Part shown: piece by piece, positions 1-64,000 of the stretch | Numbering within the stretch: position 1 is the stretch's first letter | Layout: each line of letters starts with the position of its first letter | From: a virus | Reading direction: 5' to 3' (one strand) | IMG/VR virus record: IMGVR_UViG_3300028837_001398 | Span: 1-64,000 of that record | DNA length: 64,000 bases | Translations under genes and position numbers: made by a program | The notes under the pieces: model-generated | Seen by the model: only the letters and a program-made list of their open reading frames with translations | What the model was told of the DNA's origin: nothing | Database searches by the model: none

Positions 1-2
1 TC

Positions 3-728
3 GGCAGCCTGGGCCCGGACGGTTGTTTCGCGGTCAGTCGCGAAGTGCTCTATGGCCTCAGAGGCGACTGTACGATCACCCTCCATCTCCGCGATCTGCT
101 TGTTGCCATCAGCGATCTGCTCCTGAATCGTGGGAACGCTCGCGGCGGTAGCCTCGGCAGTCTCTCGGGCGGCATCCTTCGCCTCCCTCGATGCCTGCAG
201 CCGCTTCTGTTCCTCCCGGGCGCCCTGCGCCAGCAACTCATACCATCCGAGGCCGAGGATCTCGCCGAGGTAGCGTTTCCGCTCGGCTGGCTTGGCGCTG
301 GAGAACGCGTCCGCGTCGCCCTGGGCAGATACGGCCGTTGCCCTCAGAAGGTCAGCGGTCAGGCGGGTCGTCTCGATGATCCGCTGCTGTGTCTCCGCGA
401 CGGTCTTGCCGTCAAGGACCTGCCCGTCACACTGGAACGAAAGAGTGGTTGAGCCACCGCCCTTGCGCGATCGCTGGCGAGAGAGGAGGTAGCTCCGTCC
501 ATTCAGCGCGAATGTGAACTCGACCCGCGCCAGCTCCTCGCCGTGCGTCACGACCGAATCGAGGTTGCCACGAGCCTCGCCGAAGAGCGCGAAGAGCATC
601 GCGTCGAGGATGCTGGACTTGCCGGCGCTGTTCGGGCCGCTCAGGACAGCACAGTCGATGCTTGAGAGGTCAAGCACGGTATCGCGATGCGATTGGAAGT
701 TAGTGAGTGCGAGGCGGAGGGGTTTCAC
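3..728 (-). CDS. sbcC: SbcC/Rad50-like SMC ATPase, 5' part (runs off the left edge)
   Basis: Translated by hand from GTG at 728: MKPLRLALTNFQSHRDTVLDLSSIDCAVLSGPNSAGKSSILDAMLFALFGE (NF-S motif, Walker A GPNSAGKS). Downstream of sbcD; not in the ORF track because there is no stop in the window. Confidence 0.9.
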   Translation of the reverse strand, partial: MKPLRLALTNFQSHRDTVLDLSSIDCAVLSGPNSAGKSSILDAMLFALFGEARGNLDSVVTHGEELARVEFTFALNGRSYLLSRQRSRKGGGSTTLSFQCDGQVLDGKTVAETQQRIIETTRLTADLLRATAVSAQGDADAFSSAKPAERKRYLGEILGLGWYELLAQGAREEQKRLQASREAKDAARETAEATAASVPTIQEQIADGNKQIAEMEGDRTVASEAIEHFATDRETTVRAQAA

Positions 729-919
729 GAGGCACCGCCTTTCCGCGCTGCGCTCTCTCTGTGGCGCCTACGGATGGCGGCGGTCTCGCGCTGAGCGTCC
801 GCCTTGGCCCGATGGTGGCTCCCCGATTGCCAAGCGCCGTTTGCCCCAAAGGAGACGACTAGCCATCCCTGACATCTCTGGCGATCACACAGGCAGGGGC
901 ACACATGAACGTGGGTCAC
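725..919 (-). CDS. small Cys/His-containing hypothetical protein
   Basis: Start and stop codons overlap both sbcD and sbcC (translational coupling). Confidence 0.55.
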   Translation of the reverse strand: MTHVHVCPCLCDRQRCQGWLVVSFGANGAWQSGSHHRAKADAQRETAAIRRRHRESAARKGGAS

Positions 920-2199
920 CCCGCACCCCCTTCCGCTTGCCTGAGCGCCTCCTCGATCCTCAGCGCCTCGGCGATAATCTGCTCGGTCAGCGGCTGGAGG
1001 TCAGGCTTCTGCTCCAGCCATGCCCGGATCTGAGCATCCAGCGGCTGCCCGTGCGTCACCCCGGACTCCCGGCGGCGTTCCGTCTCCGCCCGCGCCTTGC
1101 TCACCCGCGCCTCGAATGCGCCGGCCGCGTCGATGGCCCTCTGCGCCTCGGCGATCGTCAGCGTACTGCCAGCCGGGATCTCGAGGCGGACGATGGCGCC
1201 CTGGACGGATTCTTCGAGTGCCGCGTCGAGGAGCAGTTCCTCGTCGTCCAACTCCCGTATGAAGTCATCCTCTGAGAGGGTCACGAGGCGCCGGTAGGGA
1301 GTCTCGATAGGAACGGGAACAGGCAGGGGGCCATATCCTAAGTCAGGGTTGAGTTCCCACAAGTAGTAGAACTTGTCCTCGGCTTCCTCGTTGAACGAAG
1401 TCGCCTCGGGACTGCCGCAATAAACGATCCAACATCGTTTGTCTCCGAGCGTCTGGGCCTTGTGGATATGCCCAAGCAAAATGCCGTCGAAGCCGAGGCT
1501 CTCGAGTTCGTGGACGTTCAACGTGAACTCGCCGCCGAGCATCATTAGGCGGCTCTGCTGGCCGACCTCGGCCGTGTCTACCGACCAGTGTCCGAGCAGC
1601 AAGCAGGGTACGCCCTCCACGCGCTGGGCCGCCAAGCCCCGCGCGACATCCATCATCTTCTCCCGGATCAGCAGATTCCGATCGCCGGGAGAGAGCTGCC
1701 GCGTCTGTTCGTCGCGGAGCAGAAGGTTAGGCGATGGATATGGCAAGCATCCCAACTGAAGCTCCGCCTCGTCAGCCATCGCCGTGCTGGCCTCGCTCAC
1801 CCGGAGCTTGTCGTCGCGGCCAGTTCGCCATACATCAAGCAGTGTCGGCTTGTCTACAACGGTGAGGCCGGGGAGATCGCGGAGCAAGTCGAGGGCATCG
1901 TATTCAGACGGATTGCGCACCTGATCGTGGTTGCCCTCGAGTACCACCACGGGAACCCCATTCTCCAGTGCCGGACTAAAGGCCCGCTTCGCCAATCGCG
2001 TGATGGTAGGCGTCCAATGCCAGTGATCACCTACATCTCCGCAATGCACGATCAACTCAGCCCCGCGGTTGACGGCATCCTCTACGACAAACTGTGCGCA
2101 TCGGAAGCGATCTATCAGCCGCGCATTCAGATGACTCTCGGCATCGAGACGGGATCCAGATCCCCCAAGATGGAAATCGGCAGTGTGTCCTATCCGCAT
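916..2199 (-). CDS. sbcD: SbcD/Mre11 metallophosphoesterase nuclease
   Basis: HTADFHLG, CGD, GNHD, GHIH and YCGSP motifs. Confidence 0.92.
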   Translation of the reverse strand: MRIGHTADFHLGGSGSRLDAESHLNARLIDRFRCAQFVVEDAVNRGAELIVHCGDVGDHWHWTPTITRLAKRAFSPALENGVPVVVLEGNHDQVRNPSEYDALDLLRDLPGLTVVDKPTLLDVWRTGRDDKLRVSEASTAMADEAELQLGCLPYPSPNLLLRDEQTRQLSPGDRNLLIREKMMDVARGLAAQRVEGVPCLLLGHWSVDTAEVGQQSRLMMLGGEFTLNVHELESLGFDGILLGHIHKAQTLGDKRCWIVYCGSPEATSFNEEAEDKFYYLWELNPDLGYGPLPVPVPIETPYRRLVTLSEDDFIRELDDEELLLDAALEESVQGAIVRLEIPAGSTLTIAEAQRAIDAAGAFEARVSKARAETERRRESGVTHGQPLDAQIRAWLEQKPDLQPLTEQIIAEALRIEEALRQAEGGAG

Positions 2200-2783
2200 G
2201 GCGCGAGACTCCCTTCGCGGTGCCTAAGCGTCGTGGCGCATGACCTGCTGCAACACCGTTGGCTCGTGGTCGCACGAGCACTGAAAGTTCTCTCGCAGAC
2301 GGGACACAATCGGAGTTCGCGCCTCCCTATATCCCTCTCCCTATGGTGCCGTTTGGTGTGGCAAGAGGAACAGAGCAGGACGAGGTTCTCAAGGGCATTA
2401 TTGGGGTCTCCGTGGCCCCCATTCGAAATGCCAGTCCCGTCAGTATGGTGAATGTGAAGGGCATGGCCCTCTCGGTTGCCCTTCTGCGCTCCACAGTCGG
2501 CACAACAGCCGTCGAATCGCGCTTCCACAAGCGGACGCATGTTGTCGTAGTAGCGCGACTCCGACAATCGCTGGCGCCTCTCGTTGACTACATCGCGGTG
2601 CGCACGCGCGTAGGCGAGACTCTTAGCCCGCCGCGCTTCCCTGTGGCTCTCTTCATAGCGTCGCGAGTTGGCCCGGGCACGTTCAGGGTTCTCCCGATAG
2701 CGCTCGCGCTGATAGCAGGCCGAGCAAAGACCCCGGCCGTGAAGCCGCTTCTCCGCTTGGCACACTCGGCATAGCCCGATCAT
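2190..2783 (-). CDS. HNH endonuclease with Zn-finger segments
   Basis: CADC...HIHH...N..ENLVLLCSSCHTKRH; additional CxxC pairs. Confidence 0.85.
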   Translation of the reverse strand: MIGLCRVCQAEKRLHGRGLCSACYQRERYRENPERARANSRRYEESHREARRAKSLAYARAHRDVVNERRQRLSESRYYDNMRPLVEARFDGCCADCGAQKGNREGHALHIHHTDGTGISNGGHGDPNNALENLVLLCSSCHTKRHHRERDIGRRELRLCPVCERTFSARATTSQRCCSRSCATTLRHREGSLAPCG

Positions 2784-3088
2784 GCCGCGCCGCCCTTCGT
2801 TAGCGGCTGGATTATGAGGCGTTCAGAAGGAGCACCGACATTGCGGAACTCCTCCCAGTTGGCGAGAGTCTGCTTGAGCTTCTTTGAGTTCCATCCGCCC
2901 CCGCCGGTCGTCGGCACCCAGACGAGCTTGACATGCCGGGAAGAAACCGCGACTTCTGTCTCGCCATCGCGGGCCTCATCCAACTTCACGCGGGCCTGCT
3001 TTGCTCTCTCTGCGGCCTCATCCGCGGCCGCCTTGGCGTCCAGATACTCTTGTGCGGCAAATTCGATAGGACTGGCGGTGGCCCTCAT
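2780..3088 (-). CDS. hypothetical protein (short coiled coil)
   Basis: ATGA coupling on both sides; start MRATASP. Confidence 0.65.
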   Translation of the reverse strand: MRATASPIEFAAQEYLDAKAAADEAAERAKQARVKLDEARDGETEVAVSSRHVKLVWVPTTGGGGWNSKKLKQTLANWEEFRNVGAPSERLIIQPLTKGGAA

Positions 3089-4152
3089 TCCGCACCACCC
3101 TTCGCCGGCGCCTCCTTCCCGATGAAGGCGCGACACCTCTCGCACCACTCCAGCAGATCCTCAACGCTGGCGTCCTTCGGTGCTTTCGGCGGCATACTCT
3201 CGATGTGGCCCAGCTTCTGTTCGGCGCGGGCCGCCGTCCAGAGTCGGTCGCACTCAGCGCGCGCAGCCTCGATCGTCGGCGGGTTGTCGGCCTCCGGTTC
3301 TGGCTCAGGCGAATCGGGGCCGCCGTCCTCGGCAGCGGCCTCAGCCTCCGACGCGTCGGCACCCTCTTCCGCGAGGACCCCAGTCTCTTCGGCCTCTGGC
3401 TCGACGACCTCTCCCTGAACCGCCTCGGACTGCTCCGTGGACCTGGGCTTCCCGAACAGATCCTCAGCCGCCGACTGGACCTCGGCAGTCTCCAGCTTGC
3501 GTGTCAGAACGTGCTGAGTCAGCTCCACCGTCTTCTCGCCGAATCCCGGCTTGAGTTTCAGCACACCCCCCGCCTGCGCGATGAAGTAGCGGAGCACCAT
3601 GTTCTCGGCCTTCGTGCGGCACAGGGCCTCCCGGTGCGTTTGGACCTCCATCCGCCTCTCCATGACTTTGGCCTTGACGCGCGGAGGCAGGGTATTCGCC
3701 AGTGCCAATGCCGTCTCTTCGGTCGCCGTGCGCGCCAGGGCGGTAGACTGGTCTCCCGACGGAGTAGTGGACTTGACTTCCTTCAGTGCGCCCTTGAACA
3801 GCTCAGCGGCCAGATCATATTCCTTCGACTTCTCGATAACCTCGAGCAGTCCATCGCGGCGCAGGTGGTAGCCGCGGGCGATGACCCTGACGCGGTTCCG
3901 GTCAAGTTCCACGACGGTCGAATGCGCATGGGCACCAATGGCATTGGCCTGAATCAGCAGGCCGGCGGTCCCGGTATGACACATGACCGCCGTGGAAACC
4001 CACTCGTCGCCGACCTTCTTGTTCTTGGACTCGAGCCAGAAATGGTCATCTTCACGCAGAGTTGCCGCTGCCGGGATTTCCTTGATCTCGTCTGACGTCG
4101 CGACCTGGTACAATCCTGGGGCGAGGTTCTGAAAGCCGATGATCCCGTTCAC
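3085..4152 (-). CDS. hypothetical protein, candidate single-strand annealing protein
   Basis: 355 aa with GGAGGGG SD; globular N-terminus, acidic/Pro linker and helical tail; position upstream of sbcD/sbcC. No family recognised. Confidence 0.5.
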   Translation of the reverse strand: MNGIIGFQNLAPGLYQVATSDEIKEIPAAATLREDDHFWLESKNKKVGDEWVSTAVMCHTGTAGLLIQANAIGAHAHSTVVELDRNRVRVIARGYHLRRDGLLEVIEKSKEYDLAAELFKGALKEVKSTTPSGDQSTALARTATEETALALANTLPPRVKAKVMERRMEVQTHREALCRTKAENMVLRYFIAQAGGVLKLKPGFGEKTVELTQHVLTRKLETAEVQSAAEDLFGKPRSTEQSEAVQGEVVEPEAEETGVLAEEGADASEAEAAAEDGGPDSPEPEPEADNPPTIEAARAECDRLWTAARAEQKLGHIESMPPKAPKDASVEDLLEWCERCRAFIGKEAPAKGGAE

Positions 4153-4194
4153 AATCCCCTCCTTCCCCCACCTGCCCGCCAGCCATTAGGCGGG

Positions 4195-4223
4195 TTGACA
4201 TTCCGCCGCTGGCGGGATAGAAT
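4195..4223 (+). promoter_or_regulatory. consensus sigma70 promoter, antisense to the early operon
   Basis: TTGACA-17bp-TAGAAT. Confidence 0.75.
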
Positions 4224-4246
4224 GGGGTTGTCTCTTGTTGTCATGG

Positions 4247-4283
4247 CCGCGTCGGGCGTCCATACGCTCGGCGCGGTTTGCTT
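4247..4283 (+). terminator. hairpin terminator of a short antisense transcript
   Basis: CCGCGTCGGGCGT-CCAT-ACGCTCGGCGCGG followed by TTTGCTT. Confidence 0.55.
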
Positions 4284-4291
4284 CCGGTTCG

Positions 4292-4675
4292 TCATTCCTC
4301 TCCTCCTCGACTGTCGTCTCTGGCTTCTGCGATCTGCTCGCTCACGGGTTCCTTGCCCTCGGCATACAAGCTCGGCAACGCCTGTCCGTTCTGCGGGTCA
4401 ATCCACGCATCGGTGCTGCCGTGCGGGAATCGGATACAGAGTCCAGCCTCTCCCCGCAGATCCTTCCAGTTCGCGCCGATCCGCTTGCTCTGTGCATCCA
4501 GAATCTTGCCGGTCTCCCGGTCGGTGCGGCCCAGGTCGTCGATACTCCGTTGCTGTAGGCCGGACCATACGAGCTCGCAGACGATGGCGAGGCCCATGAT
4601 GAGAATGCAGACGCGCTCAAGCCGCATGTGCGTTCGGCGCGCCCAGCGTGCGCCCAATGATGGTGCGTGCATCAT
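4292..4675 (-). CDS. hypothetical membrane-anchored protein
   Basis: One hydrophobic helix, VCILIMGLAIVCELVW. Confidence 0.55.
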   Translation of the reverse strand: MMHAPSLGARWARRTHMRLERVCILIMGLAIVCELVWSGLQQRSIDDLGRTDRETGKILDAQSKRIGANWKDLRGEAGLCIRFPHGSTDAWIDPQNGQALPSLYAEGKEPVSEQIAEARDDSRGGEE

Positions 4676-4823
4676 CGCGAATCACCTCCTCTCTGGACAT
4701 CAGCCTTGCCGCGAACCCGTGGCCCTCGAGGATCGGCTCCAGAGCATCCAACTGCCTCGCCGAGACCCGAGCCATCACCTCGCCTGTCTGAGCGTCAACT
4801 ATGTGGTACTCAGCCATCGTCAC
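4617..4823 (-). CDS. hypothetical protein
   Basis: Protein-like composition, operon-like spacing. Confidence 0.5.
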   Translation of the reverse strand: MTMAEYHIVDAQTGEVMARVSARQLDALEPILEGHGFAARLMSREEVIRDDARTIIGRTLGAPNAHAA

Positions 4824-5537
4824 CTATCACAAGCCCCGGCCAGGGGCGAAGAGGGGGTAGAACGCCCCCAGCCTGGGGCGGACTCGCTGCCGGGCCGCAC
4901 AAGTGCCCCGCCACGGTCGCGCCCCTTGTCGGTGCGATTGCTGGCGATGCGGCCCGGCCCAGCCATTGGTGTCTGTGTGCAGTCCCCGCCCGACGCGGCG
5001 TCGGTGCGCGGCTAGACGGGGAGCCATGATGAGTACCCCCTTTCGTGATGATTGCAGCGCCCCCAGAGCTCTCGCCGCGACATGCACGGCGCGGAGGCGC
5101 TGGGAAGCGGTCCCGGGGGGACCGAATAGGATAGCTGCTGCCGATGATTGCACCCGCGGGGGAGCGAACCGGCGGGCTGTTCGCTGACCGCCCCCATATC
5201 ATCGGCAAGATAGATGGCTGCGTTGGCCTATCTCTCCCGCCGTCCCGCCGTCGTTGGGCACCCCGCGCCCAGGGTCCCGCAGGCACGTCGCCACATCTGC
5301 ACTTCGCCGAACTGGAAGCACGAGCGGGGGAGTCGAATGCCGCAGTCTCCGATCTCCGCGCAACAGGACCCTGTCGGCTGCCTCGGCCGCTGCGGCGCGC
5401 CCCGCCTCCCGGCGGGCCCGCGGGAACATCGTCTCCAGTCACAATGAATGCGGGGACGACGGCCTCAGTTCGAGGTCTCGGTGTGGGCGCCGTCGCCCCC
5501 AGGGGATCCACCCTACCGAGCAGGGAGGGGGTAGGAC

Positions 5538-5612
5538 TGGTTGCGCGGGCAGGAGTCGAACCTGCGGCCTCCGGGCAATGAACCCGGCGCGCTACCACTG
5601 CGCCACCGCGCT
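5538..5612 (-). tRNA. tRNA-Met(CAT), initiator-like
   Basis: AGCGCGG-TG-GCGC-AGTGGTA-GCGC-G-CCGGG-TTCATTG-CCCGG-AGGCC-GCAGG-TTCGACT-CCTGC-CCGCGCA-ACCA; 1:72 mismatch, GGG/CCC anticodon-stem pairs, encoded CCA. Confidence 0.88.
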
Positions 5613-5664
5613 GCGGAAAAGCTCGTCTATTCGCCTGTATGAGCCTGGAATCCATCCGATGCCC

Positions 5665-6048
5665 TCAGACCAGGGAAAGGCCATCCCCGGCGCAAACAGG
5701 TGGGGTATGCTCCGCTGGGCGACCATCCGAGAGGGATGGGCAGCCTGTAGGTTCCGGGGTTTTCCGGGATTGGGCCGTCCACAGTCCGTCCGAGGTGTGC
5801 ACCGCGCCCGTAACGGTATGCGTACACTGCCACCAGCCGCAGATCACACACTCGTCCCGGTAGCCGCTCTCACCTGTGTCGGGGTTCTCCCACCACTCAG
5901 TCTGCCAGTCGTTCACACCGCACCGACAGGCGCCGTTCCACTTGTAGCCGGGTTCGTATAGGTCAGCAGGAGCGACGCGGCGTAACGCCGTCATTTGGCT
6001 GGATACTGTCATCCTCTCGTGTCCTCTCGTCTGGCTCGTCGTCTGCAA
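5665..6048 (-). CDS. Zn-ribbon hypothetical protein
   Basis: CRCG...ECVICG; start uncertain. Confidence 0.45.
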   Translation of the reverse strand: MQTTSQTRGHERMTVSSQMTALRRVAPADLYEPGYKWNGACRCGVNDWQTEWWENPDTGESGYRDECVICGWWQCTHTVTGAVHTSDGLWTAQSRKTPEPTGCPSLSDGRPAEHTPPVCAGDGLSLV

Positions 6049-6169
6049 CTGCCTGGAAGAACCTAGTCGTGGTATTGAACATGCGCTTGAACGCCCGCTC
6101 GAGGGCCTCCGCGATCTGGTGCGCGTTTGGTTGCTTACGCGGCGCTGGTCGGGTCACAGACGTGGTCAC
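5963..6169 (-). CDS. hypothetical protein downstream of cro
   Basis: GTGA overlap with the cro stop codon. Confidence 0.5.
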   Translation of the reverse strand: MTTSVTRPAPRKQPNAHQIAEALERAFKRMFNTTTRFFQAVADDEPDERTREDDSIQPNDGVTPRRSC

Positions 6170-6408
6170 TTGGCGTCTCCCGAGAGTTCCTTGATGATAT
6201 CCCGCAGATGCTCAAGCTCGGCCCTGGAGACCTTGCGCCCCCCGGGAAGCAGCCCACGGCTGATTTCACTGATGTAGCTGATGCTGCGACCGGCCCTATC
6301 CGCAACATTCGTGATCGTCACGCCGCGGTGCCGGTTCCGGTCAATCAACCTCCCAAGGCTTCTGAGCTGACTCCGTGTGGCGTTCTGCGCTCTCACAGTG
6401 GTTTCCAT
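6166..6408 (-). CDS. Cro-like HTH regulator
   Basis: VTITNVADRAGRSISYISEISRG HTH; divergent from cI. Confidence 0.8.
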   Translation of the reverse strand: METTVRAQNATRSQLRSLGRLIDRNRHRGVTITNVADRAGRSISYISEISRGLLPGGRKVSRAELEHLRDIIKELSGDAK

Positions 6409-6446
6409 AGCATCGTCCTGTCACCATTCCCTATTCTTCCGTGATG

Positions 6447-6475
6447 ATTCTAGCATAATGCTCCCATGTTGTCAA
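6447..6475 (-). promoter_or_regulatory. lytic (cro) promoter
   Basis: TTGACA-17bp-TAGAAT on the minus strand. Confidence 0.8.
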
Positions 6476-6485
6476 GGGGTTTGGA

Positions 6486-6526
6486 CATGAATTTTCATGG
6501 CATAATGGCTTTTTCTGTGCTATAAT
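6486..6526 (+). promoter_or_regulatory. cI promoter with palindromic operator
   Basis: CATGAA-TT-TTCATG palindrome at 6486-6499; TGGCAT-17bp-TATAAT with extended TG. Confidence 0.65.
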
Positions 6527-6532
6527 GGGGCG

Positions 6533-7216
6533 ATGCCAGGGAAGGAACGAGAACCGGAAAGCGACTTTGGGCGTCTGCTTCGAGCCTTACGACGGCAGCA
6601 ACGCCCGAGGCTTGCCCAGGATGGCATGGCGAAGCGCCTCGGCGTCAGCGCGGCAATGTATGGCCGGTATGAGCGGGGCTATATTGATCCGCCACCCGAA
6701 ACCGTTGAGGCTATGGCAACAGCATTCGGGGCAGACCCCGCCGAATGGCTCCGTGCCGCAGGATACGAGCCAGTTGGCCCCGTCGAGGTAAGCGTAGAAT
6801 CTCCGCCCGCCGACTTGCAGTCCGCCGAGTTACCCATTGTTGGAATCCTGCGAGGCGCGGTCGTCTACGCGCCGCGGGCAGGGATGCAGCACATATCAAT
6901 CACCATGCAGGGGGGTTACGTGAGAGGAATCGAAGGCGTGATCCGGGTTGAGGGCGCCGCTTCGATTCCCTTCTTGTTGCCCGGCGACATCCTGCTGGTT
7001 CGGTCGGCGGCGGGGGACGAATCCGAAGGGACGCTCGTCGTGGCACGGAAGGGAAAGAGGCGACTGCTAGGCTATCTCGCAAGGACTGGGAAGGGCATGG
7101 AACTGGAGGGCATCGGATCGCTCGCCGCGAGTGACGCGACTGGCATCGACAGGCTCGAGTATGTGGTGTGTGGACTGTGGCGCGCGGAGGAGGTCATAGG
7201 GAAGGTCCGGCCGTAG
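6533..7216 (+). CDS. CI-like repressor (XRE HTH plus S24-like C-terminal domain)
   Basis: AQDGMAKRLGVSAAMYGRYERG HTH; LPIVG...VEGAASIPFLLPGDILLV resembles a divergent S24 domain. Confidence 0.85.
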   Translation: MPGKEREPESDFGRLLRALRRQQRPRLAQDGMAKRLGVSAAMYGRYERGYIDPPPETVEAMATAFGADPAEWLRAAGYEPVGPVEVSVESPPADLQSAELPIVGILRGAVVYAPRAGMQHISITMQGGYVRGIEGVIRVEGAASIPFLLPGDILLVRSAAGDESEGTLVVARKGKRRLLGYLARTGKGMELEGIGSLAASDATGIDRLEYVVCGLWRAEEVIGKVRP

Positions 7217-7253
7217 CCTCATCGGAGAGTTGGCGACTGATAGGAGCGCTTCG

Positions 7254-7505
7254 ATGGCCGAGATCGGATGTGCCGGCTGTCTCGTCTATATGTTAGTCGC
7301 AATAGCGCTGGCTGTTCCCATAGCCATCATCATTGTTGTGATGCAGGGAGTGGCGCGCAGGCGGGCGTGGGCCATTCTTCGGGGGCGGCAGGCCACGCGC
7401 GCCGAGATCAAACGGACGATATCGGAATTGAGTAGCGCCCAGGATAGCGAATCCAAGGAACTTGTCCGCCGCCTCATGGACCTGCTGCAGGGGGAGGATA
7501 AGTAG
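7254..7505 (+). CDS. small membrane protein in the immunity operon
   Basis: N-terminal TM helix; AGGAG SD before ATG 7254. Confidence 0.6.
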   Translation: MAEIGCAGCLVYMLVAIALAVPIAIIIVVMQGVARRRAWAILRGRQATRAEIKRTISELSSAQDSESKELVRRLMDLLQGEDK

Positions 7506-7571
7506 ACGCCCGCGAAGTAGCTTGCTTCGCCGAACAGGACCCGCGCCAAATACTCCGAAGGAGGACGTACG

Positions 7572-9203
7572 ATGTGCCGCCTGCTCACGATTCTGATGGT
7601 GCTGGGTATCCTTGCTGGGTTTCCGCTGAGCGCTGGCGCCGAACCTGTCGCATTGGACCTCGTCAGTTTTTTCGACACGCCATCGGCCACATACAGCATA
7701 GTGTCGGATGGCGACTATGCCTACGCAGTGCGCTATGGGGACGGATGCTCGCCCGGCTTTGAGCCAGGCCTGCTGATCCTCGATATCTCGAATCCGTCGG
7801 CACCCGCGCAGGTGGCCTTCGAGCCCACGCCGGGCTGCCCTGGACGGCTCGCCGTTGACGCGACTCATCTCTACGCGCGCCTCCATGATGCGCCCTGCGT
7901 GCCAGCAGACGGCGGCGATCTGGCAATTTATGACGTATCAACACCCGCGTCGCCCGGGCTCATTTACCTCGATGATCACGGCGTTGACATGCTGGTCACG
8001 GACCCGGAAAGCCCCGGACTGCTCTACGCTACCCGTTATGCCGCCCAGGACCTCCTCATGACGATAGATGTGTCAGATCCCGAGGCGCCGACCGTTCTCG
8101 ATTCACTGACAATACCAAATGGACTCTACCTCGTGGTTATTGCCTACCCCTACGCCTACTTGGCCGGGCCCGACTACACGCCCGGGCCAGTGGCCCCTGG
8201 GAACTCGGTGCTCCAAGTAATCGATGTGTCCGACCCTGCGGCGCTGGAACACCTCTCCACCACGACCTTCGAGGACTTCCGCTCCGCGAGCATCGCCGTC
8301 GCGGGCAGTTGGCTCTACGTCCTCGGACAGGACGAGGCACTCTACGTTCTCGACGTATCCGACCCCGCGAACCCGACCCCGGTTTCCTTCTGCGAGACCG
8401 CTGGCGGGAGCCTAGGCGTGCAGGTCCACCACGGCTACCTGCAGCTCGGCCATGACTACGCGCTCGTGAGCCTCAACTGCGATGGGCTTTGGGTAGTCGA
8501 CATCCTCGACGCATACAATCCCGCGGTCGCGGCCTACTATGAGAGCGCGCCCGCCTGGATCGGCAGCACCGCGCTGGTAGATACATATCTCTGCGCAAGC
8601 GGCGAGGGCGGCGTGTCCGTCTTGCGTGCCATCCCTCTTTTCGACGACATGCGCTGGGGCGACTGGGGCGTGGCGGCTGTCCACGCCTGCGCGGACGCGG
8701 GCATCGTCGCGGGGTACGGTGAACGGACCTATGCACCCTCCATCCCGGTCACCCGCGACCAGATGGCGGTGTACGTCTCCCGGGCTCTGGCGGGCGGCGA
8801 CGGAAATGTCCCCGCGCCCGGGGGTGATCCGACCTTCTCCGATGTGCCAGAGGGGCGGTGGGGATACCGCCACATCGAATATGCGGTTGCTGCGGGCGTG
8901 GTCCAGGGCTACCCGGGTGGCATGTACTTGCCGGAACTGCCGGTGACACGTGACCAGATGGCCGTCTACGTCGCCCGCGCTGTCGTCGATCCGACGGGCG
9001 AGGATGGCCTCGCAAGCTACATCCCCCCGGCCGAGGCGAACTTCTCCGACGTGCCAGAGGGCTCCTGGGCATTCAGCCACGTGGAATACTGCGCCGAACA
9101 TGGGATCGTGCAGGGCTACCTCGACGGGACCTACCAGCCGGGCGCGGTCGTAACGCGCGACCAGATGGCGGTCTACATCGCCAGGGCCTTCGGGTTGCAG
9201 TGA
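7572..9203 (+). CDS. secreted LVIVD-repeat beta-propeller protein with 3 SLH domains
   Basis: Signal peptide; repeated L.I.DVSDP..P; three F.DV....W...GIV.GY..G.Y.P...VTRDQMAVY SLH repeats; AAGGAGG SD. Confidence 0.9.
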   Translation: MCRLLTILMVLGILAGFPLSAGAEPVALDLVSFFDTPSATYSIVSDGDYAYAVRYGDGCSPGFEPGLLILDISNPSAPAQVAFEPTPGCPGRLAVDATHLYARLHDAPCVPADGGDLAIYDVSTPASPGLIYLDDHGVDMLVTDPESPGLLYATRYAAQDLLMTIDVSDPEAPTVLDSLTIPNGLYLVVIAYPYAYLAGPDYTPGPVAPGNSVLQVIDVSDPAALEHLSTTTFEDFRSASIAVAGSWLYVLGQDEALYVLDVSDPANPTPVSFCETAGGSLGVQVHHGYLQLGHDYALVSLNCDGLWVVDILDAYNPAVAAYYESAPAWIGSTALVDTYLCASGEGGVSVLRAIPLFDDMRWGDWGVAAVHACADAGIVAGYGERTYAPSIPVTRDQMAVYVSRALAGGDGNVPAPGGDPTFSDVPEGRWGYRHIEYAVAAGVVQGYPGGMYLPELPVTRDQMAVYVARAVVDPTGEDGLASYIPPAEANFSDVPEGSWAFSHVEYCAEHGIVQGYLDGTYQPGAVVTRDQMAVYIARAFGLQ

Positions 9204-9209
9204 CGGCCA

Positions 9210-9419
9210 GTGCCCGTTGGCGACCCGGAGATCAATATCAAGGCGGGCCACGACGGCCTCTGGGCCGAGTTCGAGATCGAGCCGCCTGTCTATGTCAGTT
9301 CCGCGGACATGGATTATCACCGCTCGGAGTGTCCACGCCTGGCAGACGATGCGAAGGCCACCAGTAGGTCGAAAGCGGAGGGCTCCGGTTTCAGCCCGTG
9401 CTCCGAATGCAAGCCGTGA
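9210..9419 (+). CDS. Ada-like metal-binding mini-domain protein or gene remnant
   Basis: VYVS...YHRSECPRL...GFSPCSECKP. Confidence 0.5.
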   Translation: MPVGDPEINIKAGHDGLWAEFEIEPPVYVSSADMDYHRSECPRLADDAKATSRSKAEGSGFSPCSECKP

Positions 9420-9435
9420 GGACGGCCGCGAGTCT

Positions 9436-10908
9436 GTGATTCCCGCCGTCATCTACGCGAGAGTTTCCTCCGAGCTGCAAGCCGTCCAGGGCGGCGGTCT
9501 CGAGGACCAAGTCCGGGCCTGCTGTGATCTATGCGAGCGCGAGGGCTGGGAGGTCAGGGCCACCTACCGGGACGAGGGGATCTCCGGGGCTACCGAGAAC
9601 CGCCCTGCATTTCAGCAGGCCCTGCAAGCTGTTCCGAGCGGCGGTATCCTCGTCGTCGACCGCTATGACCGGCTCAGCCGTGACGCCCGCTATCGGCTCC
9701 AGCTCGCCGACGAACTGGCCCGCCGCGGTATTGCGATTGTCTCCCCCCACGGCCGCGTCGATATCGAGAGTGCGGCAGGATTCCTCGTCTACGGCATCGA
9801 CTCCGTAGTCTCCGAACACTACCGGCGGCTCATCGGCGAACGCACGGCCAGGGCATTCCAGCGCCGGCGCAAGCAGGGCCAGCAGCACGGCGGCACGGCA
9901 CCCTACGGCTACACCTGGGGACCCGAGGGAGAGCTGATTCCACAAATGGAGCACGCCCGGGTGCTACGGCAGATCTTCGCCTGGGCACAGGAGGGCATTG
10001 GAAAATCGGCGATCGCCGGACGATTGAATAAGGCTGGAATCACGCGGCCGGACGGGAAGCAGGGACTGTGGCAGGACGCGACGATCAAAGACATCCTGCT
10101 GAATCCTGTCTACCTTGGTTTCGTCTGCCATCGCTTCCGCAAGCAGGTAAGCCAGACTGGCAAGACTGTGTGGCGCCGGCTCCCGGCGGACAAATGGGAA
10201 ATCTTCGAGGGGAGCCACCAAGCGATCATTGACCGTGACCAGTTTGAGCAGGTACAGTCGATGTTGCGCTCGCGGTCCTGGCGCGTTCCGACCAACTATG
10301 GCCACCAGTTTCTGCTGACTGGTCTGCTCCATTGCCCCCATTGCGGCGGCCGAATGCACGGCAGTCACCAGCGAATGGGATCCCGGCGCTATCCCACCTA
10401 CCGCTGCTCGACCCACATCCACTCCCGCACCTGTCGCTCCACATGTCGTGGGGCCGAGAAGTGGGAACGGGCCTTCATTGACGAACTGGAGGCGATCCTT
10501 GCTGGCGAACGGATTCTCGATCAGAGCTGGCACTATGGAAGCGCCCGGCCGAGCAGTGAGATCGAGGAGACGGAAGCCGAACTGGCCGCACTGAGTAGCC
10601 GACGCGCGGCGATCTTCGAGGCGCTCGAGACGCGGCAGTGGCCCCTGGAGGTGTTACGGCAGCGGCTGGATCGGATCGAGGGCAGGGAGGTTGAACTCAA
10701 GCGGAAGAGGGTGGAGGCGCAGGGCCAGCAGACAAATGGGAAGCCGCCGATACGGCTTCAAGGCTTGCGAGAGGTCCTGATGTCGAGGGATATCCCAGTA
10801 GCCCAGAAGCGCGCAGCATTGGCGGAAGTGGTCGAGCGCATAGACTGGAGGGAAGACGGCGGACTGGAGATCACGTTCCACGCGTTACGTCCAAACGCGA
10901 GAAGATGA
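9436..10908 (+). CDS. large serine recombinase (integrase)
   Basis: IYARVSS catalytic Ser, DEGISG, DRLSR, APYGY, H.AII recombinase domain, LTGLLHCPHCG...YRC Zn ribbon, coiled coil; probable GTG start at 9436. Confidence 0.95.
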   Translation: MIPAVIYARVSSELQAVQGGGLEDQVRACCDLCEREGWEVRATYRDEGISGATENRPAFQQALQAVPSGGILVVDRYDRLSRDARYRLQLADELARRGIAIVSPHGRVDIESAAGFLVYGIDSVVSEHYRRLIGERTARAFQRRRKQGQQHGGTAPYGYTWGPEGELIPQMEHARVLRQIFAWAQEGIGKSAIAGRLNKAGITRPDGKQGLWQDATIKDILLNPVYLGFVCHRFRKQVSQTGKTVWRRLPADKWEIFEGSHQAIIDRDQFEQVQSMLRSRSWRVPTNYGHQFLLTGLLHCPHCGGRMHGSHQRMGSRRYPTYRCSTHIHSRTCRSTCRGAEKWERAFIDELEAILAGERILDQSWHYGSARPSSEIEETEAELAALSSRRAAIFEALETRQWPLEVLRQRLDRIEGREVELKRKRVEAQGQQTNGKPPIRLQGLREVLMSRDIPVAQKRAALAEVVERIDWREDGGLEITFHALRPNARR

Positions 10909-10997
10909 CCTCCTTTCCTTCAATTCACGTAAGCTCAGAGCAAACCCCACAGTGGGATTCTACCACATTGGCAGATGGAACGCAACATGAATCGGCG

Positions 10998-11192
10998 CTA
11001 TCCTTCGCCCGCTGCATCCAATTCGTCGAGCACCTTCCTGCACCTCCGGTCTGGCCCGTTCTGTCCGCGCTCCCACCGGGAGACGGAGACACCGGATGTA
11101 ACGCCGACCGCGTCGGCGAACTCCTCCTGCGACATGCCGAGGCGCTGGCGCAGTGCGCGGATGCGCTCGGGATTCCAGCGTTTCTCTCTCAT
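10998..11192 (-). CDS. small XRE/HTH_3 protein
   Basis: IRALRQRLGMSQEEFADAVGV..VSVSRWERG. Confidence 0.85.
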   Translation of the reverse strand: MREKRWNPERIRALRQRLGMSQEEFADAVGVTSGVSVSRWERGQNGPDRRCRKVLDELDAAGEG

Positions 11193-11248
11193 TGTGGATT
11201 CTCCTCTAGCATCTGTCTCCCGCCCCAAACCTCACCCCACCACGGGAA

Positions 11249-11632
11249 TCAGTGATCATCATGGTTTGTTACATCATCGAGCCACCGGCGCAAGGTCTGG
11301 ACATCGCTGGCGGGATAAGTACGTGTACTGGCTGGCTTAGGGGTATCCGATGCTCGCTCTATCCATGCTGCCGCTCGCGCACTCGCTTCGCACAGACTCT
11401 CGTATGCCTCGCTTGGGGTAAACCCCACGCCACTGATCGTGGTGTCCTGATCCTGGACAGGCGCCTCTGTCTTTGCGCGGACGAAGTGCATGAGCGAACT
11501 GCCGTTTCGGCCCGGCATCCATCCCCAAGGGCCACGGCCTTCTTCGATGATTTGGTACTCGCCCCACTGCGCTATTCGCTCCGCACATTCCTTGCGTGTC
11601 ATCTTCCTCGCTCCTCCCGGGATCTCGCCCAT
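11249..11632 (-). CDS. hypothetical protein
   Basis: Member of the operon driven by the promoter at 12465-12492. Confidence 0.6.
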   Translation of the reverse strand: MGEIPGGARKMTRKECAERIAQWGEYQIIEEGRGPWGWMPGRNGSSLMHFVRAKTEAPVQDQDTTISGVGFTPSEAYESLCEASARAAAWIERASDTPKPASTRTYPASDVQTLRRWLDDVTNHDDH

Positions 11633-11635
11633 TCG

Positions 11636-11890
11636 TCAGATTCTCCGCGCCCCTGACACCTGGAGGTCGTCTGGCATTCTCTCCCAGCGGTGGGCCACCA
11701 TATTCCACTGCTCGAAATGGCAGTTAGAATCGCAGCCTAGTACCGGTCTCGGCCTCCTGCCATGCCTCACCTGCGTATCCTCCCCGCAGGACCGGCATTC
11801 GTAGCAATCATAGCCATCTACCGTCGCCCACATCGCCCAGTCGTGTTCGCCATCTACTCTGCGAATGCCACCCCTCTCTTCCGTCTTCAC
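11636..11890 (-). CDS. Zn-ribbon hypothetical protein
   Basis: HDW...YECRSCG; GAGGA SD. Confidence 0.6.
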   Translation of the reverse strand: MKTEERGGIRRVDGEHDWAMWATVDGYDCYECRSCGEDTQVRHGRRPRPVLGCDSNCHFEQWNMVAHRWERMPDDLQVSGARRI

Positions 11891-11920
11891 GGCATTCCTC
11901 CTCCGGGCTCTCGCCCTGTG

Positions 11921-12436
11921 TTATATGACTTCGCGCCAGTCCGTCCCGGTCCACGGGTCTATGCTCACGTCCGCTGGGCCGTATCGCTCATCGCCTGCCA
12001 TGCCGCGCCCCTTGTAGCCGCCCCACTCGGGCTGCCGGTGGTCGCTTACCCGAATCGTCCGTCCGTCGTCGAGGTTGAAGTACACACTCTCGCCGGGGGC
12101 TGGCCGACGATCCGGGCTGCGACGGTAGTTGATGCCTGCCTTGCGGAGGCGATTCTCGACCCAACGCGCAACCCGTCCAGTGCCTGGCCAGCTTCCCTTA
12201 CGCTCCAGATACTCAGCCCAACGTTCCTCCTCTGCGGCCTGCCTCGCCCTCACCGCCAGCCTCTCGGCCTCGCGCTCAGCCTCATATGCCTCTCGCTGCG
12301 CAGGGGTCAAGTTTGCTTCCCACTCGGCCACCGCCTTCTTCCAGCACCGGTGTGCCAACCGCTTACGCTCGATGGTATTGAGCGCCGGGTACTCCTCTTT
12401 GCGGATTGGCCTCCATTCCGGCTTTCGCGGGTACAT
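11921..12436 (-). CDS. hypothetical protein with S.Y...IRVSDH (LPD-like) motif
   Basis: ESVYFNLDDGRTIRVSDH; GAGG SD before MYPRKPE. Confidence 0.65.
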   Translation of the reverse strand: MYPRKPEWRPIRKEEYPALNTIERKRLAHRCWKKAVAEWEANLTPAQREAYEAEREAERLAVRARQAAEEERWAEYLERKGSWPGTGRVARWVENRLRKAGINYRRSPDRRPAPGESVYFNLDDGRTIRVSDHRQPEWGGYKGRGMAGDERYGPADVSIDPWTGTDWREVI

Positions 12437-12464
12437 CGCCTCTCCTCTCCTTAGCCTCACCTAT

Positions 12465-12492
12465 AGTATACCACGTCCTAGCATGTTGTCAA
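12465..12492 (-). promoter_or_regulatory. strong sigma70 promoter of a small early-gene operon
   Basis: TTGACA-16bp-TATACT with extended TG. Confidence 0.75.
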
Positions 12493-12524
12493 TAGGCCCG
12501 GGGAAGAAAGTTTGGGGTGTTTTG

Positions 12525-12565
12525 GGCCAAAAAAGAGACCCCCGGCCGACCGGCCAGGGGCCTCC
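12525..12565 (-). terminator. intrinsic terminator ending the late/lysis operon
   Basis: GAGGCCCCTGGCCG-GT-CGGCCGGGGGTCTC followed by TTTTTTGG. Confidence 0.8.
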
Positions 12566-12597
12566 AGGACTCCAGAGAAGAGCCGAAACTGGCATCT

Positions 12598-12921
12598 CTA
12601 TTCAACCGAGGGCGGTGCCCGTTCCCAGGAGCCCCCAGCCAGGGCGCGCAGTGTCTGGTGCCCGCCGACTGCAAGGACACTGGCCACAAATCCAGCGAGG
12701 AACGCATCGGCCATCACGTCGGCGCCCCAGCCGCGCTCCCGCCAGAATGCCATCTGCGCGAACAACTGGCCTCCCAACAGGGCCACCAAGAGCGTCACCC
12801 GCCCTTTGGCGCCGAGGCGCTTTGCGAACTGGATAACGCCTGTTGCGAGGAGTAGGGCGAGCGTCGGGGGCCATTTCAGCGCCGCCCAGGTCAGGTTCGC
12901 TAGGTCCGTGATGTCTCCCAC
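12598..12921 (-). CDS. holin-like multi-TM protein
   Basis: About 3 hydrophobic helices; last gene of the lysis region. Confidence 0.6.
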   Translation of the reverse strand: MGDITDLANLTWAALKWPPTLALLLATGVIQFAKRLGAKGRVTLLVALLGGQLFAQMAFWRERGWGADVMADAFLAGFVASVLAVGGHQTLRALAGGSWERAPPSVE

Positions 12922-12931
12922 GTCATCCTCC

Positions 12932-13849
12932 TCACTCGAATGTGTAGACTCGCCCTGCGTGTTCGTGCGGCACTACGGCCACGGAGTGCCAGAGATCCGA
13001 GGCGAAGAACTCCCGGCCCTGTTGCCGCGCGGCCATGAGCGCGGGCGGAATGGTCTGTCTGGGCCTCATCATGTCCGCGCCGAGCCGCACTGGCAGCAGG
13101 ATGATGGGCACCTTCTCCGCCGAGTACCGCAGCATCTGCTGTATGTGATCATAGACGAGTGTGTCCAGCAGGGCATCGGCATACTCGAACAGGTCCATCT
13201 TCCGCGCCCGGACGTAGGGCGAGTCGTCTCCGCGGTTGCAGGCGACGACGGCGAGCACCACGTCGAGCTCGGGCTCGAGGTCCAGCAGGTCGCTGACCGG
13301 TATCGGGCGCGAGACGCCGCCGTCCACGGCCTTGCACTCGCGGCCGTTGATCGTCATCGTCACTGGCTTGTACGCGCCGGGGATCGCCGTCGTCGCGCGG
13401 ATCGCCGGAAGGAGCGGGCCCGAGGTCAGCGTCACCGTCCGCCGGAGATTCGGGACCGCGACCGGGACCGCGAACGGGTGTGCCAGCGCCTCGAAGGTAT
13501 GGACCGGCAACGTCGCCTGAAGCCATCTCTCCATAGCGTGCCCGTCATCGACCCCGACCTCTCCGAGCGTCGCTCCCGCTTGCCGACGTATCGCGCTGAG
13601 CCAAGCGATTCGCGCGACGCTCCACCAGTTCGGGCGCCAATAGTCGCTCAACTCGACATCCCTGGCAATTGCGCTCACCTCTGCGGGCTCTAGTCCAGTA
13701 GCTAGCAACGCGCACCACGGCGCGCCGCCGCTGGCAGCGGAGAACGCGGCTACGTCACTCCAGATGCCCGCCTCCTCTGCAGCCTCCGCTATCCCGGCTG
13801 CCGCCACCAGCTTGAGCCCGCCAGCGCTCGCGCAGAACCCGATCCGCAT
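12932..13849 (-). CDS. patatin-like phospholipase
   Basis: SAGGLK oxyanion loop, AASGGA nucleophile elbow, VDGGV catalytic Asp. Confidence 0.85.
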   Translation of the reverse strand: MRIGFCASAGGLKLVAAAGIAEAAEEAGIWSDVAAFSAASGGAPWCALLATGLEPAEVSAIARDVELSDYWRPNWWSVARIAWLSAIRRQAGATLGEVGVDDGHAMERWLQATLPVHTFEALAHPFAVPVAVPNLRRTVTLTSGPLLPAIRATTAIPGAYKPVTMTINGRECKAVDGGVSRPIPVSDLLDLEPELDVVLAVVACNRGDDSPYVRARKMDLFEYADALLDTLVYDHIQQMLRYSAEKVPIILLPVRLGADMMRPRQTIPPALMAARQQGREFFASDLWHSVAVVPHEHAGRVYTFE

Positions 13850-13850
13850 G

Positions 13851-14384
13851 TCAGAACTGCCATTTCTGGGTGAGCATCACGCTCCTGTCCGCCACTCCAG
13901 CCCGCGTCGGTGCCAGCCCGAGCGAAAGCGTTGTCTCCGCTTCACCGCCGCCCCAGGCCGCTCCGCCGCTGAATCCCCATGCCAAGTGATTCTCGTCGAT
14001 CTGTCCGTCAACCAGTCCGCCGCCGATCGCCACGAACCCGTCGCCCACGCCCGCGCGCAGGCCCAGACCAGCTTTCCAGTCCGCTTCCCGGTCCCACAGG
14101 ATGGTCGGATCCCAAATGTAGTCCAGGGAAACCTTCAGGCGTTTGCCGAACACTTTGGGTTCCGCCTTGGCCCAGTCGCCGACCGGCGTATGTGCCAGCG
14201 CCATCGTGCGCCGGTCCTGGTCGCCGACGACGCGCCACGCGGCGACGGCCTCGGTGTTCTCGATGCGCTGGGCGATACCCATGACGAGGTCCGCCGCGAA
14301 GTCTGGAACGTCCGCGGCCATCGCTGGCCCGCCCGCCGCTAGCGCGATTGCTCCGACCACAACTGCTACGATCAGTCTCTTCAT
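13851..14384 (-). CDS. putative small outer-membrane beta-barrel protein
   Basis: Cleavable signal peptide (AMA-AD), alternating amphipathic strands, C-terminal QKWQF. Confidence 0.6.
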   Translation of the reverse strand: MKRLIVAVVVGAIALAAGGPAMAADVPDFAADLVMGIAQRIENTEAVAAWRVVGDQDRRTMALAHTPVGDWAKAEPKVFGKRLKVSLDYIWDPTILWDREADWKAGLGLRAGVGDGFVAIGGGLVDGQIDENHLAWGFSGGAAWGGGEAETTLSLGLAPTRAGVADRSVMLTQKWQF

Positions 14385-14398
14385 CTCTCTGTCTCCTC

Positions 14399-14635
14399 CT
14401 ATTTCTCGCCGGTCTCCACGTTCCCCGGCGCTGTTGCGCTTTCAATGTCGATCTCTTCGTAGGTTCCGAGGAAGATACTCCTCGCGCACGGGTACTGCTC
14501 GCCCTCGATTCCTATGACGAGGAAATCCCCGGCATTGCCCTTCATCGTCCCCTCGAGGGTCTGAACCGAGAACGGCTCTGTCATCTCCTTCGCGTGGATG
14601 ATCTGCGGGCGTTTGCGGTAGTGCTTGAACCCCAT
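14399..14635 (-). CDS. PGDYG-like small phage protein
   Basis: YRKRP..I.A...TLEG.M....GDFLV.GIEGE.YPC...IF..TYE. Confidence 0.75.
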   Translation of the reverse strand: MGFKHYRKRPQIIHAKEMTEPFSVQTLEGTMKGNAGDFLVIGIEGEQYPCARSIFLGTYEEIDIESATAPGNVETGEK

Positions 14636-14637
14636 GT

Positions 14638-14997
14638 CTACTCCTCTCGTATGCTCACCATCAAACCGCGGTCGTGCATCGCCGAGAGCAGCTCCCGCGC
14701 TTGGCGGCTCGTCTGCTCCGCGTCCCGCAGCGTATTGCTGGCCCGCGTCCCCACGCGCACCATGTGGTCTACCAACCCCAGCCCGGCCTTCACAAGCCGG
14801 CGCCACTCCTCGGGCACATCCTCGGCCACCTCCTGCAACTGCTGTACCAGCTCCGTCGCCTCGCCCATGAACACGCCAGCCGCGTCAAGTTGATTCGTCA
14901 GTTCCGCCAGGGCCTCGCCGGTCTGCGGGATCACCGCCCCAGTCGCCTGCTCGATAATGCCCACGAGTTTTTTGGTGCCGAGAATGTCCATGCTCAC
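14638..14997 (-). CDS. coiled-coil protein in the lysis cassette
   Basis: GTGA coupling to the endolysin; heptad-rich. Confidence 0.6.
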   Translation of the reverse strand: MSMDILGTKKLVGIIEQATGAVIPQTGEALAELTNQLDAAGVFMGEATELVQQLQEVAEDVPEEWRRLVKAGLGLVDHMVRVGTRASNTLRDAEQTSRQARELLSAMHDRGLMVSIREE

Positions 14998-15689
14998 CGC
15001 CTGCCTCGCCGCGTATAGATATAGACCTTCCCGTTCTCCCCCTGCTCCGGGTGATAGCTGATACTCCCGCCCAGCGCCTCCACCACGGAGCGCAGCGGCC
15101 CCTCTGCCGTCCCGCCCCGGATGCTGCCCTGCCGGGACACCACCTCGTCGTTCACGAGAACCATGAGCCCGAACCGCTCCGCCTCCGTCCACCGCGGGTG
15201 CATCGCCCGCTCGTTCACCACCTCGAAGTGCATCGGGTCCGGCGTTCGCCATCGCCCCCCCCACTCCCAGCCGTGTTTCTCGAACAGCCCGACCAGCCGC
15301 GCGTCCTGCTGCGCGTCGCTGTCATACGGGCAGAGCGCGGCGTTCAGGTCTATAGCGATTCCCCACGTGTGGCGCGACAGGGTGCGGCGCGGGTTCCAAC
15401 CCTTGTGCCGCGGCACCCAACAGCCATCGTAGGTTTCGATGGTGTGGGTGAGCCCGCGCTCGGCAACCTCCTGCAGGACCTCCGTCAGGCTGTCCGCGAC
15501 GAGTGCATGGCAGGGTATCTCCCGGACGCGGTCGCCGGCCTGCGTCTCCATCGGAAACGGCGGCTCAATACGCGCGATGTTGTGGACGACCCAGTCGGCT
15601 GGCACTATCACCCGGCCGTGCTCCTCGGGATCGTCGCGCGACACGAAGTCGCCGAAGTTCTGCTTCACCCAGGCCGTCGTCCGGGCCAT
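14994..15689 (-). CDS. endolysin, M15 family peptidase with C-terminal stalk/cell-wall domain
   Basis: SRHTWGIAIDLN, WGGRW..PDPMHFE; C-terminal PLRSVVEALGGSISY. Confidence 0.9.
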   Translation of the reverse strand: MARTTAWVKQNFGDFVSRDDPEEHGRVIVPADWVVHNIARIEPPFPMETQAGDRVREIPCHALVADSLTEVLQEVAERGLTHTIETYDGCWVPRHKGWNPRRTLSRHTWGIAIDLNAALCPYDSDAQQDARLVGLFEKHGWEWGGRWRTPDPMHFEVVNERAMHPRWTEAERFGLMVLVNDEVVSRQGSIRGGTAEGPLRSVVEALGGSISYHPEQGENGKVYIYTRRGRR

Positions 15690-15940
15690 CACACCCTCCC
15701 GGCAATCGCAGCGATCGCCGTCGCCAACGCTGCCAGGGCGATCGCTATCGTCACCCAGAACTTGCGCGCGTCCAACGCTCCATTGGCGGGCCTCTTCTCC
15801 AGGGCCTCGATCCGCCGCTCGTTGTCGGGACACCGCTCTTCGAGCCTAGCGCTCAGGCGCGCGAATGCCAGCGTCTGCTCCCCCAGGGCATTCTCCACGC
15901 TGCCAAGCCTATCCAGAACCTCGTCTATGCGGTCACTCAT
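15689..15940 (-). CDS. holin-like protein (coiled coil plus C-terminal TM)
   Basis: RIEALEK followed by FWVTIAIALAALATAIAAIA; immediately upstream of the endolysin. Confidence 0.65.
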   Translation of the reverse strand: MSDRIDEVLDRLGSVENALGEQTLAFARLSARLEERCPDNERRIEALEKRPANGALDARKFWVTIAIALAALATAIAAIAGRV

Positions 15941-15951
15941 TCGCGGTTCCC

Positions 15952-16317
15952 TCAGTCCACGGCTTTTTCAGCGCCATCCACATACTCGAGGAGCCGCGCC
16001 ACGATCACATCCGGCCACCGAGCCCCATTGCCCTTGACGGCAGCCTCCAGCAGCTTTGCCTCCGCGTCCTCCAGCTCCAGCGGCTCGGTCGCGTCGCGGA
16101 CCTTGAGAGCCAGCGCGAGGGTCGCGGTGGGCTCCTTCGAGCTGTGCGTCTCCAGTTCGCGCAGAAGGGCAGCGCGCAGACTCAGCACATCGAGCCGGTA
16201 CAGTTCCGCCCCGCACTGCGGGCAGTTGGCTGGCGCGAGCTCTGGCAACCGCCGCGGCAGCGCCTCGCCCTCCAGCGTTTTCAGACCGTCATCCAGTCCG
16301 TTCGGAAACGTCTTCAT
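15952..16317 (-). CDS. hypothetical protein (tail-fibre chaperone-like position) with CxxC
   Basis: Operon position; LALKVRDA...LELEDAE. Confidence 0.55.
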   Translation of the reverse strand: MKTFPNGLDDGLKTLEGEALPRRLPELAPANCPQCGAELYRLDVLSLRAALLRELETHSSKEPTATLALALKVRDATEPLELEDAEAKLLEAAVKGNGARWPDVIVARLLEYVDGAEKAVD

Positions 16318-16582
16318 GGTGTTGACTCCTCCTCATATTCGCTCGGGTCCGGCTCCCAGTTCACAAGGTCCTCGGGCAGCTCGGGTGCCTGCTCGACGGC
16401 CAGCCTCAGTTCCTGATAGAGTGCCAGCGCCGCGCCCTTCTGTTGTGGGCCGTGAGCTTTACCCGCGGATTCTGCAACAGATCGAGCACGGCTGTCGTCT
16501 CGTCCAGCAGGGCCTGTCCAGCGGCCTGGCGCTCCCGCACTCGCCCAACCAGCGCTATCAGTTTTTGCTCTGGTGTCGCCAT
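16314..16582 (-). pseudogene. frameshifted small gene (or sequence error)
   Basis: AGGAG SD and MATPEQKLIALVGRVRERQ...PRVKLTA. Restoring one base near 16447 continues QQKGAALALYQELR...EEESTP to a stop coupled (ATGA) with the next gene. Confidence 0.55.
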
Positions 16583-16626
16583 TTCCAGCTCCTATTTTGT
16601 GCTATACTGTTTGCTGGAGGTGCGTC

Positions 16627-17967
16627 ATGCGCTTCGCCAAGTGGATAATCCTCGTAGTCACCACCGTAGCGATCGGGGCGTTCCTCTGGACGCGGCCCGC
16701 GAAGGCACCCGTGCGACGCCCGCCCCAGTCGGGCCATCCCGACATCTACATCTTCCTGATAGACGCCCTGCGCGCCGACCATGTGGGCTGCTACGGCTAC
16801 CAGCGCCCCACCACCCCCAACATTGACGCCGTCAATGCCCACACCCCCGCCACCTGGACCCGCCCCGCCGTCGCCTCCATATTCACCGGACTCGCACCGC
16901 CGCGCCACGGAGTCACAACCCACCATGATTCCCTGCCGCCCAGGGCGAACACCCTCGCCGAGAGGCTTCGCGGCCAGGGCTATCACACACACATGATTCA
17001 GACGAATGGAAACGCCTCGCACCATTTCGGGTTCGACCAGGGATTCGCTGACTATGACTATGGCAAACGCACCGGGACTGCAGAATGGGCGCTCTCCAGG
17101 GTAAATCTCACAGCCGACAAGCCCCTCTTCCTCTACGTACACATTATCGAACCCCATGCACCCTACGCTCCAAGTGAAGAGGCACTTCGCCTGTTCGATA
17201 CCGGGATTGCCGGTTCTTGCGATGGCAGTCTTGAGGCGCTCAGCGGGGTCGGGTATCTCTGGCCCGACATCTCGCAAGAAGACCTGGCGCATCTGCGCGA
17301 CCTCTACGACGGCGAGGTATGGGACGCAGACCGCGCCTTCGGGAACTTCGTCACGAAACTCAGCGACGCGGCGCGCTACGAGGATTCCCTGATTATCGTC
17401 CTTGCCGACCACGGTGAGGCGTTCGGCGAGCACAACACGCTCGGCCACGGAAACATCCTCAACGTCGAGGAGATGCACATACCCCTGATAGTGAGATTCC
17501 CCGGCGGTGTACACGCTGGCCGGCAGATACAGACGCCCGTTACCCTGGTTGATCTGCTCCCCACGCTGCTTCTCCAAATCGGGGTAGAGCCGGACGAGGG
17601 GCTGTCCGGCTGGGACCTCGGTGCCATTCCCACTGCACGTTGTCCGGGCCGGGCAATCTACGCACATGTTTCGGGCGACGATCCCGAAGTCCGCGAACTC
17701 ATAGGTGTCATAGACGCCCAGGGCTACAAGCGAGTTCTGGATACCTCGCGGGATCACTGGATTCCCAAGGAAGCACAAGGATTGTGGGACACACGCCAGG
17801 ACCCCGGGGAGCGCCACCAGATAGAGGATGAGGAGCGCGCCGCCCAGTGTGCGGTAGTTGCCTCCCAATGGGTATCGTCGCAGCGTGCTGTCTCGCTGGA
17901 ACGCCGTCACGTCACACTTCCCCCCGAGGCCCGCCAGGAACTTCAGGCTCTCGGCTACTTGCAGTAG
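16627..17967 (+). CDS. membrane-anchored sulfatase-like hydrolase (alkaline phosphatase superfamily), moron
   Basis: IDALRADH, TTPNID, WTRPAVASIFTG, EPHAPY, YDGEV, ADHGE, H.PLI, LQALGYL; N-terminal TM; own TGnTATACT and GGAGG. Confidence 0.88.
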   Translation: MRFAKWIILVVTTVAIGAFLWTRPAKAPVRRPPQSGHPDIYIFLIDALRADHVGCYGYQRPTTPNIDAVNAHTPATWTRPAVASIFTGLAPPRHGVTTHHDSLPPRANTLAERLRGQGYHTHMIQTNGNASHHFGFDQGFADYDYGKRTGTAEWALSRVNLTADKPLFLYVHIIEPHAPYAPSEEALRLFDTGIAGSCDGSLEALSGVGYLWPDISQEDLAHLRDLYDGEVWDADRAFGNFVTKLSDAARYEDSLIIVLADHGEAFGEHNTLGHGNILNVEEMHIPLIVRFPGGVHAGRQIQTPVTLVDLLPTLLLQIGVEPDEGLSGWDLGAIPTARCPGRAIYAHVSGDDPEVRELIGVIDAQGYKRVLDTSRDHWIPKEAQGLWDTRQDPGERHQIEDEERAAQCAVVASQWVSSQRAVSLERRHVTLPPEARQELQALGYLQ

Positions 17968-18190
17968 TTTTGCGGAGCAGGTCCCGCAGCACCTGGCACG
18001 TCACCTCGATCTCCTTGAGGCGGATGTCCACCTTCTTCCAGGCGTCGCGGCGCCTGATAATCTCCTCCTGCTCCATCTCACCGCAGAGAGAGAGTTGGCA
18101 GCGCGTCCAGTTGCGATAGGTATCCAGGCTTTCGGCCCACAGTTGCCGCCGCTCTTGTGCGAGGCAGTTGAGAATCTCGGGTATGTTCAT
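17912..18190 (-). CDS. small coiled-coil hypothetical protein
   Basis: ATGA coupling to the upstream gene. Confidence 0.5.
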   Translation of the reverse strand: MNIPEILNCLAQERRQLWAESLDTYRNWTRCQLSLCGEMEQEEIIRRRDAWKKVDIRLKEIEVTCQVLRDLLRKTTASSREPEVPGGPRGEV

Positions 18191-18654
18191 GGTGCCGGTG
18201 TGTTCCCGAAGCCATACCAATACAGCTTGCCACCCGGCTCAAACCAGATATGGCCCTGATCCTCTAACGGGCTTACACTCCGCCGCCCCATGAAGTCTCC
18301 CGTGTAGAGAATCCGCCCGTTCGGGATCGTGATTCCGCAGTCGGTCTGTGCCTGCGGCGCAGTGGTGCCGTCAACATAGATGTCCTGCGGTATCGAACCG
18401 CGGTCCGTCGTGATCTCCCAGCCGTAGTAACCCACCTCGTCAACATCCTTACACCAGTTGCAGCCAGGGCATTCGTCGGGGTTGTCGAGTCCGGGACAGT
18501 TCGTCGCGACACAGGCATCCTTGGGCACCGACCAGCGACAGCATGAATAGCCCCAGGGTTCTGTGTCTGCATTGCAGTCATCCCGGTTGAGGAAGTCCCC
18601 ACAGTGGTCAACCGTGTTCGTGCCTGTGATCTCACCGTTCTTGCACTCGCTCAT
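18187..18654 (-). CDS. Cys-rich protein downstream of the tail fibre
   Basis: ATGA coupling to the fibre stop; about 11 Cys, mostly in the N-terminal 70 aa. Confidence 0.65.
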   Translation of the reverse strand: MSECKNGEITGTNTVDHCGDFLNRDDCNADTEPWGYSCCRWSVPKDACVATNCPGLDNPDECPGCNWCKDVDEVGYYGWEITTDRGSIPQDIYVDGTTAPQAQTDCGITIPNGRILYTGDFMGRRSVSPLEDQGHIWFEPGGKLYWYGFGNTPAP

Positions 18655-20618
18655 GCAACCGCCACTATCTCTCCACGGTTTTCCGAGGAGTTCCAACCCA
18701 TCTTGAAGACCTGACCGTCGCCGAAGAATATGTACTTGTCGCTGGCAATGAAGACATCGGCAATCTCCTTGCTTGTGCTGCCGAAGTCCAGGCCGCCCGC
18801 CGTGGCCGGGTAGAGCGCAGTCGCACTCAAAATCAGCTCCGCCACGCCGCCAATCGCCCACCGCAGGCTCGCCGAGGCGTAGTACATGCCGTAGGCCGTG
18901 GCTCCCGAGAAGCTGTACGTGGGCGCTGCCACAGTCCCGTTGGCTGCCCGAATGAGACCTTCAGCCGTGATGTTAGCGTTGTGTTCGATGGTCAGCGCTA
19001 GGCTCGGCGAGGTGCCTGCGTTGGCCGTAGTATAGAACTCCAGGCGCGTACCCTCGTGAGTCGCATCGAAGTTCTCGTTGGCAAGCGCCCTGATATCTGC
19101 GGTGTCCTCAAACCCAGCCCCATCATGGCCACCGAACCGAAGCTGTCCAAGGTAGTCTCCGGACACGACGGCGGCGGGAGACGCCAGTGTTCCCCTCGCA
19201 CGGAGTAGACTCAACGTAGGGCGATGGTAGGAGTATGTGTCGGCATAGTTTGTGAAGAGAAGCTCTTGGTTCCTGTCAGCGTCCTTGATTACGTCAAGCT
19301 CGCCGTACACCGTGGCTTGCCCCGGAGCAAGCCGTGCGCACTCGGTCAGCGCCCCGGCATTCGCCACCCGGAAGGACAGCGCCCCCGTGTTGTCCGCCCC
19401 ATTCCGCACCGCACAGACGCCCCCGAGGGTCTGCGGCCCGCTCGTCGCGTCTTCGACCTGGAACAGCACCCCGGCCCCGAATCCGTCCGCCATTTCGCCG
19501 TCGGTCACATGCTTGGCGATCAGTGGATGTACGACGGTGTCGGTAGCCGCGTCGGAGATGATGGCCTTGAGGTGGTGGCCCCAGTCGCCCGTCTCGTACT
19601 CCGTCTGCGTCAGGTGGTGGAACTCCCTCGGCACCGTGGATTTGCCGCCCTGGATGCCTGGCAGCGCGTTGTGCTCGGTCAGCGTCCCGCTCGTGCCGAG
19701 ACCGCCGCCGCGCCCCCTCGCCACGCCCGTCGCAGAACCCCTGCCTCCCTGCCCTGGAATGATGTGCCGCAGCGGGTGCTGGCCGCCGATCTGGCCCATG
19801 ACGGCCTGCTCGCCCACGCTCGGAGCCGTTACCCCCGGCGCAATCGGGACGGACTTAATCGTGTGCCGCCGCTCATATAGCCGGAACCAGAGCCCCAGAT
19901 CAGTGTGTACGCTGTACTCGCCCTCCGCATAGGGCGGCCGGTGTTTGCCGCCCGCCGAGGTGTCCTTGTGGCAAATGCCAGCCCCGACCTCCTCTAGCTT
20001 GCGGCACCACAGGCCCTGTGTGATCCACTGGTCCTCATCTGGCGGCGTCTCCTGTCCAGGGTCCGCCCCGCCAATGACGAGCCAGTATTGGACGCCCGGC
20101 GTCAGTGATATCTCATCGCCCTCTGCAAGCTGTATCAGCCGCAGACACTCGCTATCGTGCGCAATAAAGCCAGCACCGCAGCCACCAAGTATGCCGACGT
20201 ACACGGTGGGCTTCGGATCGCCCGACCAGATCGAGAACCAGGCTACGCCGGTCCCGGCTGCACCCAGCCCGCCCACGTTCCACTGGTGCAGCAGTAGCTC
20301 AACCGCCCCAACCTCGACGGCCCGCCCGACCGTGAAGGCGTAGGCCGCGCTCCGGGGCGCGGTCCCTATGGCATTGCTCACAGGATTGGTTTCGCCTGGT
20401 TCGCCTAGCGTCCGCGAGCAATCGTTTTGCGCGGCCACCGCGAGTTCGTCCTCATAGCGGACCACGTCCACCTCGCCAGCGCCGGCCGCGACGACCCTGA
20501 CCGGTTCCGAATCCTGGACGTGCTCATCCTCGGCCACCGCCCGCGTCCGCACCGCCGCCGCGAACTCCTCGGCCGCGGCGTCCAGCAGCACCCGCGCTAT
20601 GGTCTGCCTAGCACTCAT
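18651..20618 (-). CDS. tail fibre / receptor-binding protein
   Basis: Position after the hub gene; N-terminal beta-sandwich (LTPGVQYWLVI); HNALPGIQGG...HHLT fibre motif; RARGT.ASP.AV.SGD.LG..F.G fibre module; GT.AAP.YSF. Confidence 0.8.
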   Translation of the reverse strand: MSARQTIARVLLDAAAEEFAAAVRTRAVAEDEHVQDSEPVRVVAAGAGEVDVVRYEDELAVAAQNDCSRTLGEPGETNPVSNAIGTAPRSAAYAFTVGRAVEVGAVELLLHQWNVGGLGAAGTGVAWFSIWSGDPKPTVYVGILGGCGAGFIAHDSECLRLIQLAEGDEISLTPGVQYWLVIGGADPGQETPPDEDQWITQGLWCRKLEEVGAGICHKDTSAGGKHRPPYAEGEYSVHTDLGLWFRLYERRHTIKSVPIAPGVTAPSVGEQAVMGQIGGQHPLRHIIPGQGGRGSATGVARGRGGGLGTSGTLTEHNALPGIQGGKSTVPREFHHLTQTEYETGDWGHHLKAIISDAATDTVVHPLIAKHVTDGEMADGFGAGVLFQVEDATSGPQTLGGVCAVRNGADNTGALSFRVANAGALTECARLAPGQATVYGELDVIKDADRNQELLFTNYADTYSYHRPTLSLLRARGTLASPAAVVSGDYLGQLRFGGHDGAGFEDTADIRALANENFDATHEGTRLEFYTTANAGTSPSLALTIEHNANITAEGLIRAANGTVAAPTYSFSGATAYGMYYASASLRWAIGGVAELILSATALYPATAGGLDFGSTSKEIADVFIASDKYIFFGDGQVFKMGWNSSENRGEIVAVA

Positions 20619-22123
20619 GCCACCATCCCCGTCAACGAGCAGAGGCCGTTCTGTCGATCATAGGCGAGCGTGACCTCGTGTACCCAAAGATCAAAGGCGT
20701 CTCCCCGGGCACGGTTCACCGTCACCACGTCGCCCGGCTCAATCCGCAGGTCGGCCCGCGGCAGCTCGACGCGCGGCTTGCTCACGCTCTTCTGCACAAA
20801 CGCCAGCTCCATCGCCGCGACCGCCTCCGCGTCCTCGTATCGGCAGGCGCACGGGGCCTGCACGGTCCTGCCCTTCTCGCCGTATGCGGCTATCAGCGAA
20901 TCGTCCCAGGCCTGCACGTCGATGGTGGGGTGCGCGCTCGAGTGCGGATGGCCCATGACGTCCACCGCGAAATCCACCCGCACATCCCCAGCCGGTAGCC
21001 CGCACATCTCGGTACCTGCTCTGATCTGCACGTAGACGACACATTCCATCCGTTCGGCCCCCGCGTTCCAGCCCCCGGAATCGCCGACGATGTGGATGTC
21101 CTGTATCTCCCCGCATTCGACAGCCCACCGGATGTTCTCGGTGTCCAGGCCAGTGTAGCCGACCCGGTAGAGTTGCTTCGTCGGCCCTGCAGCGTATATG
21201 TAGGCGAGGTACCCTGGGTAGGAGAACCAGTGTCTGCTGTAGTCGCCCCGAAAGAGTCGGTATGGCTCTCCATCGCCCTCCAACCCCTTCGAGTAGAACG
21301 CGTACTCGATGGTCGCCCACGGCTCCGGGTCTCCCAGAATCGGACGTTCCTCGCCGGAGGGTCCGCCGCTGACGAATATGCGCGTGGCGTCCGGCGCTCC
21401 GCGCCGCGGGTAGCCCAGGGAGGGAATAGCCGCGCTCGGCAGCGCCAGCACCGGGTCCCAGGTAGCGGGCAGCAGGTCGCCGTGCTTGAGCCTGCCGTCG
21501 TACCCGAAATAGACCCGCTTCGCGAGAGGCTGCACGCAGGCATTGGCGGCCGCCAGCAAGCTCTCGTTCTCGAATTGGATGTGGTCGAGGAAGAAGGCGA
21601 GTGGGCTGAGGTCGAAGTCAGCATCAGCGAACCCCGCGAATCGCTTGAACAACTCCTTGACGACATGATCTGCTTGCGCCGGAGCAGGATCGCCGTACAA
21701 GGCACTCGTCATCTTTATCCCCGCGAGGTCCCGTCCCCGATTCCCCACCTGCACCCGCAACGGCCCGTCCGGCACCTGCTCCATCCCCCCGCAACTGAGT
21801 ACACCCCCAGTGAGTACCGCATACAGGTAGCTCGTGCCATTCACCACCTCTCCAGCCTTGATCTCAATGGTGGCGGTGTTCGGTGCCAGCACCTCCTCCC
21901 ATGCGCCGCCGGGATCGAATGCGCCGTCCGCGTTGTCCACGACGAGCGTCGCCTTGTCCACCGCACCCCGCAGGGAGCGCGTGAGCGACCAGCCGATGAC
22001 GCGGTCGGTGATGTCCAGCGGATCCGGCGCGCCGCCCCAATCGCTCACCCGCACTTGATAGATAGACTGGTAACTCGTAGTCGCCAATGCCGCCGTGTAG
22101 GCCGCGTCAAGATCGCGCATCAT
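20615..22123 (-). CDS. baseplate hub / Tal-like tail protein
   Basis: DITDRV...L.VDN.DG.FDP; DSLIAAYGE; RIEPGDVVTV. Confidence 0.75.
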   Translation of the reverse strand: MMRDLDAAYTAALATTSYQSIYQVRVSDWGGAPDPLDITDRVIGWSLTRSLRGAVDKATLVVDNADGAFDPGGAWEEVLAPNTATIEIKAGEVVNGTSYLYAVLTGGVLSCGGMEQVPDGPLRVQVGNRGRDLAGIKMTSALYGDPAPAQADHVVKELFKRFAGFADADFDLSPLAFFLDHIQFENESLLAAANACVQPLAKRVYFGYDGRLKHGDLLPATWDPVLALPSAAIPSLGYPRRGAPDATRIFVSGGPSGEERPILGDPEPWATIEYAFYSKGLEGDGEPYRLFRGDYSRHWFSYPGYLAYIYAAGPTKQLYRVGYTGLDTENIRWAVECGEIQDIHIVGDSGGWNAGAERMECVVYVQIRAGTEMCGLPAGDVRVDFAVDVMGHPHSSAHPTIDVQAWDDSLIAAYGEKGRTVQAPCACRYEDAEAVAAMELAFVQKSVSKPRVELPRADLRIEPGDVVTVNRARGDAFDLWVHEVTLAYDRQNGLCSLTGMVA

Positions 22124-22962
22124 CGCTCCCCAGTCAGCACGAGGTCGAGCCGCGCACCAGTAGCGTAGGCCTCATCGCTCAACGTTAGGGGCGGGAAGTC
22201 CCATTGCAGCCCGAACGCGACGGGCACCGCGTCGTAAAGTTGCCCATCATCCAGGTCCGCCTCCAGGCTGAGGCCCCTGGACCCATATGCGCCGACCAGC
22301 CCCCGGAGCACGAGGCACTGCCCGCCCTGCCACACCGTCCCGCTCAGTTCCCCGTTGGCGAGCCCCCATGCCCAGGTCCCGTTCAGTTCGTACTTCGCGT
22401 GTGCGTTCGGCGCCACCACCTCTCCCGCGCACGAAATCGTGCCCCCCGTGACCGCCGCTCCGTTCAGCACCAGCCATCCTTCCGTCGCCCCGATGGGCCA
22501 GGCGCAATCGGCGAAGATGTCTACGTCAGCGAAGGCCGCGCCAATGTCATTCGCGGTCAGTACCCCAAGCAGCCCCACGCGCTCATTCGGCAGGCCGCCA
22601 TCCGTGTCCCATACCTCTACCCTCAACTCGCCCGCCATCCCCGTCTGCTTGAGCGTAAGCCGGGCCGCGGAAATCGCGGCGAAGCTGCCAGCCTCGACTG
22701 GGATCTTGTATGCCAGCATCTCGCCCGCGGTGATCGTATCCGCTACATCATCAGTCGCCGCGTACGTCCGTATCTGCGTTTTCCCCGGCGTGGCGTTGAG
22801 ATCACTGAACGGCAGGACTACCACTTCGTCGGCGATGTCGCCGCCCAGGACCGCCACTCTGCTCCCGCCGAGCGTCGGCGTCGTCCGCACGCGCGGCCGC
22901 CGAACGACTGGCCCCCAACCCTTCCTCGGCCTCTGCTCGAATGTATAGTAACCTAGCCTCAT
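22120..22962 (-). CDS. distal tail (Dit-like) protein with inserted beta-sandwich
   Basis: ATG 22962 coupled to the TMP stop; position after the TMP. Confidence 0.6.
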   Translation of the reverse strand: MRLGYYTFEQRPRKGWGPVVRRPRVRTTPTLGGSRVAVLGGDIADEVVVLPFSDLNATPGKTQIRTYAATDDVADTITAGEMLAYKIPVEAGSFAAISAARLTLKQTGMAGELRVEVWDTDGGLPNERVGLLGVLTANDIGAAFADVDIFADCAWPIGATEGWLVLNGAAVTGGTISCAGEVVAPNAHAKYELNGTWAWGLANGELSGTVWQGGQCLVLRGLVGAYGSRGLSLEADLDDGQLYDAVPVAFGLQWDFPPLTLSDEAYATGARLDLVLTGER

Positions 22963-25900
22963 GTCGTCACCCAGTAGCGCGAGAGCGCGCCCTCCAGAGC
23001 GCGGCCCAGCGGCCCTACGAGTCGGTCCCCAAGGCGCTCCACACCCACCGCGTCGAGCGCGTCCGCGGAGAGTTCCACTGTCAGGTTCTCGATCATCACT
23101 CCGCCAAGGCCTGGACCGGCAGCGGCCCCCGCGAATGCCAGGGCCGGTGATGCTAACGGCGAGACGCTGGCGGCCATAGTCTGTGTCAGAGGAATCACCG
23201 CCTCCGGCCCGCTCTCGCCGATCATGGCCATCGTCGGTTGCGTTACTATCCCGCCGTGCTGGAGGAAGGGCAGGCTGAACCCCAAGGACATGGCCGCTTT
23301 GAGCATCACCCACTTGGCTATCATCGTAGCTACCATCTCGGCAAAGGCAGTCTTGATCGCGTCCCAGATTCCGCTTAGAAAGCCCGACAGCTTCCCACCT
23401 TCCAGCATCACCCTCTTGATCGCGCTCGCGAACGCGTCCTGGATTTTCTCGGCTGTGTGTTGCCAGAGCAAGAGGATCTGGTTCCCGCTGTTGTCCCATG
23501 CTGCCTCGAGCAACGCCAACTGCCGTTCGATCTCCGCTCGCTCCTGGACGATGGTTTCTCTGCGTGCCAGGGACGCGCCATCCCATTCTGCCTGAAGCTC
23601 AGCGAGGCGGCCGACGAGTGCAGCGCGTACCTGCTCCGTGGTCTCTGGCATGGGAGGAAGTCCCGGCATAACCGGTGACACCACGGGCTCTCGCCGCAAT
23701 GTCCCGAGCTCCGCCTGCAACCGTATCTGCTCGTCCAGCAGGGCGTTCAACTCTCGTACCGCGTCCTGCCAGGGGAGCGTGTCCTTGTAACCGAGGCTGG
23801 CGAGCTCCTCCATCTTCGTGCGCGCCTCGGTGATGGCTTCCGTCAGATCATCGAGCCGCGTATCGAATCCTGCGGCCAGCATCGGGGCATCGCTTGCGGT
23901 CCGCTTTATGCTCGTGTCGAGCTTGAACAACTCTTCGTTCGCCCCGACCAGCCGACTTTTCACTTCCGTCGCCCAGTTCCACACAGCCGGGTCTTTGGAC
24001 TGCTGCGCGAGGCTGCCCCACTTCTCCGCTGCCCTCCTGAGCCACCCCACGTATTCCCTCAGCACCTGTATCCGCTGCTCGTCGTCTGCATCGGCGGCCG
24101 CGTAATCCAGCTTGGCCTTCAGCAACGCGCCGTAGGCCTGCACTGCCTCCAGAGCTGTCCGCCCCTCCCCGCCAGCCTCTGCACCGCCGCCGCCCTCTCC
24201 CCCGCGGCCGCTAGGTTCCTCCGCGGCACCACCGCTCGCCGCAGTCCGCCGCGCTTTCTCGGCCTTCTCTAGTTCCTCGACGAGGCCTATCCGTCTTCTG
24301 AGCTCCGCGCTGGTCTCTGCGAACTCTCGCCTGTAGTCAGCCTCTATTTTGACATCCCCCATCCTCGTGACGTAGCCGAATGAATACTTGTGGGCCGCTT
24401 CTTGCTCTGCCTTTAGCTCTGACAATAGCTGCTTCTGGTCTGCTACTGCCTGGCGGGCCGCCACCAAATCCGCGACCGCCGTCAAGCGCTCCAGGTTCGC
24501 CTCCACCCTAAGCGCATGGACGTAGTCCTCGTGCGCCTGCCGAGCCTTCTTGACCAGTTCGGTCAGGTTGAACGTGGCCCGCCCCTGCTCGTCATAGGAC
24601 TTGACAACCTCTGGATAGATGGCGGCCAGGTCCTGTAGGGCGGCATGGTATTTCTTGTGCTCCTCCGTAGCCAAGTGGGCCTTCTTGCCCAGGCGCTCGA
24701 CGATCTCGTACGCGTCACTAGCCTCCTTGTTGATGGCCCGCTGCTCCGCCGTGATGGGCTTAGCCACGCCAATGTACGCGTCCCATGCCTTCTTCGCCCC
24801 CCATATTGCCGCCGCCAACGCGCCGATGGCGATCACGACCAGGGCTATCGGCCCACCCGCGGCTGCCAATGATGCAGCGGATGCCCCTACTGCTCCCAGC
24901 CCTCCCGCGCCAGCGATGGTCGCGAGCATCGTCATAACGCTCGGCAAAGCGATCAGAAGCGGACCGAGCGCAAGCATGAGGGCGCCGAACCCAGCCGCCG
25001 CGAGCGTGAGCCCTTTCGTCAACTGTGGATGCAGACGCATCTGCGCCTCGATCCAGTTCAGGATCGGTTCGCCCGCGCTCAACAAGTCCCCCAGTACTGG
25101 AACCAGGCCGTCACCAATCCGAGTGATCGTGGTCTCTACGCGTCGTCGGAACTGAGCCAGGGCAAACCCGGTCGCGTTGATTCCCTCCGTCTGCTCCGAG
25201 AAGGCAGCATCGGCCTCACCCGTGGCCTTGGTCATGCCGCCGAGCTTCTCGACATACACATCGGTCTGCGCACCGGTGAGCGCCAGGACAATAGGGAGGG
25301 CTTCCACCTGACTGATATAGTCGATCATCTGGTGGCCGCCCGCCTTCGCCTCCTTTGCGATTAGCTGAAGCGTTCCGATCAGTCCGAGGTCGGCGAGCAT
25401 GGCCTTGCCCGACGCATAGTCATGCTTCTCGAGCAATACTATCATCTCTTTTTGCGGGTTCATCAGAGCATTTAGGACGCCTCTGAATTGCGTGACGACG
25501 AGATTGGCAGTGCCCGTTACCCCCGTACCCGTCGCCATCACCGCGAAGAGTTCTTCCTGGCTGATCCCCATATCGTTGGCCATAGAGATTACTAGGCCCA
25601 TGCTCGACGCCAGTTCGGGGAAAGTGGTCTGTCCCATGCGAACAGTCGCGAATGCCAGATCGGCGACGTGGCGTAACGCAGCGGCAGACGTGTCACCGTA
25701 GCCCTTTGTGACTGCCGACAGCAGATTCAACGCCTCGACGGTCTGCGCCCGTCCCGCAACGCCCGCCCTGGTAACGATGTTCAGCTTCTCCTCGGTGTCG
25801 GCCGCATCGCCGAAGGCAGAGATAACCTGATACAGACCCTCGGTCAGGTCGCTCATGGCTTTACCCGTCTCGACGGAAAGCCGCATGATCTCCGTCCGGA

Positions 25901-26225
25901 ATTCTAGGACGCGCTCGGTGGCCCTCGGAATGAGGGTTGCGACATTCGCCATGCCTTCATTCAGGTCCACCGAGAACTTGACGGCGCCAACACTGAATGC
26001 GGCGATGCTGGCGCCTACTGCCGTCATCGCCATGCCTACAGCGCGGATCGCTCCGGCGTTCTTCTGGATCGCCGCGTTCGCTTTCGCGAACCCGAGTGAC
26101 ATACTCGCGCCCGTCTTTGCCGCCGCGGCGTCCACCTTGCCGAGGTCCCCGGTGGTCTGCTTAGCGTTCGTGACGATTCGCCCGAAGAGCGTGAATATCT
26201 CAGCGCCCACGTTCTCTCCTCTCAC
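22959..26225 (-). CDS. tail tape measure protein (TP901 core)
   Basis: EIFTLFGRI; GLYQVISA; F.TVR.G.TT..ELA; C-terminal GGIVTQPT.AMIGESGPEAVIPL. Confidence 0.95.
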   Translation of the reverse strand: MRGENVGAEIFTLFGRIVTNAKQTTGDLGKVDAAAAKTGASMSLGFAKANAAIQKNAGAIRAVGMAMTAVGASIAAFSVGAVKFSVDLNEGMANVATLIPRATERVLEFRTEIMRLSVETGKAMSDLTEGLYQVISAFGDAADTEEKLNIVTRAGVAGRAQTVEALNLLSAVTKGYGDTSAAALRHVADLAFATVRMGQTTFPELASSMGLVISMANDMGISQEELFAVMATGTGVTGTANLVVTQFRGVLNALMNPQKEMIVLLEKHDYASGKAMLADLGLIGTLQLIAKEAKAGGHQMIDYISQVEALPIVLALTGAQTDVYVEKLGGMTKATGEADAAFSEQTEGINATGFALAQFRRRVETTITRIGDGLVPVLGDLLSAGEPILNWIEAQMRLHPQLTKGLTLAAAGFGALMLALGPLLIALPSVMTMLATIAGAGGLGAVGASAASLAAAGGPIALVVIAIGALAAAIWGAKKAWDAYIGVAKPITAEQRAINKEASDAYEIVERLGKKAHLATEEHKKYHAALQDLAAIYPEVVKSYDEQGRATFNLTELVKKARQAHEDYVHALRVEANLERLTAVADLVAARQAVADQKQLLSELKAEQEAAHKYSFGYVTRMGDVKIEADYRREFAETSAELRRRIGLVEELEKAEKARRTAASGGAAEEPSGRGGEGGGGAEAGGEGRTALEAVQAYGALLKAKLDYAAADADDEQRIQVLREYVGWLRRAAEKWGSLAQQSKDPAVWNWATEVKSRLVGANEELFKLDTSIKRTASDAPMLAAGFDTRLDDLTEAITEARTKMEELASLGYKDTLPWQDAVRELNALLDEQIRLQAELGTLRREPVVSPVMPGLPPMPETTEQVRAALVGRLAELQAEWDGASLARRETIVQERAEIERQLALLEAAWDNSGNQILLLWQHTAEKIQDAFASAIKRVMLEGGKLSGFLSGIWDAIKTAFAEMVATMIAKWVMLKAAMSLGFSLPFLQHGGIVTQPTMAMIGESGPEAVIPLTQTMAASVSPLASPALAFAGAAAGPGLGGVMIENLTVELSADALDAVGVERLGDRLVGPLGRALEGALSRYWVTT

Positions 26226-26697
26226 GCCTCATCGCCTTGCGCTTTGCCCGCGCCGCTCTCTGCTGACCTCTGCCGAGGACCTCCCGCCTGTGCGTCCTGA
26301 AGTATTCCAACGTCCGCTCTGCGCTCTGCATCGCCTCATCCTTGCTCGCAAGCCCCATCCGTTTGGCCTGCTCCCGCGGCCTTTGAGGCCCATCCAGTCC
26401 GAGCGCCTTCGCATAGGCCCCGAAGTCTCCGACCTTGTTGCCGCCGACCATCACGGCCGCAAATTGCCAGCCCACGAAGGCCGCCCTCCTCAGCTTGTCC
26501 CGTTCCTCGTCATCCCGCGCCTCTGCCAACGCATCAAGCACCTCGTACCACCGGGCCAGCCGGAGCCGCCGCGGGTCCGTCAGGACGTCGTCGGACCACC
26601 CGTACCGGTGTTGGACGAGATCGAGGACCCGTCGGAAGGAGAGGTATGCCCCGCTCTTTTCTGGTTCGAGTTGTCTGCGACCCCATCGGCTAAAAAA
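26200..26697 (-). CDS. tail assembly chaperone C-terminal extension (gpT-like, via -1 frameshift)
   Basis: T TTT TTA slippery site at 26691-26697; the -1 frame is open through ...HRYGWSDDVL...EVLDALAEAR to 26200. Confidence 0.8.
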   Translation of the reverse strand, partial: FFSRWGRRQLEPEKSGAYLSFRRVLDLVQHRYGWSDDVLTDPRRLRLARWYEVLDALAEARDDEERDKLRRAAFVGWQFAAVMVGGNKVGDFGAYAKALGLDGPQRPREQAKRMGLASKDEAMQSAERTLEYFRTHRREVLGRGQQRAARAKRKAMRRERRERGR

Positions 26698-27092
26698 GCC
26701 GTGAAGTCGATACTCGACGCCAGAGCCGCGATTGCCGCTGGCATCGCCGTGAGAGGAAACCGCTTCGGGTCCCGAAGGTCGGTTTCGTTAACGCCGAGGA
26801 GTTGCGAGAGGAGCGCGAAGACCTCTGCCTCGCAATAGCCGAGCGCGACCAGCAGGAACTTGCCGATCCCCTCCCCGTTCAACTGTACATTTCCAGCCGC
26901 GTCCTCGGCCAGACTTCCGTCATCCGCGGTGACGAGAAGGTCGGACACCTTGAGCTTGCCGCGCTCCGTCGCAATCATCAACATGCGCGCCAGAGGCGCC
27001 TGCGCGAGTAGTCCGAGGGGCTGAACCTCATAGTCCTGCCCCGCGATCATCACCCGCTTCGGCTCTTCCAACAACGCTGTCGCTTCCGTCAT
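26580..27092 (-). CDS. tail assembly chaperone (gpG-like)
   Basis: Between the tail tube and TMP genes; carries the slippery site. Confidence 0.8.
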   Translation of the reverse strand: MTEATALLEEPKRVMIAGQDYEVQPLGLLAQAPLARMLMIATERGKLKVSDLLVTADDGSLAEDAAGNVQLNGEGIGKFLLVALGYCEAEVFALLSQLLGVNETDLRDPKRFPLTAMPAAIAALASSIDFTAFLADGVADNSNQKRAGHTSPSDGSSISSNTGTGGPTTS

Positions 27093-27183
27093 GTCACACT
27101 CTCCCGAGATATGGTTTGCGCGGCCCGGGGCGGGTCCAGCATCAGCTCGGGTCTGCGAGGACCCGCCCCGGTGCCGCTATTGC

Positions 27184-27777
27184 TCACGACCCAGAAAGAT
27201 CGCTCGGCAGCCACAATTCCCACGGCTCGTCGTATGGCGAAGCCAGGGATGCGTGGCCGGTCCACTTGGCGGCGATGACCGCCTCATCGTTCGGCCCCAA
27301 CGGAATCGCCAGCGGCGACTCTGGCAGCGCGTTCGAGATGATCGCGACGAAGGGCAGATCGTTGCCGTGGATCGTCCCGACCAAGGCGAGGTTGTCGAGG
27401 TAGTCGCCAGCCTCCACCGGTCCCCCCGTGATGACGGTGTAGTCTGGATCGCTGTCATCCGAATCCGCTCCCGCGATCAGGCGTGCCATGTTGTTCGGGA
27501 ACAGTTCCAGCGCGTTCGTCTCGATGGTCGCGACGACACGGCTGCGCCGCCGCAGTCCCTTGGTGGGGCCGATGGCCCCGTCCACGGTGATCTCCCGGAT
27601 CTCCCGCTCCACCGTGAACGTGCTTCCGCCCCGCGTCGCCCCGATGCAGATTCCGGGGTTGTCTGCATCGATGAAGTTGGCATAGATGGCCCCGGCGTCG
27701 ATGAGAATGCGACTGGGGGTGTCGCCCGAGAGGCCGTTGAGCCCCAGGTCGCCCGGCATCGTCGGCAGGCTTGCCAT
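27184..27777 (-). CDS. major tail tube protein
   Basis: ILIDAGAIY...IGATRGGSTF.VE.E.R.I.VDG. Confidence 0.85.
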   Translation of the reverse strand: MASLPTMPGDLGLNGLSGDTPSRILIDAGAIYANFIDADNPGICIGATRGGSTFTVEREIREITVDGAIGPTKGLRRRSRVVATIETNALELFPNNMARLIAGADSDDSDPDYTVITGGPVEAGDYLDNLALVGTIHGNDLPFVAIISNALPESPLAIPLGPNDEAVIAAKWTGHASLASPYDEPWELWLPSDLSGS

Positions 27778-27842
27778 GTTCGTCTCCTCCGCGGCTCTCT
27801 CGCCGCTATTGATCTCGGGCAGTGCCCGGAACGTCCTGGCCC

Positions 27843-27915
27843 CAAAAGCAAAGGCCCTGACTCCCCCTACCGGTAGGAATCAGGGCCTCTGTCCCTTCGG
27901 ACAACCGCCCGTCGG
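27843..27915 (-). promoter_or_regulatory. attenuator-like leader/terminator before the tail tube gene
   Basis: GGCGG...AGGCCCTGATTCC...GAGTCAGGGCCT-TTGCTTTTGG. Confidence 0.65.
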
Positions 27916-27934
27916 CGGCTGCTTTCAGGGCATC

Positions 27935-28555
27935 CTATGCGATTGTCAATGCGGTCCTATCAGCGTCCGCGGTTTTGTCCCTGTCCGCGTCCGCCGCCGC
28001 CTCCTCGGCCGGGGCCGCCAGCAGGACAGGGTGATGTGTTTCGTCCGCCCCCCTGCCCGCCCGGCACCCCGCGGCCGCCGCCGCGTCCGTCCTGCGGCCT
28101 TGCGCGCAGTCGATAGCCTCTTCAATGGAGCGTCCAAGGTGAAGGGCCGCCAACGCATAGTCCATACCTGCTCCTATTGCGAAAAAGTCCAGCACTTCTC
28201 GCACGTAGTAGTTGTGGCTGTAGAATGCTTTCTCGCCGAAGACTATAAGGAAGCTGTTTTGCCCCCCCGTGATCTTCGGTTTGTCATACTCGTTCTGCTG
28301 GTGCAACCATCCAGCGCATTCATGGAGCCAGCTAAGGACCGCCTCTTCATCTGTCGCTCTCGGTATGTGAGTTGCGGCATAGGTGCGAAGCAGAAAGCCA
28401 CCTTGACTTTCCCCCACGTTGCCGATGATGAAGCCAGGGCGCACCTCGGCCAGCTTCGCGAACTGGTCCTTCTCCTGTGTTGTCCCGCGGACACGAATGC
28501 TGTCTGCCCCGATCACGATCTCCGTGTCTGTTACCTTGATAGCGACGACGCTCAT
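27935..28555 (-). CDS. Ntn-hydrolase (proteasome-beta/HslV-like) protein
   Basis: M-SVVAIK...IGADS...K...G.VG...FAIGAGMDYALAAL. Confidence 0.75.
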   Translation of the reverse strand: MSVVAIKVTDTEIVIGADSIRVRGTTQEKDQFAKLAEVRPGFIIGNVGESQGGFLLRTYAATHIPRATDEEAVLSWLHECAGWLHQQNEYDKPKITGGQNSFLIVFGEKAFYSHNYYVREVLDFFAIGAGMDYALAALHLGRSIEEAIDCAQGRRTDAAAAAGCRAGRGADETHHPVLLAAPAEEAAADADRDKTADADRTALTIA

Positions 28556-28564
28556 CTTGTTTCC

Positions 28565-29023
28565 CTATGCTCGCGTCTGCATGTCCGCCACTTCCGCGGT
28601 CGGGTACAGACGCATCGTCCAACTTGTAGATCTCCGCCACACCTCCGACTCGGGCTGGCTGAGGTTGAAGTCGCCTGCGAACATCAGCCTCCCCCTGAAC
28701 TCGTCGCATTCGATCACGCGCCTGTTGAGCAAGGCCTGCACCCGCTTCCTCATCTCGAACAGCCGACTGCTGGATGGATCGCAGTCCCAGAGGTCAAGCC
28801 GCAATTCGGCGGTCTGGTAGCCGTCCTCCGTCCCGAGCGGGCGCACCGTCGCGTCCACCGTCATGTAGGGAAACTCGCAGTTCTTTGGGGCCCAGACGTG
28901 GTGATAGCGGAGTTCGCCTTCGTCCTCACCCTCATCAGCGAGAATGGTGAGTAGTTCGCTGTCCTCTGCGAGGATCGCCCGTACCTCCTCTATCATCGCC
29001 ACTACTGTGTCCCTATCGCTCAT
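28565..29023 (-). CDS. tail terminator protein
   Basis: APKNCEFPYMTV...LRLDLW; position. Confidence 0.75.
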   Translation of the reverse strand: MSDRDTVVAMIEEVRAILAEDSELLTILADEGEDEGELRYHHVWAPKNCEFPYMTVDATVRPLGTEDGYQTAELRLDLWDCDPSSSRLFEMRKRVQALLNRRVIECDEFRGRLMFAGDFNLSQPESEVWRRSTSWTMRLYPTAEVADMQTRA

Positions 29024-29520
29024 AGCATCCGTCTCCCGAGAACCCCGTGTACCTCGTCGCGCGTGTGCTCCAGTGCCGGCCGCAGCGAAGGCCGCGGTGC
29101 CATCCCCGCGCTCGATCCGTGCGAGTACCCGGGCGGTAGGTCACTCTGTCCAGCGGCCGCACCGCGCCTGCCAGTCCCGAACTCAAGCCACGGCGCTTTC
29201 TCCATGTCGGAACCGACCAGGGCCTCCCACTCACCCGTCAACGGGCTTCGCCGAGAAATCGCCTTCACCGAACGCCGCAAGTCCCCCAGCGCCACCGCTG
29301 GCGGCTCGCCTGGTGCCGACGCGATGTAGCTCCCCTTCCCGCCCGGGATATTGTACACACGCCCGCTCCTCTGACCGCTCAGGGTATGGAGCCAGTCCCG
29401 CTTCACGATGTTGGCGGCGGCGTAGGTGCGCTTCCGCGCCTCCCCGTTGAGCCGCTTCGCCACCTCGTCGAGGAAACTTGTGAGCTTGATATTGCCGCCC
29501 GGCCCGAATGCCCTGATCAT
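29020..29520 (-). CDS. HK97 gp10-like tail completion protein
   Basis: SAPGEPPA..LGDLRRS; A.WLEFGT; MAPRPSLRPALE. Confidence 0.85.
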   Translation of the reverse strand: MIRAFGPGGNIKLTSFLDEVAKRLNGEARKRTYAAANIVKRDWLHTLSGQRSGRVYNIPGGKGSYIASAPGEPPAVALGDLRRSVKAISRRSPLTGEWEALVGSDMEKAPWLEFGTGRRGAAAGQSDLPPGYSHGSSAGMAPRPSLRPALEHTRDEVHGVLGRRML

Positions 29521-29525
29521 CGCCA

Positions 29526-29858
29526 CTACCGCTGTACCTCCTGCGCAATCAACACCGTGCATTCATTGTGTCGGTGGTTGTACTCGGGCGGCTCAATTGC
29601 CCGGTAGTAGCGGCCGTCGAGCACGAACCGCGTGTTCGCAATGTCGATCTTAAGCTCGCCCCGCAACATCAGCCGTTCCGTTCTCTCCTCGTGCCCGCGC
29701 TGCGCGAGCACCATTGCATAGTGCGTCGAGACCGCTGCCCGCCGGCACCAGCGCGTCGCTGATGTCTCCCACTCCGTGGCAACTTGTCCGAATGTCCCGT
29801 CAGTGGACGTGCGGGTCTGTATCTCCACGCGACTTCGGTACGCACCAGCCTCCAGCAT
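29526..29858 (-). CDS. head closure (stopper) protein
   Basis: AGAYRSRVEIQ...G....W....RW. Confidence 0.8.
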   Translation of the reverse strand: MLEAGAYRSRVEIQTRTSTDGTFGQVATEWETSATRWCRRAAVSTHYAMVLAQRGHEERTERLMLRGELKIDIANTRFVLDGRYYRAIEPPEYNHRHNECTVLIAQEVQR

Positions 29859-29916
29859 ATCGCCTTATCCCATGCTGCCTATTCGGGTGCGATCACTAGC
29901 CCGCTCATGCATCATC

Positions 29917-30585
29917 TTAAGTCCCAGGCATCTTCCGGTGCGGCGCCCACAACTCTTCCGCCAACGACGGCGCGCCATAGTTGGTGGCACCCCGCCCGCT
30001 GACAGCCTCCGTCGCGATTCCGTCCTGCCGCTGGTCGTACATCCAGGCTATCGTCCGCAGGACACCCGTCCGCACCGCCTCCGGAATGTCCGTCTGCGTC
30101 CGCCGCGCCCGACACGACAGTGTGCTCACAACCTGGCTCAACGTCACCGGTTCCTTGCGCCCGGTCCGCCAGGTCAAGGAGATCTCGATCCCGTCCTGTG
30201 CCGCCAACACGTTCAGAGCGCCGTACATCTGGTCGTTTATGATCTCCGCCAGGTTCTCCGCGGTCTCCATGTCGGTCCCTCCGATGGCGAAGTCCTGTAG
30301 CACCACGTCCTGGGTGCGTGAGGCTGGTTCCTCCGCGGCCACCCGGAACGTCATGCCGTCCACGCCAACCGAGTCGCCGACCGCTGCCGAAATGACGAAG
30401 ATAACGGCGCGCAACACCTCGAATGGATTGTTCAGAAAGCCGTCGGCATGCTGCTTCGCCGCGTCGATCAGCGTCGTGATGAGATCATCATCGGCCTCGT
30501 GCTCGACGCGCAGGTAGAGTTTCACCGATGCCAGTTCGGTCAACTCTCCAACGCTCAGATCCAGTCTGTCAACGCACGCGCCCAT
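29917..30585 (-). CDS. head-tail connector (gp6-like) with inserted domain
   Basis: VKLYLRVEHEADDDLITTLIDAA...IPEAVRTGVLRTIAWMYDQR. Confidence 0.85.
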   Translation of the reverse strand: MGACVDRLDLSVGELTELASVKLYLRVEHEADDDLITTLIDAAKQHADGFLNNPFEVLRAVIFVISAAVGDSVGVDGMTFRVAAEEPASRTQDVVLQDFAIGGTDMETAENLAEIINDQMYGALNVLAAQDGIEISLTWRTGRKEPVTLSQVVSTLSCRARRTQTDIPEAVRTGVLRTIAWMYDQRQDGIATEAVSGRGATNYGAPSLAEELWAPHRKMPGT

Positions 30586-31952
30586 CAGTTCTCCTTGTCA
30601 GCGGCGGCCTGCCGATGATGAGCGATAGCCTCTTCGCGGGTCGGAAAGGACGGTCCGTTGTCGATGCTGTATCCCACCGTCACGCTCTCTTTGATCTCGG
30701 TAGGCCCAGGACGTTCCTGTGTCTCCTCTGGCTCGATCACGTCAGGGGCCTCATCGTCCTCCACTACCTCGACCAGCCGTCGGCGCACCAGTTCGTGGGC
30801 GCTCGATGCTGAAAGTTCCAGCACATCGCCCCGCTTCGCCCTGCCCGCCAGCCTCCGCAATGCCCGCACTTTCACTGTGCCATCCTCCTCCATGTTAGTT
30901 ACTGGCGCGTCGCTGGCTCGGGCTCCACTCATCGCCCTTTCCCGCCACTCGTCAGTTATTCTGATGAGTTCACCCTCGAGACGGTCCAACTGCGGTGTCG
31001 GCCCAAGTTCCGCTGATCGTTTCAGCGCGGCCGCCGACGCTTCGGCATACGCACGCTCATCATCCAACATCGTGATGGCATCAACCCACTGCTCGGGCTT
31101 GTACCGATCACAGAAGGTTCCCGCCTCCCCGAGCGACTCCACCAGCCCCGGCGTCGGATGGGCGATTGTAGGGATGCCGCTTGCTGCCGCTTCTATGCCG
31201 ATCCTCCCGTAGCTCTCGGTCCACCAGCGCATTCCGGGTGTGCCCAGGTCCTGGCTTGGCATAAGGACGATGCGCGCCCTCTGGTAAAACTCCCGCGGGT
31301 CAAGGCAGTGCTCCATGATCTCGGCGTTCGGGGGAACACGCTTCGGCACAGCCTGCGCGCCCCAGCCGCCCTTCACGGCGAGGAACTTGTGGTCCGGCAT
31401 TCTCCTCGCCAGCTCCCAGAACAGAGCGCCCCCCTTCTCGGCGCAGAAGTTGACCAGGACCATGCGGTCGCCCGTCTTCTCGACCCGATAGTCATCCGGG
31501 TAGATCAGGGGATACAGGACCATCGCGTTGTCGTCGCGCCCATTCTTTCGGGCCTCATCCATGACCCACTCGGCGTTGTAGATCGCGAGCTGGACCTGCC
31601 TCGGCTTGCACTTGTACAGGGCTAGCTGCCCCTCGTCGTGCACCAGGTGGGCCAGGGGTTTCCTGTAGGCCTTGCACAACGCGAGCGCCTCCGTCGTGGC
31701 TTCCCCCTGGGTGATGATGATATCCGCCTCCAAGTACCGCCTTCGCTTGGCCACTGGTAAGGGCGCGGAATAGACATCCTCGATCCCGAACTGGCAACCA
31801 CCGTGCGAGCGCGTGGGCTCCAAAGAGCCGCGCTGGAGCATCAGCCCAACGCTGTGCCCGCGCCGGCGCAAGGCATCTAGCGTCAGACACATCGTCACCA
31901 CGCCGCCGCCCCAGCCCCAGCCCAGGTGATACATATGCCCGAGAATCCTCAC
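30585..31952 (-). CDS. GT-B (GT4-like) glycosyltransferase with C-terminal small domain
   Basis: GGG..T; EKGG..F..LA; LMPS...ESYGRIGIEAAASGIP.IA...GL.E. Confidence 0.9.
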   Translation of the reverse strand: MRILGHMYHLGWGWGGGVVTMCLTLDALRRRGHSVGLMLQRGSLEPTRSHGGCQFGIEDVYSAPLPVAKRRRYLEADIIITQGEATTEALALCKAYRKPLAHLVHDEGQLALYKCKPRQVQLAIYNAEWVMDEARKNGRDDNAMVLYPLIYPDDYRVEKTGDRMVLVNFCAEKGGALFWELARRMPDHKFLAVKGGWGAQAVPKRVPPNAEIMEHCLDPREFYQRARIVLMPSQDLGTPGMRWWTESYGRIGIEAAASGIPTIAHPTPGLVESLGEAGTFCDRYKPEQWVDAITMLDDERAYAEASAAALKRSAELGPTPQLDRLEGELIRITDEWRERAMSGARASDAPVTNMEEDGTVKVRALRRLAGRAKRGDVLELSASSAHELVRRRLVEVVEDDEAPDVIEPEETQERPGPTEIKESVTVGYSIDNGPSFPTREEAIAHHRQAAADKEN

Positions 31953-32530
31953 CCTGACTGCCTCCTCAGAATCGCCATCCCGTATCGAATCTCATAGGTG
32001 TACCGTTTCGTCGCCAACAGCTTCTCCCGAATTGCCCGCGCCACGCCCCACTCCTCCGTCGCCGCGTCGTGGAAAGCCATGACGCCGTCAGGGGCAATCC
32101 GCGGGCTCCACACGTGGATGTCGCGGCATACCCCCTCGTAGCTGTGGTCCGAATCCACGAAGAGCAGCCCCACCTCGCCGTCCAGTTCACGCGCCGCCTG
32201 CTCTGTGTCGACCTGCAACGGGAGAACTTGGCTGCTTAGGCCCAGGGACCCAATGTTGTCGACCCAGGCGATCTTCACCGCGGGGTCAGCATACTGGGGC
32301 CACGGTGCCTGCTCCCACAGGTCAACCGAGTAGACCAGGGCCATCCCGCCCACCCGCGCTCCAGCGCCCAGGTAGCAACTTGACTTGCCCTTGTAGGCGC
32401 CGATCTCGACGATGATCTGTTCATTGCTGACCGCGCCCGCCAGTTCGGCGAGGATTAGACCCTCTTCGGCCAATATCTCCCCGTGGACCTCGGCAAGTCG
32501 TTGCTCCATCTCGGGGGTGAGTCGGCTCAC
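31949..32530 (-). CDS. class I SAM methyltransferase (Methyltransf_24-like)
   Basis: VEIGAYKGKS; LLFVDSDHSYEGV; G.MAFHD. Confidence 0.88.
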   Translation of the reverse strand: MSRLTPEMEQRLAEVHGEILAEEGLILAELAGAVSNEQIIVEIGAYKGKSSCYLGAGARVGGMALVYSVDLWEQAPWPQYADPAVKIAWVDNIGSLGLSSQVLPLQVDTEQAARELDGEVGLLFVDSDHSYEGVCRDIHVWSPRIAPDGVMAFHDAATEEWGVARAIREKLLATKRYTYEIRYGMAILRRQSG

Positions 32531-33132
32531 TTCCGTCTCCTGAACCACGCCGAGAACGGCGGGACGAACTCGATCTCGTCCCAGTCGCCACTCGCCATGA
32601 TCTCCTCCCCGATAACCCGGTCCACGCCGGGCCACGCCGGACTCCTCGCATCGTGCATGAGCAGGATGCCGCCCCGCACGACATGCGGGAGCCACGCCTT
32701 CGTATCCGCCAACACGTCCTCGTACTCGTGTCCAGCGTCGATTGCGAGCAACCCGATAGACTGTTCCCAGTCCTTCGCCGCTGCCAGGCTCTCGGAACGT
32801 ATCAGGGTGACCAAGTGGCCCACACCGAACCGCTCGGCAAAGCCGCGTGCCACCTTCTCGTTCCGCGGGTCATCGTAGGTCGGCCCCTGACCGCTCGGCC
32901 GAAGGCCGAACAGGTCGATGCCGTAGACATCGACGCCATGCCCGAAATTGGAGCCGGACGCAAGGCTGCAGATGCCCTGCCCTCGCAACACCCCGATTTC
33001 GACGATGACGTTCGGGGGTTCGACCTCCATCGCGTACCGGAGTTTCGATTCGCATTCCGCCCGCGGCCCGCCTCCGATGATCTCCAGAAAATCGAGTGCG
33101 TCCTGCACCTCGTCAGTTTCTATCGCTGTCAT
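32527..33132 (-). CDS. class I SAM methyltransferase (Methyltransf_24-like)
   Basis: VEIGVLRG; LLAIDAGHEYEDV; GGILLMHD...WPGV. Confidence 0.88.
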   Translation of the reverse strand: MTAIETDEVQDALDFLEIIGGGPRAECESKLRYAMEVEPPNVIVEIGVLRGQGICSLASGSNFGHGVDVYGIDLFGLRPSGQGPTYDDPRNEKVARGFAERFGVGHLVTLIRSESLAAAKDWEQSIGLLAIDAGHEYEDVLADTKAWLPHVVRGGILLMHDARSPAWPGVDRVIGEEIMASGDWDEIEFVPPFSAWFRRRK

Positions 33133-33860
33133 TGCCGCCTCACAAAATAGGAGTAGCCATCCCATCCGATGGCCGTCGCGTCTGACAACGTCTCGACGAC
33201 GCGCCCGCCTGCCTTCTCCAGCAGGCCAACAACCTTGCTGCGCTCAATCCCATACATGTCCATGCGGGGGTAGTCGTCCTCATCGACTGCTGTTCCGACC
33301 GGACCCCACTGTTCGCTGTCCTTGCCACTGGCCTTCCGCGTGCTCGGGAGCTGGAAACACAGGAGCCCTCCCGGCGAGAGCACACGCAGGAACTCCACTA
33401 CATAGGGCTCAATCAGCCCTGGTGCCATGTGCTGAAGCGTATTGCGGCTCAGCACGAAGTCGAAGCGCCCGCTCGAACACACGGCAAGTCCGCTGGACAG
33501 GTTCACCACGTAGGCGACATGCGGTTCGACCGTGTGGCTCCTGGCTATCCCGATCATCGTCGGAGAGATGTCCACACCCACGACGCTCTCGAACCGCCGC
33601 GCCAGCGGCCGCGTCAGCCTCCCCACACCACAGCCAAAGTCGAGCGCCGTGCCGCGGGGAAATGCCATCCCCCGCTTCCCCAACTGCCGCATGAGCCGCG
33701 TTATCTCGCGTTCGCCGATAGTGTAGATCGCCTTCAGCGTCCACCGACGCCCCTTGTGGGCCGGGTCGGTCCATACCGCCCACAATGGGTCGCGGTCGGC
33801 GAGGCGTTCCCACTTTGCCTGCAGATCGCGCAGGTAGGTTGTCGAGTCGTCTGCGGTCAT
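33129..33860 (-). CDS. class I SAM methyltransferase
   Basis: ALDFGCGVGRL; GVDIS; FDFVLS..TLQH; RVLSPGG. Confidence 0.88.
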   Translation of the reverse strand: MTADDSTTYLRDLQAKWERLADRDPLWAVWTDPAHKGRRWTLKAIYTIGEREITRLMRQLGKRGMAFPRGTALDFGCGVGRLTRPLARRFESVVGVDISPTMIGIARSHTVEPHVAYVVNLSSGLAVCSSGRFDFVLSRNTLQHMAPGLIEPYVVEFLRVLSPGGLLCFQLPSTRKASGKDSEQWGPVGTAVDEDDYPRMDMYGIERSKVVGLLEKAGGRVVETLSDATAIGWDGYSYFVRRQ

Positions 33861-33946
33861 TCCCTATGGTTTCCCGGGAGCCGGCCGGTGAAAGGATGGA
33901 AAGCCCGGCCGGCTCCCATTCCCCCTCACAGGAGGCGGAGCAGTCG

Positions 33947-35248
33947 CTAGCTCCCAGAACCGGAGAAGGTTCCGAGCACGATCGCCTCCGGGCGGTAGAC
34001 AGTCAGCGCCAGCCGTTCCTCCGCCAGGATGGCGAGCAGGTTCTTGATGAAGAAGTCGCTGTGCTGGTCGGAGACCCGCACCATGGCTTCCTCGCGGTCC
34101 CAGATGGCAGCCGCGAGATTGAAACCACCACAGGCAAAGCTGAGTTCGTCGATGGCCTGCGAGACCACGACGGGCATACCCCAGAGTCGGCGCTGTCCGG
34201 TTTCCTGGACACGCGCCCAGATGTACCGCCCGTACTCGTCCTTGAGCAGTTCGATGTCCTCCCAGTCGTTCGGATGCAGAACCACGCCAGATGCCGGGTA
34301 GCCGGCAATCTCGGCAAGCGTCACCGCGCGCCGAATCACGTCGGCCTTCGTGTCATCCTCGTCCGCGTCGCCCTGCGCGATGGTCTGGATATCCTCATCG
34401 GTGAGCAGGCCCGTGAGATGCGCACCGGTCCCGTCCCCGTTCAGGAGTTCGTCATCCTCTGTCAGTGCCAAGCCGTACACCAGACGGGTGTCGATGTAGG
34501 CCTGGAGCTGAGCTGCATCGGCGAGGATCTGCCGAGTGACAGGCAGCCAGTGGGCGATAGTCCGCACCGATACCGACTTGATCTCGAATGTCAGCGCGGA
34601 CTGCGCCTTCTCCGCGTTCTCGGCCGCCGCTGCCGCCGCGTTGGTGAAGCCGCTCTCACGCACGAACTCCACCGCTCCGACGGAAACCGGGTTCACCGGG
34701 AACAAATCGCGAACCCGGGGCTGGAGCTCTGGCGCTACCACGATCCCCGGTACGCGCTGCGCCGGGTACAGGTAGCCGCCCACGTTGCCCAGGGAGGTGC
34801 CGGTCAACTCACCAGCCTTGCGGGCACGCGGGAAGAACGACTTGACCTCGACCGCCTCGGACACCTTGCCGGTGTTAACGTTGAAGCCCGTGTAAGCCTC
34901 GGACCCCACGAACTGCTCGCCGATGCTCTTCTCTTCCTCGCCCAGCGCCTGCGGGAGCCGCTTTGCCGCGGCCTCCGCCTCGTCCAGTCGCTTGCTGGTA
35001 GCGGCCATCTGCTCGACGACCTCGTCCAGCTTGGCGCCCTTCTCTTCCACTAGGCGCCGCTGCTCCTTGAGCTCCTCCTTCGCTTCGGTCAATGCCTCGA
35101 TGGAGGCACCCGAAGTCTTGAGTTCCTCGACGGCCCCCTCAAGCGTCTCGACGCGCTCCAGCGCGGCCGTCACCTCGCCGACGCTCTTGTCGAAGTGGCC
35201 CTTGAGCTCCTCAATGCTCTCACCGATGTTCTTCAGTTCGTCTCCCAT
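33947..35248 (-). CDS. HK97-fold major capsid protein with delta domain
   Basis: Coiled-coil N-terminus; GGYL; IAHWLPVT..IL.D; ED.ELLNGDGT; F.KNL.AILAEER. Confidence 0.95.
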   Translation of the reverse strand: MGDELKNIGESIEELKGHFDKSVGEVTAALERVETLEGAVEELKTSGASIEALTEAKEELKEQRRLVEEKGAKLDEVVEQMAATSKRLDEAEAAAKRLPQALGEEEKSIGEQFVGSEAYTGFNVNTGKVSEAVEVKSFFPRARKAGELTGTSLGNVGGYLYPAQRVPGIVVAPELQPRVRDLFPVNPVSVGAVEFVRESGFTNAAAAAAENAEKAQSALTFEIKSVSVRTIAHWLPVTRQILADAAQLQAYIDTRLVYGLALTEDDELLNGDGTGAHLTGLLTDEDIQTIAQGDADEDDTKADVIRRAVTLAEIAGYPASGVVLHPNDWEDIELLKDEYGRYIWARVQETGQRRLWGMPVVVSQAIDELSFACGGFNLAAAIWDREEAMVRVSDQHSDFFIKNLLAILAEERLALTVYRPEAIVLGTFSGSGS

Positions 35249-35300
35249 CGTTTTCTCTTTCTCCCGCTCACTGGCGGGGTAGTCTGTGGCCCGGCCCCGG

Positions 35301-35373
35301 CCAAAGAGAAAGCCGATTCCTGCCTGTGCACAGGAACCGGCTTGGTTCTCTCTCGGCTCCGCCGATGATCAGT
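35301..35373 (-). promoter_or_regulatory. attenuator-like leader/terminator before the major capsid gene
   Basis: CTGATCATCGGCGG...AAGCCGGTTCCTG...CAGGAATCGGCTT-TCTCTTTGG. Confidence 0.65.
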
Positions 35374-35414
35374 CGGGGGGCCGGGCCTGTTCTTTCGTTC
35401 TCATCCTATGCGGG

Positions 35415-36755
35415 CTAGCGTAGGGAGCGAGCGAATTCCTCCAGGTCATCCCTGACCCGGACTCCCTGCACGAACCTGGATAGGTCCGCCCCGATCTGCT
35501 TGAGCGCAGGACTGAGGGCCTCTCCGCCTCCGTTCGGCGAGGGCGGACCGTCATGGCCCGGCGTCGCGTCCCGGAGAGCCTTGAGGGCGTCAATCAGTTG
35601 CGTCAGATAGTCGGGGTTCGACAGGCGGCCACCGGTGATGTCATCGCGCATGGCCGCGAAGCGCCTCACGGCAAGGGCATAATCGTTGCCCTTCACTCCC
35701 GTCACTCGTGCGAGTCTGTTCATCCCCCAGGTGACGGGGGAATAATCCATCAGATGCACCTCGATGAGATCGCGGATCCCCGTCTCCTCATCCGTCAAGG
35801 CCTTCACGGTGTTGTAGCCGATGCTCATCTCCTTGACCGCACCATCGTGGAGAAGGACGAGCGCATCATTGCCCCTGCTCGTCCTGGAGATGTAGCTACG
35901 CGTGAAAAGACCAGACGAGTCCTCCTCGACCACCCGGGGTACACCTATCGGCCAGAACCAGTCATGCTGCCAGCAGAAGCGGATGTCCTCGAACGACTCC
36001 GCAAGGGTCTTCTCGAACATCCCGCGGTTCGCCCGGTCCTGGCCCTCGTCGACGTTGCCGAAGATAGAGACGTATGCCTCAACGATCCGGCCTTCCTCAT
36101 CCACCTTGAACTCACTGGGGTATGACTTGAACTCCATGCCGCCTTCGATGCTGGTGGCCTTGCTCTTCCAGGGTGCTTGCACTGTCTCGTCCTCCCACTC
36201 CCGCCGCATCTTCGCGTAGTAGCGGCCGATGTGCGCCTTGACCTTCGACGCGTCCGACTCCGGTATGTCCACGCCGCCGCGGGCCCCCTGTATTGCGGCT
36301 GCCGCCGCGAACACACCGCGCGGCACTGCCACCAGCGAGCCCTCGATCACGTCCGCAAACTGGAGCTTGTAGGCCCCGAATGTATCCGCGGCCCCACCAT
36401 CGAACCAGAAGAAGGCGCGGCGGTACTTGGCGTTCGGCTTCTCATCTGCCTCCGACCACTTGCGCACCCGCTTGTCGGCCGCGGTCTTATCCCAACGCCG
36501 GCCGCGGGGTCCCAGCGGCAGATCGCCAAAGGACGTAGCACCCTTGACCGTCACGGTGGCGCGGGCAGAGGCGCTTTCCAGTTCATCTTTCCCAACCATT
36601 GGCGTACCGCAGTCGGGACACTCCATCTCCGAGCACGCCACACCCCGCTCGTGCTCGGCTTCTGTCCCACATTCCGGGCAGACACACGTATCGGTCCCGC
36701 CGTCCCCCTGCCGCGGGCCGCCAACGCCGCGCCCGTCACCACGTCCCTTATCCAT
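35415..36755 (-). CDS. HK97-family prohead protease with N-terminal Zn-ribbon and helical domains
   Basis: Y.SIFGNVD; WQHD...PIG; MSIGY; L.DYSPVTWGMN. Confidence 0.9.
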   Translation of the reverse strand: MDKGRGDGRGVGGPRQGDGGTDTCVCPECGTEAEHERGVACSEMECPDCGTPMVGKDELESASARATVTVKGATSFGDLPLGPRGRRWDKTAADKRVRKWSEADEKPNAKYRRAFFWFDGGAADTFGAYKLQFADVIEGSLVAVPRGVFAAAAAIQGARGGVDIPESDASKVKAHIGRYYAKMRREWEDETVQAPWKSKATSIEGGMEFKSYPSEFKVDEEGRIVEAYVSIFGNVDEGQDRANRGMFEKTLAESFEDIRFCWQHDWFWPIGVPRVVEEDSSGLFTRSYISRTSRGNDALVLLHDGAVKEMSIGYNTVKALTDEETGIRDLIEVHLMDYSPVTWGMNRLARVTGVKGNDYALAVRRFAAMRDDITGGRLSNPDYLTQLIDALKALRDATPGHDGPPSPNGGGEALSPALKQIGADLSRFVQGVRVRDDLEEFARSLR

Positions 36756-37695
36756 GCTTCTTCTCCTCTGCTGGCACCGACCTGTCGATTCCGCTCAGGT
36801 TGTGGCCGATGCCGCAACGCTTCAACACCATCGGGGCGAGGTCTATCTGTGCCGCCTCCTCTGATCGCAGGGAGTATGTGGATTGTTTCAGCGCCAGGAC
36901 ACCGCGCAAGCTCTCAGGCAAATCACTCCCGTGTCCCCGACCCCGTCCGTCTGGTTGCGCCGCTGCCGAGCAATCCAGCCCGTGATCCGAGAACACGATG
37001 GTGGCCTCCGGCTCAAGCGCATCGACGACATTCTCGACCGAATCCAGGATCCCAGCGATGATAGCGGCTCGCGCTCCCCCGTCCTGCATTGCCGAATATG
37101 CGTAGTGGCAGAGCCGGTCCAAGTCCATGATGCCGAGGAACGCCAGCATAGGCTCATGCCGGCGGACCCCCGCGATGAAGGTGCGTACAAGCCGCTCGCG
37201 CCGGTCCGCACATCCCTCAACGTGTTCTTTCGCCGCGGTCTGGAGCAGCTTCTTTCGCACGTCATTCCCTGCCACAGCCAGTTCGTGCTCGTTCGAGAAG
37301 TCCAGATCCTCGTAGCTCCACTGCTCCTGCGGCGGCTGCACGAAATGCTGACGGCCAGCAGGGTAGCCGCTGACCAGCACTCCCGCCGTGGGCCCGGGCC
37401 GTATCAGGAAGGGCCAGTTAACGATGACCAGCCGCCCGCCCGCAGCCTGCAGCCGTTCCCACAAATAGAGCGGCCGTTGCTTGCCTCTCCGCCCGAACTC
37501 GACATAGCTGTTCGGGTTTTCCGTCAGGCCCCACGTAGAAGCGTCCACCCCCGTCCCGAGGGTGTTCCATGCGAGCCAGCTGACCGGCTTCGGCGCGAGT
37601 AACGGGGCGACATCGAATCCGCGGTGCCTCAGCGCGCCGGACCATGCCCAGCTATAGCCGTCTATGCCAATCAGCAGAATCATCGTTCGCCCCAT
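36748..37695 (-). CDS. alkaline-phosphatase-superfamily nucleotide pyrophosphatase/phosphodiesterase
   Basis: IGIDG, P.S..AW.TL.TG, DRLCH, FSDHG, GHG. Confidence 0.8.
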   Translation of the reverse strand: MGRTMILLIGIDGYSWAWSGALRHRGFDVAPLLAPKPVSWLAWNTLGTGVDASTWGLTENPNSYVEFGRRGKQRPLYLWERLQAAGGRLVIVNWPFLIRPGPTAGVLVSGYPAGRQHFVQPPQEQWSYEDLDFSNEHELAVAGNDVRKKLLQTAAKEHVEGCADRRERLVRTFIAGVRRHEPMLAFLGIMDLDRLCHYAYSAMQDGGARAAIIAGILDSVENVVDALEPEATIVFSDHGLDCSAAAQPDGRGRGHGSDLPESLRGVLALKQSTYSLRSEEAAQIDLAPMVLKRCGIGHNLSGIDRSVPAEEKKHG

Positions 37696-38867
37696 GCCAG
37701 AATTGCTTCCCAGCGCTGGATCAGGGCCGCCTGCGCGTGTCCCCAGTACGGGTAGCCCCAGAAAGACTCAGGGGACCAGTCGGGCAACCACGCCCCCTCT
37801 GGCACCAAATATGCCTCCATGCGCGCAACATGCTCGCAGACGGCCTGCCACTGCCCTGGTGTCTGATCACCCACCTGCCAAGTGTCCCCAGCCCTCATAT
37901 CCACGGTGAAGCCCCGCCCCGAATGGGGACCGTGACCGAACGAGAACGCGGCCCTCCTGGACATCGCCGCCTCCAGCAGAACATTGCTGTTGATCGCGGC
38001 GACTGCCGAGCTCATGCGGAGCAGATCATGGATGCTCTCGTTGGCGGACAGCCACATCCCGCCCTTAGCCTCCACCTCCATCTTGCAGAGCCGCCGTTGC
38101 TCCGCGAACTCTGGCTCCCACTCGATTCCCTCAGATGCTGGATGCTGTTTCACGAGTACGGGCCCGGGCCAGGTTAGGCACTTGCAGATGAAGTCGCGCT
38201 GGCAAGCGAACTCGGTGTGCTGGTAGACAGCCGCCCCATCTGCTTCGAGCTGCATCGCTACCAACAGCGCCGGGCCTGCCTTGCAGAACTCCTGCACGCG
38301 TTCCGATGGCTTACCGCCCTGGTGATGCTTGCTCAGCCGCGCGTCGCGCCATAGATCGATGATCGCCTTGCCCCGCCAGCCCCCAACACGAACATGCCGC
38401 AGGCCATCCCATCCGCACGGGCCGGTCACGTAGCCGCCGAGCATATCGAAGATGCGCGTCTGCGGCAGCCACCCATGTTCACAGTGTATGACTGGAATCC
38501 CGCGCTCGCGCGCCAGTAGCGTCCACACAGCCTGATCGGCATTCCCACAGTTCCACAGCAGGATAGCTGCCGTTCGCTCCCGGTCCAGATACTCCCCGGC
38601 GGCGAACCAGAAGCGGGCCACGACATCCAGGATCTCGTCCTGGTCGGCCCCCGATACCTCGGATCGCCGCATTTCCTTCGGCGCTAGCCGGCGCAGGATG
38701 TCGTCTTCAACCTGCTTCCGCGGGCCGCCGCGCCACTCCCCGAGAAATGCCATTTGCACCACATGCTCGGCCGCGATCTCGGGCGGTATCTGCGCCATCC
38801 AATCCGCAGGCATGGGCGCTGGCGGTGGCCCCTCGGCGTGCCAGTCTATCGGGATAATGATCCTCAC
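37680..38867 (-). CDS. capsule-biosynthesis (KpsC/KpsS-like, GT-B) protein
   Basis: WN.G, EHGWLP, Q...D, VKQHP, SIHDLL, INSNV.LEA; GTGA coupling to the portal gene. Confidence 0.8.
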   Translation of the reverse strand: MRIIIPIDWHAEGPPPAPMPADWMAQIPPEIAAEHVVQMAFLGEWRGGPRKQVEDDILRRLAPKEMRRSEVSGADQDEILDVVARFWFAAGEYLDRERTAAILLWNCGNADQAVWTLLARERGIPVIHCEHGWLPQTRIFDMLGGYVTGPCGWDGLRHVRVGGWRGKAIIDLWRDARLSKHHQGGKPSERVQEFCKAGPALLVAMQLEADGAAVYQHTEFACQRDFICKCLTWPGPVLVKQHPASEGIEWEPEFAEQRRLCKMEVEAKGGMWLSANESIHDLLRMSSAVAAINSNVLLEAAMSRRAAFSFGHGPHSGRGFTVDMRAGDTWQVGDQTPGQWQAVCEHVARMEAYLVPEGAWLPDWSPESFWGYPYWGHAQAALIQRWEAILAWGER

Positions 38868-41038
38868 GCGCTCAGCCCCTCCACGATATGCCCGACTGTG
38901 CATCGGCACGCGATGACCTCAGCCGCCGGTGCGCCTGCCTCATTTGGATACAGCAACCCGTTGGAAAATGCCTCCTCCATCCCTACGATCTCCCCATTCA
39001 CCGCAGCGTGCGAATCCCGCACCCGAGAGTCCCCGGAACTGATCCACTCCTTGAGCACGACGGCATCCGTCTCTTTGACGACCTGCCGGGCCCCCTCGTG
39101 GTGCCCGAAGTTCACCGCCGCACCCGCCTCCGTCCGGGCGATCATGAAGCTCCGGCTCCGGTCCAACGGCGAGTCCCCTTTGCCTGCCCAGTTCGCGTAG
39201 GCCTCGCGGATCCGCCGCGCGATATCCGCCGCGCCCTCATTCTGCGACACCCCCGCGGCCACGGCCTCGGCAATGGCATCCTTCGTCGTTTCTGACATAA
39301 TGGATATGTGTTCGGCAGTCGTGGTCCGAATGAAGTGGTCCACTTCCGGGTCATCGAAGTTGAACGCCCAGGAACGTTCCTTGCCCTCCCACTCCTTCCG
39401 TTCGAGGTCTCCCATATTCGGGGCCGCCTTGGGCAACGCCCGAATGATTCGCCTGCCCTCAAGCGTCCCGAAGTGCTTCACCATAGCCCCATAGACAGTG
39501 AGCCAGTAGCCCGTCCACGATGTTGCTGCCAGGTTGATCGCTCCAGTGATCGCGCCCTGGCCACCATCCTCGTACGCGGCCGCGACCTGCTCACCCTCGG
39601 CCCCGAATATCTCCGCCACCCCCTCAGCTACCCGCTGCTCCCACCGGGCCCGGTCGTTGTCGAAGGCTTTGTAGTAGGCCGCCTTCTCCTGCTCAGGCAT
39701 CCCCGCTTTCGTCTCGATCGCCGGGACCGCCCTCTTCCCCACGACACCCGTTCCCATACCTGGCGCCCCGGGCTCCTTGCCCCCCCACGCTAGATCGCCC
39801 CCGGGAACCAGGTGGAAGCCTAACTCCATGCGCTGGTTCAGTTCATTGAACGGCACACCCATCTCCCAAGCCTCGCGTGCAGACTTGAGGGCCTCTCTCC
39901 AGATCTCTTGCATCGCCGGCACGCCGGACACGTCATATCTAACGCGAATGACCTTCTTCGTCGGATCGCTCAGGCCCTCAGGATTCCAGTACGGAGTGAA
40001 CTTGAGGTCCAACGCGTCGGCAATGTCATCGAGAAGCGGAATGATCGTATCCTGCCAGAACATACGGCGGCCTGTCGCCATGTTGTTGAACGTTGTCCGC
40101 TCCTGCGTGACTAACACGACGGGGACGCCGAACACGTTGCAGATGCTGGCAACGTTGAAGTAGCGGCTCTTCAGAAAATCCATCTCGACCGGGCTGAGAG
40201 ACATCTGCGTATAGCTAGCATCTGCCCCCAGCACCCAGGGCATATGAGCGTTGGCGGCTCCCGTGTGCTGCTCCCGCACGTGTTCGCGTGCAGTCTCCCA
40301 TTGCTCGTCGGTCAGCGGATACTTGAATGCGAAGAGTCCATCGGTCACGGCCCGGTTTTGCAGGCTGATCTTGTTCCAGCGCACCGCCTCCACGTCGGTA
40401 TCCACCGTCTGCATGGCAGCCCGAAGCGGGGCCAGTCCCCAGAACGGATTCGCCGGGTCGATGAATTGGAGGTGACATATCTCAGCCGCGTCCAGCCGGA
40501 TCTTCTTGCTGCCAAGATGGTATTGATACCCAGCGAGTTCGAGCCCCCGCCCGCTCGGCAGCGGCTTGATCTGATCAGCGGGAAGCGGCACCAATTGGAG
40601 CGGAATCCCCTTGCTGTTCCGCTCAATATGCCAGAAGGCGTTCCCGCCGAGGTACAAATGGTGTGCCGTCCGCTCGAACAGATCCTGACGGCTCATCTGC
40701 GGATTCGGCTGCGCGAGTAAGTTGCCGAGTGGGTGCGTGTCGTCGCGCTCCCACTCGTCCTCACTCACCCGCTGCTCCACAAACCAGGGAACCGAAGACA
40801 TGGCAGATGCCAGCTTCCTCACGCACGAGTAGACCCACTCCGAGGCCTTCAGGCCGTTGCGGATCGCGCTCTCCGTGCTCCACTCGGTCCACACGGGTCG
40901 GGCGACCTGCTGGGGCGGTATGAGTGCCAGCGACTCCCGTGCCGCCCGCGCCGCGGCCTTGGCGGCCGCGGTACGCTGCGAGGGCGTCAGCGGCGGTGAC
41001 TTGCCGAGTATCCCCGCCAATCTCTCTCTCAGGCCCAC
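38864..41038 (-). CDS. HK97 portal protein fused to a Mu-F minor head domain
   Basis: VYSCV, PNP.MS, L.GNA, G.APL, ICNVFGVP; C-terminal IARTE, KEW..SGDSRVRDSH, PAAEVIACRC. Confidence 0.93.
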   Translation of the reverse strand: MGLRERLAGILGKSPPLTPSQRTAAAKAAARAARESLALIPPQQVARPVWTEWSTESAIRNGLKASEWVYSCVRKLASAMSSVPWFVEQRVSEDEWERDDTHPLGNLLAQPNPQMSRQDLFERTAHHLYLGGNAFWHIERNSKGIPLQLVPLPADQIKPLPSGRGLELAGYQYHLGSKKIRLDAAEICHLQFIDPANPFWGLAPLRAAMQTVDTDVEAVRWNKISLQNRAVTDGLFAFKYPLTDEQWETAREHVREQHTGAANAHMPWVLGADASYTQMSLSPVEMDFLKSRYFNVASICNVFGVPVVLVTQERTTFNNMATGRRMFWQDTIIPLLDDIADALDLKFTPYWNPEGLSDPTKKVIRVRYDVSGVPAMQEIWREALKSAREAWEMGVPFNELNQRMELGFHLVPGGDLAWGGKEPGAPGMGTGVVGKRAVPAIETKAGMPEQEKAAYYKAFDNDRARWEQRVAEGVAEIFGAEGEQVAAAYEDGGQGAITGAINLAATSWTGYWLTVYGAMVKHFGTLEGRRIIRALPKAAPNMGDLERKEWEGKERSWAFNFDDPEVDHFIRTTTAEHISIMSETTKDAIAEAVAAGVSQNEGAADIARRIREAYANWAGKGDSPLDRSRSFMIARTEAGAAVNFGHHEGARQVVKETDAVVLKEWISSGDSRVRDSHAAVNGEIVGMEEAFSNGLLYPNEAGAPAAEVIACRCTVGHIVEGLSA

Positions 41039-41085
41039 AATCCCTCACCCGTCATCGTCCGCGATCCTCATGCCTCACCTGCTGG

Positions 41086-41155
41086 CCAAAAGAAAAGCGC
41101 CCAGGGATACCATTCCCTGAGCGCGTTAGCGGTCTGCCCGTCGACCCGCCCTAGT
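41086..41155 (-). promoter_or_regulatory. attenuator-like leader RNA before the portal gene (repeat copy 1)
   Basis: GCGCTCAGGGA...TCCCTGGGCGC-TTTTCTTTTGG with an upstream GCGG/CCGC stem; near-copy at 48116-48185. Confidence 0.75.
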
Positions 41156-41238
41156 CAGAACCCCAAATTGTCTGCCGCTCGGCGCCGCCCTCCGGTCTGC
41201 CCAGTCAGGCAGCCACCTCAGCGCGGACCATCACGGCC

Positions 41239-41269
41239 ATTATACCACGCCACGCGGCGATTCTGTCAA
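41239..41269 (-). promoter_or_regulatory. promoter with 19-bp spacer upstream of the portal gene
   Basis: TTGACA-19bp-TATAAT, with TGG before the -10. Confidence 0.65.
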
Positions 41270-41574
41270 GCGACCTGCGCGGGCTTCAGCCCCCGGCCGA
41301 ACCTGACGCGCCTCGTGATGCCCTCACGGTGCGTCTCGTCAGCGAGGATGGGTTCGCCCCGCTCGACCTGCACAAGAGTCAACTTCGCATCCCCGAGTTG
41401 CGTGCACAGGTCGAGAAACTCCGCCTGCGCGCCCGTCACGACGCGCAGCTCCGAACCCGCGGGCAGTTTGACGCCAGCCGCGTCGAGCAGTTCCGCCAAT
41501 GCCTTCGCCGCCCTCTGCGCCCTGTCAGCTATGATCCGTACCTCCCCCATGCGGCAACTGAATCTGTGATCCAT
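41266..41574 (-). CDS. small DUF2292/YezD-like protein
   Basis: GDAKLTLVQVERGEPILAD...RRVRF; paralogue at 52692-52970. Confidence 0.55.
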   Translation of the reverse strand: MDHRFSCRMGEVRIIADRAQRAAKALAELLDAAGVKLPAGSELRVVTGAQAEFLDLCTQLGDAKLTLVQVERGEPILADETHREGITRRVRFGRGLKPAQVA

Positions 41575-41614
41575 GGATCCACGTAGGCGTCATAGAACCA
41601 CGTCTGCCAGCGGC

Positions 41615-42349
41615 TCATCGCGCCTGTGCCTTCGTCGCCACAAAGAACATGTATGCCCCCCTCAAGTCTGCCGCCCTGTCCAGCGGCGAGAATCGACCTG
41701 TTGCCGGGTGCTGCCGCTCCAAGCTCAGGACCCCGAACCCTTGTGCTGCCAAGGCATCCTCGACCTCCGCAAGCGTATACTCCCGCGCATGGTACGGGTT
41801 GCCCTGGGGCTTGTGTGGCGTCGAGAGCACGAGCAGTCCCTCCGGACGCAGGACCCGAGCGGCATCGGCCAGGAGCGGTGCCGGATCAGTGAAGCGCTCC
41901 AGCGTCTCGAGGCAGACGAAGGCGTCCACCGATCCGGGCTCCGGGATGATCGGCCACGGCCTTGCCGTGAGATCAGCCCGTACCCAGAGGATCCGCGAGT
42001 GGGCGTAGTGGAGCATGGCATAGCCACATAGCACAGGGTTGCGCTCCAGTGCCCAGACGTTGGCACCCACTATCGCCTCCGCCAGCACGTAGGCGCCATA
42101 CCCGACGCCAGAACCAGCGTCGATGATCAGGCTCGCTCCATGCGTGCCATCGGATATCCTATCGGCAGCGTGCTCGTAGCGCGCGACGTGCGCGGGGTAC
42201 CGTCGTCTCACCGCCTCCACCGTCGGGCAGCTCGCCGCAAACCGCGCCGCTACAACTTGCTCCGGCTCCGCCTTGAAGCCACCGCGGCGTTCAATTTCAG
42301 CCACCATCCCATCTGGTATCTTTCCTGCCATTGCCCTCTCCTTCACCAA
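41615..42349 (-). CDS. class I SAM methyltransferase (Methyltransf_11-like)
   Basis: HVARYEHA, DAGSGVGYG, LETLE, LSTP, NPYHAREY. Confidence 0.85.
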   Translation of the reverse strand: MVKERAMAGKIPDGMVAEIERRGGFKAEPEQVVAARFAASCPTVEAVRRRYPAHVARYEHAADRISDGTHGASLIIDAGSGVGYGAYVLAEAIVGANVWALERNPVLCGYAMLHYAHSRILWVRADLTARPWPIIPEPGSVDAFVCLETLERFTDPAPLLADAARVLRPEGLLVLSTPHKPQGNPYHAREYTLAEVEDALAAQGFGVLSLERQHPATGRFSPLDRAADLRGAYMFFVATKAQAR

Positions 42350-42356
42350 GCCCAGC

Positions 42357-43070
42357 TTATTCGGCCACGGCTATCCATCCAGCGAAGTTCATCCAACGCC
42401 AGAAGCAGTCAACGGTCTGGAATCCCGCCATCCGAAGCAGTTCCTCGTTCCATGCCGCCGTAACCGGAACCAGTACCCCCTCCAGCGACAGACGCTTGCG
42501 CTTGATCTGATCTTCCGTGTACCCCTGGCGCCGTTTCATGTCGAGATACTCTGCGACGAAGGCCTTGTCGAGTCGAGCATTGGCACCGAGCACCTTCTCC
42601 ACAACGATAAAGGCACCACCAGGCACCAGGCAGTCGTGCGCGTCCTGGACGATGCGTTGCCGGTATTCGATTGGGACGAACTGGAGCGTCAGGATCCCCA
42701 TGACGACGCTCGCCCTCTCTGGAGGAAAGGTCTCCCGCAGATCGAGTTCCCTGATGTCCACAATCCCAGAACTCATATAGCCATTGAACCGTTCCCGCGC
42801 GGCAGCCAGCATTGGCTCTGACACGTCGACCCCGACGAATCGACACTGCGCACCGAACTTGTCCACGAACGGCTGCAGCGCTTCTCCCCTGGAACACCCA
42901 AGGTCGACGATGCTCGTGCCGGGCTCTACATGCCGACAGCCGAGACGGAAGACTGTCTCGCGCATGACTTCGTACTGAGGTATGCTCCGCCTCAGCATGT
43001 CATCGAAGACGGCCGTCACATCGCCGTCGAACGTCCAGTGCTTGCCGGGTAGTACAGAGTCGTGTCCCAT
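42357..43070 (-). CDS. cmoA: carboxy-SAM synthase CmoA-like protein
   Basis: WTFD..V..VFDDMLRRSIPQY, DLGCSRG, TLQFV, EKV, KRLSLEGVL.P, AGF...W.NF. Confidence 0.85.
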   Translation of the reverse strand: MGHDSVLPGKHWTFDGDVTAVFDDMLRRSIPQYEVMRETVFRLGCRHVEPGTSIVDLGCSRGEALQPFVDKFGAQCRFVGVDVSEPMLAAARERFNGYMSSGIVDIRELDLRETFPPERASVVMGILTLQFVPIEYRQRIVQDAHDCLVPGGAFIVVEKVLGANARLDKAFVAEYLDMKRRQGYTEDQIKRKRLSLEGVLVPVTAAWNEELLRMAGFQTVDCFWRWMNFAGWIAVAE

Positions 43071-43143
43071 TCAAGTTCTCTCCAATCGCTGGTAGGGCAT
43101 AGCGACGTAGCCGCCCCCAGGTTTGATCTCGTGGAGCAGATCC

Positions 43144-43407
43144 TCAGTCGGTAGGAGCTTCACCGTCGCCCTGCCATTCTGGTTCTGGTTTCGCGTCTGG
43201 CGGCAGTTGCCGCGGGCCGCCCCTCTCCTCTACTGGCCGAGCGCGCTTCCTCATCGCTCTTCCCCCTATCGTTGAGGTCAAGTCCTGGACATAATGCCAG
43301 ACGGAGATGAGTAGCACAGCAGCGTACAGCAGGAACCCGATAGCGCACAGTACAAAGCCGGCCTTGACCACAAGGAGCAACTCCCCTAGCATCTCTCTAC
43401 CCATCAT
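43144..43407 (-). CDS. membrane hypothetical protein
   Basis: N-terminal TM helix. Confidence 0.5.
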   Translation of the reverse strand: MMGREMLGELLLVVKAGFVLCAIGFLLYAAVLLISVWHYVQDLTSTIGGRAMRKRARPVEERGGPRQLPPDAKPEPEWQGDGEAPTD

Positions 43408-43822
43408 CGTTCGGCCTCAATTGCCTCTGGCACTCTGCCTCCTTGAGCAAGGCCTCGAACGTGTCGTCGTCCAGGTGGATGGGCAGTAGCGGCTTACTCG
43501 TCACCACGACCTTGCCCTTCTGCAACCTCGCGAGGTCTACCACCGTCCCGCTTGGCAATCCCTTGAGCTCGTCGCTCAATCTGTCAGCGGCAGAACTACG
43601 AACTGAGCCGACCCGCATCCAGCCAGCCCGTAACGTCGGAGGGTTGCCCACCCACAGCGACACGTAGACGCGCGGCCCCTCACCAAACTGTCTCACCTCG
43701 CCGATTTCAGGCATCCTGCGCCACCCTTCCGTTTCTCGTGTCGTTGGCGCCCGGAGTACTTCGGTCACGCGGCCGTTCCCGAAGCACTGCCTCAGCCATC
43801 TCCGCGAAGTGCAATCGGCCAT
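43397..43822 (-). CDS. hypothetical protein
   Basis: Operon context; start uncertain. Confidence 0.45.
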   Translation of the reverse strand: MADCTSRRWLRQCFGNGRVTEVLRAPTTRETEGWRRMPEIGEVRQFGEGPRVYVSLWVGNPPTLRAGWMRVGSVRSSAADRLSDELKGLPSGTVVDLARLQKGKVVVTSKPLLPIHLDDDTFEALLKEAECQRQLRPNDDG

Positions 43823-44411
43823 CCGTCACCCCGCCGAACAGCCTCTCCACCGCATTCATCACGGGCAGCGACACAGCGGCGTCCTTGCGTGCTACCTCCC
43901 ACCCCTTCGCTGTCAGCGGCCGCGTTGCTACGAGGAACCACTGCCCCCCGATCTTCTGATACCGCCAGCCTCGCCACACAATAAACAACCACTGCCAAAG
44001 GCGTCGCATATAGGCTCCTCTCAGAACTCGACAGCGCTCTCTACGTTCCCATCTTGCTCGATCACCGACTTGCACGGCACATACGCTGTTCTTCCGCAAA
44101 GCCGTTGCGGGAATCTCCAGCATGAAGTCCTCGCTTGGAAGCCGCGCCTCAGTCCATTGCCTCGCGAGACCTGGGCGTCCTGGCATTGCGACCTTCAGCT
44201 TGACATGGAGAGCAGAGAATAGGATGCAGGCCGGTTGCTCACCATGTCCGCAGCAACTGGCTTCCGTGCGAAAGCCAGTCCGATTCAGTTCCAGGATCAG
44301 CGGGGCCAAACACCTGTCGGCACAAGCCAACCTCTTGAAACCCGGCAGGCGCAGGGCTACAGACGAACGAGGATCGCCCAATGGGACGCATCTATCGCTG
44401 TGCTCATTCAC
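43707..44411 (-). CDS. hypothetical protein with T.ASCCGH motif
   Basis: D.CLA.LI.ELN..G.RT.ASCCGHG, a recurrent phage motif. Confidence 0.55.
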   Translation of the reverse strand: MNEHSDRCVPLGDPRSSVALRLPGFKRLACADRCLAPLILELNRTGFRTEASCCGHGEQPACILFSALHVKLKVAMPGRPGLARQWTEARLPSEDFMLEIPATALRKNSVCAVQVGDRARWERRERCRVLRGAYMRRLWQWLFIVWRGWRYQKIGGQWFLVATRPLTAKGWEVARKDAAVSLPVMNAVERLFGGVTDGRLHFAEMAEAVLRERPRDRSTPGANDTRNGRVAQDA

Positions 44412-46081
44412 GCCGCGCCTCCCATTGCCAATACCGGCTGCTCCAACCAGTGCGCCAACCTCGCCTCGGCTATGCGGACGTACTCCTCTTCCCTCTCGCA
44501 CCCCAGGAATCGGAACCCCTCCTGCCCCGCCGCTATCAGCGTGGAACCAGAGCCGGCGAACGGGTCAAGAACAACCCCGCCGGGAGGCGTCACCAACCGG
44601 CAGAGCCAGCGCATGAGGGCGAGGGGCTTGACGGTGGGGTGGTGGTTCTCCTCACACCCCGCCTCCCTCTCCTTCCTGCTCGCCTTGGCGCAGTAGAAGA
44701 AGCGGGAGGGGCCGCCGGTGTCCAGATTCCGTTCAGGGGCCACCTTCCCAGACCATCCGTTGCCATAGATCGTATAGCCACCTGGTTCTATGTTTTGCCG
44801 ATCAGGGAACCGCCCGCGATGCCGCTCCCCCACAACCTCATCCATCTGCCGCCCCGCCTCCTCGTCCAGCACGAGGTTCGCAGGCCAGCGGCCGGAGGGG
44901 TGTGGCGAAGTACGGTACTCCTCACCGCCTGGTGATGCGTTGAAGGTTCGCCCGCTCTGGCAGTCCTTATTGCTAGTCCCCCAAACCCCACTACCCTTCG
45001 TTCCTTCCACCCGGCATCCATCCACGTTCACCGCACCCGTCCCCCACCGCAGCACGTTCGCCGCTACAGTCTTCTCCGAGAGCGGCTTGCGGGCGACGCA
45101 GATCAGTTCCATCGCTGGCTTGAGGGCGGTCCCCCAGCCGGACCATTGGGCGGCTTCGGGGGTGGCGGGGACGGTGATGGGAAGTTCTGACGGGCCATCG
45201 CTTGTAAACGCGACGCCGCGCTGCGCTTTGCGATAGCCAATGACCTCGCGCTCATATTCAAGGAACTTAGCTGGGTGTTCTATGTCCTCAGATACACCGA
45301 GCAACTGCTTGAGGATTGCCCAGTCTGCAGGCGTAGGTATCTGTGGCTGACTGTTATCGAGGTAGTGCGATGCCTTATGACTGTTGACATTCCCCAATGC
45401 AGCATCTATGTCCCGATACCGTAGCTTGCATTGCTTGACTCGCTCGCGAAGCCAGGCGCGCACCTCATCAAACCGCGCATTCGGTCCGCCCTGTTTGTCT
45501 ATCGCCTTGCTCACGTCTAGGCTCTTGGGAAATCCTGAGCCGTACACCCACGCTATCGTGTCCCTGATCTCGAAGCCCGCGTCCTCGATGGCGCAGACGA
45601 GGCGGTGGTAGGTGCGAGTGCCGCCGAATGCGAGGAGGTGGGCACCAGGCTTGAGGACGCGGTAGACCTCGGCTGCCCACCGGTGGTGCCAAGATTGCAT
45701 CGCCGAAAGTTGGCGGTGATAGCCCGCACCAGTCATGTCATTCGGCAGGCCTTCATTCTCGGGATTGCGCCGCTTACCTATCGCCTTCCAGTGGTCGTGC
45801 GGTTGTGGGCAAGTACACTTCTTAGCACCCCGGAGCCGACCGCCGCACTCAGCGCAGGTAGGATTTGCCGCACCGAATCGGGAGGTAGACGAGAAAGAAA
45901 CCCATTCAGTTTGCCGTTCACCGATCCCCGGCTTCGAGAACCCGCCCCCAGCGTGCCAACCGAGCTTGTCCCAATCCTTGCCCATGAACTCCAAGCCATA
46001 GGGCGGATCGGTGACGCAGGACTCGCAGGAGTCAGCCTCCAGCGTCGGCAGCCACTCTAGGCAGTCGGCGTGTGCTATCAC
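44408..46081 (-). CDS. N4/N6 DNA methyltransferase (beta class) with Zn-finger and HTH insertions
   Basis: VTDPPY, GFEIRD.I.W.YGSGFPKS, HPTVKP, LDPFAGSGST. Confidence 0.93.
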   Translation of the reverse strand: MIAHADCLEWLPTLEADSCESCVTDPPYGLEFMGKDWDKLGWHAGGGFSKPGIGERQTEWVSFSSTSRFGAANPTCAECGGRLRGAKKCTCPQPHDHWKAIGKRRNPENEGLPNDMTGAGYHRQLSAMQSWHHRWAAEVYRVLKPGAHLLAFGGTRTYHRLVCAIEDAGFEIRDTIAWVYGSGFPKSLDVSKAIDKQGGPNARFDEVRAWLRERVKQCKLRYRDIDAALGNVNSHKASHYLDNSQPQIPTPADWAILKQLLGVSEDIEHPAKFLEYEREVIGYRKAQRGVAFTSDGPSELPITVPATPEAAQWSGWGTALKPAMELICVARKPLSEKTVAANVLRWGTGAVNVDGCRVEGTKGSGVWGTSNKDCQSGRTFNASPGGEEYRTSPHPSGRWPANLVLDEEAGRQMDEVVGERHRGRFPDRQNIEPGGYTIYGNGWSGKVAPERNLDTGGPSRFFYCAKASRKEREAGCEENHHPTVKPLALMRWLCRLVTPPGGVVLDPFAGSGSTLIAAGQEGFRFLGCEREEEYVRIAEARLAHWLEQPVLAMGGAA

Positions 46082-46085
46082 GGGG

Positions 46086-47537
46086 TCAACCCCACCCGAT
46101 CCGGAACGGAGGTGCCTCTTCGTCCTGAAGCATCAGGGCCCACAATGCCCAGACCAGAGCGTCTAACCGATCTGGGCTGTGTGCTCCCTCGTAGCCGTTC
46201 GCGGTCATGTGCATGAGCTGATACTCAAGATCCTCGAACCTGCCCACATGGTGCACACGGCCTTGCTCGTACAGGGAAGCCACAGGCTCAGCCCGCCGCT
46301 CTTTGCCCCGACTTGCATTCACCTTCTTGTACCGCACGTTCCTGTCAACTGTGCGAATATTGACCTCGACGAGATCCCCCCCGTTGTTGGCCTCGCCAAC
46401 GATGCAGTCCCCTCCGTACCGACCCATCGCATCGACCGCGCGTTGCGCCCACGTATTCGGAGAGAAGACCCCACTGCGGTCGGACAGAACATAGCCGTGT
46501 CCGTCCACACCGAGCCCTGCAACTGCAATACCCGTCTCGTCCGACTCCGCATTGCTCGTCACCGCTGGGTCAATGGCCACCACGACTCGCTTCATCTCTG
46601 GCGCCGTCGATACGCGCAAATCATCCAGCATCGCCTGTGTCCACATGGCCCCCCGGACCTCTGCCTGCGGGTTCTGCTGATAGACTGCATCCCAGACGTG
46701 CCCGCGGGTTCCCGCCTTGATCGCGGCCAACGCTTCACTGCCGATCCGTTCGGGCCACAACGGCGCGCCAACCTCCCGGCCGAGAAGATCGTTCTCTTCC
46801 GCCTCTGCTGGCAGCCGCAACACCTCCCAATGCTCACCCCCGTTTGCCTCATCCGCCATAAGCCAACCTGGGAAGTCCCACACGTCATACCGCGTACAAA
46901 CCACCACAATGGGCCCGTTCGGCACACGTGGACGGAAGATCGGTTGGTACCAATGCTCGAAGAGCTGGCGCGTGTGCTTGCGGTTCCGGGCATCTATCTC
47001 TGTCTTGTGCGGGTCGTCGATGATTGCGATCTCTGCACCGTGTCCCGGCAACGGTCCCCCGACACCCGAAGCGTGCAGACGCCCCCGGTGGCCTGCGATC
47101 TCCCAATGACTGACGGCATACGATTCCTGCGATACCTTGATGCCGAAGAGCTCTTCGCCCACATCCTCCATGGTGCGGCGAGCATCCCGAGAGAGCGAAT
47201 GGGCCAGGTCGGCGGTGTGGCACGTCAGAATCATGCGACGGTCTGGATTCCGGCCCATGGCATAGCAGGGGAAGTTCCGGCTCACAATGTCGCTCTTCCC
47301 GTGCTGTGAGGGGATGCACACGATCAACCGCAGGATCTCGCCTCGCTCTACGGCTTCGAGGTATTCACACAGGAGCAGATGGACCTTCGAGGGTTGCCAG
47401 GCGCCAGCGCTGGAATACGTGATAAAGTCCGCGAGTCCCCGGCGCGCCCCTCGCCGGTTCAACTCGAGTCGGGCCGCTGCTCGGGCCTCCAGTTCAGCGC
47501 GGCTTAGCTCCTTCGGCAATCGCTTTGAGTTCGTCAT
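46086..47537 (-). CDS. terL: terminase large subunit
   Basis: PSQHGKS Walker A, IIDDP Walker B, YQQNP, AIDPA, SPDRLDA. Confidence 0.93.
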   Translation of the reverse strand: MTNSKRLPKELSRAELEARAAARLELNRRGARRGLADFITYSSAGAWQPSKVHLLLCEYLEAVERGEILRLIVCIPSQHGKSDIVSRNFPCYAMGRNPDRRMILTCHTADLAHSLSRDARRTMEDVGEELFGIKVSQESYAVSHWEIAGHRGRLHASGVGGPLPGHGAEIAIIDDPHKTEIDARNRKHTRQLFEHWYQPIFRPRVPNGPIVVVCTRYDVWDFPGWLMADEANGGEHWEVLRLPAEAEENDLLGREVGAPLWPERIGSEALAAIKAGTRGHVWDAVYQQNPQAEVRGAMWTQAMLDDLRVSTAPEMKRVVVAIDPAVTSNAESDETGIAVAGLGVDGHGYVLSDRSGVFSPNTWAQRAVDAMGRYGGDCIVGEANNGGDLVEVNIRTVDRNVRYKKVNASRGKERRAEPVASLYEQGRVHHVGRFEDLEYQLMHMTANGYEGAHSPDRLDALVWALWALMLQDEEAPPFRIGWG

Positions 47538-48081
47538 CGCTGTATCCGCTAAGCTCGCGGTGCTCAATGGGACCTCCATCCTTGCCCGTGTGCTCGTAAC
47601 GGCTAGAGTCCCGCCATCGATCTGGAAGCCTGTTCTTCAGGTAGAAAATCTGCGCAGTTGTGTCCGGGAGAACGGTCTTCGTGACCTTCTCCCGCCGCAC
47701 CACACGGGGCACGTTCTTCTTGACATCCAGTTCGACGACCTCCCTAGTCTCCTCGTAGGTGTAACCCAGCGCTCGACGGTATAGGGCGCCCTCTACCCGT
47801 AGATCCACCTCCTGCTTGCTCTCCTTTAGGGCTTCGGCCAACTCGGGGTGAAGGCGGATTACCTCGTAGAAGTAGGTCGCGGAGTAGCCCAGAGCCTCGG
47901 CTATCTGGGCATTGGTGCATCCTTGCCGAGCAAGTTGGCGCGCTATCTCGACCGAACGCTCCCCCTGCCATTTGCTACGGTTCCCCCTCCGCTTCCCCTT
48001 AGCCTCGGCTTTCGGCTTCTCCCCATCGCCTGCCGGGGGATTCTCGGCCGCAGTCTGTTCAGCTTTGTCCTCGTCTGCCAT
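47494..48081 (-). CDS. terS: terminase small subunit
   Basis: HTH; VEGALYRRALGY; PDTTAQIFYLKNR.PD.WRD; TGKDGGPI. Confidence 0.9.
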   Translation of the reverse strand: MADEDKAEQTAAENPPAGDGEKPKAEAKGKRRGNRSKWQGERSVEIARQLARQGCTNAQIAEALGYSATYFYEVIRLHPELAEALKESKQEVDLRVEGALYRRALGYTYEETREVVELDVKKNVPRVVRREKVTKTVLPDTTAQIFYLKNRLPDRWRDSSRYEHTGKDGGPIEHRELSGYSDDELKAIAEGAKPR

Positions 48082-48115
48082 AGCGCCTTTCGCTCACTAT
48101 CCCGGCCTCGCCCAA

Positions 48116-48185
48116 CCAAAAGCCAAGCGCCCAGGGACACTATTCCCTGAGCGCGTCTGCGGTTGTTCCGCTTCGCCCGCCTGGT
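48116..48185 (-). promoter_or_regulatory. attenuator-like leader RNA before terS (repeat copy 2)
   Basis: Near-copy of 41086-41155. Confidence 0.75.
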
Positions 48186-48278
48186 TATGTCGGCTGGCCT
48201 CCCAACTCAACCTCGGCCCTGGGTTTTTCCTTTCAGCCTCGGCATCAACGCTGGTCCGCCATGCTGATTGTCAGTCTG

Positions 48279-48309
48279 ACTATACCATTTTAGGGTACGA
48301 CGTTGTCAA
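48279..48309 (-). promoter_or_regulatory. promoter with 19-bp spacer upstream of terS
   Basis: TTGACA-19bp-TATAGT, with TGG before the -10. Confidence 0.6.
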
Positions 48310-48325
48310 GGGCGTTGAAAGGGGA

Positions 48326-48401
48326 TGGAGCGGGGCACGGGACTCGAACCCGGGGCCTTCAGTCTGGAAGACTGATGCTCTACCATCTGAGCTATCCCCG
48401 C
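48326..48401 (-). tRNA. tRNA-Gly(TCC) with mismatched 7:66 and 49:65 pairs
   Basis: GCGGGGA-TA-GCTC-AGATGGTA-GAGC-A-TCAGT-CTTCCAG-ACTGA-AGGCC-CCGGG-TTCGAGT-CCCGT-GCCCCGC-TCCA. Confidence 0.9.
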
Positions 48402-48439
48402 TCAGCCACAGAACCCTACCATGCCACAGGGGTATTGTG

Positions 48440-49390
48440 TCAAGGTTTCGGCACCGCCAGGTAGCTCTGGGCCCATTGGGCCAGAGCGGATGCCCTGTCG
48501 CCACCATCAAGTTCGCCCCGGGCCTGCATCACATCCAGGGCCTTGGCGATCACTGCGGCATCTTTGGGTTTGAGTCGATCCTTCCCGAGGACGCTAGCCA
48601 GCGGTACAGGGTGCCCGTGTTTGGGCTCACCCGTCTCTGTATCCCGCCACCCCTCCTCAAGGTCTCCCCGATGCTGCTCGAAGACATCCAGCAGAATCAT
48701 CAGCGCCGTCGCGCCATTGGTGAGGTCATTTGCCGCCCTCACCTCATCCAGATCATCCAGGAAGCGATCATACTCTGATACCCGGGCCAGAATGGTATGA
48801 TCAGGTTTCGGCAACGCAGACAGCCCCTTGAGAACATCTTTCAGCCTCTCTATCTCTTCTGGCAGAAAAGCGAAGGTCACCACGAGCAGATCCAGGTTGG
48901 CTTCGCTCAGACCGGCCAAGGCCACCTTCTCCATCTCGTCCAGAACCTTCGAGTCCAGGCCGGCATATTGCTTGAGCTCCATTGCCTCGATCTCCTCGTA
49001 CAGGCTCCGCAGGATGGCCATGTCATCCTCACCCGCCAAGGCATTGTGCGATAGCTGTACAGCAACTTGCTCCTCTCGCGTCAGGTCCGCCTCGGTGTAA
49101 AGAACCAGCACCTCTGCCAGGCCGGCTTCCCGCGCCGCCATGACCCGATGATTGCCAGACATCGCTCGAAACGTCCCTTCCGGTGTGCGACAGCAGAAGG
49201 GGACTGAGGTCAGGGCGCCATCGCGGCGGATGTTGTCCACGAGGTTGCGGAAGGTCTCGTTCCGCATGAACCGAGCATTCTTCTCGAGTAGCTCGATGCT
49301 CCCAACCGGCACTATGGCCAGCTTGAGCCCCTTGGGCAGCCGCTTGTTGATCTCCCCTACGTCATCTTCCCGTGCTTCTCCATCCACCAT
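48440..49390 (-). CDS. ParB/Srx N-terminal domain protein (DNA-modification-cluster type)
   Basis: NARFM...L..NI..DG; SGNHRVMAA; LSHNALAGEDD. Confidence 0.85.
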   Translation of the reverse strand: MVDGEAREDDVGEINKRLPKGLKLAIVPVGSIELLEKNARFMRNETFRNLVDNIRRDGALTSVPFCCRTPEGTFRAMSGNHRVMAAREAGLAEVLVLYTEADLTREEQVAVQLSHNALAGEDDMAILRSLYEEIEAMELKQYAGLDSKVLDEMEKVALAGLSEANLDLLVVTFAFLPEEIERLKDVLKGLSALPKPDHTILARVSEYDRFLDDLDEVRAANDLTNGATALMILLDVFEQHRGDLEEGWRDTETGEPKHGHPVPLASVLGKDRLKPKDAAVIAKALDVMQARGELDGGDRASALAQWAQSYLAVPKP

Positions 49391-50667
49391 GACAGAGCTT
49401 CCTCCAGTGACCACCGGCCCGCCCCTGCTTGATAGTTCAGGCGCGGCGGATTCTTCTTTCGGCTCAGGAGTTGAAACAGACCCCGATACTTTGAGGATAC
49501 GGGCCTTTCCGTGAATGCCGTTGTGCCTATTCTGCTCACCCGTCCAGAGAAGTGTTGCTGCAAGTAAATCTGCACCTCTGTGCTCAAGGCGACCGCCAGA
49601 ATCAGCTTCGCTAGCCGCGGGTAGATCGTGGGGCGCACCGGGAAGTCCGAAAGCATGTAGATTCGGCCGACCTCACGCCGGACGAAGTGGCCGATGAACC
49701 CCATAGAGCCGATGATCTTCCCGTTTGCCAGCACCGCCAACGAGGCGGTTGGCTTCACCGGGACTATCCCGGGATTCAGATAAAGACTCCGCAACTCATT
49801 GAACTGTGCCGCGCTCAGACCGGCAATAGACAGCCTTGTGTGTTCTGCGATCCGCAACGCTTCATCCGCTATCAGCGTCCCCGCCCCCTCCGTCTTCTGC
49901 ACCGGGGATGCCAGCCAACGCCGGCCCGACGAGTTCCCGTATACCCACAGTGGCTTGGAACGCGCCGAACTCTGCATGATCGCCACGGCCTCGCCCAGGT
50001 CCGGCTGAGGTTCATCTCGAGCGATCAGCCAGTAGGGCCGCTTCACCAACTGCGCCCGCACCAAAGCCATGCGCTGTTCGTCGAAGATCTCATAGCTCGG
50101 CTCGTCCCAGTCGAACACGGCCTCCATCGACCTGTAGATGCGCTCATATCCGCCGCGATATGTGGGAGGGAATGTGATGAATCCTGCGTCAACAGGAGCC
50201 TGCTCGAGCCAGTCCAAAACATCCCCGGCCCAGAACCGCTTCAAATGCACGGTGCCCGCGGTCAGTTCTATCTTCTGCAACGTTTCAGCGTGCAGCCGCT
50301 TCCACTGCGCCTTGTATGCCTGCCGCTGCCTCTGGTAGTAGGGGGCAGTCTTCCCGTAGCCCCCGAGCAGTTGGGTTGAGAGCAGGATAGTGGCAACCGC
50401 GGATGCTGGATAGCCCAGCCACGGAGAGAGCCACTCATACTCTGGATCCCGCACCTCAATGCGGAAAGGCTGTCCAGCGAGGTAACTGCCCACGCAGCAG
50501 CTATACAGGCTAACATCGTTGCCGCTCAACTCATACCCGAGCGGCGCCAAGGACCGCTCTACCGTGAAGTTCCCCGAACACCCCACGTACACTGAAGGGA
50601 CAGACCACCCTTTCACCGATGTGACGATGACCGACCGCAGGTCTGCCCCTACCGATCCAATGAACAT
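49357..50667 (-). CDS. adenine-MTase-like plus GNAT (Mom-like) fusion protein
   Basis: N-half YVGCSGNF / GNDVS / FPPTY (degenerate motifs I, II, IV); C-half LAVLANGKIIGSMGF, YMLSDF, RLAKLI, TTAFT, SKYRG in GNAT strand order; SD before MFIGSV. Confidence 0.65.
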   Translation of the reverse strand: MFIGSVGADLRSVIVTSVKGWSVPSVYVGCSGNFTVERSLAPLGYELSGNDVSLYSCCVGSYLAGQPFRIEVRDPEYEWLSPWLGYPASAVATILLSTQLLGGYGKTAPYYQRQRQAYKAQWKRLHAETLQKIELTAGTVHLKRFWAGDVLDWLEQAPVDAGFITFPPTYRGGYERIYRSMEAVFDWDEPSYEIFDEQRMALVRAQLVKRPYWLIARDEPQPDLGEAVAIMQSSARSKPLWVYGNSSGRRWLASPVQKTEGAGTLIADEALRIAEHTRLSIAGLSAAQFNELRSLYLNPGIVPVKPTASLAVLANGKIIGSMGFIGHFVRREVGRIYMLSDFPVRPTIYPRLAKLILAVALSTEVQIYLQQHFSGRVSRIGTTAFTERPVSSKYRGLFQLLSRKKNPPRLNYQAGAGRWSLEEALSWWMEKHGKMT

Positions 50668-50680
50668 TTCACCCTCGCGG

Positions 50681-51100
50681 TTATCCTGCCCAGGGGAGCT
50701 CCTGATATGCCGGCACCGCACTCCGCTCGCACCCCCACTCCGGGACCGTGATGCCCAACTCCGTCTCGAGCCACTCCGCTACGAGTCGGCGATGGCACGC
50801 AACGCCCCGCTTCTCCCAGCACAGCAATACCACGTCCCCCTTCGGCAGTCTCTTCACGATATCCGATGCTTCCAGCGCCGCCAGCTTCTTCGCCATGTGT
50901 TGGTCGTACACCCCTTGATCAGACTGCTTGACCATGTTCGGGTCTGGAGCCAGCGCAATCATTCTGCCGAGTCGCCACCCACGGGGAGGCCACCTGGCGA
51001 TCGACACCTGTGCAAGCCCTTCAGGAAACCGCCGACACATTCCGAAGTAACTGGTCCAGATGCGCCTAACTTTACGGCTACGCTTCCCTGAATCCACCAT
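50681..51100 (-). CDS. DUF488-family protein
   Basis: TSYF, SIAR.PP, LAP, LLCWEK...CHRRLVAEWL. Confidence 0.85.
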   Translation of the reverse strand: MVDSGKRSRKVRRIWTSYFGMCRRFPEGLAQVSIARWPPRGWRLGRMIALAPDPNMVKQSDQGVYDQHMAKKLAALEASDIVKRLPKGDVVLLCWEKRGVACHRRLVAEWLETELGITVPEWGCERSAVPAYQELPWAG

Positions 51101-52004
51101 CCCCTCCTCGTCCCGACACCAACGATGTTAGCCGGCGCCGTTCTAGTTCCTTCGCCAATGCCTGCTCGACCTGCCCGAACCATTGCTTCAGATTCCGAAC
51201 CTTCCCCAGGTCCAATTCGACTGCGTTCGTAAGGAGTTTCGCGCTCACCCTCTGCAGTCTCTCGTCCCATGTCGTGGCGAGCAGATCCGATACCTTGTCT
51301 AGCGCGGCCAGGAACCGCACCCGTGACTTCTGCTCCTCCTCGCTCAGAACCCGGACCGTGAACAGAGCATCTTGGTCCTGTGATCCCCCAACCATGCCAG
51401 GATTCCTCATGATCCTTACCAAGTGTCCCACTTCATGCTGCGTCAGCCCATTCCGAACAGCGTGCAGAGCCACCTTCATCTGTTCCTCGGGATCCTCCAC
51501 CTGCGCGATGAACCACGCTGCCCCCGGCCCCAGAGAACCCGAGATCACCAGCGCCCGCACCCCCTTCCCAAGCGAGCAGAGCTGGAGCTTGTCCCTCACA
51601 TACTGCACGCTCTTCCCCGTCGTCTCTGCGATGCTTTCCACTGTCATATCATAGGTGCCCCGCATGGTCGCGTACGCATCCGCTTCTTCGATCACGTTGA
51701 TGTCCTGTCGCTGGACATTCCCGACCACTGCCATCCGGTAGGCTTCTGCGTCCGTCGCCAATACAACGCGGCACGGAACCGTTGCTACCTTTGCCAGCTT
51801 CGCCGCTCGGAACCGCCGCTCGCCAGCGATGATCTCGAACCGGTGCCGCTGCCGCGGATGCGGGCGCACCACGAGATTCTGGAGAACCCCCTGCTCCAGG
51901 ATAGATGCGGCCAGCTTGCCCAAAGACTCCTCATCGAAGTTATGCCGGTGCTGGGTCGCGTTGGCATCGATGTCGCTCGTCGGGATCTGCTGGATACCTA
52001 CCAT
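51078..52004 (-). CDS. ParB/Spo0J-family protein
   Basis: LAASI.EQGVLQ.L.VR, IAGERRFRAA, N.QRQDIN.IEEA, HTH. Confidence 0.9.
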   Translation of the reverse strand: MVGIQQIPTSDIDANATQHRHNFDEESLGKLAASILEQGVLQNLVVRPHPRQRHRFEIIAGERRFRAAKLAKVATVPCRVVLATDAEAYRMAVVGNVQRQDINVIEEADAYATMRGTYDMTVESIAETTGKSVQYVRDKLQLCSLGKGVRALVISGSLGPGAAWFIAQVEDPEEQMKVALHAVRNGLTQHEVGHLVRIMRNPGMVGGSQDQDALFTVRVLSEEEQKSRVRFLAALDKVSDLLATTWDERLQRVSAKLLTNAVELDLGKVRNLKQWFGQVEQALAKELERRRLTSLVSGRGGDGGFREA

Positions 52005-52206
52005 GTCCCACCTTCCTCGCTCCAGGTCATCTGGTAGCGGGTCTGTGCCCTGTCCGCCCAGGCGTCCAGCCTGGGAATTGGCACTAGCGGCCTCCCATAA
52101 GGACAGTTGATTCGACGCCGGTCTGCCAGGGCTACCCTCATATCGTGGCGGAATCTCCTCACATCCTCGTGGTTCCCGAAGTTGTAAGGGGCTTTGCCGC
52201 GCCTAG
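51998..52206 (-). CDS. small hypothetical protein
   Basis: Operon context. Confidence 0.4.
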
Positions 52207-52412
52207 CCACGGTGCCCTCCTCGATCAACCATCGCCTGGGTGAGGGCCTCTTCCCTGCGGATCCGCCGCACCAGCGGAGGGCTCATGTCTATGTCGGAGC
52301 CGCCGCATTCCGGGCAGCCCTCGTCTCCGAACGCCGCCCGCTCAGCAGCCGCCACATTGGGGAAGGGATGTCCGCATTCCTGACAACGCCACCACCAATC
52401 CGAGTGTCTCAT
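52203..52412 (-). CDS. Zn-ribbon small protein
   Basis: CQECGH...GCPECGGSDID. Confidence 0.65.
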   Translation of the reverse strand: MRHSDWWWRCQECGHPFPNVAAAERAAFGDEGCPECGGSDIDMSPPLVRRIRREEALTQAMVDRGGHRG

Positions 52413-52457
52413 CTCGCTCCTCACTTCTGGGGTGTGCGGCCCCTTTCTTATGATAGT

Positions 52458-52486
52458 ATCATACCAAACAAGCCGTCTGTTGTCAA
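52458..52486 (-). promoter_or_regulatory. strong sigma70 promoter for the ParB/modification operon
   Basis: TTGACA-17bp-TATGAT with extended TG. Confidence 0.8.
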
Positions 52487-52579
52487 GGGTTTTTTACGGG
52501 GCTTGTGGTGCAGTTTAGGGGTGTTGGCGGGACGGGGTACTCCAGGGCATCGCGGAAACTGACGGGAATTGACGCGGGT

Positions 52580-52620
52580 CCAAAAGGTGGGTGCCCCTCC
52601 CCGCACGGAAAGGGCACCCG
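52580..52620 (-). terminator. terminator after the DUF2292-like gene
   Basis: GGGTGCCCTTTCCG...CGGGGAGGGGCACCC-ACCTTTTGG. Confidence 0.6.
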
Positions 52621-52691
52621 GTTCTCTCGTTGCGGAGGCTAGCGCCCCCGCGAGGAGCGAGAGACTTATGCTTTCGCCGAAGGAGCGCGGC

Positions 52692-52970
52692 CTACCTCCT
52701 CGGGTCCTTGCTCTTCCCGACCCCCAATCGAAACTTCTCCGTCGTCGCAACGCTGAGTTCGTGCTCGCCGATGATAGGTTCACCGTTCTCGATCTTCAGA
52801 TTGCGCACCGTGGCGAATGGATGCCCAGCGAACCAGTCCAGCAATGCCGCCTGGGCCGGGCTGACCCACCGGAGTTCGCCCGGCCCCAGGTCAATCCCCA
52901 GCGCGTCCATGAGATCCCGCAGCTTACGTTCCGCGATCTCTGTCACCGGCTTCGTCGCTCGCGTACTCAT
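52692..52970 (-). CDS. small DUF2292/YezD-like protein (paralogue)
   Basis: ELRWVSPAQAALLD...FATVRNLKIENGEPIIGE...EKFRL. Confidence 0.55.
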   Translation of the reverse strand: MSTRATKPVTEIAERKLRDLMDALGIDLGPGELRWVSPAQAALLDWFAGHPFATVRNLKIENGEPIIGEHELSVATTEKFRLGVGKSKDPRR

Positions 52971-53668
52971 CTGGCTGCATTCCCCGTCCTTGCCTGCGCC
53001 CTCTCCCTCGCCCACCGGCCCTTCTGCCCCTCACTCATTCTCTTCCGTTGCTCCGGGGTGAACTTGTAGGTCCGTTGCTTCTCCACTGGCCTTTCGTCGG
53101 CAGGCTCCTCTTCCCCCTTCCGAGGATGGTGCAGCCCGATTGTCGCGCACCTGTTCCAGTGCCGGCGCTGCCTCACGACTTCGTCGGCCACCCGCCCTGC
53201 GCGAATCACAGTTACCCGCTGCGCCAGGTCCTCGATCTCTGCGCTGGCATCGCCCACGATCTCGAGCAGTTCCTCCTGCCGCCGCAGCAGCGCGGGAACC
53301 GCGTACCTGGCACGCTTGAACGCCTCTTTCTTCTGCCCGAGCCGCCTGAGCAGGCTCTCCACCTGCTTGCGGGACATCTGCTCTATGTCAATTCTCTGGT
53401 CCAGTTCCGGCCACTTGTCCTCGACTGCCTCTGCCGTTGCCATGATCGCTGGTGCCTCCTTCGTGCTGTGGTCCGTCAACTCAAGCATCCCGAGCAAGTA
53501 GCGCAGTGCCATCCGCGGCATACACGGCTCCTGGGGAATCGCGCCGCAGTCAGCCGCCACGCTGACGCCGGTCAAGCCGCAGATGTGCTCGTAGCTCGTG
53601 GTCTCTTCGATGTAGGGGCAGCGCATGTCACGGGTCTCCGCTCGGATTGCTGTCTCAGTACTCGTCAT
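52967..53668 (-). CDS. hypothetical protein (C-terminal NUMOD3-like TPEQRKRMSE..K)
   Basis: Coupled ORF. Confidence 0.55.
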   Translation of the reverse strand: MTSTETAIRAETRDMRCPYIEETTSYEHICGLTGVSVAADCGAIPQEPCMPRMALRYLLGMLELTDHSTKEAPAIMATAEAVEDKWPELDQRIDIEQMSRKQVESLLRRLGQKKEAFKRARYAVPALLRRQEELLEIVGDASAEIEDLAQRVTVIRAGRVADEVVRQRRHWNRCATIGLHHPRKGEEEPADERPVEKQRTYKFTPEQRKRMSEGQKGRWARERAQARTGNAAR

Positions 53669-53946
53669 CTGGTTTCATCTCTCGTCCCGCCTGACCTAAG
53701 ACTCTCGCGATATCCTCCATGCTCGGCAGCACCGCGTTCAGGGCCCGCATCGCCTTTATCAACGGCTCAGGATCATCATAGGCGCTGACGAGTAAGGTAT
53801 CGAAGATGTCGCCGCGCCCTAGCCGGAGCCGAGAGCGTGATTGCTCCACATGGCAACGTAAGCGCCACTCCCGCCAGCACTGATGCAACTGTCCCAGCCA
53901 ATTTCTCATGGTACGCATCTATTCTCGCTCCTCTCAGGGGTCTCCC

Positions 53947-54492
53947 TCATTCCACCACCACCGCGCAGTCTTCGACGTACAGCCCTGCCCTCACCGGCTC
54001 CCCCCACCACTCTGGCGCCGGATGCCGGCGGCTCCACCGCCAGTCTACGAACAGCCCCTCCGCCACCACGAATGCACCGCCTTCCCACGCGACTATGGTC
54101 GCCGCAGTCCACTCCCCTACCCGATATCGCGGACTCTCCCCCGAGCTGAGGAACGTCTGTCTCGGGGTGAGCTCCCTGTCGAAGCACTCCAGGTGCCAGC
54201 CGTTTTCCTTGGGGACGAAGGCCAGAAAGGCCGTCGGTGTCCCGATGATGAGCCACGCGACCTCCCAGGGGTTCGGCTGCTCCCGCCGCTGAGAAGATAC
54301 CCGCCACCGCGCCGTCACCGCCTGTGGGAACCGGGGCTGCTCCTCGATCCAGTAGAAGGCCGAGCGTGTGTCCCCGTCCCACCGCAGAGGCAGACTCGCT
54401 ATCGCCTTCGGCCGCGCATCTACAAACCCGATACCCACCACGAGCGTGATTCCGAGCAGTCCGCAGGCAAGGGCGAATCCTCGTGTCATCAC
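53947..54492 (-). CDS. secreted/membrane hypothetical protein
   Basis: N-terminal hydrophobic helix; Trp-rich. Confidence 0.55.
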   Translation of the reverse strand: MMTRGFALACGLLGITLVVGIGFVDARPKAIASLPLRWDGDTRSAFYWIEEQPRFPQAVTARWRVSSQRREQPNPWEVAWLIIGTPTAFLAFVPKENGWHLECFDRELTPRQTFLSSGESPRYRVGEWTAATIVAWEGGAFVVAEGLFVDWRWSRRHPAPEWWGEPVRAGLYVEDCAVVVE

Positions 54493-56024
54493 GCCTCAAT
54501 CCCTAGTCTCTGCTGCGCCGTCGCCCGCCGGATTCGCTCCTCGCCAAGGGTCACATAATCTGGATTCAGCTCGCACCCCGCCCAGCGCCGGCCGAACTTG
54601 TGCGCGGCGAGAGCTACGGTCCCGCTACCCATGAAGGGGTCTATCACGAGGCCCGGCTCGGCACCACGGCCGCCGCAGTCGCAGGTGGGGAGGAAGCCGA
54701 GAGTGCGCGTGTGGGCTGGTCTTACCATTGTGCCAGAGCTGGCGGTTCTATTGCCTGCCCGCTCGCCCCAATCGGTCCGCTTGATAACCATGCTTTCCCG
54801 CTCCACCTCCCTCACCCACGGAGTCCCGCACTCAGCGCAGACCTTATGCGGACAGCCAGCCTGAATCATGGGGGCGACTAACCGTTCGGGGAAGGTCGCG
54901 AAGTGTGAGAGCCAGGAGTCAGACGCGCCACACCCAGCGCAGACACGCTTGCCCGTTGCCTTTGGTGGAACGCCATTGGACCCCTCTAGCTCCTTCCCCA
55001 CGAAGAATGCCTGGATTTCGAAGTCTGTCAGTGGCAGCCGCCTGAACTCCGAGGGCGAGTACACCCGCTTGCAGGCAGAACACATCTCCCACGCCATCGG
55101 CTGCGGGCTTATCGTCCACACGTTGCGGAGGTTGCGGCCGGCACCATGGAATGAATGGTCGTTTCCTTGAGTTGCTTGTGTACCTTTGCCGTCCCTATTC
55201 GCATTCGGGCCGAATGCGTGTGCCGACTTATCACCCAGCGTCGCGTGCGCCTCCCTCACCGCATCCCCGTCGTAGAAGTAGGTCGAGTTCTTCGTCAGCA
55301 GGTACACCATCTCATACGCGCTCGTCGGTCGGTCACGACACGATTCCGGCATGAGGCTGCCCGAGTAGGTGTCGCAGAAGGAGACGCCCTTGGCCCAGAC
55401 GATTGCAGAACGCAGATACCAGCCGTCCAGGTACTGCGAGGTCATGGCCCACTTTCGCAGCATGAACTCAGCCATCTCGACCATCTGCCAATCCTGCTTC
55501 TCGCGCGCCTCCTTCAGCAGGTCTGCCGCGTCCATGATGGCGCTGCCGGGTACCACCGCGAAACCCTGGAGGCCGAATGCGAGTCGCCAGGGCATTCCGC
55601 ACAGGTCCTTGGGCTTGAGGCTCTCGACCGCGCCATGTCGCCCCCTGCCATTTCGATTCTGCCGCTGATAGCCGTCGGTGCCGATGGTGTCGCCCGCACC
55701 GCCAAAGCGATGGTGTGACTGCGATATGCCGGGGTTCACTTCGTTACTGTGCGGCCCCCCGCTCCCCGCATACGAGTCCCCGATATTCAGCCAGAGCGTG
55801 CCGTCCTCCCGCAACACGCGCCGCAGATCACGGAACACCTCGACCATGTGCTCGATGTACAACTCCGGCGTGGGTTCGAGGCCGAGCTGACCATCCATGC
55901 CATAATCCCTGAGCGACCAGTACGGCGGCGAGGTTATCGCACAGTGAACGGACTCGTCGGGCAGACCCGCAAGCCACTCTCGCACGTCGCCCTGGTAGAT
56001 TCGGTCAACCGCCAACTGTGCCAC
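54489..56024 (-). CDS. N4/N6 DNA methyltransferase (beta class) with Zn-ribbon insertions
   Basis: ITSPPYW, LWLNIGDSY, W.K...MPES..DRPT, HFATFP, DPFMGSGT. Confidence 0.93.
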   Translation of the reverse strand: MAQLAVDRIYQGDVREWLAGLPDESVHCAITSPPYWSLRDYGMDGQLGLEPTPELYIEHMVEVFRDLRRVLREDGTLWLNIGDSYAGSGGPHSNEVNPGISQSHHRFGGAGDTIGTDGYQRQNRNGRGRHGAVESLKPKDLCGMPWRLAFGLQGFAVVPGSAIMDAADLLKEAREKQDWQMVEMAEFMLRKWAMTSQYLDGWYLRSAIVWAKGVSFCDTYSGSLMPESCRDRPTSAYEMVYLLTKNSTYFYDGDAVREAHATLGDKSAHAFGPNANRDGKGTQATQGNDHSFHGAGRNLRNVWTISPQPMAWEMCSACKRVYSPSEFRRLPLTDFEIQAFFVGKELEGSNGVPPKATGKRVCAGCGASDSWLSHFATFPERLVAPMIQAGCPHKVCAECGTPWVREVERESMVIKRTDWGERAGNRTASSGTMVRPAHTRTLGFLPTCDCGGRGAEPGLVIDPFMGSGTVALAAHKFGRRWAGCELNPDYVTLGEERIRRATAQQRLGIEA

Positions 56025-58027
56025 TACTGCCCCTCCCCTTCCTCGCCCAAGCCCGGAGTTCCTGAGCGGCCAGCGCCCTCCTCCTTCACCACACCCACCG
56101 CATCATCTTCCCCTTTCGCCTCCTTCACCGCCGCGTCATGTACCCGCAGGGCCTGACAGCAGGTACAACTACAGTATTGACCGTGGAGCTTCCCTCTTGC
56201 CCCCGGTCCCCCCCAAGCACCCGCGCTCAGATACCGCTGTGAGAGGCGCAAGGGAAGGGCTAGACCCTCAGCATCCCGCCGCCACTTGTCCCGCTCCGCC
56301 TCCGCAGCCCCCTTTGCGGCGCACTGGTAGCGCCAGCACCTGTCAGGCGGCCAGTCCTCACACCGTGCCCCATTCTGCAGAGCGCAGAGTATTGGCCGTG
56401 TCCCGTACTCGCCCTTTATTTGCGTACCATACCGACACTTACTCATCGCTCTCATCCTCCGGCCGTGCGGCATCGCGTGGCTTCAGTACCACGACGACCA
56501 CCTGAGAACCCTCGCTGTCGTATCCGAGGGTCCCCCTGATAACATCCACGAGCAGGTCGCCAAGTGGCTCTGGTTGGCCTGCGCGGTCGGGCGACCGTCG
56601 CTTATTCCAACGACCACCCTCGCCATAGAATTCCGTGCCGGCTCGCCGGTTGCCCCACCCAAGGACGCCCCAGAACACGGACTCGCCCCCCTCGATCTTA
56701 CCATGCAGGGCGGCCATGATCTCTCTAGTCCGGCGGTTCGGCTCATGCAGCGGGTAGCCCGAGTCCTTTACTTCCTCACGATAGTCACGACTTGGCATCG
56801 CTCTCTCCCTTGGGCAGCCCCGCCAGGGCGTCGGCGCAGCTTCGATTAATTCTCAGAACCCTATCTATGGCTACCTTGGCTATGTCTTCCGCACTGAATA
56901 CCCTCTCCATTGCGCTTGTGACGCTGTAGGTCAACATCACCGCCTCCACCAACGCGGGGACCGGGCAGGAGGCGCAGTGAATTGGCGCAACCCACATACC
57001 TGGGCCCACCCCACAGTATCGAAGTTCATGCTTTGTCGGTTCGCTCCCGAACACACACGGCCGCCACTCTGTCTTCTCAGCCATGTTTCTCCTCTCCCTT
57101 CGGCAGCATCGCGAAGGCTGCCTTGAGTAACGCTCGCACAGGATCGCCAATGCCATCACCGTCCAGCCCGCGCCACTCATCTGCCGCCTTCACCGCCTCG
57201 ACGAACGCGGCCACCGTCTCCTGCGGCAATATGAAGTCCTCGCCGTGGACACGGCAGCCCCTTGCGGGATGATCCCGCCCCGCGCCCTTGACATAGCCTT
57301 CCACCAGTTTCTTCCGGCACCAACATGTCTTAATCATCCTCAACCTCCCTCGGCAGGACTGACATACCGATTGCCAGCCCAATCCCGTCCAGAGCGCCAT
57401 CCCGGATTCGGTGAACCATCCGGCATTCGGAAACGCACCTCAGCAAAGCGGTGCCAGTCGTGCCAATGGAACGCAATGTCCCAGCTATCAGGGTTCCCTG
57501 CCCACTCACAGAGGACAGTCCAGAGCCGCGGCAGGTCCTCGGCGTTGCAGTCGATCTGAATCAGCATCTCGTGTTCGCACGAACAGGTGGTATTGAACCC
57601 CTCGTTACGGAGATACCTTACCGCCTCACGCACCCACGGCTCTATGTTGTCATACCAGTCAGCCATCCTCAGCCTCCTTCACTTGGTCGCACGCGCATAC
57701 ATCCGCAACGCCCGCCGAATCGCCGCCTCAAGCTCTCGCCTCGTCATGGGTAGGGTCCCGTGATTGCACACACAATCGATCCATTGCAGGGCCTGCTCGG
57801 CAACAGCCTCCAGTTCCTCCGCAGCCTCTTTGAGCGTCGGCTTCCTACGTGCCATCGTCAGCCTCCTCGCGCCTCCGCCTACGCGCACCCGCTACCTGGA
57901 CTAAGCACCAGATACAACATCCACAGCAGAACAATACAAGGCCGATGAAAAATACCTTGGCGACTTCCTCCTCTACGCTCTGCACGCCCCACAACCAAGA
58001 GAACGTCTCACCCAAAGTCACTATCAC
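56024..58027 (-). CDS. run of about 7 small coupled hypothetical genes (56024-56473, 56439-56798, 56785-57084, 57077-57337, 57340-57666, 57679-57855, 57845-58027)
   Basis: Overlapping start/stop codons and GGAGG SDs, typical of phage middle genes. Confidence 0.55.
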
Positions 58028-58096
58028 CCTCCACCCTTGAGCGGGATTGGCCTGTCTTCTAGGCTTTCTTCTTCATCCGGTGTCACCGGCATCGTT

Positions 58097-58933
58097 TCAT
58101 CCCATCCACGGCAGCGACGCCCGCCGTTCGCCCAGCCACGGCAGCACCGGGCAACCCTTGCGTAGCTCGCCACTACCGTCTTCGTCCGTGGCCATCTGCT
58201 TGACCATGACCGGCACGCCCGCAACGTCGCATTGCTGCACGAGCTCCCGAATCCAGGCGTGAGGCGTCGGCCGGCGCTGGGAACCGGACTCGCAGCCGAT
58301 GATGACGGCATCTATGGCAGGCGGTCCAGACCACAAGTAATCGGCGTATAATCCTTCGCCCTGCCGTAGGTCTACCGCCTCCAGCATCGGCTCTACGCTC
58401 AGGAACCTATGCGCGGCAGGCGTGTCGAGCACAATCGGTGCCTTCTCGTCGGCCTCTGCTTGATTCGAGACGGAGACGCCGAGCCAAAGATTGCCCCAGG
58501 CATTCGCGTTGCCCGTTGCATCCAGGCCTCCGTAGTGCTGAAAGAACTCGCGCTGCCTTTCTGGTCGCTTTGTCAGCAGTAGATAGGTGTGTTGTGGGGT
58601 TCTTCGCACTGTCGTGAGAACATCTGCGATGAAGTCTGTCGGGACCCCTTCGTGGAACAGATCCCCCATGCTCGGCACGAAGACAACCCGTGGCTTCCGC
58701 CAGTGTAGGGGCTGGTCGAGCCGGTCCTCGTGGCAGATCACGCGGGAGAAGGGGACGGGTAGTGTGGTGTAGCAGTCCGGTGTGCCCACGTGTTCCGTCC
58801 CCCCATGCGACTGCGGGAACCGCCGCGCCATGTCCGCGGCATAGCAGTGCAGGCACCCAGGACTGCACGGGGTACAGCCCGAGACGGGGTTCCAGGTTGA
58901 TTCCGTCCACTCGATTGTGGTCTTACTCGCCAT
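58097..58933 (-). CDS. DUF5131 (phage gp37/gp68) radical-SAM-like protein
   Basis: IEWT..TWNPV.GC...SPGC.HCYA, SMGDLFH, LLTKRP, LSVEPML, GCESG. Confidence 0.92.
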   Translation of the reverse strand: MASKTTIEWTESTWNPVSGCTPCSPGCLHCYAADMARRFPQSHGGTEHVGTPDCYTTLPVPFSRVICHEDRLDQPLHWRKPRVVFVPSMGDLFHEGVPTDFIADVLTTVRRTPQHTYLLLTKRPERQREFFQHYGGLDATGNANAWGNLWLGVSVSNQAEADEKAPIVLDTPAAHRFLSVEPMLEAVDLRQGEGLYADYLWSGPPAIDAVIIGCESGSQRRPTPHAWIRELVQQCDVAGVPVMVKQMATDEDGSGELRKGCPVLPWLGERRASLPWMG

Positions 58934-59156
58934 CGCTCACCTCGCTCAAGTCTAACCTACCGTCGCTCGCCATCTCACTCAGGGAATCCCCGACCCGGCC
59001 CGCGGCAACGCAGAGCTGGCGGTTTGCCCCATATGACGAGACCCGGTATCTCCCATCCTCGATCTCCAGCACTATAACGGCCTTCGAGCCGAACCGTTTG
59101 CACAGTTCGCGGGCCGCCATGATATGCGGATCGCGCCGCCAGTTCGGGTCAGCCAT
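58923..59156 (-). CDS. hypothetical protein
   Basis: Coupled ORF. Confidence 0.55.
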   Translation of the reverse strand: MADPNWRRDPHIMAARELCKRFGSKAVIVLEIEDGRYRVSSYGANRQLCVAAGRVGDSLSEMASDGRLDLSEVSDGE

Positions 59157-59179
59157 GTCGCCTCACGCCCTCACCCTCC

Positions 59180-60028
59180 TCACGAGCTCACACCATGCGC
59201 GCGCATGGCCGGCAGCCGCTTCGTCGCTAGCATCGCGGCCGGCCGCGTCCACTTTCTCTGCAATGCCCGCCAATCCGGGCTATAGTCTATGTGCCTGTCC
59301 GCAGGCTGGTAGAGCATCGCGAATGGCAACGCGCCAGTGTCCAGTACCATCTGCAAGCGCGCTCCAGCAGCCTCGACACTATCGCGTCCGAATCCGCAGA
59401 GCACGAAGCACCTCACCTGCCGCAGGCCCAAGCCTGCCGCCCGCAGTCGCACGATCGCCGACTCAGTGTCCGCCCACTGGGTCTCTGCATCATAGGCAAC
59501 GAACAAATCCTCAATGGGCAGAGACCGAAGCTCCTCAATGCGAGTATCCGTCAGGCGTTCCGCCTCAATCCCTCCCGCGAACTTCACCCGCCTGCCCTGC
59601 GCCACGAGCATCGCGAAGACGGCCTCGATATGCCTATCAGAACATGCCAGCAGGTTGTTGTCCTGCACATCGTAACCGTCACGAATCGGCAGCTCTCGAA
59701 TGCCGCCCTCTCGCCGCCACGCCAGACACCACGGGCAGCGGTTCGGGCAGCCGCGGGAAGTGATTGTGTAGCCTGGTCGGAGGTAGCGGCCGGGTTCGAA
59801 CTCCTCGCCAATGTCGTCAAAAGCAGGCCCGCCTATGCGTACCTTCCCAGGATAGTACGCACCCCATGCCCGCTCCAGCCGTTTCGCCTCCGGTATGTCC
59901 CAAGTGAAGGTGACGCTTACATGCACTTCATCCGCCTCAGGCCGGAAGAGAGAAGGGTCTCCGACGAAGGCTAGCGCGTCTATTGGGGTTGCCTTCGTTC
60001 GGCGCGGGAATACCCGGAGAATCCTCAT
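59180..60028 (-). CDS. radical SAM protein with a remnant B12-binding-like N-terminus
   Basis: SVTFTW, IGGPA, TSRGCPNRCPWC, DNNLLA. Confidence 0.85.
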   Translation of the reverse strand: MRILRVFPRRTKATPIDALAFVGDPSLFRPEADEVHVSVTFTWDIPEAKRLERAWGAYYPGKVRIGGPAFDDIGEEFEPGRYLRPGYTITSRGCPNRCPWCLAWRREGGIRELPIRDGYDVQDNNLLACSDRHIEAVFAMLVAQGRRVKFAGGIEAERLTDTRIEELRSLPIEDLFVAYDAETQWADTESAIVRLRAAGLGLRQVRCFVLCGFGRDSVEAAGARLQMVLDTGALPFAMLYQPADRHIDYSPDWRALQRKWTRPAAMLATKRLPAMRAHGVSS

Positions 60029-60408
60029 GCCCTCGCCCTCATCTCCCGCTGCATCTCCTCCCACCGCGGAACCGCCGCGAGGAAGATCGCGCAGGCATCT
60101 CTCACATGCTCACCCTTCTCCCCGTCGAGCTCCCGCAGTTCCTCCCGGCTCAGAATCTCCGCGAAGCTGGATCGCAGCACCGCCCACGCTAACGCCGGTG
60201 CTTGCCCGTGCTGGCCGGGTACCTGGATCGTCACCTCCGGCGGGTGAGGACAGCTACCCGCCACCATACAAATCCCCCCCCCCATCCAGGACTGCGAGAC
60301 GCCGACATGGCGCCGCCCTATCACGCTGATCGGCATAGCCACGCGCGTCGCGCCCATCACCGCCTTACAGACTTGCGCTCGGGCCTCGTCTCGTGTCATC
60401 TCACTCAT
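60025..60408 (-). CDS. hypothetical protein
   Basis: Coupled ORF. Confidence 0.55.
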   Translation of the reverse strand: MSEMTRDEARAQVCKAVMGATRVAMPISVIGRRHVGVSQSWMGGGICMVAGSCPHPPEVTIQVPGQHGQAPALAWAVLRSSFAEILSREELRELDGEKGEHVRDACAIFLAAVPRWEEMQREMRARA

Positions 60409-60411
60409 CGC

Positions 60412-60711
60412 TCACCTCTCCGCCGCCCGCGCAGAGTCCCACATCAACTCCGTCTCATCTGCTAGGCACCCAAACTCATCCAACCACTCTTCAGCAACTA
60501 TCGCCTCGGCTTCCGCGGCATCTGTCGCCGATACCTCGAAGACCTTGTAGCCGCTCACCGGCACCCTGACCACAAAGACGCGTTCCTTGGCCTGTTCCTC
60601 TTCGTAGAGTTCACACTCCTTCTCATATCTCCGCAGCGCCAGGAACTGCTTCCGACTGTTGCCGTCTAGCCTGCCGCGCAGAATCTCTGGAATCGGTGGC
60701 CGACCGCTCAT
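60412..60711 (-). CDS. hypothetical protein
   Basis: FEVSATDAAEAEAIV, a recurrent phage motif. Confidence 0.55.
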   Translation of the reverse strand: MSGRPPIPEILRGRLDGNSRKQFLALRRYEKECELYEEEQAKERVFVVRVPVSGYKVFEVSATDAAEAEAIVAEEWLDEFGCLADETELMWDSARAAER

Positions 60712-61325
60712 GTCGCCCCCCTGATTTTCTCCGCCGCATATCGCCAAAGCACAATGTCTACGACGGGTACTGGGTCACCGGTCAGGTTGCTTATACGTTC
60801 ACAGAACTCTTGCACATCCAAGTATCCGTGTTCAAATGCCATGCCTACTAGATGTCGATCTGGCTTCGCGATGGGGGCGCCGAGGTTCTTAGCGAGATGA
60901 AACATCGTTACTTCCCCAATCATGGGAAAGGATAGCAGGCGCCGCGGCATTTTATCTCTGAGCGATATCTTCAGTTGCGCCCAGCCAAGCATGTCAACCA
61001 TCGCCGCGCCAGCGATGATAGCATCCACCTTTCGGCGATTCCCGAAGACCTCAAGTGCTTTCTGCCGACACTCGGCCGCGTGTTCTGTGATCTGTCGCGC
61101 CGAGTCCCACCCACAGAATGCCGCAGAGATAGCGGGGAACTTCCCCCGAATCACCTTCTCCCGGAAGCCAGAACAGAGTATCACCCATGCAAGTTCCCGA
61201 AGGAAGTCGCTCTCGGTAATCGCCGCAAAATCCCGCGTCGCCTGCCATTGGGCCTCCCAGCCGTAACCGGCCGCGACGACGCGTTGCTTCGCCTCCAAGT
61301 AGAATGCCCGTAGATCAGCACTCAC
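60708..61325 (-). CDS. helix-hairpin-helix DNA glycosylase-like protein
   Basis: WVILCSGF, FGNRRKV.AI, L.FPMIGEVT..HLAKNLG, KPDRHL. Confidence 0.7.
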   Translation of the reverse strand: MSADLRAFYLEAKQRVVAAGYGWEAQWQATRDFAAITESDFLRELAWVILCSGFREKVIRGKFPAISAAFCGWDSARQITEHAAECRQKALEVFGNRRKVDAIIAGAAMVDMLGWAQLKISLRDKMPRRLLSFPMIGEVTMFHLAKNLGAPIAKPDRHLVGMAFEHGYLDVQEFCERISNLTGDPVPVVDIVLWRYAAEKIRGAT

Positions 61326-61552
61326 TTCGCCCCCCGAATCCTCGCCACCGCACGGCAGAGGGCGCGCCACAGCCGCCCCCACCAGGACGGTCGTTTATAG
61401 AACTCATCGCTTATGACGCATACCCTTGGACCCTTCCCCAGCACCCACTCGGTGTGAGAAACCCACCAGCCGGTTCGCGCCATGCGTTCTGCCAGCGCGT
61501 CGAGTCTTTTCTCGGTGTTAATCTCAAGCTCACGCCAGCTCAGCCATGTCAT
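61322..61552 (-). CDS. hypothetical protein
   Basis: Coupled ORF. Confidence 0.5.
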   Translation of the reverse strand: MTWLSWRELEINTEKRLDALAERMARTGWWVSHTEWVLGKGPRVCVISDEFYKRPSWWGRLWRALCRAVARIRGAK

Positions 61553-61956
61553 GTCGCTGCCTCCAGTACTGCTTTGATAACGTCACCGTGGCAGGGCTTC
61601 GGGGCGCACCAGCACACGAGAGTTAGCTTGCCGTGCTTCTCGTGAAGGGCACGGAGGCGGGCGAGTTCTATCCTCATTCCGGGGATAGCGCCGTCCGTCT
61701 TATAGCCAGAGACCGCCAGTTCCAGATCACCCCTATATGCAGCCAGCACCTCATCTCGGGATGCCTTCTCGACCTCTCGGAGATACCGCGCACCGTTCCT
61801 GAGTTCTGGTACGAAACAGTGCCGGCCAACGCGGTGCGGATTCGCCAACCGACTCGCCTTCAGTCCCTTGCGTGGAGCCGCCCGCCCCACGTAGACATAC
61901 CACTCCGGCCACTCGCTCGGAGGTCCAAGGTCGCGGGCGTTGGCTATTTCGATCAC
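61549..61956 (-). CDS. DUF4326-family protein
   Basis: VYVGR...LANP...LVCWCAPKPCHGDVI. Confidence 0.88.
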   Translation of the reverse strand: MIEIANARDLGPPSEWPEWYVYVGRAAPRKGLKASRLANPHRVGRHCFVPELRNGARYLREVEKASRDEVLAAYRGDLELAVSGYKTDGAIPGMRIELARLRALHEKHGKLTLVCWCAPKPCHGDVIKAVLEAAT

Positions 61957-62315
61957 TGCTGCGCCTCCAGTTCCTTGAACTTGGCGAGGGCGGCATCCAG
62001 CATCTCGCTAGCCTGTTGTGATACCATCCACGGACCGCCATCCTCGAACAGACATATATCGTCCTTGATTTCCTTGAGCGCATCCCCCAACGCCCTGACA
62101 TCCTTCCAGTCCACCACTCGCTCCGGCGGGTTCTCGGGATTGAGGTGGAGGGCGACGAGGGCGGCGCGGGCTAGCTCTTTCCATCTTCGCTGGGACTGAT
62201 CTCCAGTCTGATCCCACGCGCTATGCGATTCAGTGACTGTCTGTACATTGCCGGGTTGGGCTTGGGAATTGACTACAAACATCGCCTCCGCCAGCGCATC
62301 TACCCTGTCACTCAC
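61953..62315 (-). CDS. hypothetical protein (paralogue of 62308-62709)
   Basis: Shared ARAAL, VDW.DV and AL..FKELEAQ blocks. Confidence 0.65.
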   Translation of the reverse strand: MSDRVDALAEAMFVVNSQAQPGNVQTVTESHSAWDQTGDQSQRRWKELARAALVALHLNPENPPERVVDWKDVRALGDALKEIKDDICLFEDGGPWMVSQQASEMLDAALAKFKELEAQQ

Positions 62316-62709
62316 GCTGCGCCTCCAGTTCCTTGAACCGAGCGAGGGCGGCTATACCCTTTCCAACTGGGCAATCTGTTTTGTGCTTGATGTCATGCCC
62401 CTCGCCATTGGCGCTTTGCTGTTCACACCACGGGCAATGCCAATTCCGATTCGAGGCGCTTGAGCAAAGCCAGTCCTTGGGATCGCATAATGCCTTCACC
62501 GCCCCCACCAGCGGCTTCACATCCTCCCAGTCCACGGCGTGTGTGGGCGGGTCCTTGAGGCCGAGGGCGTCGAGGGCGGCGCGGGCCTGCTCATAAGCCA
62601 AGGACTTTACATCATGTGGTGCGATAGCCCACTCTTCCTCGGATGGCCTATATTCCCCGTAGGGTGCATCGGCAATCGCCTTCGCCAGCCGATCCAGGTT
62701 GTCACTCAT
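62308..62709 (-). CDS. hypothetical protein with CPWC...H..DC Zn site
   Basis: Paralogue of 61953-62315. Confidence 0.65.
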   Translation of the reverse strand: MSDNLDRLAKAIADAPYGEYRPSEEEWAIAPHDVKSLAYEQARAALDALGLKDPPTHAVDWEDVKPLVGAVKALCDPKDWLCSSASNRNWHCPWCEQQSANGEGHDIKHKTDCPVGKGIAALARFKELEAQRE

Positions 62710-63349
62710 CGTCAGCCTCCCCCGGCAGGTCGCGGGGCTCGCCGAAGAGTCGCCCGCATGTCTGGCATTCCGCGGTATGATCTACGGCTTGCGAGTCATG
62801 GCAGAGAGGACAGAACAACAGACCGTTTGGTGCATCTGGTGGCCGGATGAGATATGGCCGCACCTTCTCCGGCTCCAGCTTGTCGGGGAGGCCGCGGATG
62901 GCGTAGGTGCCCTCTGGACCTTCTCCATCGAGGAGGCCAACCACCATCTTCCCTATCACGCCGCAATCCCGAATACGCATTTCCCCAAATGTGTCCACCT
63001 CCACCACCCGCTCCCCCTCACGCTCGGTGCGACGCTGATCCGCGAGGCGGCCCATATCGCCGATGTGTTCTCGTAACTGCTTGAGTTCCTCACGCATCTG
63101 CGCGAGTTCGGCGCGGGCGGCGACGAGAGTTTCACACGTAGCGAGTAGGCCCAGGGCATCATCCAACGCCCCCTTGAACTTCTCGCTGTCGGAGAGCGCT
63201 ATCACCGTGATAGGACCCTCCATGTCGTAGACGCCGAGGGCACGTAAAATCTGGAATGCCTGGTTCGTGGTCCCGTCCGCTAGCTTGCCGTCAATGAGCC
63301 AACCGCGTTCGGTCTGCCCGGTCCTGCGCTCGATCTTCACGCTCTTCAT
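62702..63349 (-). CDS. hypothetical protein with C-terminal Zn ribbon
   Basis: CPLC...CQTCG. Confidence 0.55.
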   Translation of the reverse strand: MKSVKIERRTGQTERGWLIDGKLADGTTNQAFQILRALGVYDMEGPITVIALSDSEKFKGALDDALGLLATCETLVAARAELAQMREELKQLREHIGDMGRLADQRRTEREGERVVEVDTFGEMRIRDCGVIGKMVVGLLDGEGPEGTYAIRGLPDKLEPEKVRPYLIRPPDAPNGLLFCPLCHDSQAVDHTAECQTCGRLFGEPRDLPGEADDE

Positions 63350-63350
63350 C

Positions 63351-64000
63351 TCACGCCTCCAGTAGGAACTCCGCCAGCCTCACCAGCCCGTCGCTCTCCA
63401 CCGCCAAGCCGTTGCGTTTGAGCTGGCCGAGGTATGTGCTGAACGTCCCGCTCTTCTTCAACCCCGCCGTCTGCCCGAGCTGCTCCCTCGTCATCCCCCG
63501 GCCCCGGTCCTCAACTAGGCTATCGAGCATCCGGCGCGCCCCGGCCCTGAAAACCTGCCGCCACTCTTCGAGGGTCTCGCCCGCCGTCATGGGATCTCTG
63601 GCAGCATCCCCTACCATCGCCAGCCCGGCATCCGTGATTCGCACCTCATTGCCCTCGCGGCTGATCAACCCGTGTCGCACCAGTTCGCTGAGGTAAGTAT
63701 CTGAGGTTCCTGACTTCCGCAGCCGCGCCATCGTCCGAAGCTGGCTCACAGTCATCGAGCCCAGGTGGTAGCGGGCCAGCGCCTCGACCATCCGGCGGGC
63801 GCCGGCGCGGGGGCGGTAGTCACCGTCAACTGCTGGCACGGATTGGGGAGGATTGGCACTTCGTGGAGCAGGAATGGAGGGGGGCCGTTCCCGTCGCGCT
63901 GCCGCAACCGTGCGCTTTTGGACCTCCCACGGCTCAGGCGGCTCGATCTTCGGAGGCTCGGCTGGCAGTTCTCCGACAGCCCTGGAAATCGAGAGCGCAT
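63351..64000 (-). CDS. 3' part of a protein ending in tandem winged-helix repeats
   Basis: Two repeats of GARRM..AL...MT..QL...A.L.KSGT..TYL..L.R.GL; frame checked open to the window edge. Confidence 0.7.
   Translation of the reverse strand, partial: ALSISRAVGELPAEPPKIEPPEPWEVQKRTVAAARRERPPSIPAPRSANPPQSVPAVDGDYRPRAGARRMVEALARYHLGSMTVSQLRTMARLRKSGTSDTYLSELVRHGLISREGNEVRITDAGLAMVGDAARDPMTAGETLEEWRQVFRAGARRMLDSLVEDRGRGMTREQLGQTAGLKKSGTFSTYLGQLKRNGLAVESDGLVRLAEFLLEA

Follow-up and report, generated by a model that had tools for sequence, protein, structure and literature searches.

A phage module of a Dam-like/GNAT fusion enzyme, a ParB-like partner and a frequently linked tRNA-Gly as a candidate DNA hypermodification system

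A gene kit found in many phages, consisting of a Dam-like/GNAT fusion enzyme, an adjacent ParB-like gene and often a tRNA-Gly gene, probably puts tRNA-carried glycine onto phage DNA. We favour, with some reservation, the reading of this module as a phage DNA hypermodification system that is like the Mom protein of phage Mu in working and different in build. One copy lies in the window, a stretch of 64,000 nucleotides (positions 1 to 64,000 of IMG/VR record IMGVR_UViG_3300028837_001398), and comparison with related loci places the linkage of tRNA-Gly to the fusion gene far beyond chance.

Organization of the module

On the minus strand of the window, in 5′ to 3′ order, ParB1, DUF488, the Dam-like/GNAT fusion, ParB2 and tRNA-Gly(UCC) are followed by terminase genes. 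This five-part cassette had been described by a reading made without database searches (the sequence-only reading), and Pfam, PHROG and tRNA calls confirm every part, its position and its strand; the interpretation attached to it is partly supported. The cassette genes are co-oriented, with neighbours overlapping or 13 nt apart. The tRNA-Gly gene, said to follow about 40 bp past the second ParB gene and ahead of terminase, lies 38 bp from the ParB2 stop, with terS (47494–48081) a further 244 bp away. A promoter-like site upstream of the cassette (TTGACA-17-TATGAT; 52458–52486, minus strand) matches 11 of 12 consensus positions and has a TG before the −10 element. The proposal that one promoter drives all of the genes gains from this near-consensus site and from the close packing of co-oriented genes, but is only plausible because the site was the single match to such a consensus in 47900–52800, against 1.2 expected from shuffles. 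A terminator-like hairpin with 11 pairs, 8 of them G-C, lies between tRNA-Gly and terS (48127–48154, minus strand) and is a pattern match only.

ParB2 (48440–49414, minus strand) is a ParB/Srx-like protein matching phrog_7405 (5e-67) and further ParB-like PHROGs down to 1.4e-10, while its score against Pfam ParB_N, 16.7 bits, falls below the cut-off of 26.3. Its motifs LSGNHR and SHN...DD are invariant. The gene lies downstream of the fusion on the same strand in all 82 viral/phage loci (80 IMG/VR loci plus phages Cepens and Clawz) and in 78 of 80 bacterial-genome loci; the other two were left out as untestable, their contigs stopping 1 and 6 bases past the fusion gene, so that adjacency holds in 160/160 testable loci.

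ParB1 (51078–52004, minus strand) combines a canonical ParB N-terminal domain (PF02195, 1.2e-24) with an HTH (HTH_ParB, PF17762, 4.5e-17). The DUF488 protein (50681–51100, minus strand) belongs to the N3a subclade, as indicated by PF04343 (26.2 bits; cut-off 22.2), PF22751 DUF488-N3a (27.6; cut-off 27) and phrog_2450 (8.6e-16). Burroughs and Aravind (NAR Genom Bioinform 2023) reportedly defined the RapZ-C/DUF488/DUF4326 clade and predicted systems with which phages modify nucleic acids; their work is probably the origin of the Pfam names DUF488-N3a, DAM-like-phage1 and GNAT-phage-like. The conserved core is the fusion and ParB2, often with the tRNA. ParB1 and DUF488 are accessories, since a ParB1 homologue is present in just 13/82 viral/phage loci (50/80 genome loci) and DUF488, upstream on the same strand, in just 19/82 (5/80 genome loci). 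Cassette membership as first described therefore stands for the core, with these two genes optional.

The fusion enzyme

The core enzyme (436 aa; 49357–50667, minus strand) carries PF22555 DAM-like-phage1 and PF22559 GNAT-phage-like in one chain. Its open reading frame spans 49357–50721 with a possible GTG start at 50721, and the public gene call uses the ATG at 50667, giving 436 aa. The two domains are joined in all of the at least 120 homologues listed, and the family comprises 976 representative clusters (E ≤ 1e-3). Among its cultured carriers are the Mycobacterium phages Cepens, Taptic and Jeon and the Gordonia phage Clawz. An AlphaFold model of the full-length protein has a pLDDT of 90.4, and Foldseek relates its N-terminal half to E. 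coli Dam and its C-terminal half to GNATs.

The Dam-like domain (49900–50664, minus strand; Pfam 8.4e-75) gave Foldseek matches to E. coli Dam (4rtj; E 2.5e-4, probability 1.00) and Mcbe1 (7m6b). A Pfam search of the fusion protein found no match to the D12/N6 methylase models, and a sequence-profile search of the PDB with the domain returned no significant match. The sequence-only reading had recognized a degenerate adenine-methyltransferase fold with FPPTY in place of DPPY, and both points hold: Pfam and Foldseek agree on a Dam-like fold, and translation of 50158–50172 (minus strand) puts FPPTY, which lacks the catalytic Asp, at the catalytic motif position of N6-adenine methylases. In the family alignment, [FY]PP[TF][YF...] replaces DPPY throughout, and P167 and P168 are invariant (n = 45 sequences). 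The motif appears to be a critical site, since inteins in 11 family members are each inserted directly after PPxY. The N-domain thus shares its fold with E. coli Dam (4rtj/2g1p) and has a PP-aromatic motif in the equivalent place, whereas the Asp has become Phe or Tyr in the whole family and the domain, unlike Dam-type methylases, shares its chain with a GNAT. SAM-dependent chemistry would still be conceivable, since CSGNF and D51 are invariant at SAM-binding motif positions. The domain is predicted to bind DNA and to flip out the target base.

The GNAT domain (49369–49839, minus strand; Pfam 1.2e-44) is the predicted glycyl transferase. Its model (169 aa, pLDDT 94.1) is limited to the helices and strands of the GNAT core, and Pfam, model and fold comparison all agree with the earlier assignment of the C-domain as a GNAT. 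The accompanying label "Mom-like" fails by sequence. A Pfam search of the fusion protein found no Mom (PF25680) match, hhalign of the domain with a Mom alignment returned a probability of 5.2%, and counterparts of Mom R111, S124, D149 and R151, sought in the domain, could not be assigned; by these sequence comparisons it is not a Mom-family member. In structure comparison Mom 8bv8_B came first (Z 10.9, rmsd 3.3, 137 aligned), in a tie with generic GNATs at Z 10.8–10.3. Foldseek, the check suggested by the sequence-only reading, upheld the GNAT fold but listed generic GNATs with Mom not near the top. Fem proteins were absent among the 50 matches listed in the comparison that ranked Mom first. 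Most structural neighbours are acetyl-CoA enzymes.

Mu Mom is itself a GNAT, and with Gly-tRNAGly as donor it places glycine on the N6 of adenine in dsDNA (Silva et al., Nat Commun 2026, PMC13219725); the use of this donor, which the sequence-only reading had named, is thus published, and the main text of that paper is silent on ParB, fusions and phage tRNA genes. Both Mom (PF25680, 8bv8) and the fusion are phage GNAT-fold enzymes. Mom, however, needs an HTH-like insertion, of which there is none in the 169-aa model; here DNA would presumably be handled by the fused Dam-like domain, and the fusion has an obligate ParB-like partner. A precedent for such a partner exists in phage T-dioxygenases, DNA base-modifying enzymes reported to require the cognate ParB-like protein encoded next to them, as shown experimentally (PNAS 2026, PMC13229309). 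Those enzymes differ in being Fe/2OG dioxygenases with no involvement of tRNA, and binding or activation of the fusion by ParB2 is proposed by analogy with them.

Linkage of tRNA-Gly to the fusion gene

ARAGORN detected tRNA-Gly in 36 of the 80 IMG/VR loci (37 genes), as against 3 tRNA-Met and 1 tRNA-Leu. A covariance model built from these tRNA-Gly genes and used to search the loci found a tRNA-Gly or Gly-like element in 49/82 viral/phage loci. At the 80 bacterial-genome loci, 23/23 ARAGORN tRNAs were of Gly type and the model matched in 32/80, and a differently seeded sample yielded an element in 23/61 new viral loci. Non-Gly ARAGORN calls in fusion loci came to 5 Met, 1 Leu and 1 Ser, the last being a 97-nt call that overlies a Gly-like element. 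Control loci of N6_N4 methylases, by comparison, had tRNA-Gly in 1/80, adjoining SNase/CHAP genes. Co-occurrence of gene family and tRNA-Gly, put forward as a test by the sequence-only reading, is therefore borne out, and it is glycine-specific. Clustering at 70% protein identity gave 39 clusters, in which the element was present in every member of 22, mixed in 2 and absent from 15.

In 43 cases the element shares the strand and is at most 1 kb upstream (median distance 72 bp); others are on the opposite strand, between the core genes or, as in the window, after ParB2, which implies that the linkage outlived rearrangement. Loci of true Mom homologues also include some with an intact tRNA-Gly(UCC), in 3/80 and 121–203 bp upstream on the same strand, with further copies, decayed or tRNA-like, at the same spot. 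The covariance model detected no element in about 40–60% of fusion loci, among them the closest relatives of the window (L003–L005 and L007–L010) and the whole of one Streptomyces prophage lineage; the tRNA is thus no fixed part of the module, and such loci would have to draw on a host tRNA.

Among 36 distinct tRNA sequences from the first sample, G1, C2, C35, C36, G71, C72 and U73 are invariant, and G3 and C70 nearly so. At position 34, 23 sequences have U, 7 have C, 6 have A and none has G; GCC, the commonest glycine anticodon of bacteria, occurs in 0/36 and in none of the ARAGORN calls from genome loci. The D-loop GG is missing from 17/36 and U55C56 from 8/36, and additional copies have 3-nt T-loops or lack U33. 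Since G1/C2/G3, C35C36, C70/G71/C72 and U73 make up the GlyRS identity set (PMC7826273), the linked tRNAs, by their sequences, keep the marks for charging with glycine, and many lack features that ribosomal tRNAs need. Staphylococcal non-proteinogenic tRNAGly is described as similar: G18, G19, U55 and C56 are missing, GlyRS marks are kept and EF-Tu binding is weak (PMC4574755, PMC7826273). There, dedicated tRNAGly feeds FemX/FmhB, a GNAT-type non-ribosomal transferase whose acceptor is a peptidoglycan precursor, whereas the acceptor proposed here is DNA. The phage RNAs are also more decayed than the staphylococcal ones, with A34 in addition to the T-loop and U33 losses, although the tRNA-Gly of the window retains canonical loops.

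The latter (76 nt with encoded CCA; 48326–48401, minus strand; 71.2 bits in the covariance model) is one of only two tRNAs encoded by the 72,435-base contig. It carries G1-C72, C2-G71, G3-C70, U73 and C35C36, with mismatches A7.G66 and C49.U65. Translational use is possible because its D and T loops are canonical, and it could simply decode GGA/GGG, which account for 254 and 524 codons, respectively, in long ORFs. Its predicted role is that of glycine donor.

Proposed mechanism and alternative explanations

From the observed architecture, folds, gene linkage, glycine specificity and GlyRS identity marks, we infer the following course. The Dam-like domain, with its catalytic Asp lost and its PP-aromatic pocket kept, would bind dsDNA and flip out a base, most likely adenine, although the target could be another base or RNA. 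The fused GNAT would then pass glycine from glycyl-tRNAGly to the exocyclic amine of the flipped base (+57 Da), and the glycylated base may rearrange to N6-carbamoylmethyl-dA, as in Mom. The adjacent tRNA-Gly, charged by host GlyRS, would supply the donor; in many relatives it would be a dedicated RNA unfit for the ribosome. ParB2, the obligate partner, would load the fusion onto DNA or activate it there, with ParB1 and DUF488 as optional accessories. The module immediately precedes terS/terL, a place that points to action on DNA already replicated but not yet packaged, which may protect it from host nucleases.

The least improbable alternative, itself unlikely, is that the tRNA-Gly(-like) RNA is target, guide or scaffold of the enzyme and not donor. 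The GNAT might acetylate Gly-tRNAGly in the manner of TacT. Alternatively, a tRNA adenine might be what the Dam-like domain acts on, so as to manipulate translation or counter tRNA-attacking host toxins. GNAT toxins such as TacT and AtaT are reported to act on aminoacyl-tRNA, and TmcA to acetylate tRNA (PMC13219725), while tRNAGly is reportedly the specific target of a toxic alarmone synthetase (PMC11559606). The linkage is an association without direction, and an acceptor end that the enzyme recognizes as substrate should likewise be invariant. A DNA target nevertheless agrees better with an obligate partner that is ParB-like and DNA-associated, with the placement of the module in front of the packaging genes, with DNA adenine methylases as the nearest N-domain structures, and with the same tRNA-Gly adjacency at true Mom genes, whose products modify DNA via Gly-tRNAGly.

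Ranked behind it, and likewise improbable, is DNA modification with a conventional donor, acyl-CoA or possibly SAM, the tRNA-Gly being linked for late-gene translation, replacement of defence-hit host tRNAGly or RNase P/Z punctuation. The acetyl-CoA enzymes around the C-domain, the invariant SAM-motif residues, the translation-competent look of the tRNA in the window and the many loci without a tRNA all suit this explanation, as do known phage tRNAs that counter tRNA-targeting defences (PMC12409363). Translation or punctuation, however, would not fix glycine across all lineages while position 34, U33, G18G19 and U55C56 decay. The absence of GCC, the rarity of tRNA-Gly beside the control phage gene and a fusion family without the Asp/Asn of methylase motif IV also speak against this explanation.

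That prophage integration (attP/attB) left the tRNA behind, or that it is a chance neighbour, is very improbable and already contradicted: tRNA genes are frequent prophage integration sites, and one Mom-homologue control locus (L154) has a tRNA-Ala at its contig end, but the tRNA of the window sits between ParB2 and terS, 48.3 kb into a phage contig of 72.4 kb, the element is always Gly, it takes four different placements relative to the gene pair, the control rate is low, and at 19 of the 32 genome loci cassette or terminase genes adjoin the element on either side.

Organisation of the cassette

The cassette is encoded on the minus strand and is preceded by a near-consensus promoter-like site (52486–52458, minus strand), which was detected by a sequence scan. 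Its first gene encodes ParB1 (51078–52004, minus strand; PF02195, 86.6 bits against a cut-off of 26.3), followed by genes for a DUF488 protein (50681–51100, minus strand; PF04343, 26.2 against 22.2 bits; DUF488-N3a, 27.6 against 27), a fusion protein of 436 aa (49357–50667, minus strand; Pfam DAM-like-phage1, 8.4e-75; GNAT-phage-like, 1.2e-44) and ParB2 (48440–49414, minus strand), which matches ParB-like PHROGs and whose gene overlaps the fusion stop. The tRNA-Gly(UCC) gene lies 38 bp past ParB2 (48326–48401, minus strand), and 3′ of it are a terminator-like hairpin and then the small and large terminase genes. Since the cassette genes overlap or sit 13 nt apart, their co-transcription is plausible from the sequence. 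Around the tRNA gene (48280–48450, minus strand), TTGACA-19-TAGGGT precedes the tRNA-Gly and TTGACA-19-TATAGT directly follows it, both being outside the 16–18 nt spacers of the scan.

Two small, unconserved ORFs are found between the promoter-like site and ParB1 (52203–52424, with a zinc ribbon, and 51998–52228). Both of these, together with an upstream 233-aa ORF, had no homologues in related loci and were dropped as parts of the module. The zinc-ribbon ORF (52203–52424, minus strand; 73 aa) heads the putative operon and has weak matches to Zn_ribbon_8 and DUF4379; a role as translational regulator in the manner of Mu Com is no more than a speculation by analogy. Two long N6_N4 DNA methyltransferases of 557 and 511 aa flank the module (44408–46081 and 54489–56024, minus strand), each with its Pfam match in two separate stretches, and the phage therefore also encodes conventional DNA methylases. 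The whole 72,435-base contig carries only two tRNAs, the cassette tRNA-Gly and a tRNA-Met(CAU) (5538–5612, minus strand). Three related viral loci likewise carry a tRNA-Met, which lies 3.2–3.7 kb downstream of their fusion genes (L021:8722–8796, L031:10507–10578 and L072:6108–6182).

A family of Dam-like/GNAT fusion proteins

The window's fusion protein (P0001) exceeds both Pfam cut-offs of 27 in one chain, with 252 bits for PF22555 and 152.5 bits for PF22559, and matches phrog_7858 at 5.1e-93. The protein family had already been defined, as the Pfam models show, presumably by Burroughs and Aravind (2023). A scan of 1.84 billion representatives (50% identity) yielded 976 family clusters at E ≤ 1e-3, of which 330 remain at E ≤ 1e-30, and both domains are present in all 120 homologues listed from a second database. 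The hosts of the family's phages include Actinomycetota, Bacillota, Chloroflexota, Planctomycetota and others.

Across 45 aligned sequences, 30 columns are invariant, every one of which is kept in the window protein; they include CSGNF..ER, D51, the PP of the PPxY motif and the SxKYxG of the GNAT domain. Numbered as in P0001, invariant positions of the GNAT domain include Y337, D341, K354 and S391–G396. The FPPTY motif (50158–50172, minus strand) lies inside the Dam-like half of the translated fusion protein. Throughout the aligned family, Phe or Tyr stands where methylases have the Asp of DPPY, while both prolines are invariant. The invariant CSGNF and D51 occupy the positions of SAM-binding motifs I and II, and for this reason the Dam-like domain probably keeps a nucleotide-like ligand pocket. 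Inteins typically occupy functionally critical sites. In 11 family members (P0060, P0074, P0089, P0138, P0140, P0154, P0158, P0185, P0205, P0236 and P0253), inteins of 162–272 aa interrupt the protein immediately behind the [FY]PP[TF]x motif, a point corresponding to residue 170 of P0001, i.e., window position 50158. Their first residue is Cys1 (CLAP..RILTAD) and their last two are HN, with Ser/Thr as the next residue; the copy in P0236 is cut short. P0060 bears an additional HNH insertion after residue 104, and another family protein, P0044 (609 aa), continues past its GNAT domain into a C-terminal REase_MTES_1575/DUF559 domain of the Vsr-like endonuclease kind, for which the two matches are weak.

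The full-length AlphaFold model, built from an alignment of 45 homologues, has a pLDDT of 90.4 and a pTM of 0.72. In Foldseek searches, its N-terminal half matches E. coli Dam (4rtj_A, E 2.5e-4) and 7m6b_A (E 2.5e-4), with a probability of 1.00, as well as other Rossmann methylases, while its C-terminal half matches GNAT acetyltransferases. The C-domain modelled alone from 49 sequences (pLDDT 94.1) comprises 169 aa, with four helices and the GNAT strands and no extra helical insertion. The sequence-only reading had described a degenerate Dam-like fold with FPPTY in place of DPPY, joined to a GNAT domain; the first part is borne out by the translation and the Foldseek match to Dam, and the second by the Pfam GNAT-phage-like model, the AlphaFold model and the structure searches.

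Comparison with Mu Mom

Mom moves glycine from charged tRNAGly onto the N6 of adenine in double-stranded DNA, where the added glycyl group rearranges into a carbamoylmethyl form; every tRNAGly isoacceptor serves the enzyme, and an HTH-like insertion (Mom residues ~175–209) is essential for its activity (main text of Silva et al., PMC13219725). The use of Gly-tRNAGly by Mom, to which the sequence-only reading had pointed, is thus a published result. The further suggestion that the C-domain is Mom-like did not hold at the level of sequence. The fusion protein has no PF25680 match at E ≤ 0.01, a model against which Mu Mom itself scores 2.4e-75, and hhalign of the C-domain against Mom gave probabilities of only 1.4% and 5.2%. 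The profile alignment spans only the β2–β3 hairpin, and equivalents of the Mom catalytic residues R111, S124, D149 and R151 could not be assigned from it. Sequence searches of the PDB found nothing with the C-domain profile (best E 1.5) and only spurious kinase matches with the full-length profile.

In a structural comparison of the C-domain with 48,161 representative chains, Mu Mom (8bv8_B) ranks first (Z 10.9, rmsd 3.3, 137 aligned residues), effectively tied with generic GNATs that trail it by 0.1–0.6 Z; Foldseek places generic GNATs first. No Fem chain is found among the structural matches listed for the C-domain (the best 50 and the Foldseek list). Mom and the fusion protein share the GNAT fold, but the HTH-like insertion of Mom is missing from the C-domain model. 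Because it has the GNAT fold but no specific sequence link to Mom, the C-domain counts as a genuine GNAT with a family of its own, outside that of Mom, and it may nevertheless work like Mom.

Linkage of the fusion gene to tRNA-Gly

The viral set comprised 80 IMG/VR loci around homologues of 32–48% identity and two cultured phages; the viral contigs were scanned with an alignment of homologues, the same scan with a single protein having given no match. ARAGORN predicted 37 tRNA-Gly genes in 36 of the 80 IMG/VR loci and otherwise only three tRNA-Met and one tRNA-Leu. A covariance model built from 36 distinct tRNAs recovered degenerate copies missed by ARAGORN, and the two methods together placed a tRNA-Gly or tRNA-Gly-like element in 49 of the 82 viral and phage loci. 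The element is on the same strand and less than 1 kb upstream of the fusion gene in 43 of these (median 72 bp), on the opposite strand in two, after ParB2, as in the window, in two, and farther away in two. When the 83 proteins were grouped at 70% identity, 22 of the 39 clusters had the element in all members, two were mixed and 15 had none.

A genome set of 80 loci from bacterial genomes, including Streptomyces, Bacillaceae, Chloroflexota and Planctomycetota, gave covariance-model matches in 32 loci (E ≤ 0.01), and all 23 tRNAs called by ARAGORN were of the Gly type (12 CCC, seven UCC, three ACC and one with an 8-nt loop). In a third sample, seeded from distant family members, the element was found in 23 of 61 new loci (E ≤ 0.001). 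The co-occurrence check called for by the sequence-only reading was therefore positive in all three samples (49/82, 32/80 and 23/61 loci). ARAGORN, run on a small and partial sample of 75 differently seeded new loci, called seven tRNA-Gly, two tRNA-Met and one 97-nt “Ser”. In locus L346, a 97-nt “tRNA-Ser(act)” call (3886–3982) directly upstream of the fusion gene overlaps a 69-nt Gly-like model match, and in L321 the ARAGORN tRNA directly upstream of the fusion gene (3858–3932) has an 8-nt anticodon loop (“cacc”). No element was detected in ~40–60% of loci, the window's closest relatives among them.

Two control sets were compared. The first consisted of 80 loci (748,895 bases) around homologues of the window's N6_N4 methylase and gave four covariance-model matches at E ≤ 1, only one of which is a tRNA-Gly; its neighbours are nuclease and endolysin genes, and no GNAT lies close to it. 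The second consisted of 80 loci (706,877 bases) around true Mom homologues, three of which carry an intact tRNA-Gly(UCC) on the same strand, 121–203 bp upstream of mom (L132:5806–5879, L135:5800–5873 and L137:5724–5797). Decayed copies are found by mom in three further loci (L127:5730–5789 and L133/L134:5726–5792) and tRNA-like copies in two (L138:1793–1865 and L158:6625–6694); one Mom locus has a tRNA-Ala at the contig end. Fusion, ParB2 and DUF488 genes are absent from all control loci. On the position of the element and on the control loci, the readings of the tRNA-Gly as an integration site or a chance neighbour were rejected. With a tRNA-Gly beside some true mom genes, a known user of Gly-tRNAGly thus has the same genomic signature, less often. 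The mom-linked copies adjoin PF25680 homologues that are 52–68% identical to Mu Mom, and the main text of the Mom paper makes no mention of tRNA-Gly beside mom genes (PMC13219725).

Features of the linked tRNAs

Among the 36 distinct tRNAs, G1, C2, C35, C36, G53, C61, G71, C72 and U73 are invariant, and G3 and C70 are nearly so. The GlyRS identity set is given as G1-C72, C2-G71, G3-C70, U73, C35 and C36 (PMC7826273); the conserved positions amount to this set plus the T-arm core, and the window tRNA-Gly carries the set in full. Drift is seen in features on which use by the ribosome depends. Position 34 is U in 23 tRNAs, C in seven and A in six, and never G; the D-loop is without GG in 17 of the 36; U55C56 is missing in eight, six of which have GUGCAA; 10 have a pyrimidine at position 37, and two are without U33. 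In copies that only the covariance model detected, the T-loop is down to 3 nt, the D-arm is shrunken or U33 is missing, with GCG...CGC-U and NCC retained. All seven tRNAs of the 160 control loci, a small control, retain GG and U55C56. The window tRNA stands at the conservative end of this range, with GG and UUC kept and canonical D and T loops; it has adjacent non-Watson–Crick pairs, A7.G66 and C49.U65, at the junction of the acceptor and T stems.

G18, G19, U55 and C56 are reported missing from staphylococcal cell-wall tRNAGly, which binds EF-Tu weakly (PMC4574755, PMC7826273). Loss of GG or of U55C56 is thus shared by these dedicated tRNAs and a part of the phage tRNAs of the present family, whereas the window's own tRNA is without that loss. 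Judged from sequence, the overall pattern fits RNAs selected for glycylation and not for decoding.

ParB2 and accessory genes

A ParB2-type gene lies immediately downstream of the fusion gene, on the same strand, in all 82 viral and phage loci and in 78 of the 80 genome loci; in the remaining two, the contigs stop 1 and 6 bases past the fusion gene. ParB2 scores 16.7 bits against PF02195, under the cut-off of 26.3, has eleven ParB-like PHROG matches (best 1.4e-10) and contains an invariant GNHR motif. The other two genes are optional: DUF488 is found in 19/82 viral and phage loci and 5/80 genome loci, and ParB1 in 13/82 and 50/80, respectively.

Proposed mechanism and alternative reading

The best reading of these sequences and models is Mom-like chemistry performed by a differently built machine. 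The Dam-derived domain would bind DNA and flip the base, the job of the HTH-like insertion in Mom, and the GNAT domain would pass on glycine from charged tRNA, the donor RNA often being the phage's own. ParB2 would be a required partner, by analogy with the phage T-dioxygenase, which requires a ParB-like partner (PMC13229309). In its broadest form, the proposal is that phages of many bacterial phyla carry a self-contained DNA glycylation kit of three parts. The first would be a fusion of a Dam-derived base-flipper with a GNAT lacking sequence kinship to Mom, the second an obligate ParB-like protein that loads or activates the enzyme, and the third a donor tRNA of the phage's own. In many lineages this RNA would retain little beyond the GlyRS identity marks, so that the host could still charge it while the ribosome could not take it up. 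We consider this broad form evenly poised between right and wrong.

A less likely rival is that the tRNA is the target of the enzyme instead of its donor, the genomic linkage being compatible with either direction. The tRNA-Gly beside some mom genes and the retained GlyRS identity set are compatible with a donor; against the Mom-like reading as a whole stand the ~40–60% of loci that are without the element, including the window's closest relatives, the conserved SAM-motif positions in the Dam-like domain, and the catalytic residues of Mom, for which no residue-level match could be made.

Implications and cultured carriers

To our knowledge, tRNA-dependent DNA modification has been demonstrated for a single enzyme, Mu Mom (preprint in 2023, paper in 2026). 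If the donor reading is true, the fusion family would represent a second, independent invention of such modification, and its tRNA genes would be the first of any virus to be under selection for a part in DNA chemistry and not in translation; the tRNA-Gly beside some true mom genes would then be a convergent arrival at the same solution. Hypermodifying DNA from aminoacyl-tRNA would be widespread among phages and no curiosity of Mu, and the odd, often unannotated “tRNA-Gly” genes of phages would be cofactors rather than translation aids. ParB-like proteins would likewise gain a link to a DNA-modifying enzyme of a second kind, and the fusion would offer biotechnology a modular, DNA-targeting aminoacyl transferase. 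In the literature searched, which for PMC13219725 covered the main text, no paper links the fusion family, ParB and tRNA or names these Pfam families. That main text makes no mention of ParB, fusions, phage-encoded tRNA or gene neighbourhood, its tRNA genes being E. coli constructs only.

The proposal is directly testable, because cultured phages that grow on laboratory strains carry the module, namely the Mycobacterium smegmatis phages Cepens, Taptic and Jeon and the Gordonia phage Clawz; relaxing the tblastn search of cultured phages to E ≤ 1 returned no records past the same 15. In Mycobacterium phage Cepens, the annotation places a tRNA-Gly 88 bp upstream of the fusion gene. Gordonia phage Clawz has an unannotated tRNA-Gly-like element 105 bp ahead of it, between gp28 and gp29 (L002:5823–5896, corresponding to about 13046–13119 of NC_071004.1), which was found by the covariance model only, with no ARAGORN call, and which has a UCC loop, GCG...CGC-U-CCA ends and a degenerate T-arm.

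Follow-up and report, generated by a model that had tools for sequence, protein, structure and literature searches.

A genuine tRNA-Gly(UCC) encoded by a phage is, on balance, probably a dedicated glycyl donor for an enzyme resembling Mu Mom but unrelated to it. The gene lies in the window, the 64,000-nucleotide stretch analysed here (positions 1 to 64,000 of the IMG/VR phage record IMGVR_UViG_3300028837_001398). The dedicated-donor reading follows the precedent of Mom, a GNAT that moves glycine from Gly-tRNA-Gly to the N6 of adenine in double-stranded DNA, giving 6-NcmdA (PMC13219725; bioRxiv 10.1101/2023.03.24.534169). Dozens of related viruses keep the pairing of tRNA and enzyme, suggesting that the glycine is handed to the enzyme and not to the ribosome. 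The original prediction had also proposed a non-ribosomal glycine donor, by analogy with the staphylococcal FemXAB system. The donor part is strengthened by the conserved operon context and by the pattern seen among the linked tRNAs. The analogy, however, fails as a system, because the record is that of a phage and its 72,435 bases gave no match to FemAB (PF02388), while control genomes were matched.

The Rfam RF00005 match to the tRNA covers 48329-48401 (54.9 bits, E 2.1e-11), and our custom covariance model R1, which had the window sequence in its training set, scores it at 72.4 bits. The cloverleaf, as read from the sequence, Rfam and ARAGORN, contains the bacterial GlyRS determinants listed in PMC10464925, namely G1:C72, C2:G71, C35, C36 and U73, as well as G3:C70. 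U33, A37, G18G19, the T54-psi55-C56 elbow bases and a normal T loop are present as well. Only two pairs, 7:66 and 49:65, are flagged as non-standard in the Rfam alignment ('vv' in the NC line of cmscan), so that the combination of intact GlyRS determinants with A7.G66 and C49.U65 mismatches is as originally described. A canonical elongator tRNA has acceptor and T stems of 7 and 5 bp that stack into a 12-bp helix; here the minimum-energy fold is a cloverleaf with an acceptor stem of 6 bp and a T stem of 4 bp, both junction pairs being open. The remaining 19 stem pairs are intact.

Table 1. Features of the tRNA-Gly locus and assemblies that span it (window coordinates)
Feature	Position	Strand	Remarks
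Large terminase subunit	46086-47579	(-)	phrog_38; directly downstream of module
Small terminase subunit (terS)	47494-48081	(-)	phrog_309; directly downstream of module
Terminator-like hairpin, 11-bp stem and T-rich tail	48127..48154	(-)	between tRNA and terS; consensus scan only
tRNA-Gly(UCC), 76 nt, CCA encoded	48326..48401	(-)	ARAGORN (anticodon tcc), Rfam RF00005, model R1
G66 (48336) and U65 (48337)	48336..48337	(-)	3'-strand bases of both mismatches, acceptor/T-stem junction
C49	48353	(-)	faces U65; G in 40/45 related cellular tRNA-Gly(UCC), giving EF-Tu-tight G49.U65
A7	48395	(-)	faces G66; relatives bearing A7 bear U66
ParB-like protein (PHROG phrog_7405)	48440..49414	(-)	phrog_7405 E 5e-67; weak Pfam ParB_N match
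Dam-like and GNAT-like fusion, 436 aa (P0001)	49357..50667	(-)	Pfam PF22555 and PF22559; open frame extends to 50721
Logan contig, run X1, record 1	over tRNA gene		probable source sample
Logan contig, run X3, record 12	48253-48527		other sample, same study as X1
Logan contig, run X4, record 18	48134-48448		different study, 2024

The tRNA gene closes an operon of three genes, the first two of which encode a Dam-like/GNAT-like fusion protein and a ParB-like protein (Table 1). The hairpin downstream of the tRNA possibly marks the end of the operon; the consensus scan that picked it returned 4 sites against 1.8 expected.

The fusion protein matches the Pfam families DAM-like-phage1 (PF22555, 8e-75) and GNAT-phage-like (PF22559, 1e-44), and its AlphaFold model has a mean pLDDT of 88. 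Foldseek matched the N-terminal half to E. coli Dam (E 9e-4) and the C-terminal half to many GNATs (probability 1.00), including Mu Mom (8bv8_A, rank 32, E 2.3e-3); PF22559 and Foldseek thus both assign a GNAT fold to the protein. By Foldseek, the structure of the GNAT-like domain resembles Mom no more than it does ordinary acetyltransferases. We could not detect any sequence homology of this domain to Mom by BLASTP (E 5.5) or hhalign (probability 0.4%), and a search of the record for the Mom family (PF25680) gave no match. The protein family keeps an [F/Y]PPTY motif, which we take to stand in the place of DPPY in N6-adenine methyltransferases, and the Gly-rich R/QxxGxG/A CoA loop after beta-4 is absent from the 10 family sequences viewed. 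A PDB sequence search with the protein or its profile returned nothing meaningful, and no longer proteins (764-2180 aa) with the GNAT part fused to other domains turned up when they were sought. In the literature outside subscription journals, a search brought up no description of the PF22555/PF22559 architecture or of a tRNA-Gly linked to it.

The fusion and its ParB-like partner occur in more than 240 viral loci and in cultured Mycobacterium and Gordonia phages. A profile of 41 fusion-protein homologues retrieved 242 IMG/VR relatives, of which the best 80 (1.145 Mb) were kept for the analysis of gene neighbourhoods. Among these best 80 of 242 loci, a ParB-like homologue lies directly downstream of the fusion gene on the same strand in all 80, and 34 have a terS homologue after the module. 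ARAGORN found 56 tRNAs in the 80 loci, and 46 of them were tRNA-Gly, present in 45 loci. In 39 loci the tRNA-Gly is located within 400 nt upstream of the fusion gene on the same strand, usually at a distance of 30-240 nt. A covariance model made from the linked tRNAs revealed degenerate tRNA-Gly-like elements in 9 more loci, so that an element of this kind flanks the module in 54 of the best 80 of 242 loci or, with the proteins clustered at 70% identity, in 21 of 32 clusters. The gene order of the window (fusion gene, ParB-like gene, tRNA-Gly) is shared with loci L171, L168 and L179, the 5' position being that of most others. As a control, we looked for the fusion gene around generic viral tRNA-Gly(UCC) genes and found it in 0 of 120 loci. 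A search with the ParB-like protein alone gave just one distant locus. The other 26 of the best 80 loci carry no tRNA-like element, and none is found in the loci of the closest protein relatives of the window enzyme (L151-L159 and L218; 44-48% identity), so that the tRNA is dispensable to the module and the window tRNA is an independent acquisition.

The linked tRNAs show covariation along the cloverleaf: 96.6% of cells pair and 241 have two-sided changes, which none of 500 shuffles reached. The columns that never vary in an alignment of 41 linked tRNAs are G1, C2, C35, C36, G53, C61, G71, C72 and U73, and once the structural G53:C61 pair is set aside these are the bacterial GlyRS determinants given in PMC10464925. 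U73 is found in all 52 distinct linked tRNAs and CCA is encoded in 37 of the 52. The features used in decoding, in contrast, drift. At position 34, 32 of the 52 distinct sequences carry U, 11 carry A and 7 carry C; U33 is kept in 38/50, a purine at position 37 in 35/50 and the D-loop GG in 26/52; the T loop drifts too. In the T stem, G51:C63 is present in 2/52 and G49.U65 in 0/52. The linked class has therefore kept the GlyRS determinants and lost decoding features together with the T-stem pairs favourable to EF-Tu. The identity of the invariant bases (C35 and C36 among them), the universal U73 and the frequent CCA argue for selection for glycine charging, and the whole pattern of conservation points to selection for charging and not for decoding.

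The affinity of EF-Tu is set by pairs 49:65, 50:64 and 51:63, the tightest 49:65 pair being G49.U65 (PMC3239215), which agrees with the originally stated tuning by pairs 49:65 to 51:63. We estimated affinities with the additive table of PMC3239215, which holds values neither for mismatches, such as C.U at 49:65, nor for 7:66. The linked tRNAs have a predicted mean of -9.44 kcal/mol (41 of 52 with tabulated pairs), 34 of the 41 being weaker than -10.0. The mean for generic viral tRNA-Gly(UCC), a control that favours canonical tRNAs since it was picked for a canonical anticodon loop, is -10.56 (97/101), and that for cellular tRNA-Gly(UCC) with the same body as the window tRNA is -11.10 (44/45). 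The difference is significant by the Mann-Whitney test, with p of about 1e-16 for distinct sequences and 3e-8 for cluster medians, the latter being given because the linked tRNAs are interrelated and sequence counts overstate their independence. Published values (PMC3239215 and PMC7826273) are a mean of -10.8 for bacterial Gly-UCC and -9.5 for staphylococcal non-proteogenic tRNA-Gly, in line with the weak EF-Tu binding of the latter on which the original prediction drew.

The window tRNA departs from most linked tRNAs in its T stem, where the tight C50:G64 and G51:C63 pairs are retained; its 49:65 position is C.U, so that any weakening of EF-Tu binding by the mismatches is extrapolated from a model without mismatch values. 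The same T stem with the cellular combination (GU/CG/GC) scores -11.2 in the additive table. The nearest cellular relatives are 64/73 identical to the window tRNA, and it is precisely in the junction pairs that they differ from it. In a set of 45 distinct tRNA-Gly(UCC) of cellular or metagenomic origin that share its 5' body, 7:66 is a standard pair in all, and 49:65 is G.U in 40, A-U in 4 and C-G in 1. An unpaired 7:66 occurs in 0, and an unpaired 49:65 in 1, of 101 distinct generic viral tRNA-Gly(UCC). When viral tRNAs of every kind are taken together (624 parsed), the counts are 5 and 6, and no tRNA has both. One may speculate that A7 pairs with U65 and C49 with G66, both Watson-Crick, in which case the junction would have to interdigitate or a bulge would have to form beside a helix of 11 bp; comparative support for this was sought and none was found, as none of the 52 linked or 624 viral tRNAs has both mismatches. 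A comparison with orthologous tRNAs was proposed originally as a check. The cellular relatives pair 7:66 regularly, and searches of viral and metagenome contigs with an exact 26-mer and with a degenerate anticodon/T-arm pattern gave no orthologue of the exact tRNA. Both viral hits, L017 and L021, come from unrelated phages in which the pairs are regular. No tRNA, and no module, is present in three TerL relatives (64-66% identity), and an INPHARED DNA search with the region returned short tRNA-to-tRNA matches only.

Phage tRNAs are widely seen as compensating for codon usage or evading host defence (PMC10264068), and the toxSAS FaRel2 is known to target tRNA-Gly (bioRxiv 10.1101/2024.07.05.602228). 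The window tRNA might accordingly be an ordinary decoding tRNA that helps to read GGA/GGG or stands in for a host tRNA-Gly disabled by defence, the mismatches being nearly neutral and the adjacency to the module incidental. It could decode, being the most canonical of the set in U33, A37, G18G19, the T loop, C50:G64 and G51:C63, with a canonical anticodon loop, elbow and remaining stems. Of the glycine codons counted in a crude set of ORFs from the window, moreover, 14% are GGA and 29% GGG, about 43% together, and the closest relatives of the enzyme do without a tRNA. Incidental adjacency, however, sits poorly with a phage that has 2 tRNAs in total and places this one 38 nt past the ParB-like gene, as in three other loci, and with the recurrence of tRNA-Gly, among all tRNAs, beside the module in the related viruses. 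Nor would neutrality readily account for a double junction mismatch seen in none of the 624 viral tRNAs, or for the removal of the EF-Tu-tight G49.U65 that most of the cellular relatives keep. We therefore consider ordinary decoding unlikely, although it is the alternative that deserves most attention.

If the tRNA is instead a dedicated donor, as we favour, the host GlyRS would charge it, all known bacterial determinants being present, and the GNAT-like domain would take the glycyl group off the tRNA 3' end. The group would then go to a base, most likely the N6 of adenine, flipped out of the phage DNA by the Dam-like domain. The ParB-like protein would join the enzyme in acting on DNA, at a late stage of infection and close to packaging. 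The tRNA itself resembles a cellular-type tRNA-Gly(UCC) of recent capture, from which it departs only by G49->C and U66->G. These two changes remove G49.U65, the pair most favourable to EF-Tu, along with the adjacent 7:66 pair, and we propose that EF-Tu would as a result retain a smaller share of the charged tRNA. Charging, glycyl transfer, the DNA adenine acceptor and the effect of the mismatches on EF-Tu are all inferred.

Linkage alone gives no direction to the reaction, and the tRNA may be coupled to the module without being a donor, either as a substrate or target of the enzyme (compare TacT, which acetylates Gly-tRNA-Gly) or as a tRNA-like element through which the operon transcript is processed or regulated. 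GNATs that modify aminoacyl-tRNA do exist (PMC13219725), and the usual place of the linked tRNA, a short distance upstream on the same strand, would suit punctuation by RNase P. A processing signal, however, would need no anticodon bases, while the invariant bases are exactly the GlyRS determinants and, with U73 and CCA, indicate selection for glycine charging. The Dam-like domain and the obligate ParB-like partner, moreover, point to DNA as the other substrate. A non-donor role consequently appears improbable.

It is also quite improbable that the gene is a decaying, functionless pseudo-tRNA captured from a host and gathering damage. Two mismatches in adjacent pairs would suit such decay, as would the failure to find an orthologue in more distant relatives that could show conservation; but the 19 remaining stem pairs are intact, as are the identity elements, the conserved bases of the loops and CCA, and both changes fall at one structural site, which is not a random distribution. 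The sequence is, furthermore, unchanged between samples of 2016 and 2024. Three Logan contigs (assembled contigs of low depth, 3-7, and not raw reads) span the tRNA gene with 0 differing letters and 0 gaps. An inversion of TG to GT at 65-66 by sequencing or assembly, raised originally because swapping the two bases would restore both pairs, is therefore hardly credible, since the same letters occur in three independently assembled contigs from 3 samples and 2 studies, and since the nearest cellular relatives have G49.U65 and A7-U66, making two substitutions (at 49 and 66) and not an inversion the natural path.

The above results lead us to suggest, more tentatively than for the window tRNA itself, that a widespread and undescribed class of phage non-proteogenic tRNA-Gly may serve DNA aminoacylation by Dam-like/GNAT-like and ParB-like proteins. 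Its members would have repeatedly shed features needed for EF-Tu and the ribosome while keeping those needed by GlyRS, and the window tRNA would be a fresh recruit at the first step, with the EF-Tu junction broken and the rest canonical.

The proposed system shares with Mom a phage enzyme of GNAT fold, a DNA context, tRNA-Gly as the partner RNA and a place among late genes, and Mom itself is among the fold matches. The lack of sequence homology and of a PF25680 match sets the fusion protein apart from Mom, as does its architecture: the GNAT of the window is fused to a Dam-like domain and always accompanied by a ParB-like protein, whereas Mom has an HTH-like insertion. Mu, according to PMC13219725, has no tRNA gene and uses any host isoacceptor, whereas the phages with the module often bring a divergent tRNA-Gly.

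The staphylococcal tRNAs NP1-3 serve FmhB/FemA/FemB in the synthesis of peptidoglycan bridges (PMC7826273; PMC3239215). Like the linked phage tRNAs, they keep glycylation and have EF-Tu-weak T stems, with nearly the same affinity (-9.5 against the predicted phage mean of -9.44 kcal/mol), and the elbow bases they lack are lost in many linked phage tRNAs too. They differ in their acceptor, the Fem system being absent from the phage record. Their weak T-stem pairs are A49-U65, U50-A64 and A51-U63, whereas the window tRNA has C.U, C-G and G-C, together with A.G at 7:66 and a retained G18G19 and T loop. Ordinary phage tRNAs resemble the window tRNA in lying near structural or packaging genes, and the window copy looks capable of decoding; generic viral tRNA-Gly(UCC), however, have regular junctions, stronger predicted EF-Tu binding and no fusion gene nearby.

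Should the proposal hold, decoration of DNA from charged tRNA would be a broader phage strategy that extends beyond Mu Mom and has arisen in an unrelated GNAT family, and the private tRNA-Gly of some phages would be the first known among viruses to parallel the tRNAs of staphylococcal cell-wall synthesis. The uncharacterised two-domain architecture of PF22555 and PF22559 would gain a function, as would its ParB-like partner. Single 'orphan' phage tRNA-Gly genes that codon usage leaves unaccounted for would be explained, and a natural series of tRNAs would be at hand for studying the evolution of EF-Tu avoidance. A new DNA hypermodification would also be predicted, with a bearing on restriction evasion and on sequencing and enzymatic tools.

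Similar combinations of domains appear among structural neighbours in the ESM Atlas, where automatic cluster names, our only source here, list GNAT-phage-like with DAM-like-phage2 and Amidoligase_2 (692-aa forms), DruA, and DruA with ParB_N. These share with the window protein the same or a fold-similar acyl-transfer-like domain, joined to Dam-like or ParB_N modules, in viruses.

Phages of Mycolicibacterium smegmatis mc2 155 would allow a direct test of the donor reading. Among them is Mycobacterium phage Taptic, whose sole tRNA (Gly, tcc) abuts the fusion homologue gp92, which is followed by gp91. We considered whether a tRNA in such a place might be an integration site (attP) and rejected this, as the tRNAs are full-length, have diverged from those of cells and lie in the same orientation as the gene; the paper describing Taptic reports no integrase. 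Gordonia phage Clawz carries an unannotated tRNA-Gly-like element 104 nt upstream of the fusion homologue gp29, and gp29 is followed by a gene annotated as a 'ParB-like nuclease domain protein'.

The window, with a G+C content of 63%, makes up the leading 64 kb of an IMG/VR virus record that is 72,435 bases long and has an estimated completeness of 92%. Sequencing runs from marine-sediment metagenomes contain it, and ARAGORN finds two tRNA genes in it. The tRNA-Gly carries every element that the original prediction had read from its sequence: the identity bases G1:C72, C2:G71, G3:C70, U73 and the UCC anticodon, together with A7 opposite G66 and C49 opposite U65. The gene also encodes CCA and retains G18G19, U33, A37 and the T-loop start. 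The Rfam tRNA model (48329-48401, 54.9 bits) marks 7:66 and 49:65 as the non-standard pairs, and the predicted fold retains the cloverleaf with both junction pairs open. The suspected inversion of two bases is not an assembly artefact, because three Logan contigs, from run X1 (probably the source sample), run X3 (record 12; another sample from that study) and run X4 (record 18; a sample from a different study, 2024), cover the gene with zero differences, a concordance judged from assembled contigs at low depth and not from raw reads.

On one strand, the order of transcription is the fusion gene, the ParB-like gene, tRNA-Gly after 38 nt, a terminator-like hairpin, terS and terL. A second ParB-like gene lies upstream of this module, and terL is followed by a large DNA methyltransferase gene, so that DNA-modification-type genes crowd the packaging region.

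Features of the window discussed in the text
Feature	Position	Strand	Assignment
tRNA-Met (CAT)	5538-5612	-	ARAGORN
Methyltransferase ORF	42357-43070	-	PHROG 4752, 'tRNA methyltransferase', 2e-71
Large DNA methyltransferase	44408-46081	-	phrog_67
Terminator-like hairpin	48154-48127	-	3' of tRNA-Gly
tRNA-Gly (tcc)	48326-48401	-	ARAGORN
ParB-like protein	48440-49414	-	PHROG 7405
Fusion protein (P0001), 436 aa	49357-50667	-	Pfam DAM-like-phage1 8e-75 + GNAT-phage-like 1e-44
Second ParB-like gene	51078-52004	-	phrog_3264

The mismatched junction is rare among related tRNAs. As a cellular control, genome and metagenome contigs were searched with the 5' half of the window tRNA, leaving positions 7 and 27-32 free, which gave 126 matches, those with names being mostly from Dehalococcoidia, Aerophobetes and Myxococcota. 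Among them were 45 distinct tRNA-Gly(UCC) of standard layout, all with a standard pair at 7:66, with G.U (40), A-U (4) or C-G (1) at 49:65, and 43 of them free of any stem mismatch. The closest relative is identical to the window tRNA at 64 of 73 positions. Against this cellular type the window tRNA has C for G49 and G for U66, two substitutions at a single three-dimensional site rather than an inversion. In a viral control of 101 distinct tRNA-Gly(UCC), selected solely by a canonical anticodon loop and the 3' end, 7:66 was never unpaired and 49:65 once; of 624 viral tRNAs of every kind parsed from the same control loci, none had both unpaired.

To place the operon among its relatives, IMG/VR was searched with a profile of 41 fusion-protein homologues, and the best 80 of 242 relatives were retained as loci. 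The ParB-like gene directly follows the fusion gene in all of these 80, and terS comes after the pair in 34. Within their 1.145 Mb, ARAGORN finds 56 tRNAs, 46 of which are tRNA-Gly (anticodon UCC, CCC or ACC), distributed over 45 loci; in 39 loci a same-strand tRNA-Gly precedes the fusion gene by no more than 400 nt. L171, L168 and L179 share the arrangement of the window, in which the tRNA comes 3' of the ParB-like gene. A covariance model trained on 41 distinct linked tRNA sequences revealed degenerate tRNA-Gly-like elements in nine loci empty by ARAGORN and one further weak match in L183. Overall, such elements occur in 54 of the best 80 loci and in 21 of 32 protein clusters at 70% identity, and the fusion gene is absent from all 120 control loci, which surround generic viral tRNA-Gly. 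Fifteen cultured-phage records hold the fusion gene. In Mycobacterium phage Taptic the sole tRNA (Gly, tcc) abuts it; the accessible text of this phage's announcement lists that tRNA-Gly without discussing it and describes no integrase. The covariance model detects an unannotated tRNA-Gly-like element 104 nt upstream of the fusion gene in Gordonia phage Clawz. Tandem tRNA-Gly-like pairs precede the fusion gene in L190 (1478-1626) and L204 (3245-3408).

The linked tRNAs show strong cloverleaf covariation: 96.6% of cells are paired and 241 are changed on both sides, a level reached by 0 of 500 shuffles. G1, C2, C35, C36, G53, C61, G71, C72 and U73 are invariant and, setting aside the structural G53:C61, equal the bacterial GlyRS determinants in the accessible text of PMC10464925. 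Features required by the ribosome drift across the class. Among the 52 distinct sequences, 32 have U at position 34, 11 have A and 7 have C; U33 is retained in 38 of 50, position 37 is a purine in 35 of 50, the D-loop GG survives in 26 of 52, and many T loops are aberrant. The ACC anticodon occurs in 11 of 50 distinct members (L160, L172, L179, L204, L205, L216, L221, L227 and others), and 12 have C at position 37. In bacteria, A34 in a glycine tRNA is hardly known to serve in decoding.

EF-Tu affinity was predicted with the additive ΔΔG values of Schrader and Uhlenbeck (PMC3239215, Table 2), using a base value of -10.1 back-calculated from Table 3 and checked on four rows. The mean was -9.44 kcal/mol for module-linked tRNA-Gly (tabulated pairs in 41 of 52), -10.56 for generic viral tRNA-Gly(UCC) (97 of 101) and -11.10 for cellular tRNA-Gly(UCC) of the same body (44 of 45). 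Thirty-four of the 41 linked values are weaker than -10.0, and all 41 fall short of -10.8, the published bacterial Gly-UCC mean; the staphylococcal non-proteogenic species, with a published -9.5, score close to the linked mean. Counts over linked sequences are inflated by kinship; the Mann-Whitney p is ~1e-16 over sequences and 3e-8 over cluster medians. The class looks to be selected for glycine charging, with EF-Tu binding and decoding relaxed or counter-selected.

No other tRNA of this set is as canonical as the window's. It has retained C50:G64 and G51:C63, the latter shared with just one other of the 52, and resembles cellular tRNA-Gly more than it does the remaining linked tRNAs. Since the loci of the enzyme's nearest relatives (L151-L159, L218) contain no tRNA, the preferred reading is that it was captured independently and recently and placed at the operon's 3' end. 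A decoding role for it is conceivable; in a crude ORF set of the window, 14% of glycine codons are GGA and 29% are GGG. Its departures from the cellular type are confined to the strongest EF-Tu pair, G49.U65 (-0.9 kcal/mol), and its stacking neighbour; loss of the G.U would cost at least 0.9 kcal/mol in this model, even with the mismatch set equal to the weakest tabulated pair. The C.U and A.G junction in particular may weaken EF-Tu binding.

The original prediction proposed a non-ribosomal, EF-Tu-avoiding glycine donor by analogy with FemXAB. Gene context and the linked class support such a donor; the Fem setting did not hold up, FemAB having no match in the 72,435-base record. Mom has no match there either. 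The surroundings changed the reading of the tRNA's role. When the fusion protein's AlphaFold model (mean pLDDT 88) is searched against the PDB, the N-terminal half matches E. coli Dam and the C-terminal half matches GNAT acetyltransferases; Mu Mom (8bv8_A) appears at rank 32. The available text on Mom, also of GNAT type, shows transfer of glycine from Gly-tRNA-Gly onto N6 of adenine in dsDNA, with all three E. coli isoacceptors functioning but not Gly-tRNA-Ala (Silva et al., PMC13219725; bioRxiv 2023, Nat Commun 2026). No sequence homology to Mom was found. The family keeps a [F/Y]PPTY motif, presumably at the position of DPPY in N6-adenine methyltransferases. A Gly-rich CoA-binding loop after beta-4 is absent in the 10 family rows viewed, a weak hint that fits a donor other than acyl-CoA. 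A search of literature outside subscription journals found no description of this architecture or its tRNA.

These comparisons support phage DNA modification, rather than Fem, as the setting of the putative donor. The tRNA would be charged by host GlyRS, the GNAT-like domain would take the glycyl ester, and the Dam-like domain would present a flipped adenine, with enzyme and ParB-like partner acting on DNA shortly before packaging.

Some homologues of the fusion protein (P0044, P0060) have extra nuclease-type domains (PF01844 HNH; PF04480 and PF18741), consistent with a DNA-directed role. In the ESM Atlas, neighbours of P0001 residues 275-436 include GNAT-phage-like domains fused to DAM-like-phage2 and Amidoligase_2; the same residues are fold-similar to DruA of the Druantia defence system (TM 0.82-0.84 by query), with viral DruA+ParB_N fusions among the neighbours.

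The ORF labelled 'tRNA methyltransferase' matches in Pfam solely generic class-I SAM methyltransferase domains, and a homologue is absent from the 80 module loci (best 80 of 242 relatives). Some tRNA-Gly(UCC) genes sharing the window's 5' half, in metagenome and Aerophobetes contigs (L081, L086, L088, L102, L104, L107, L112, L114, L118, L120, L122, L124, L131, L133, L137, L025), have an insertion just 3' of the anticodon stem; matches to the Rfam tRNA model extend over 94 nt in L086 and over 122 nt in L107, scoring just 32-33 bits, and no intron family matched. The window's tRNA-Met reads as initiator-like: A1 and A72 are mismatched, the anticodon stem has three G:C pairs in a row at its bottom, and position 37 is a pyrimidine (U). 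In L173, L183 and L207, tRNA-Met genes are located downstream of the module, at a distance of 3.2-3.7 kb.
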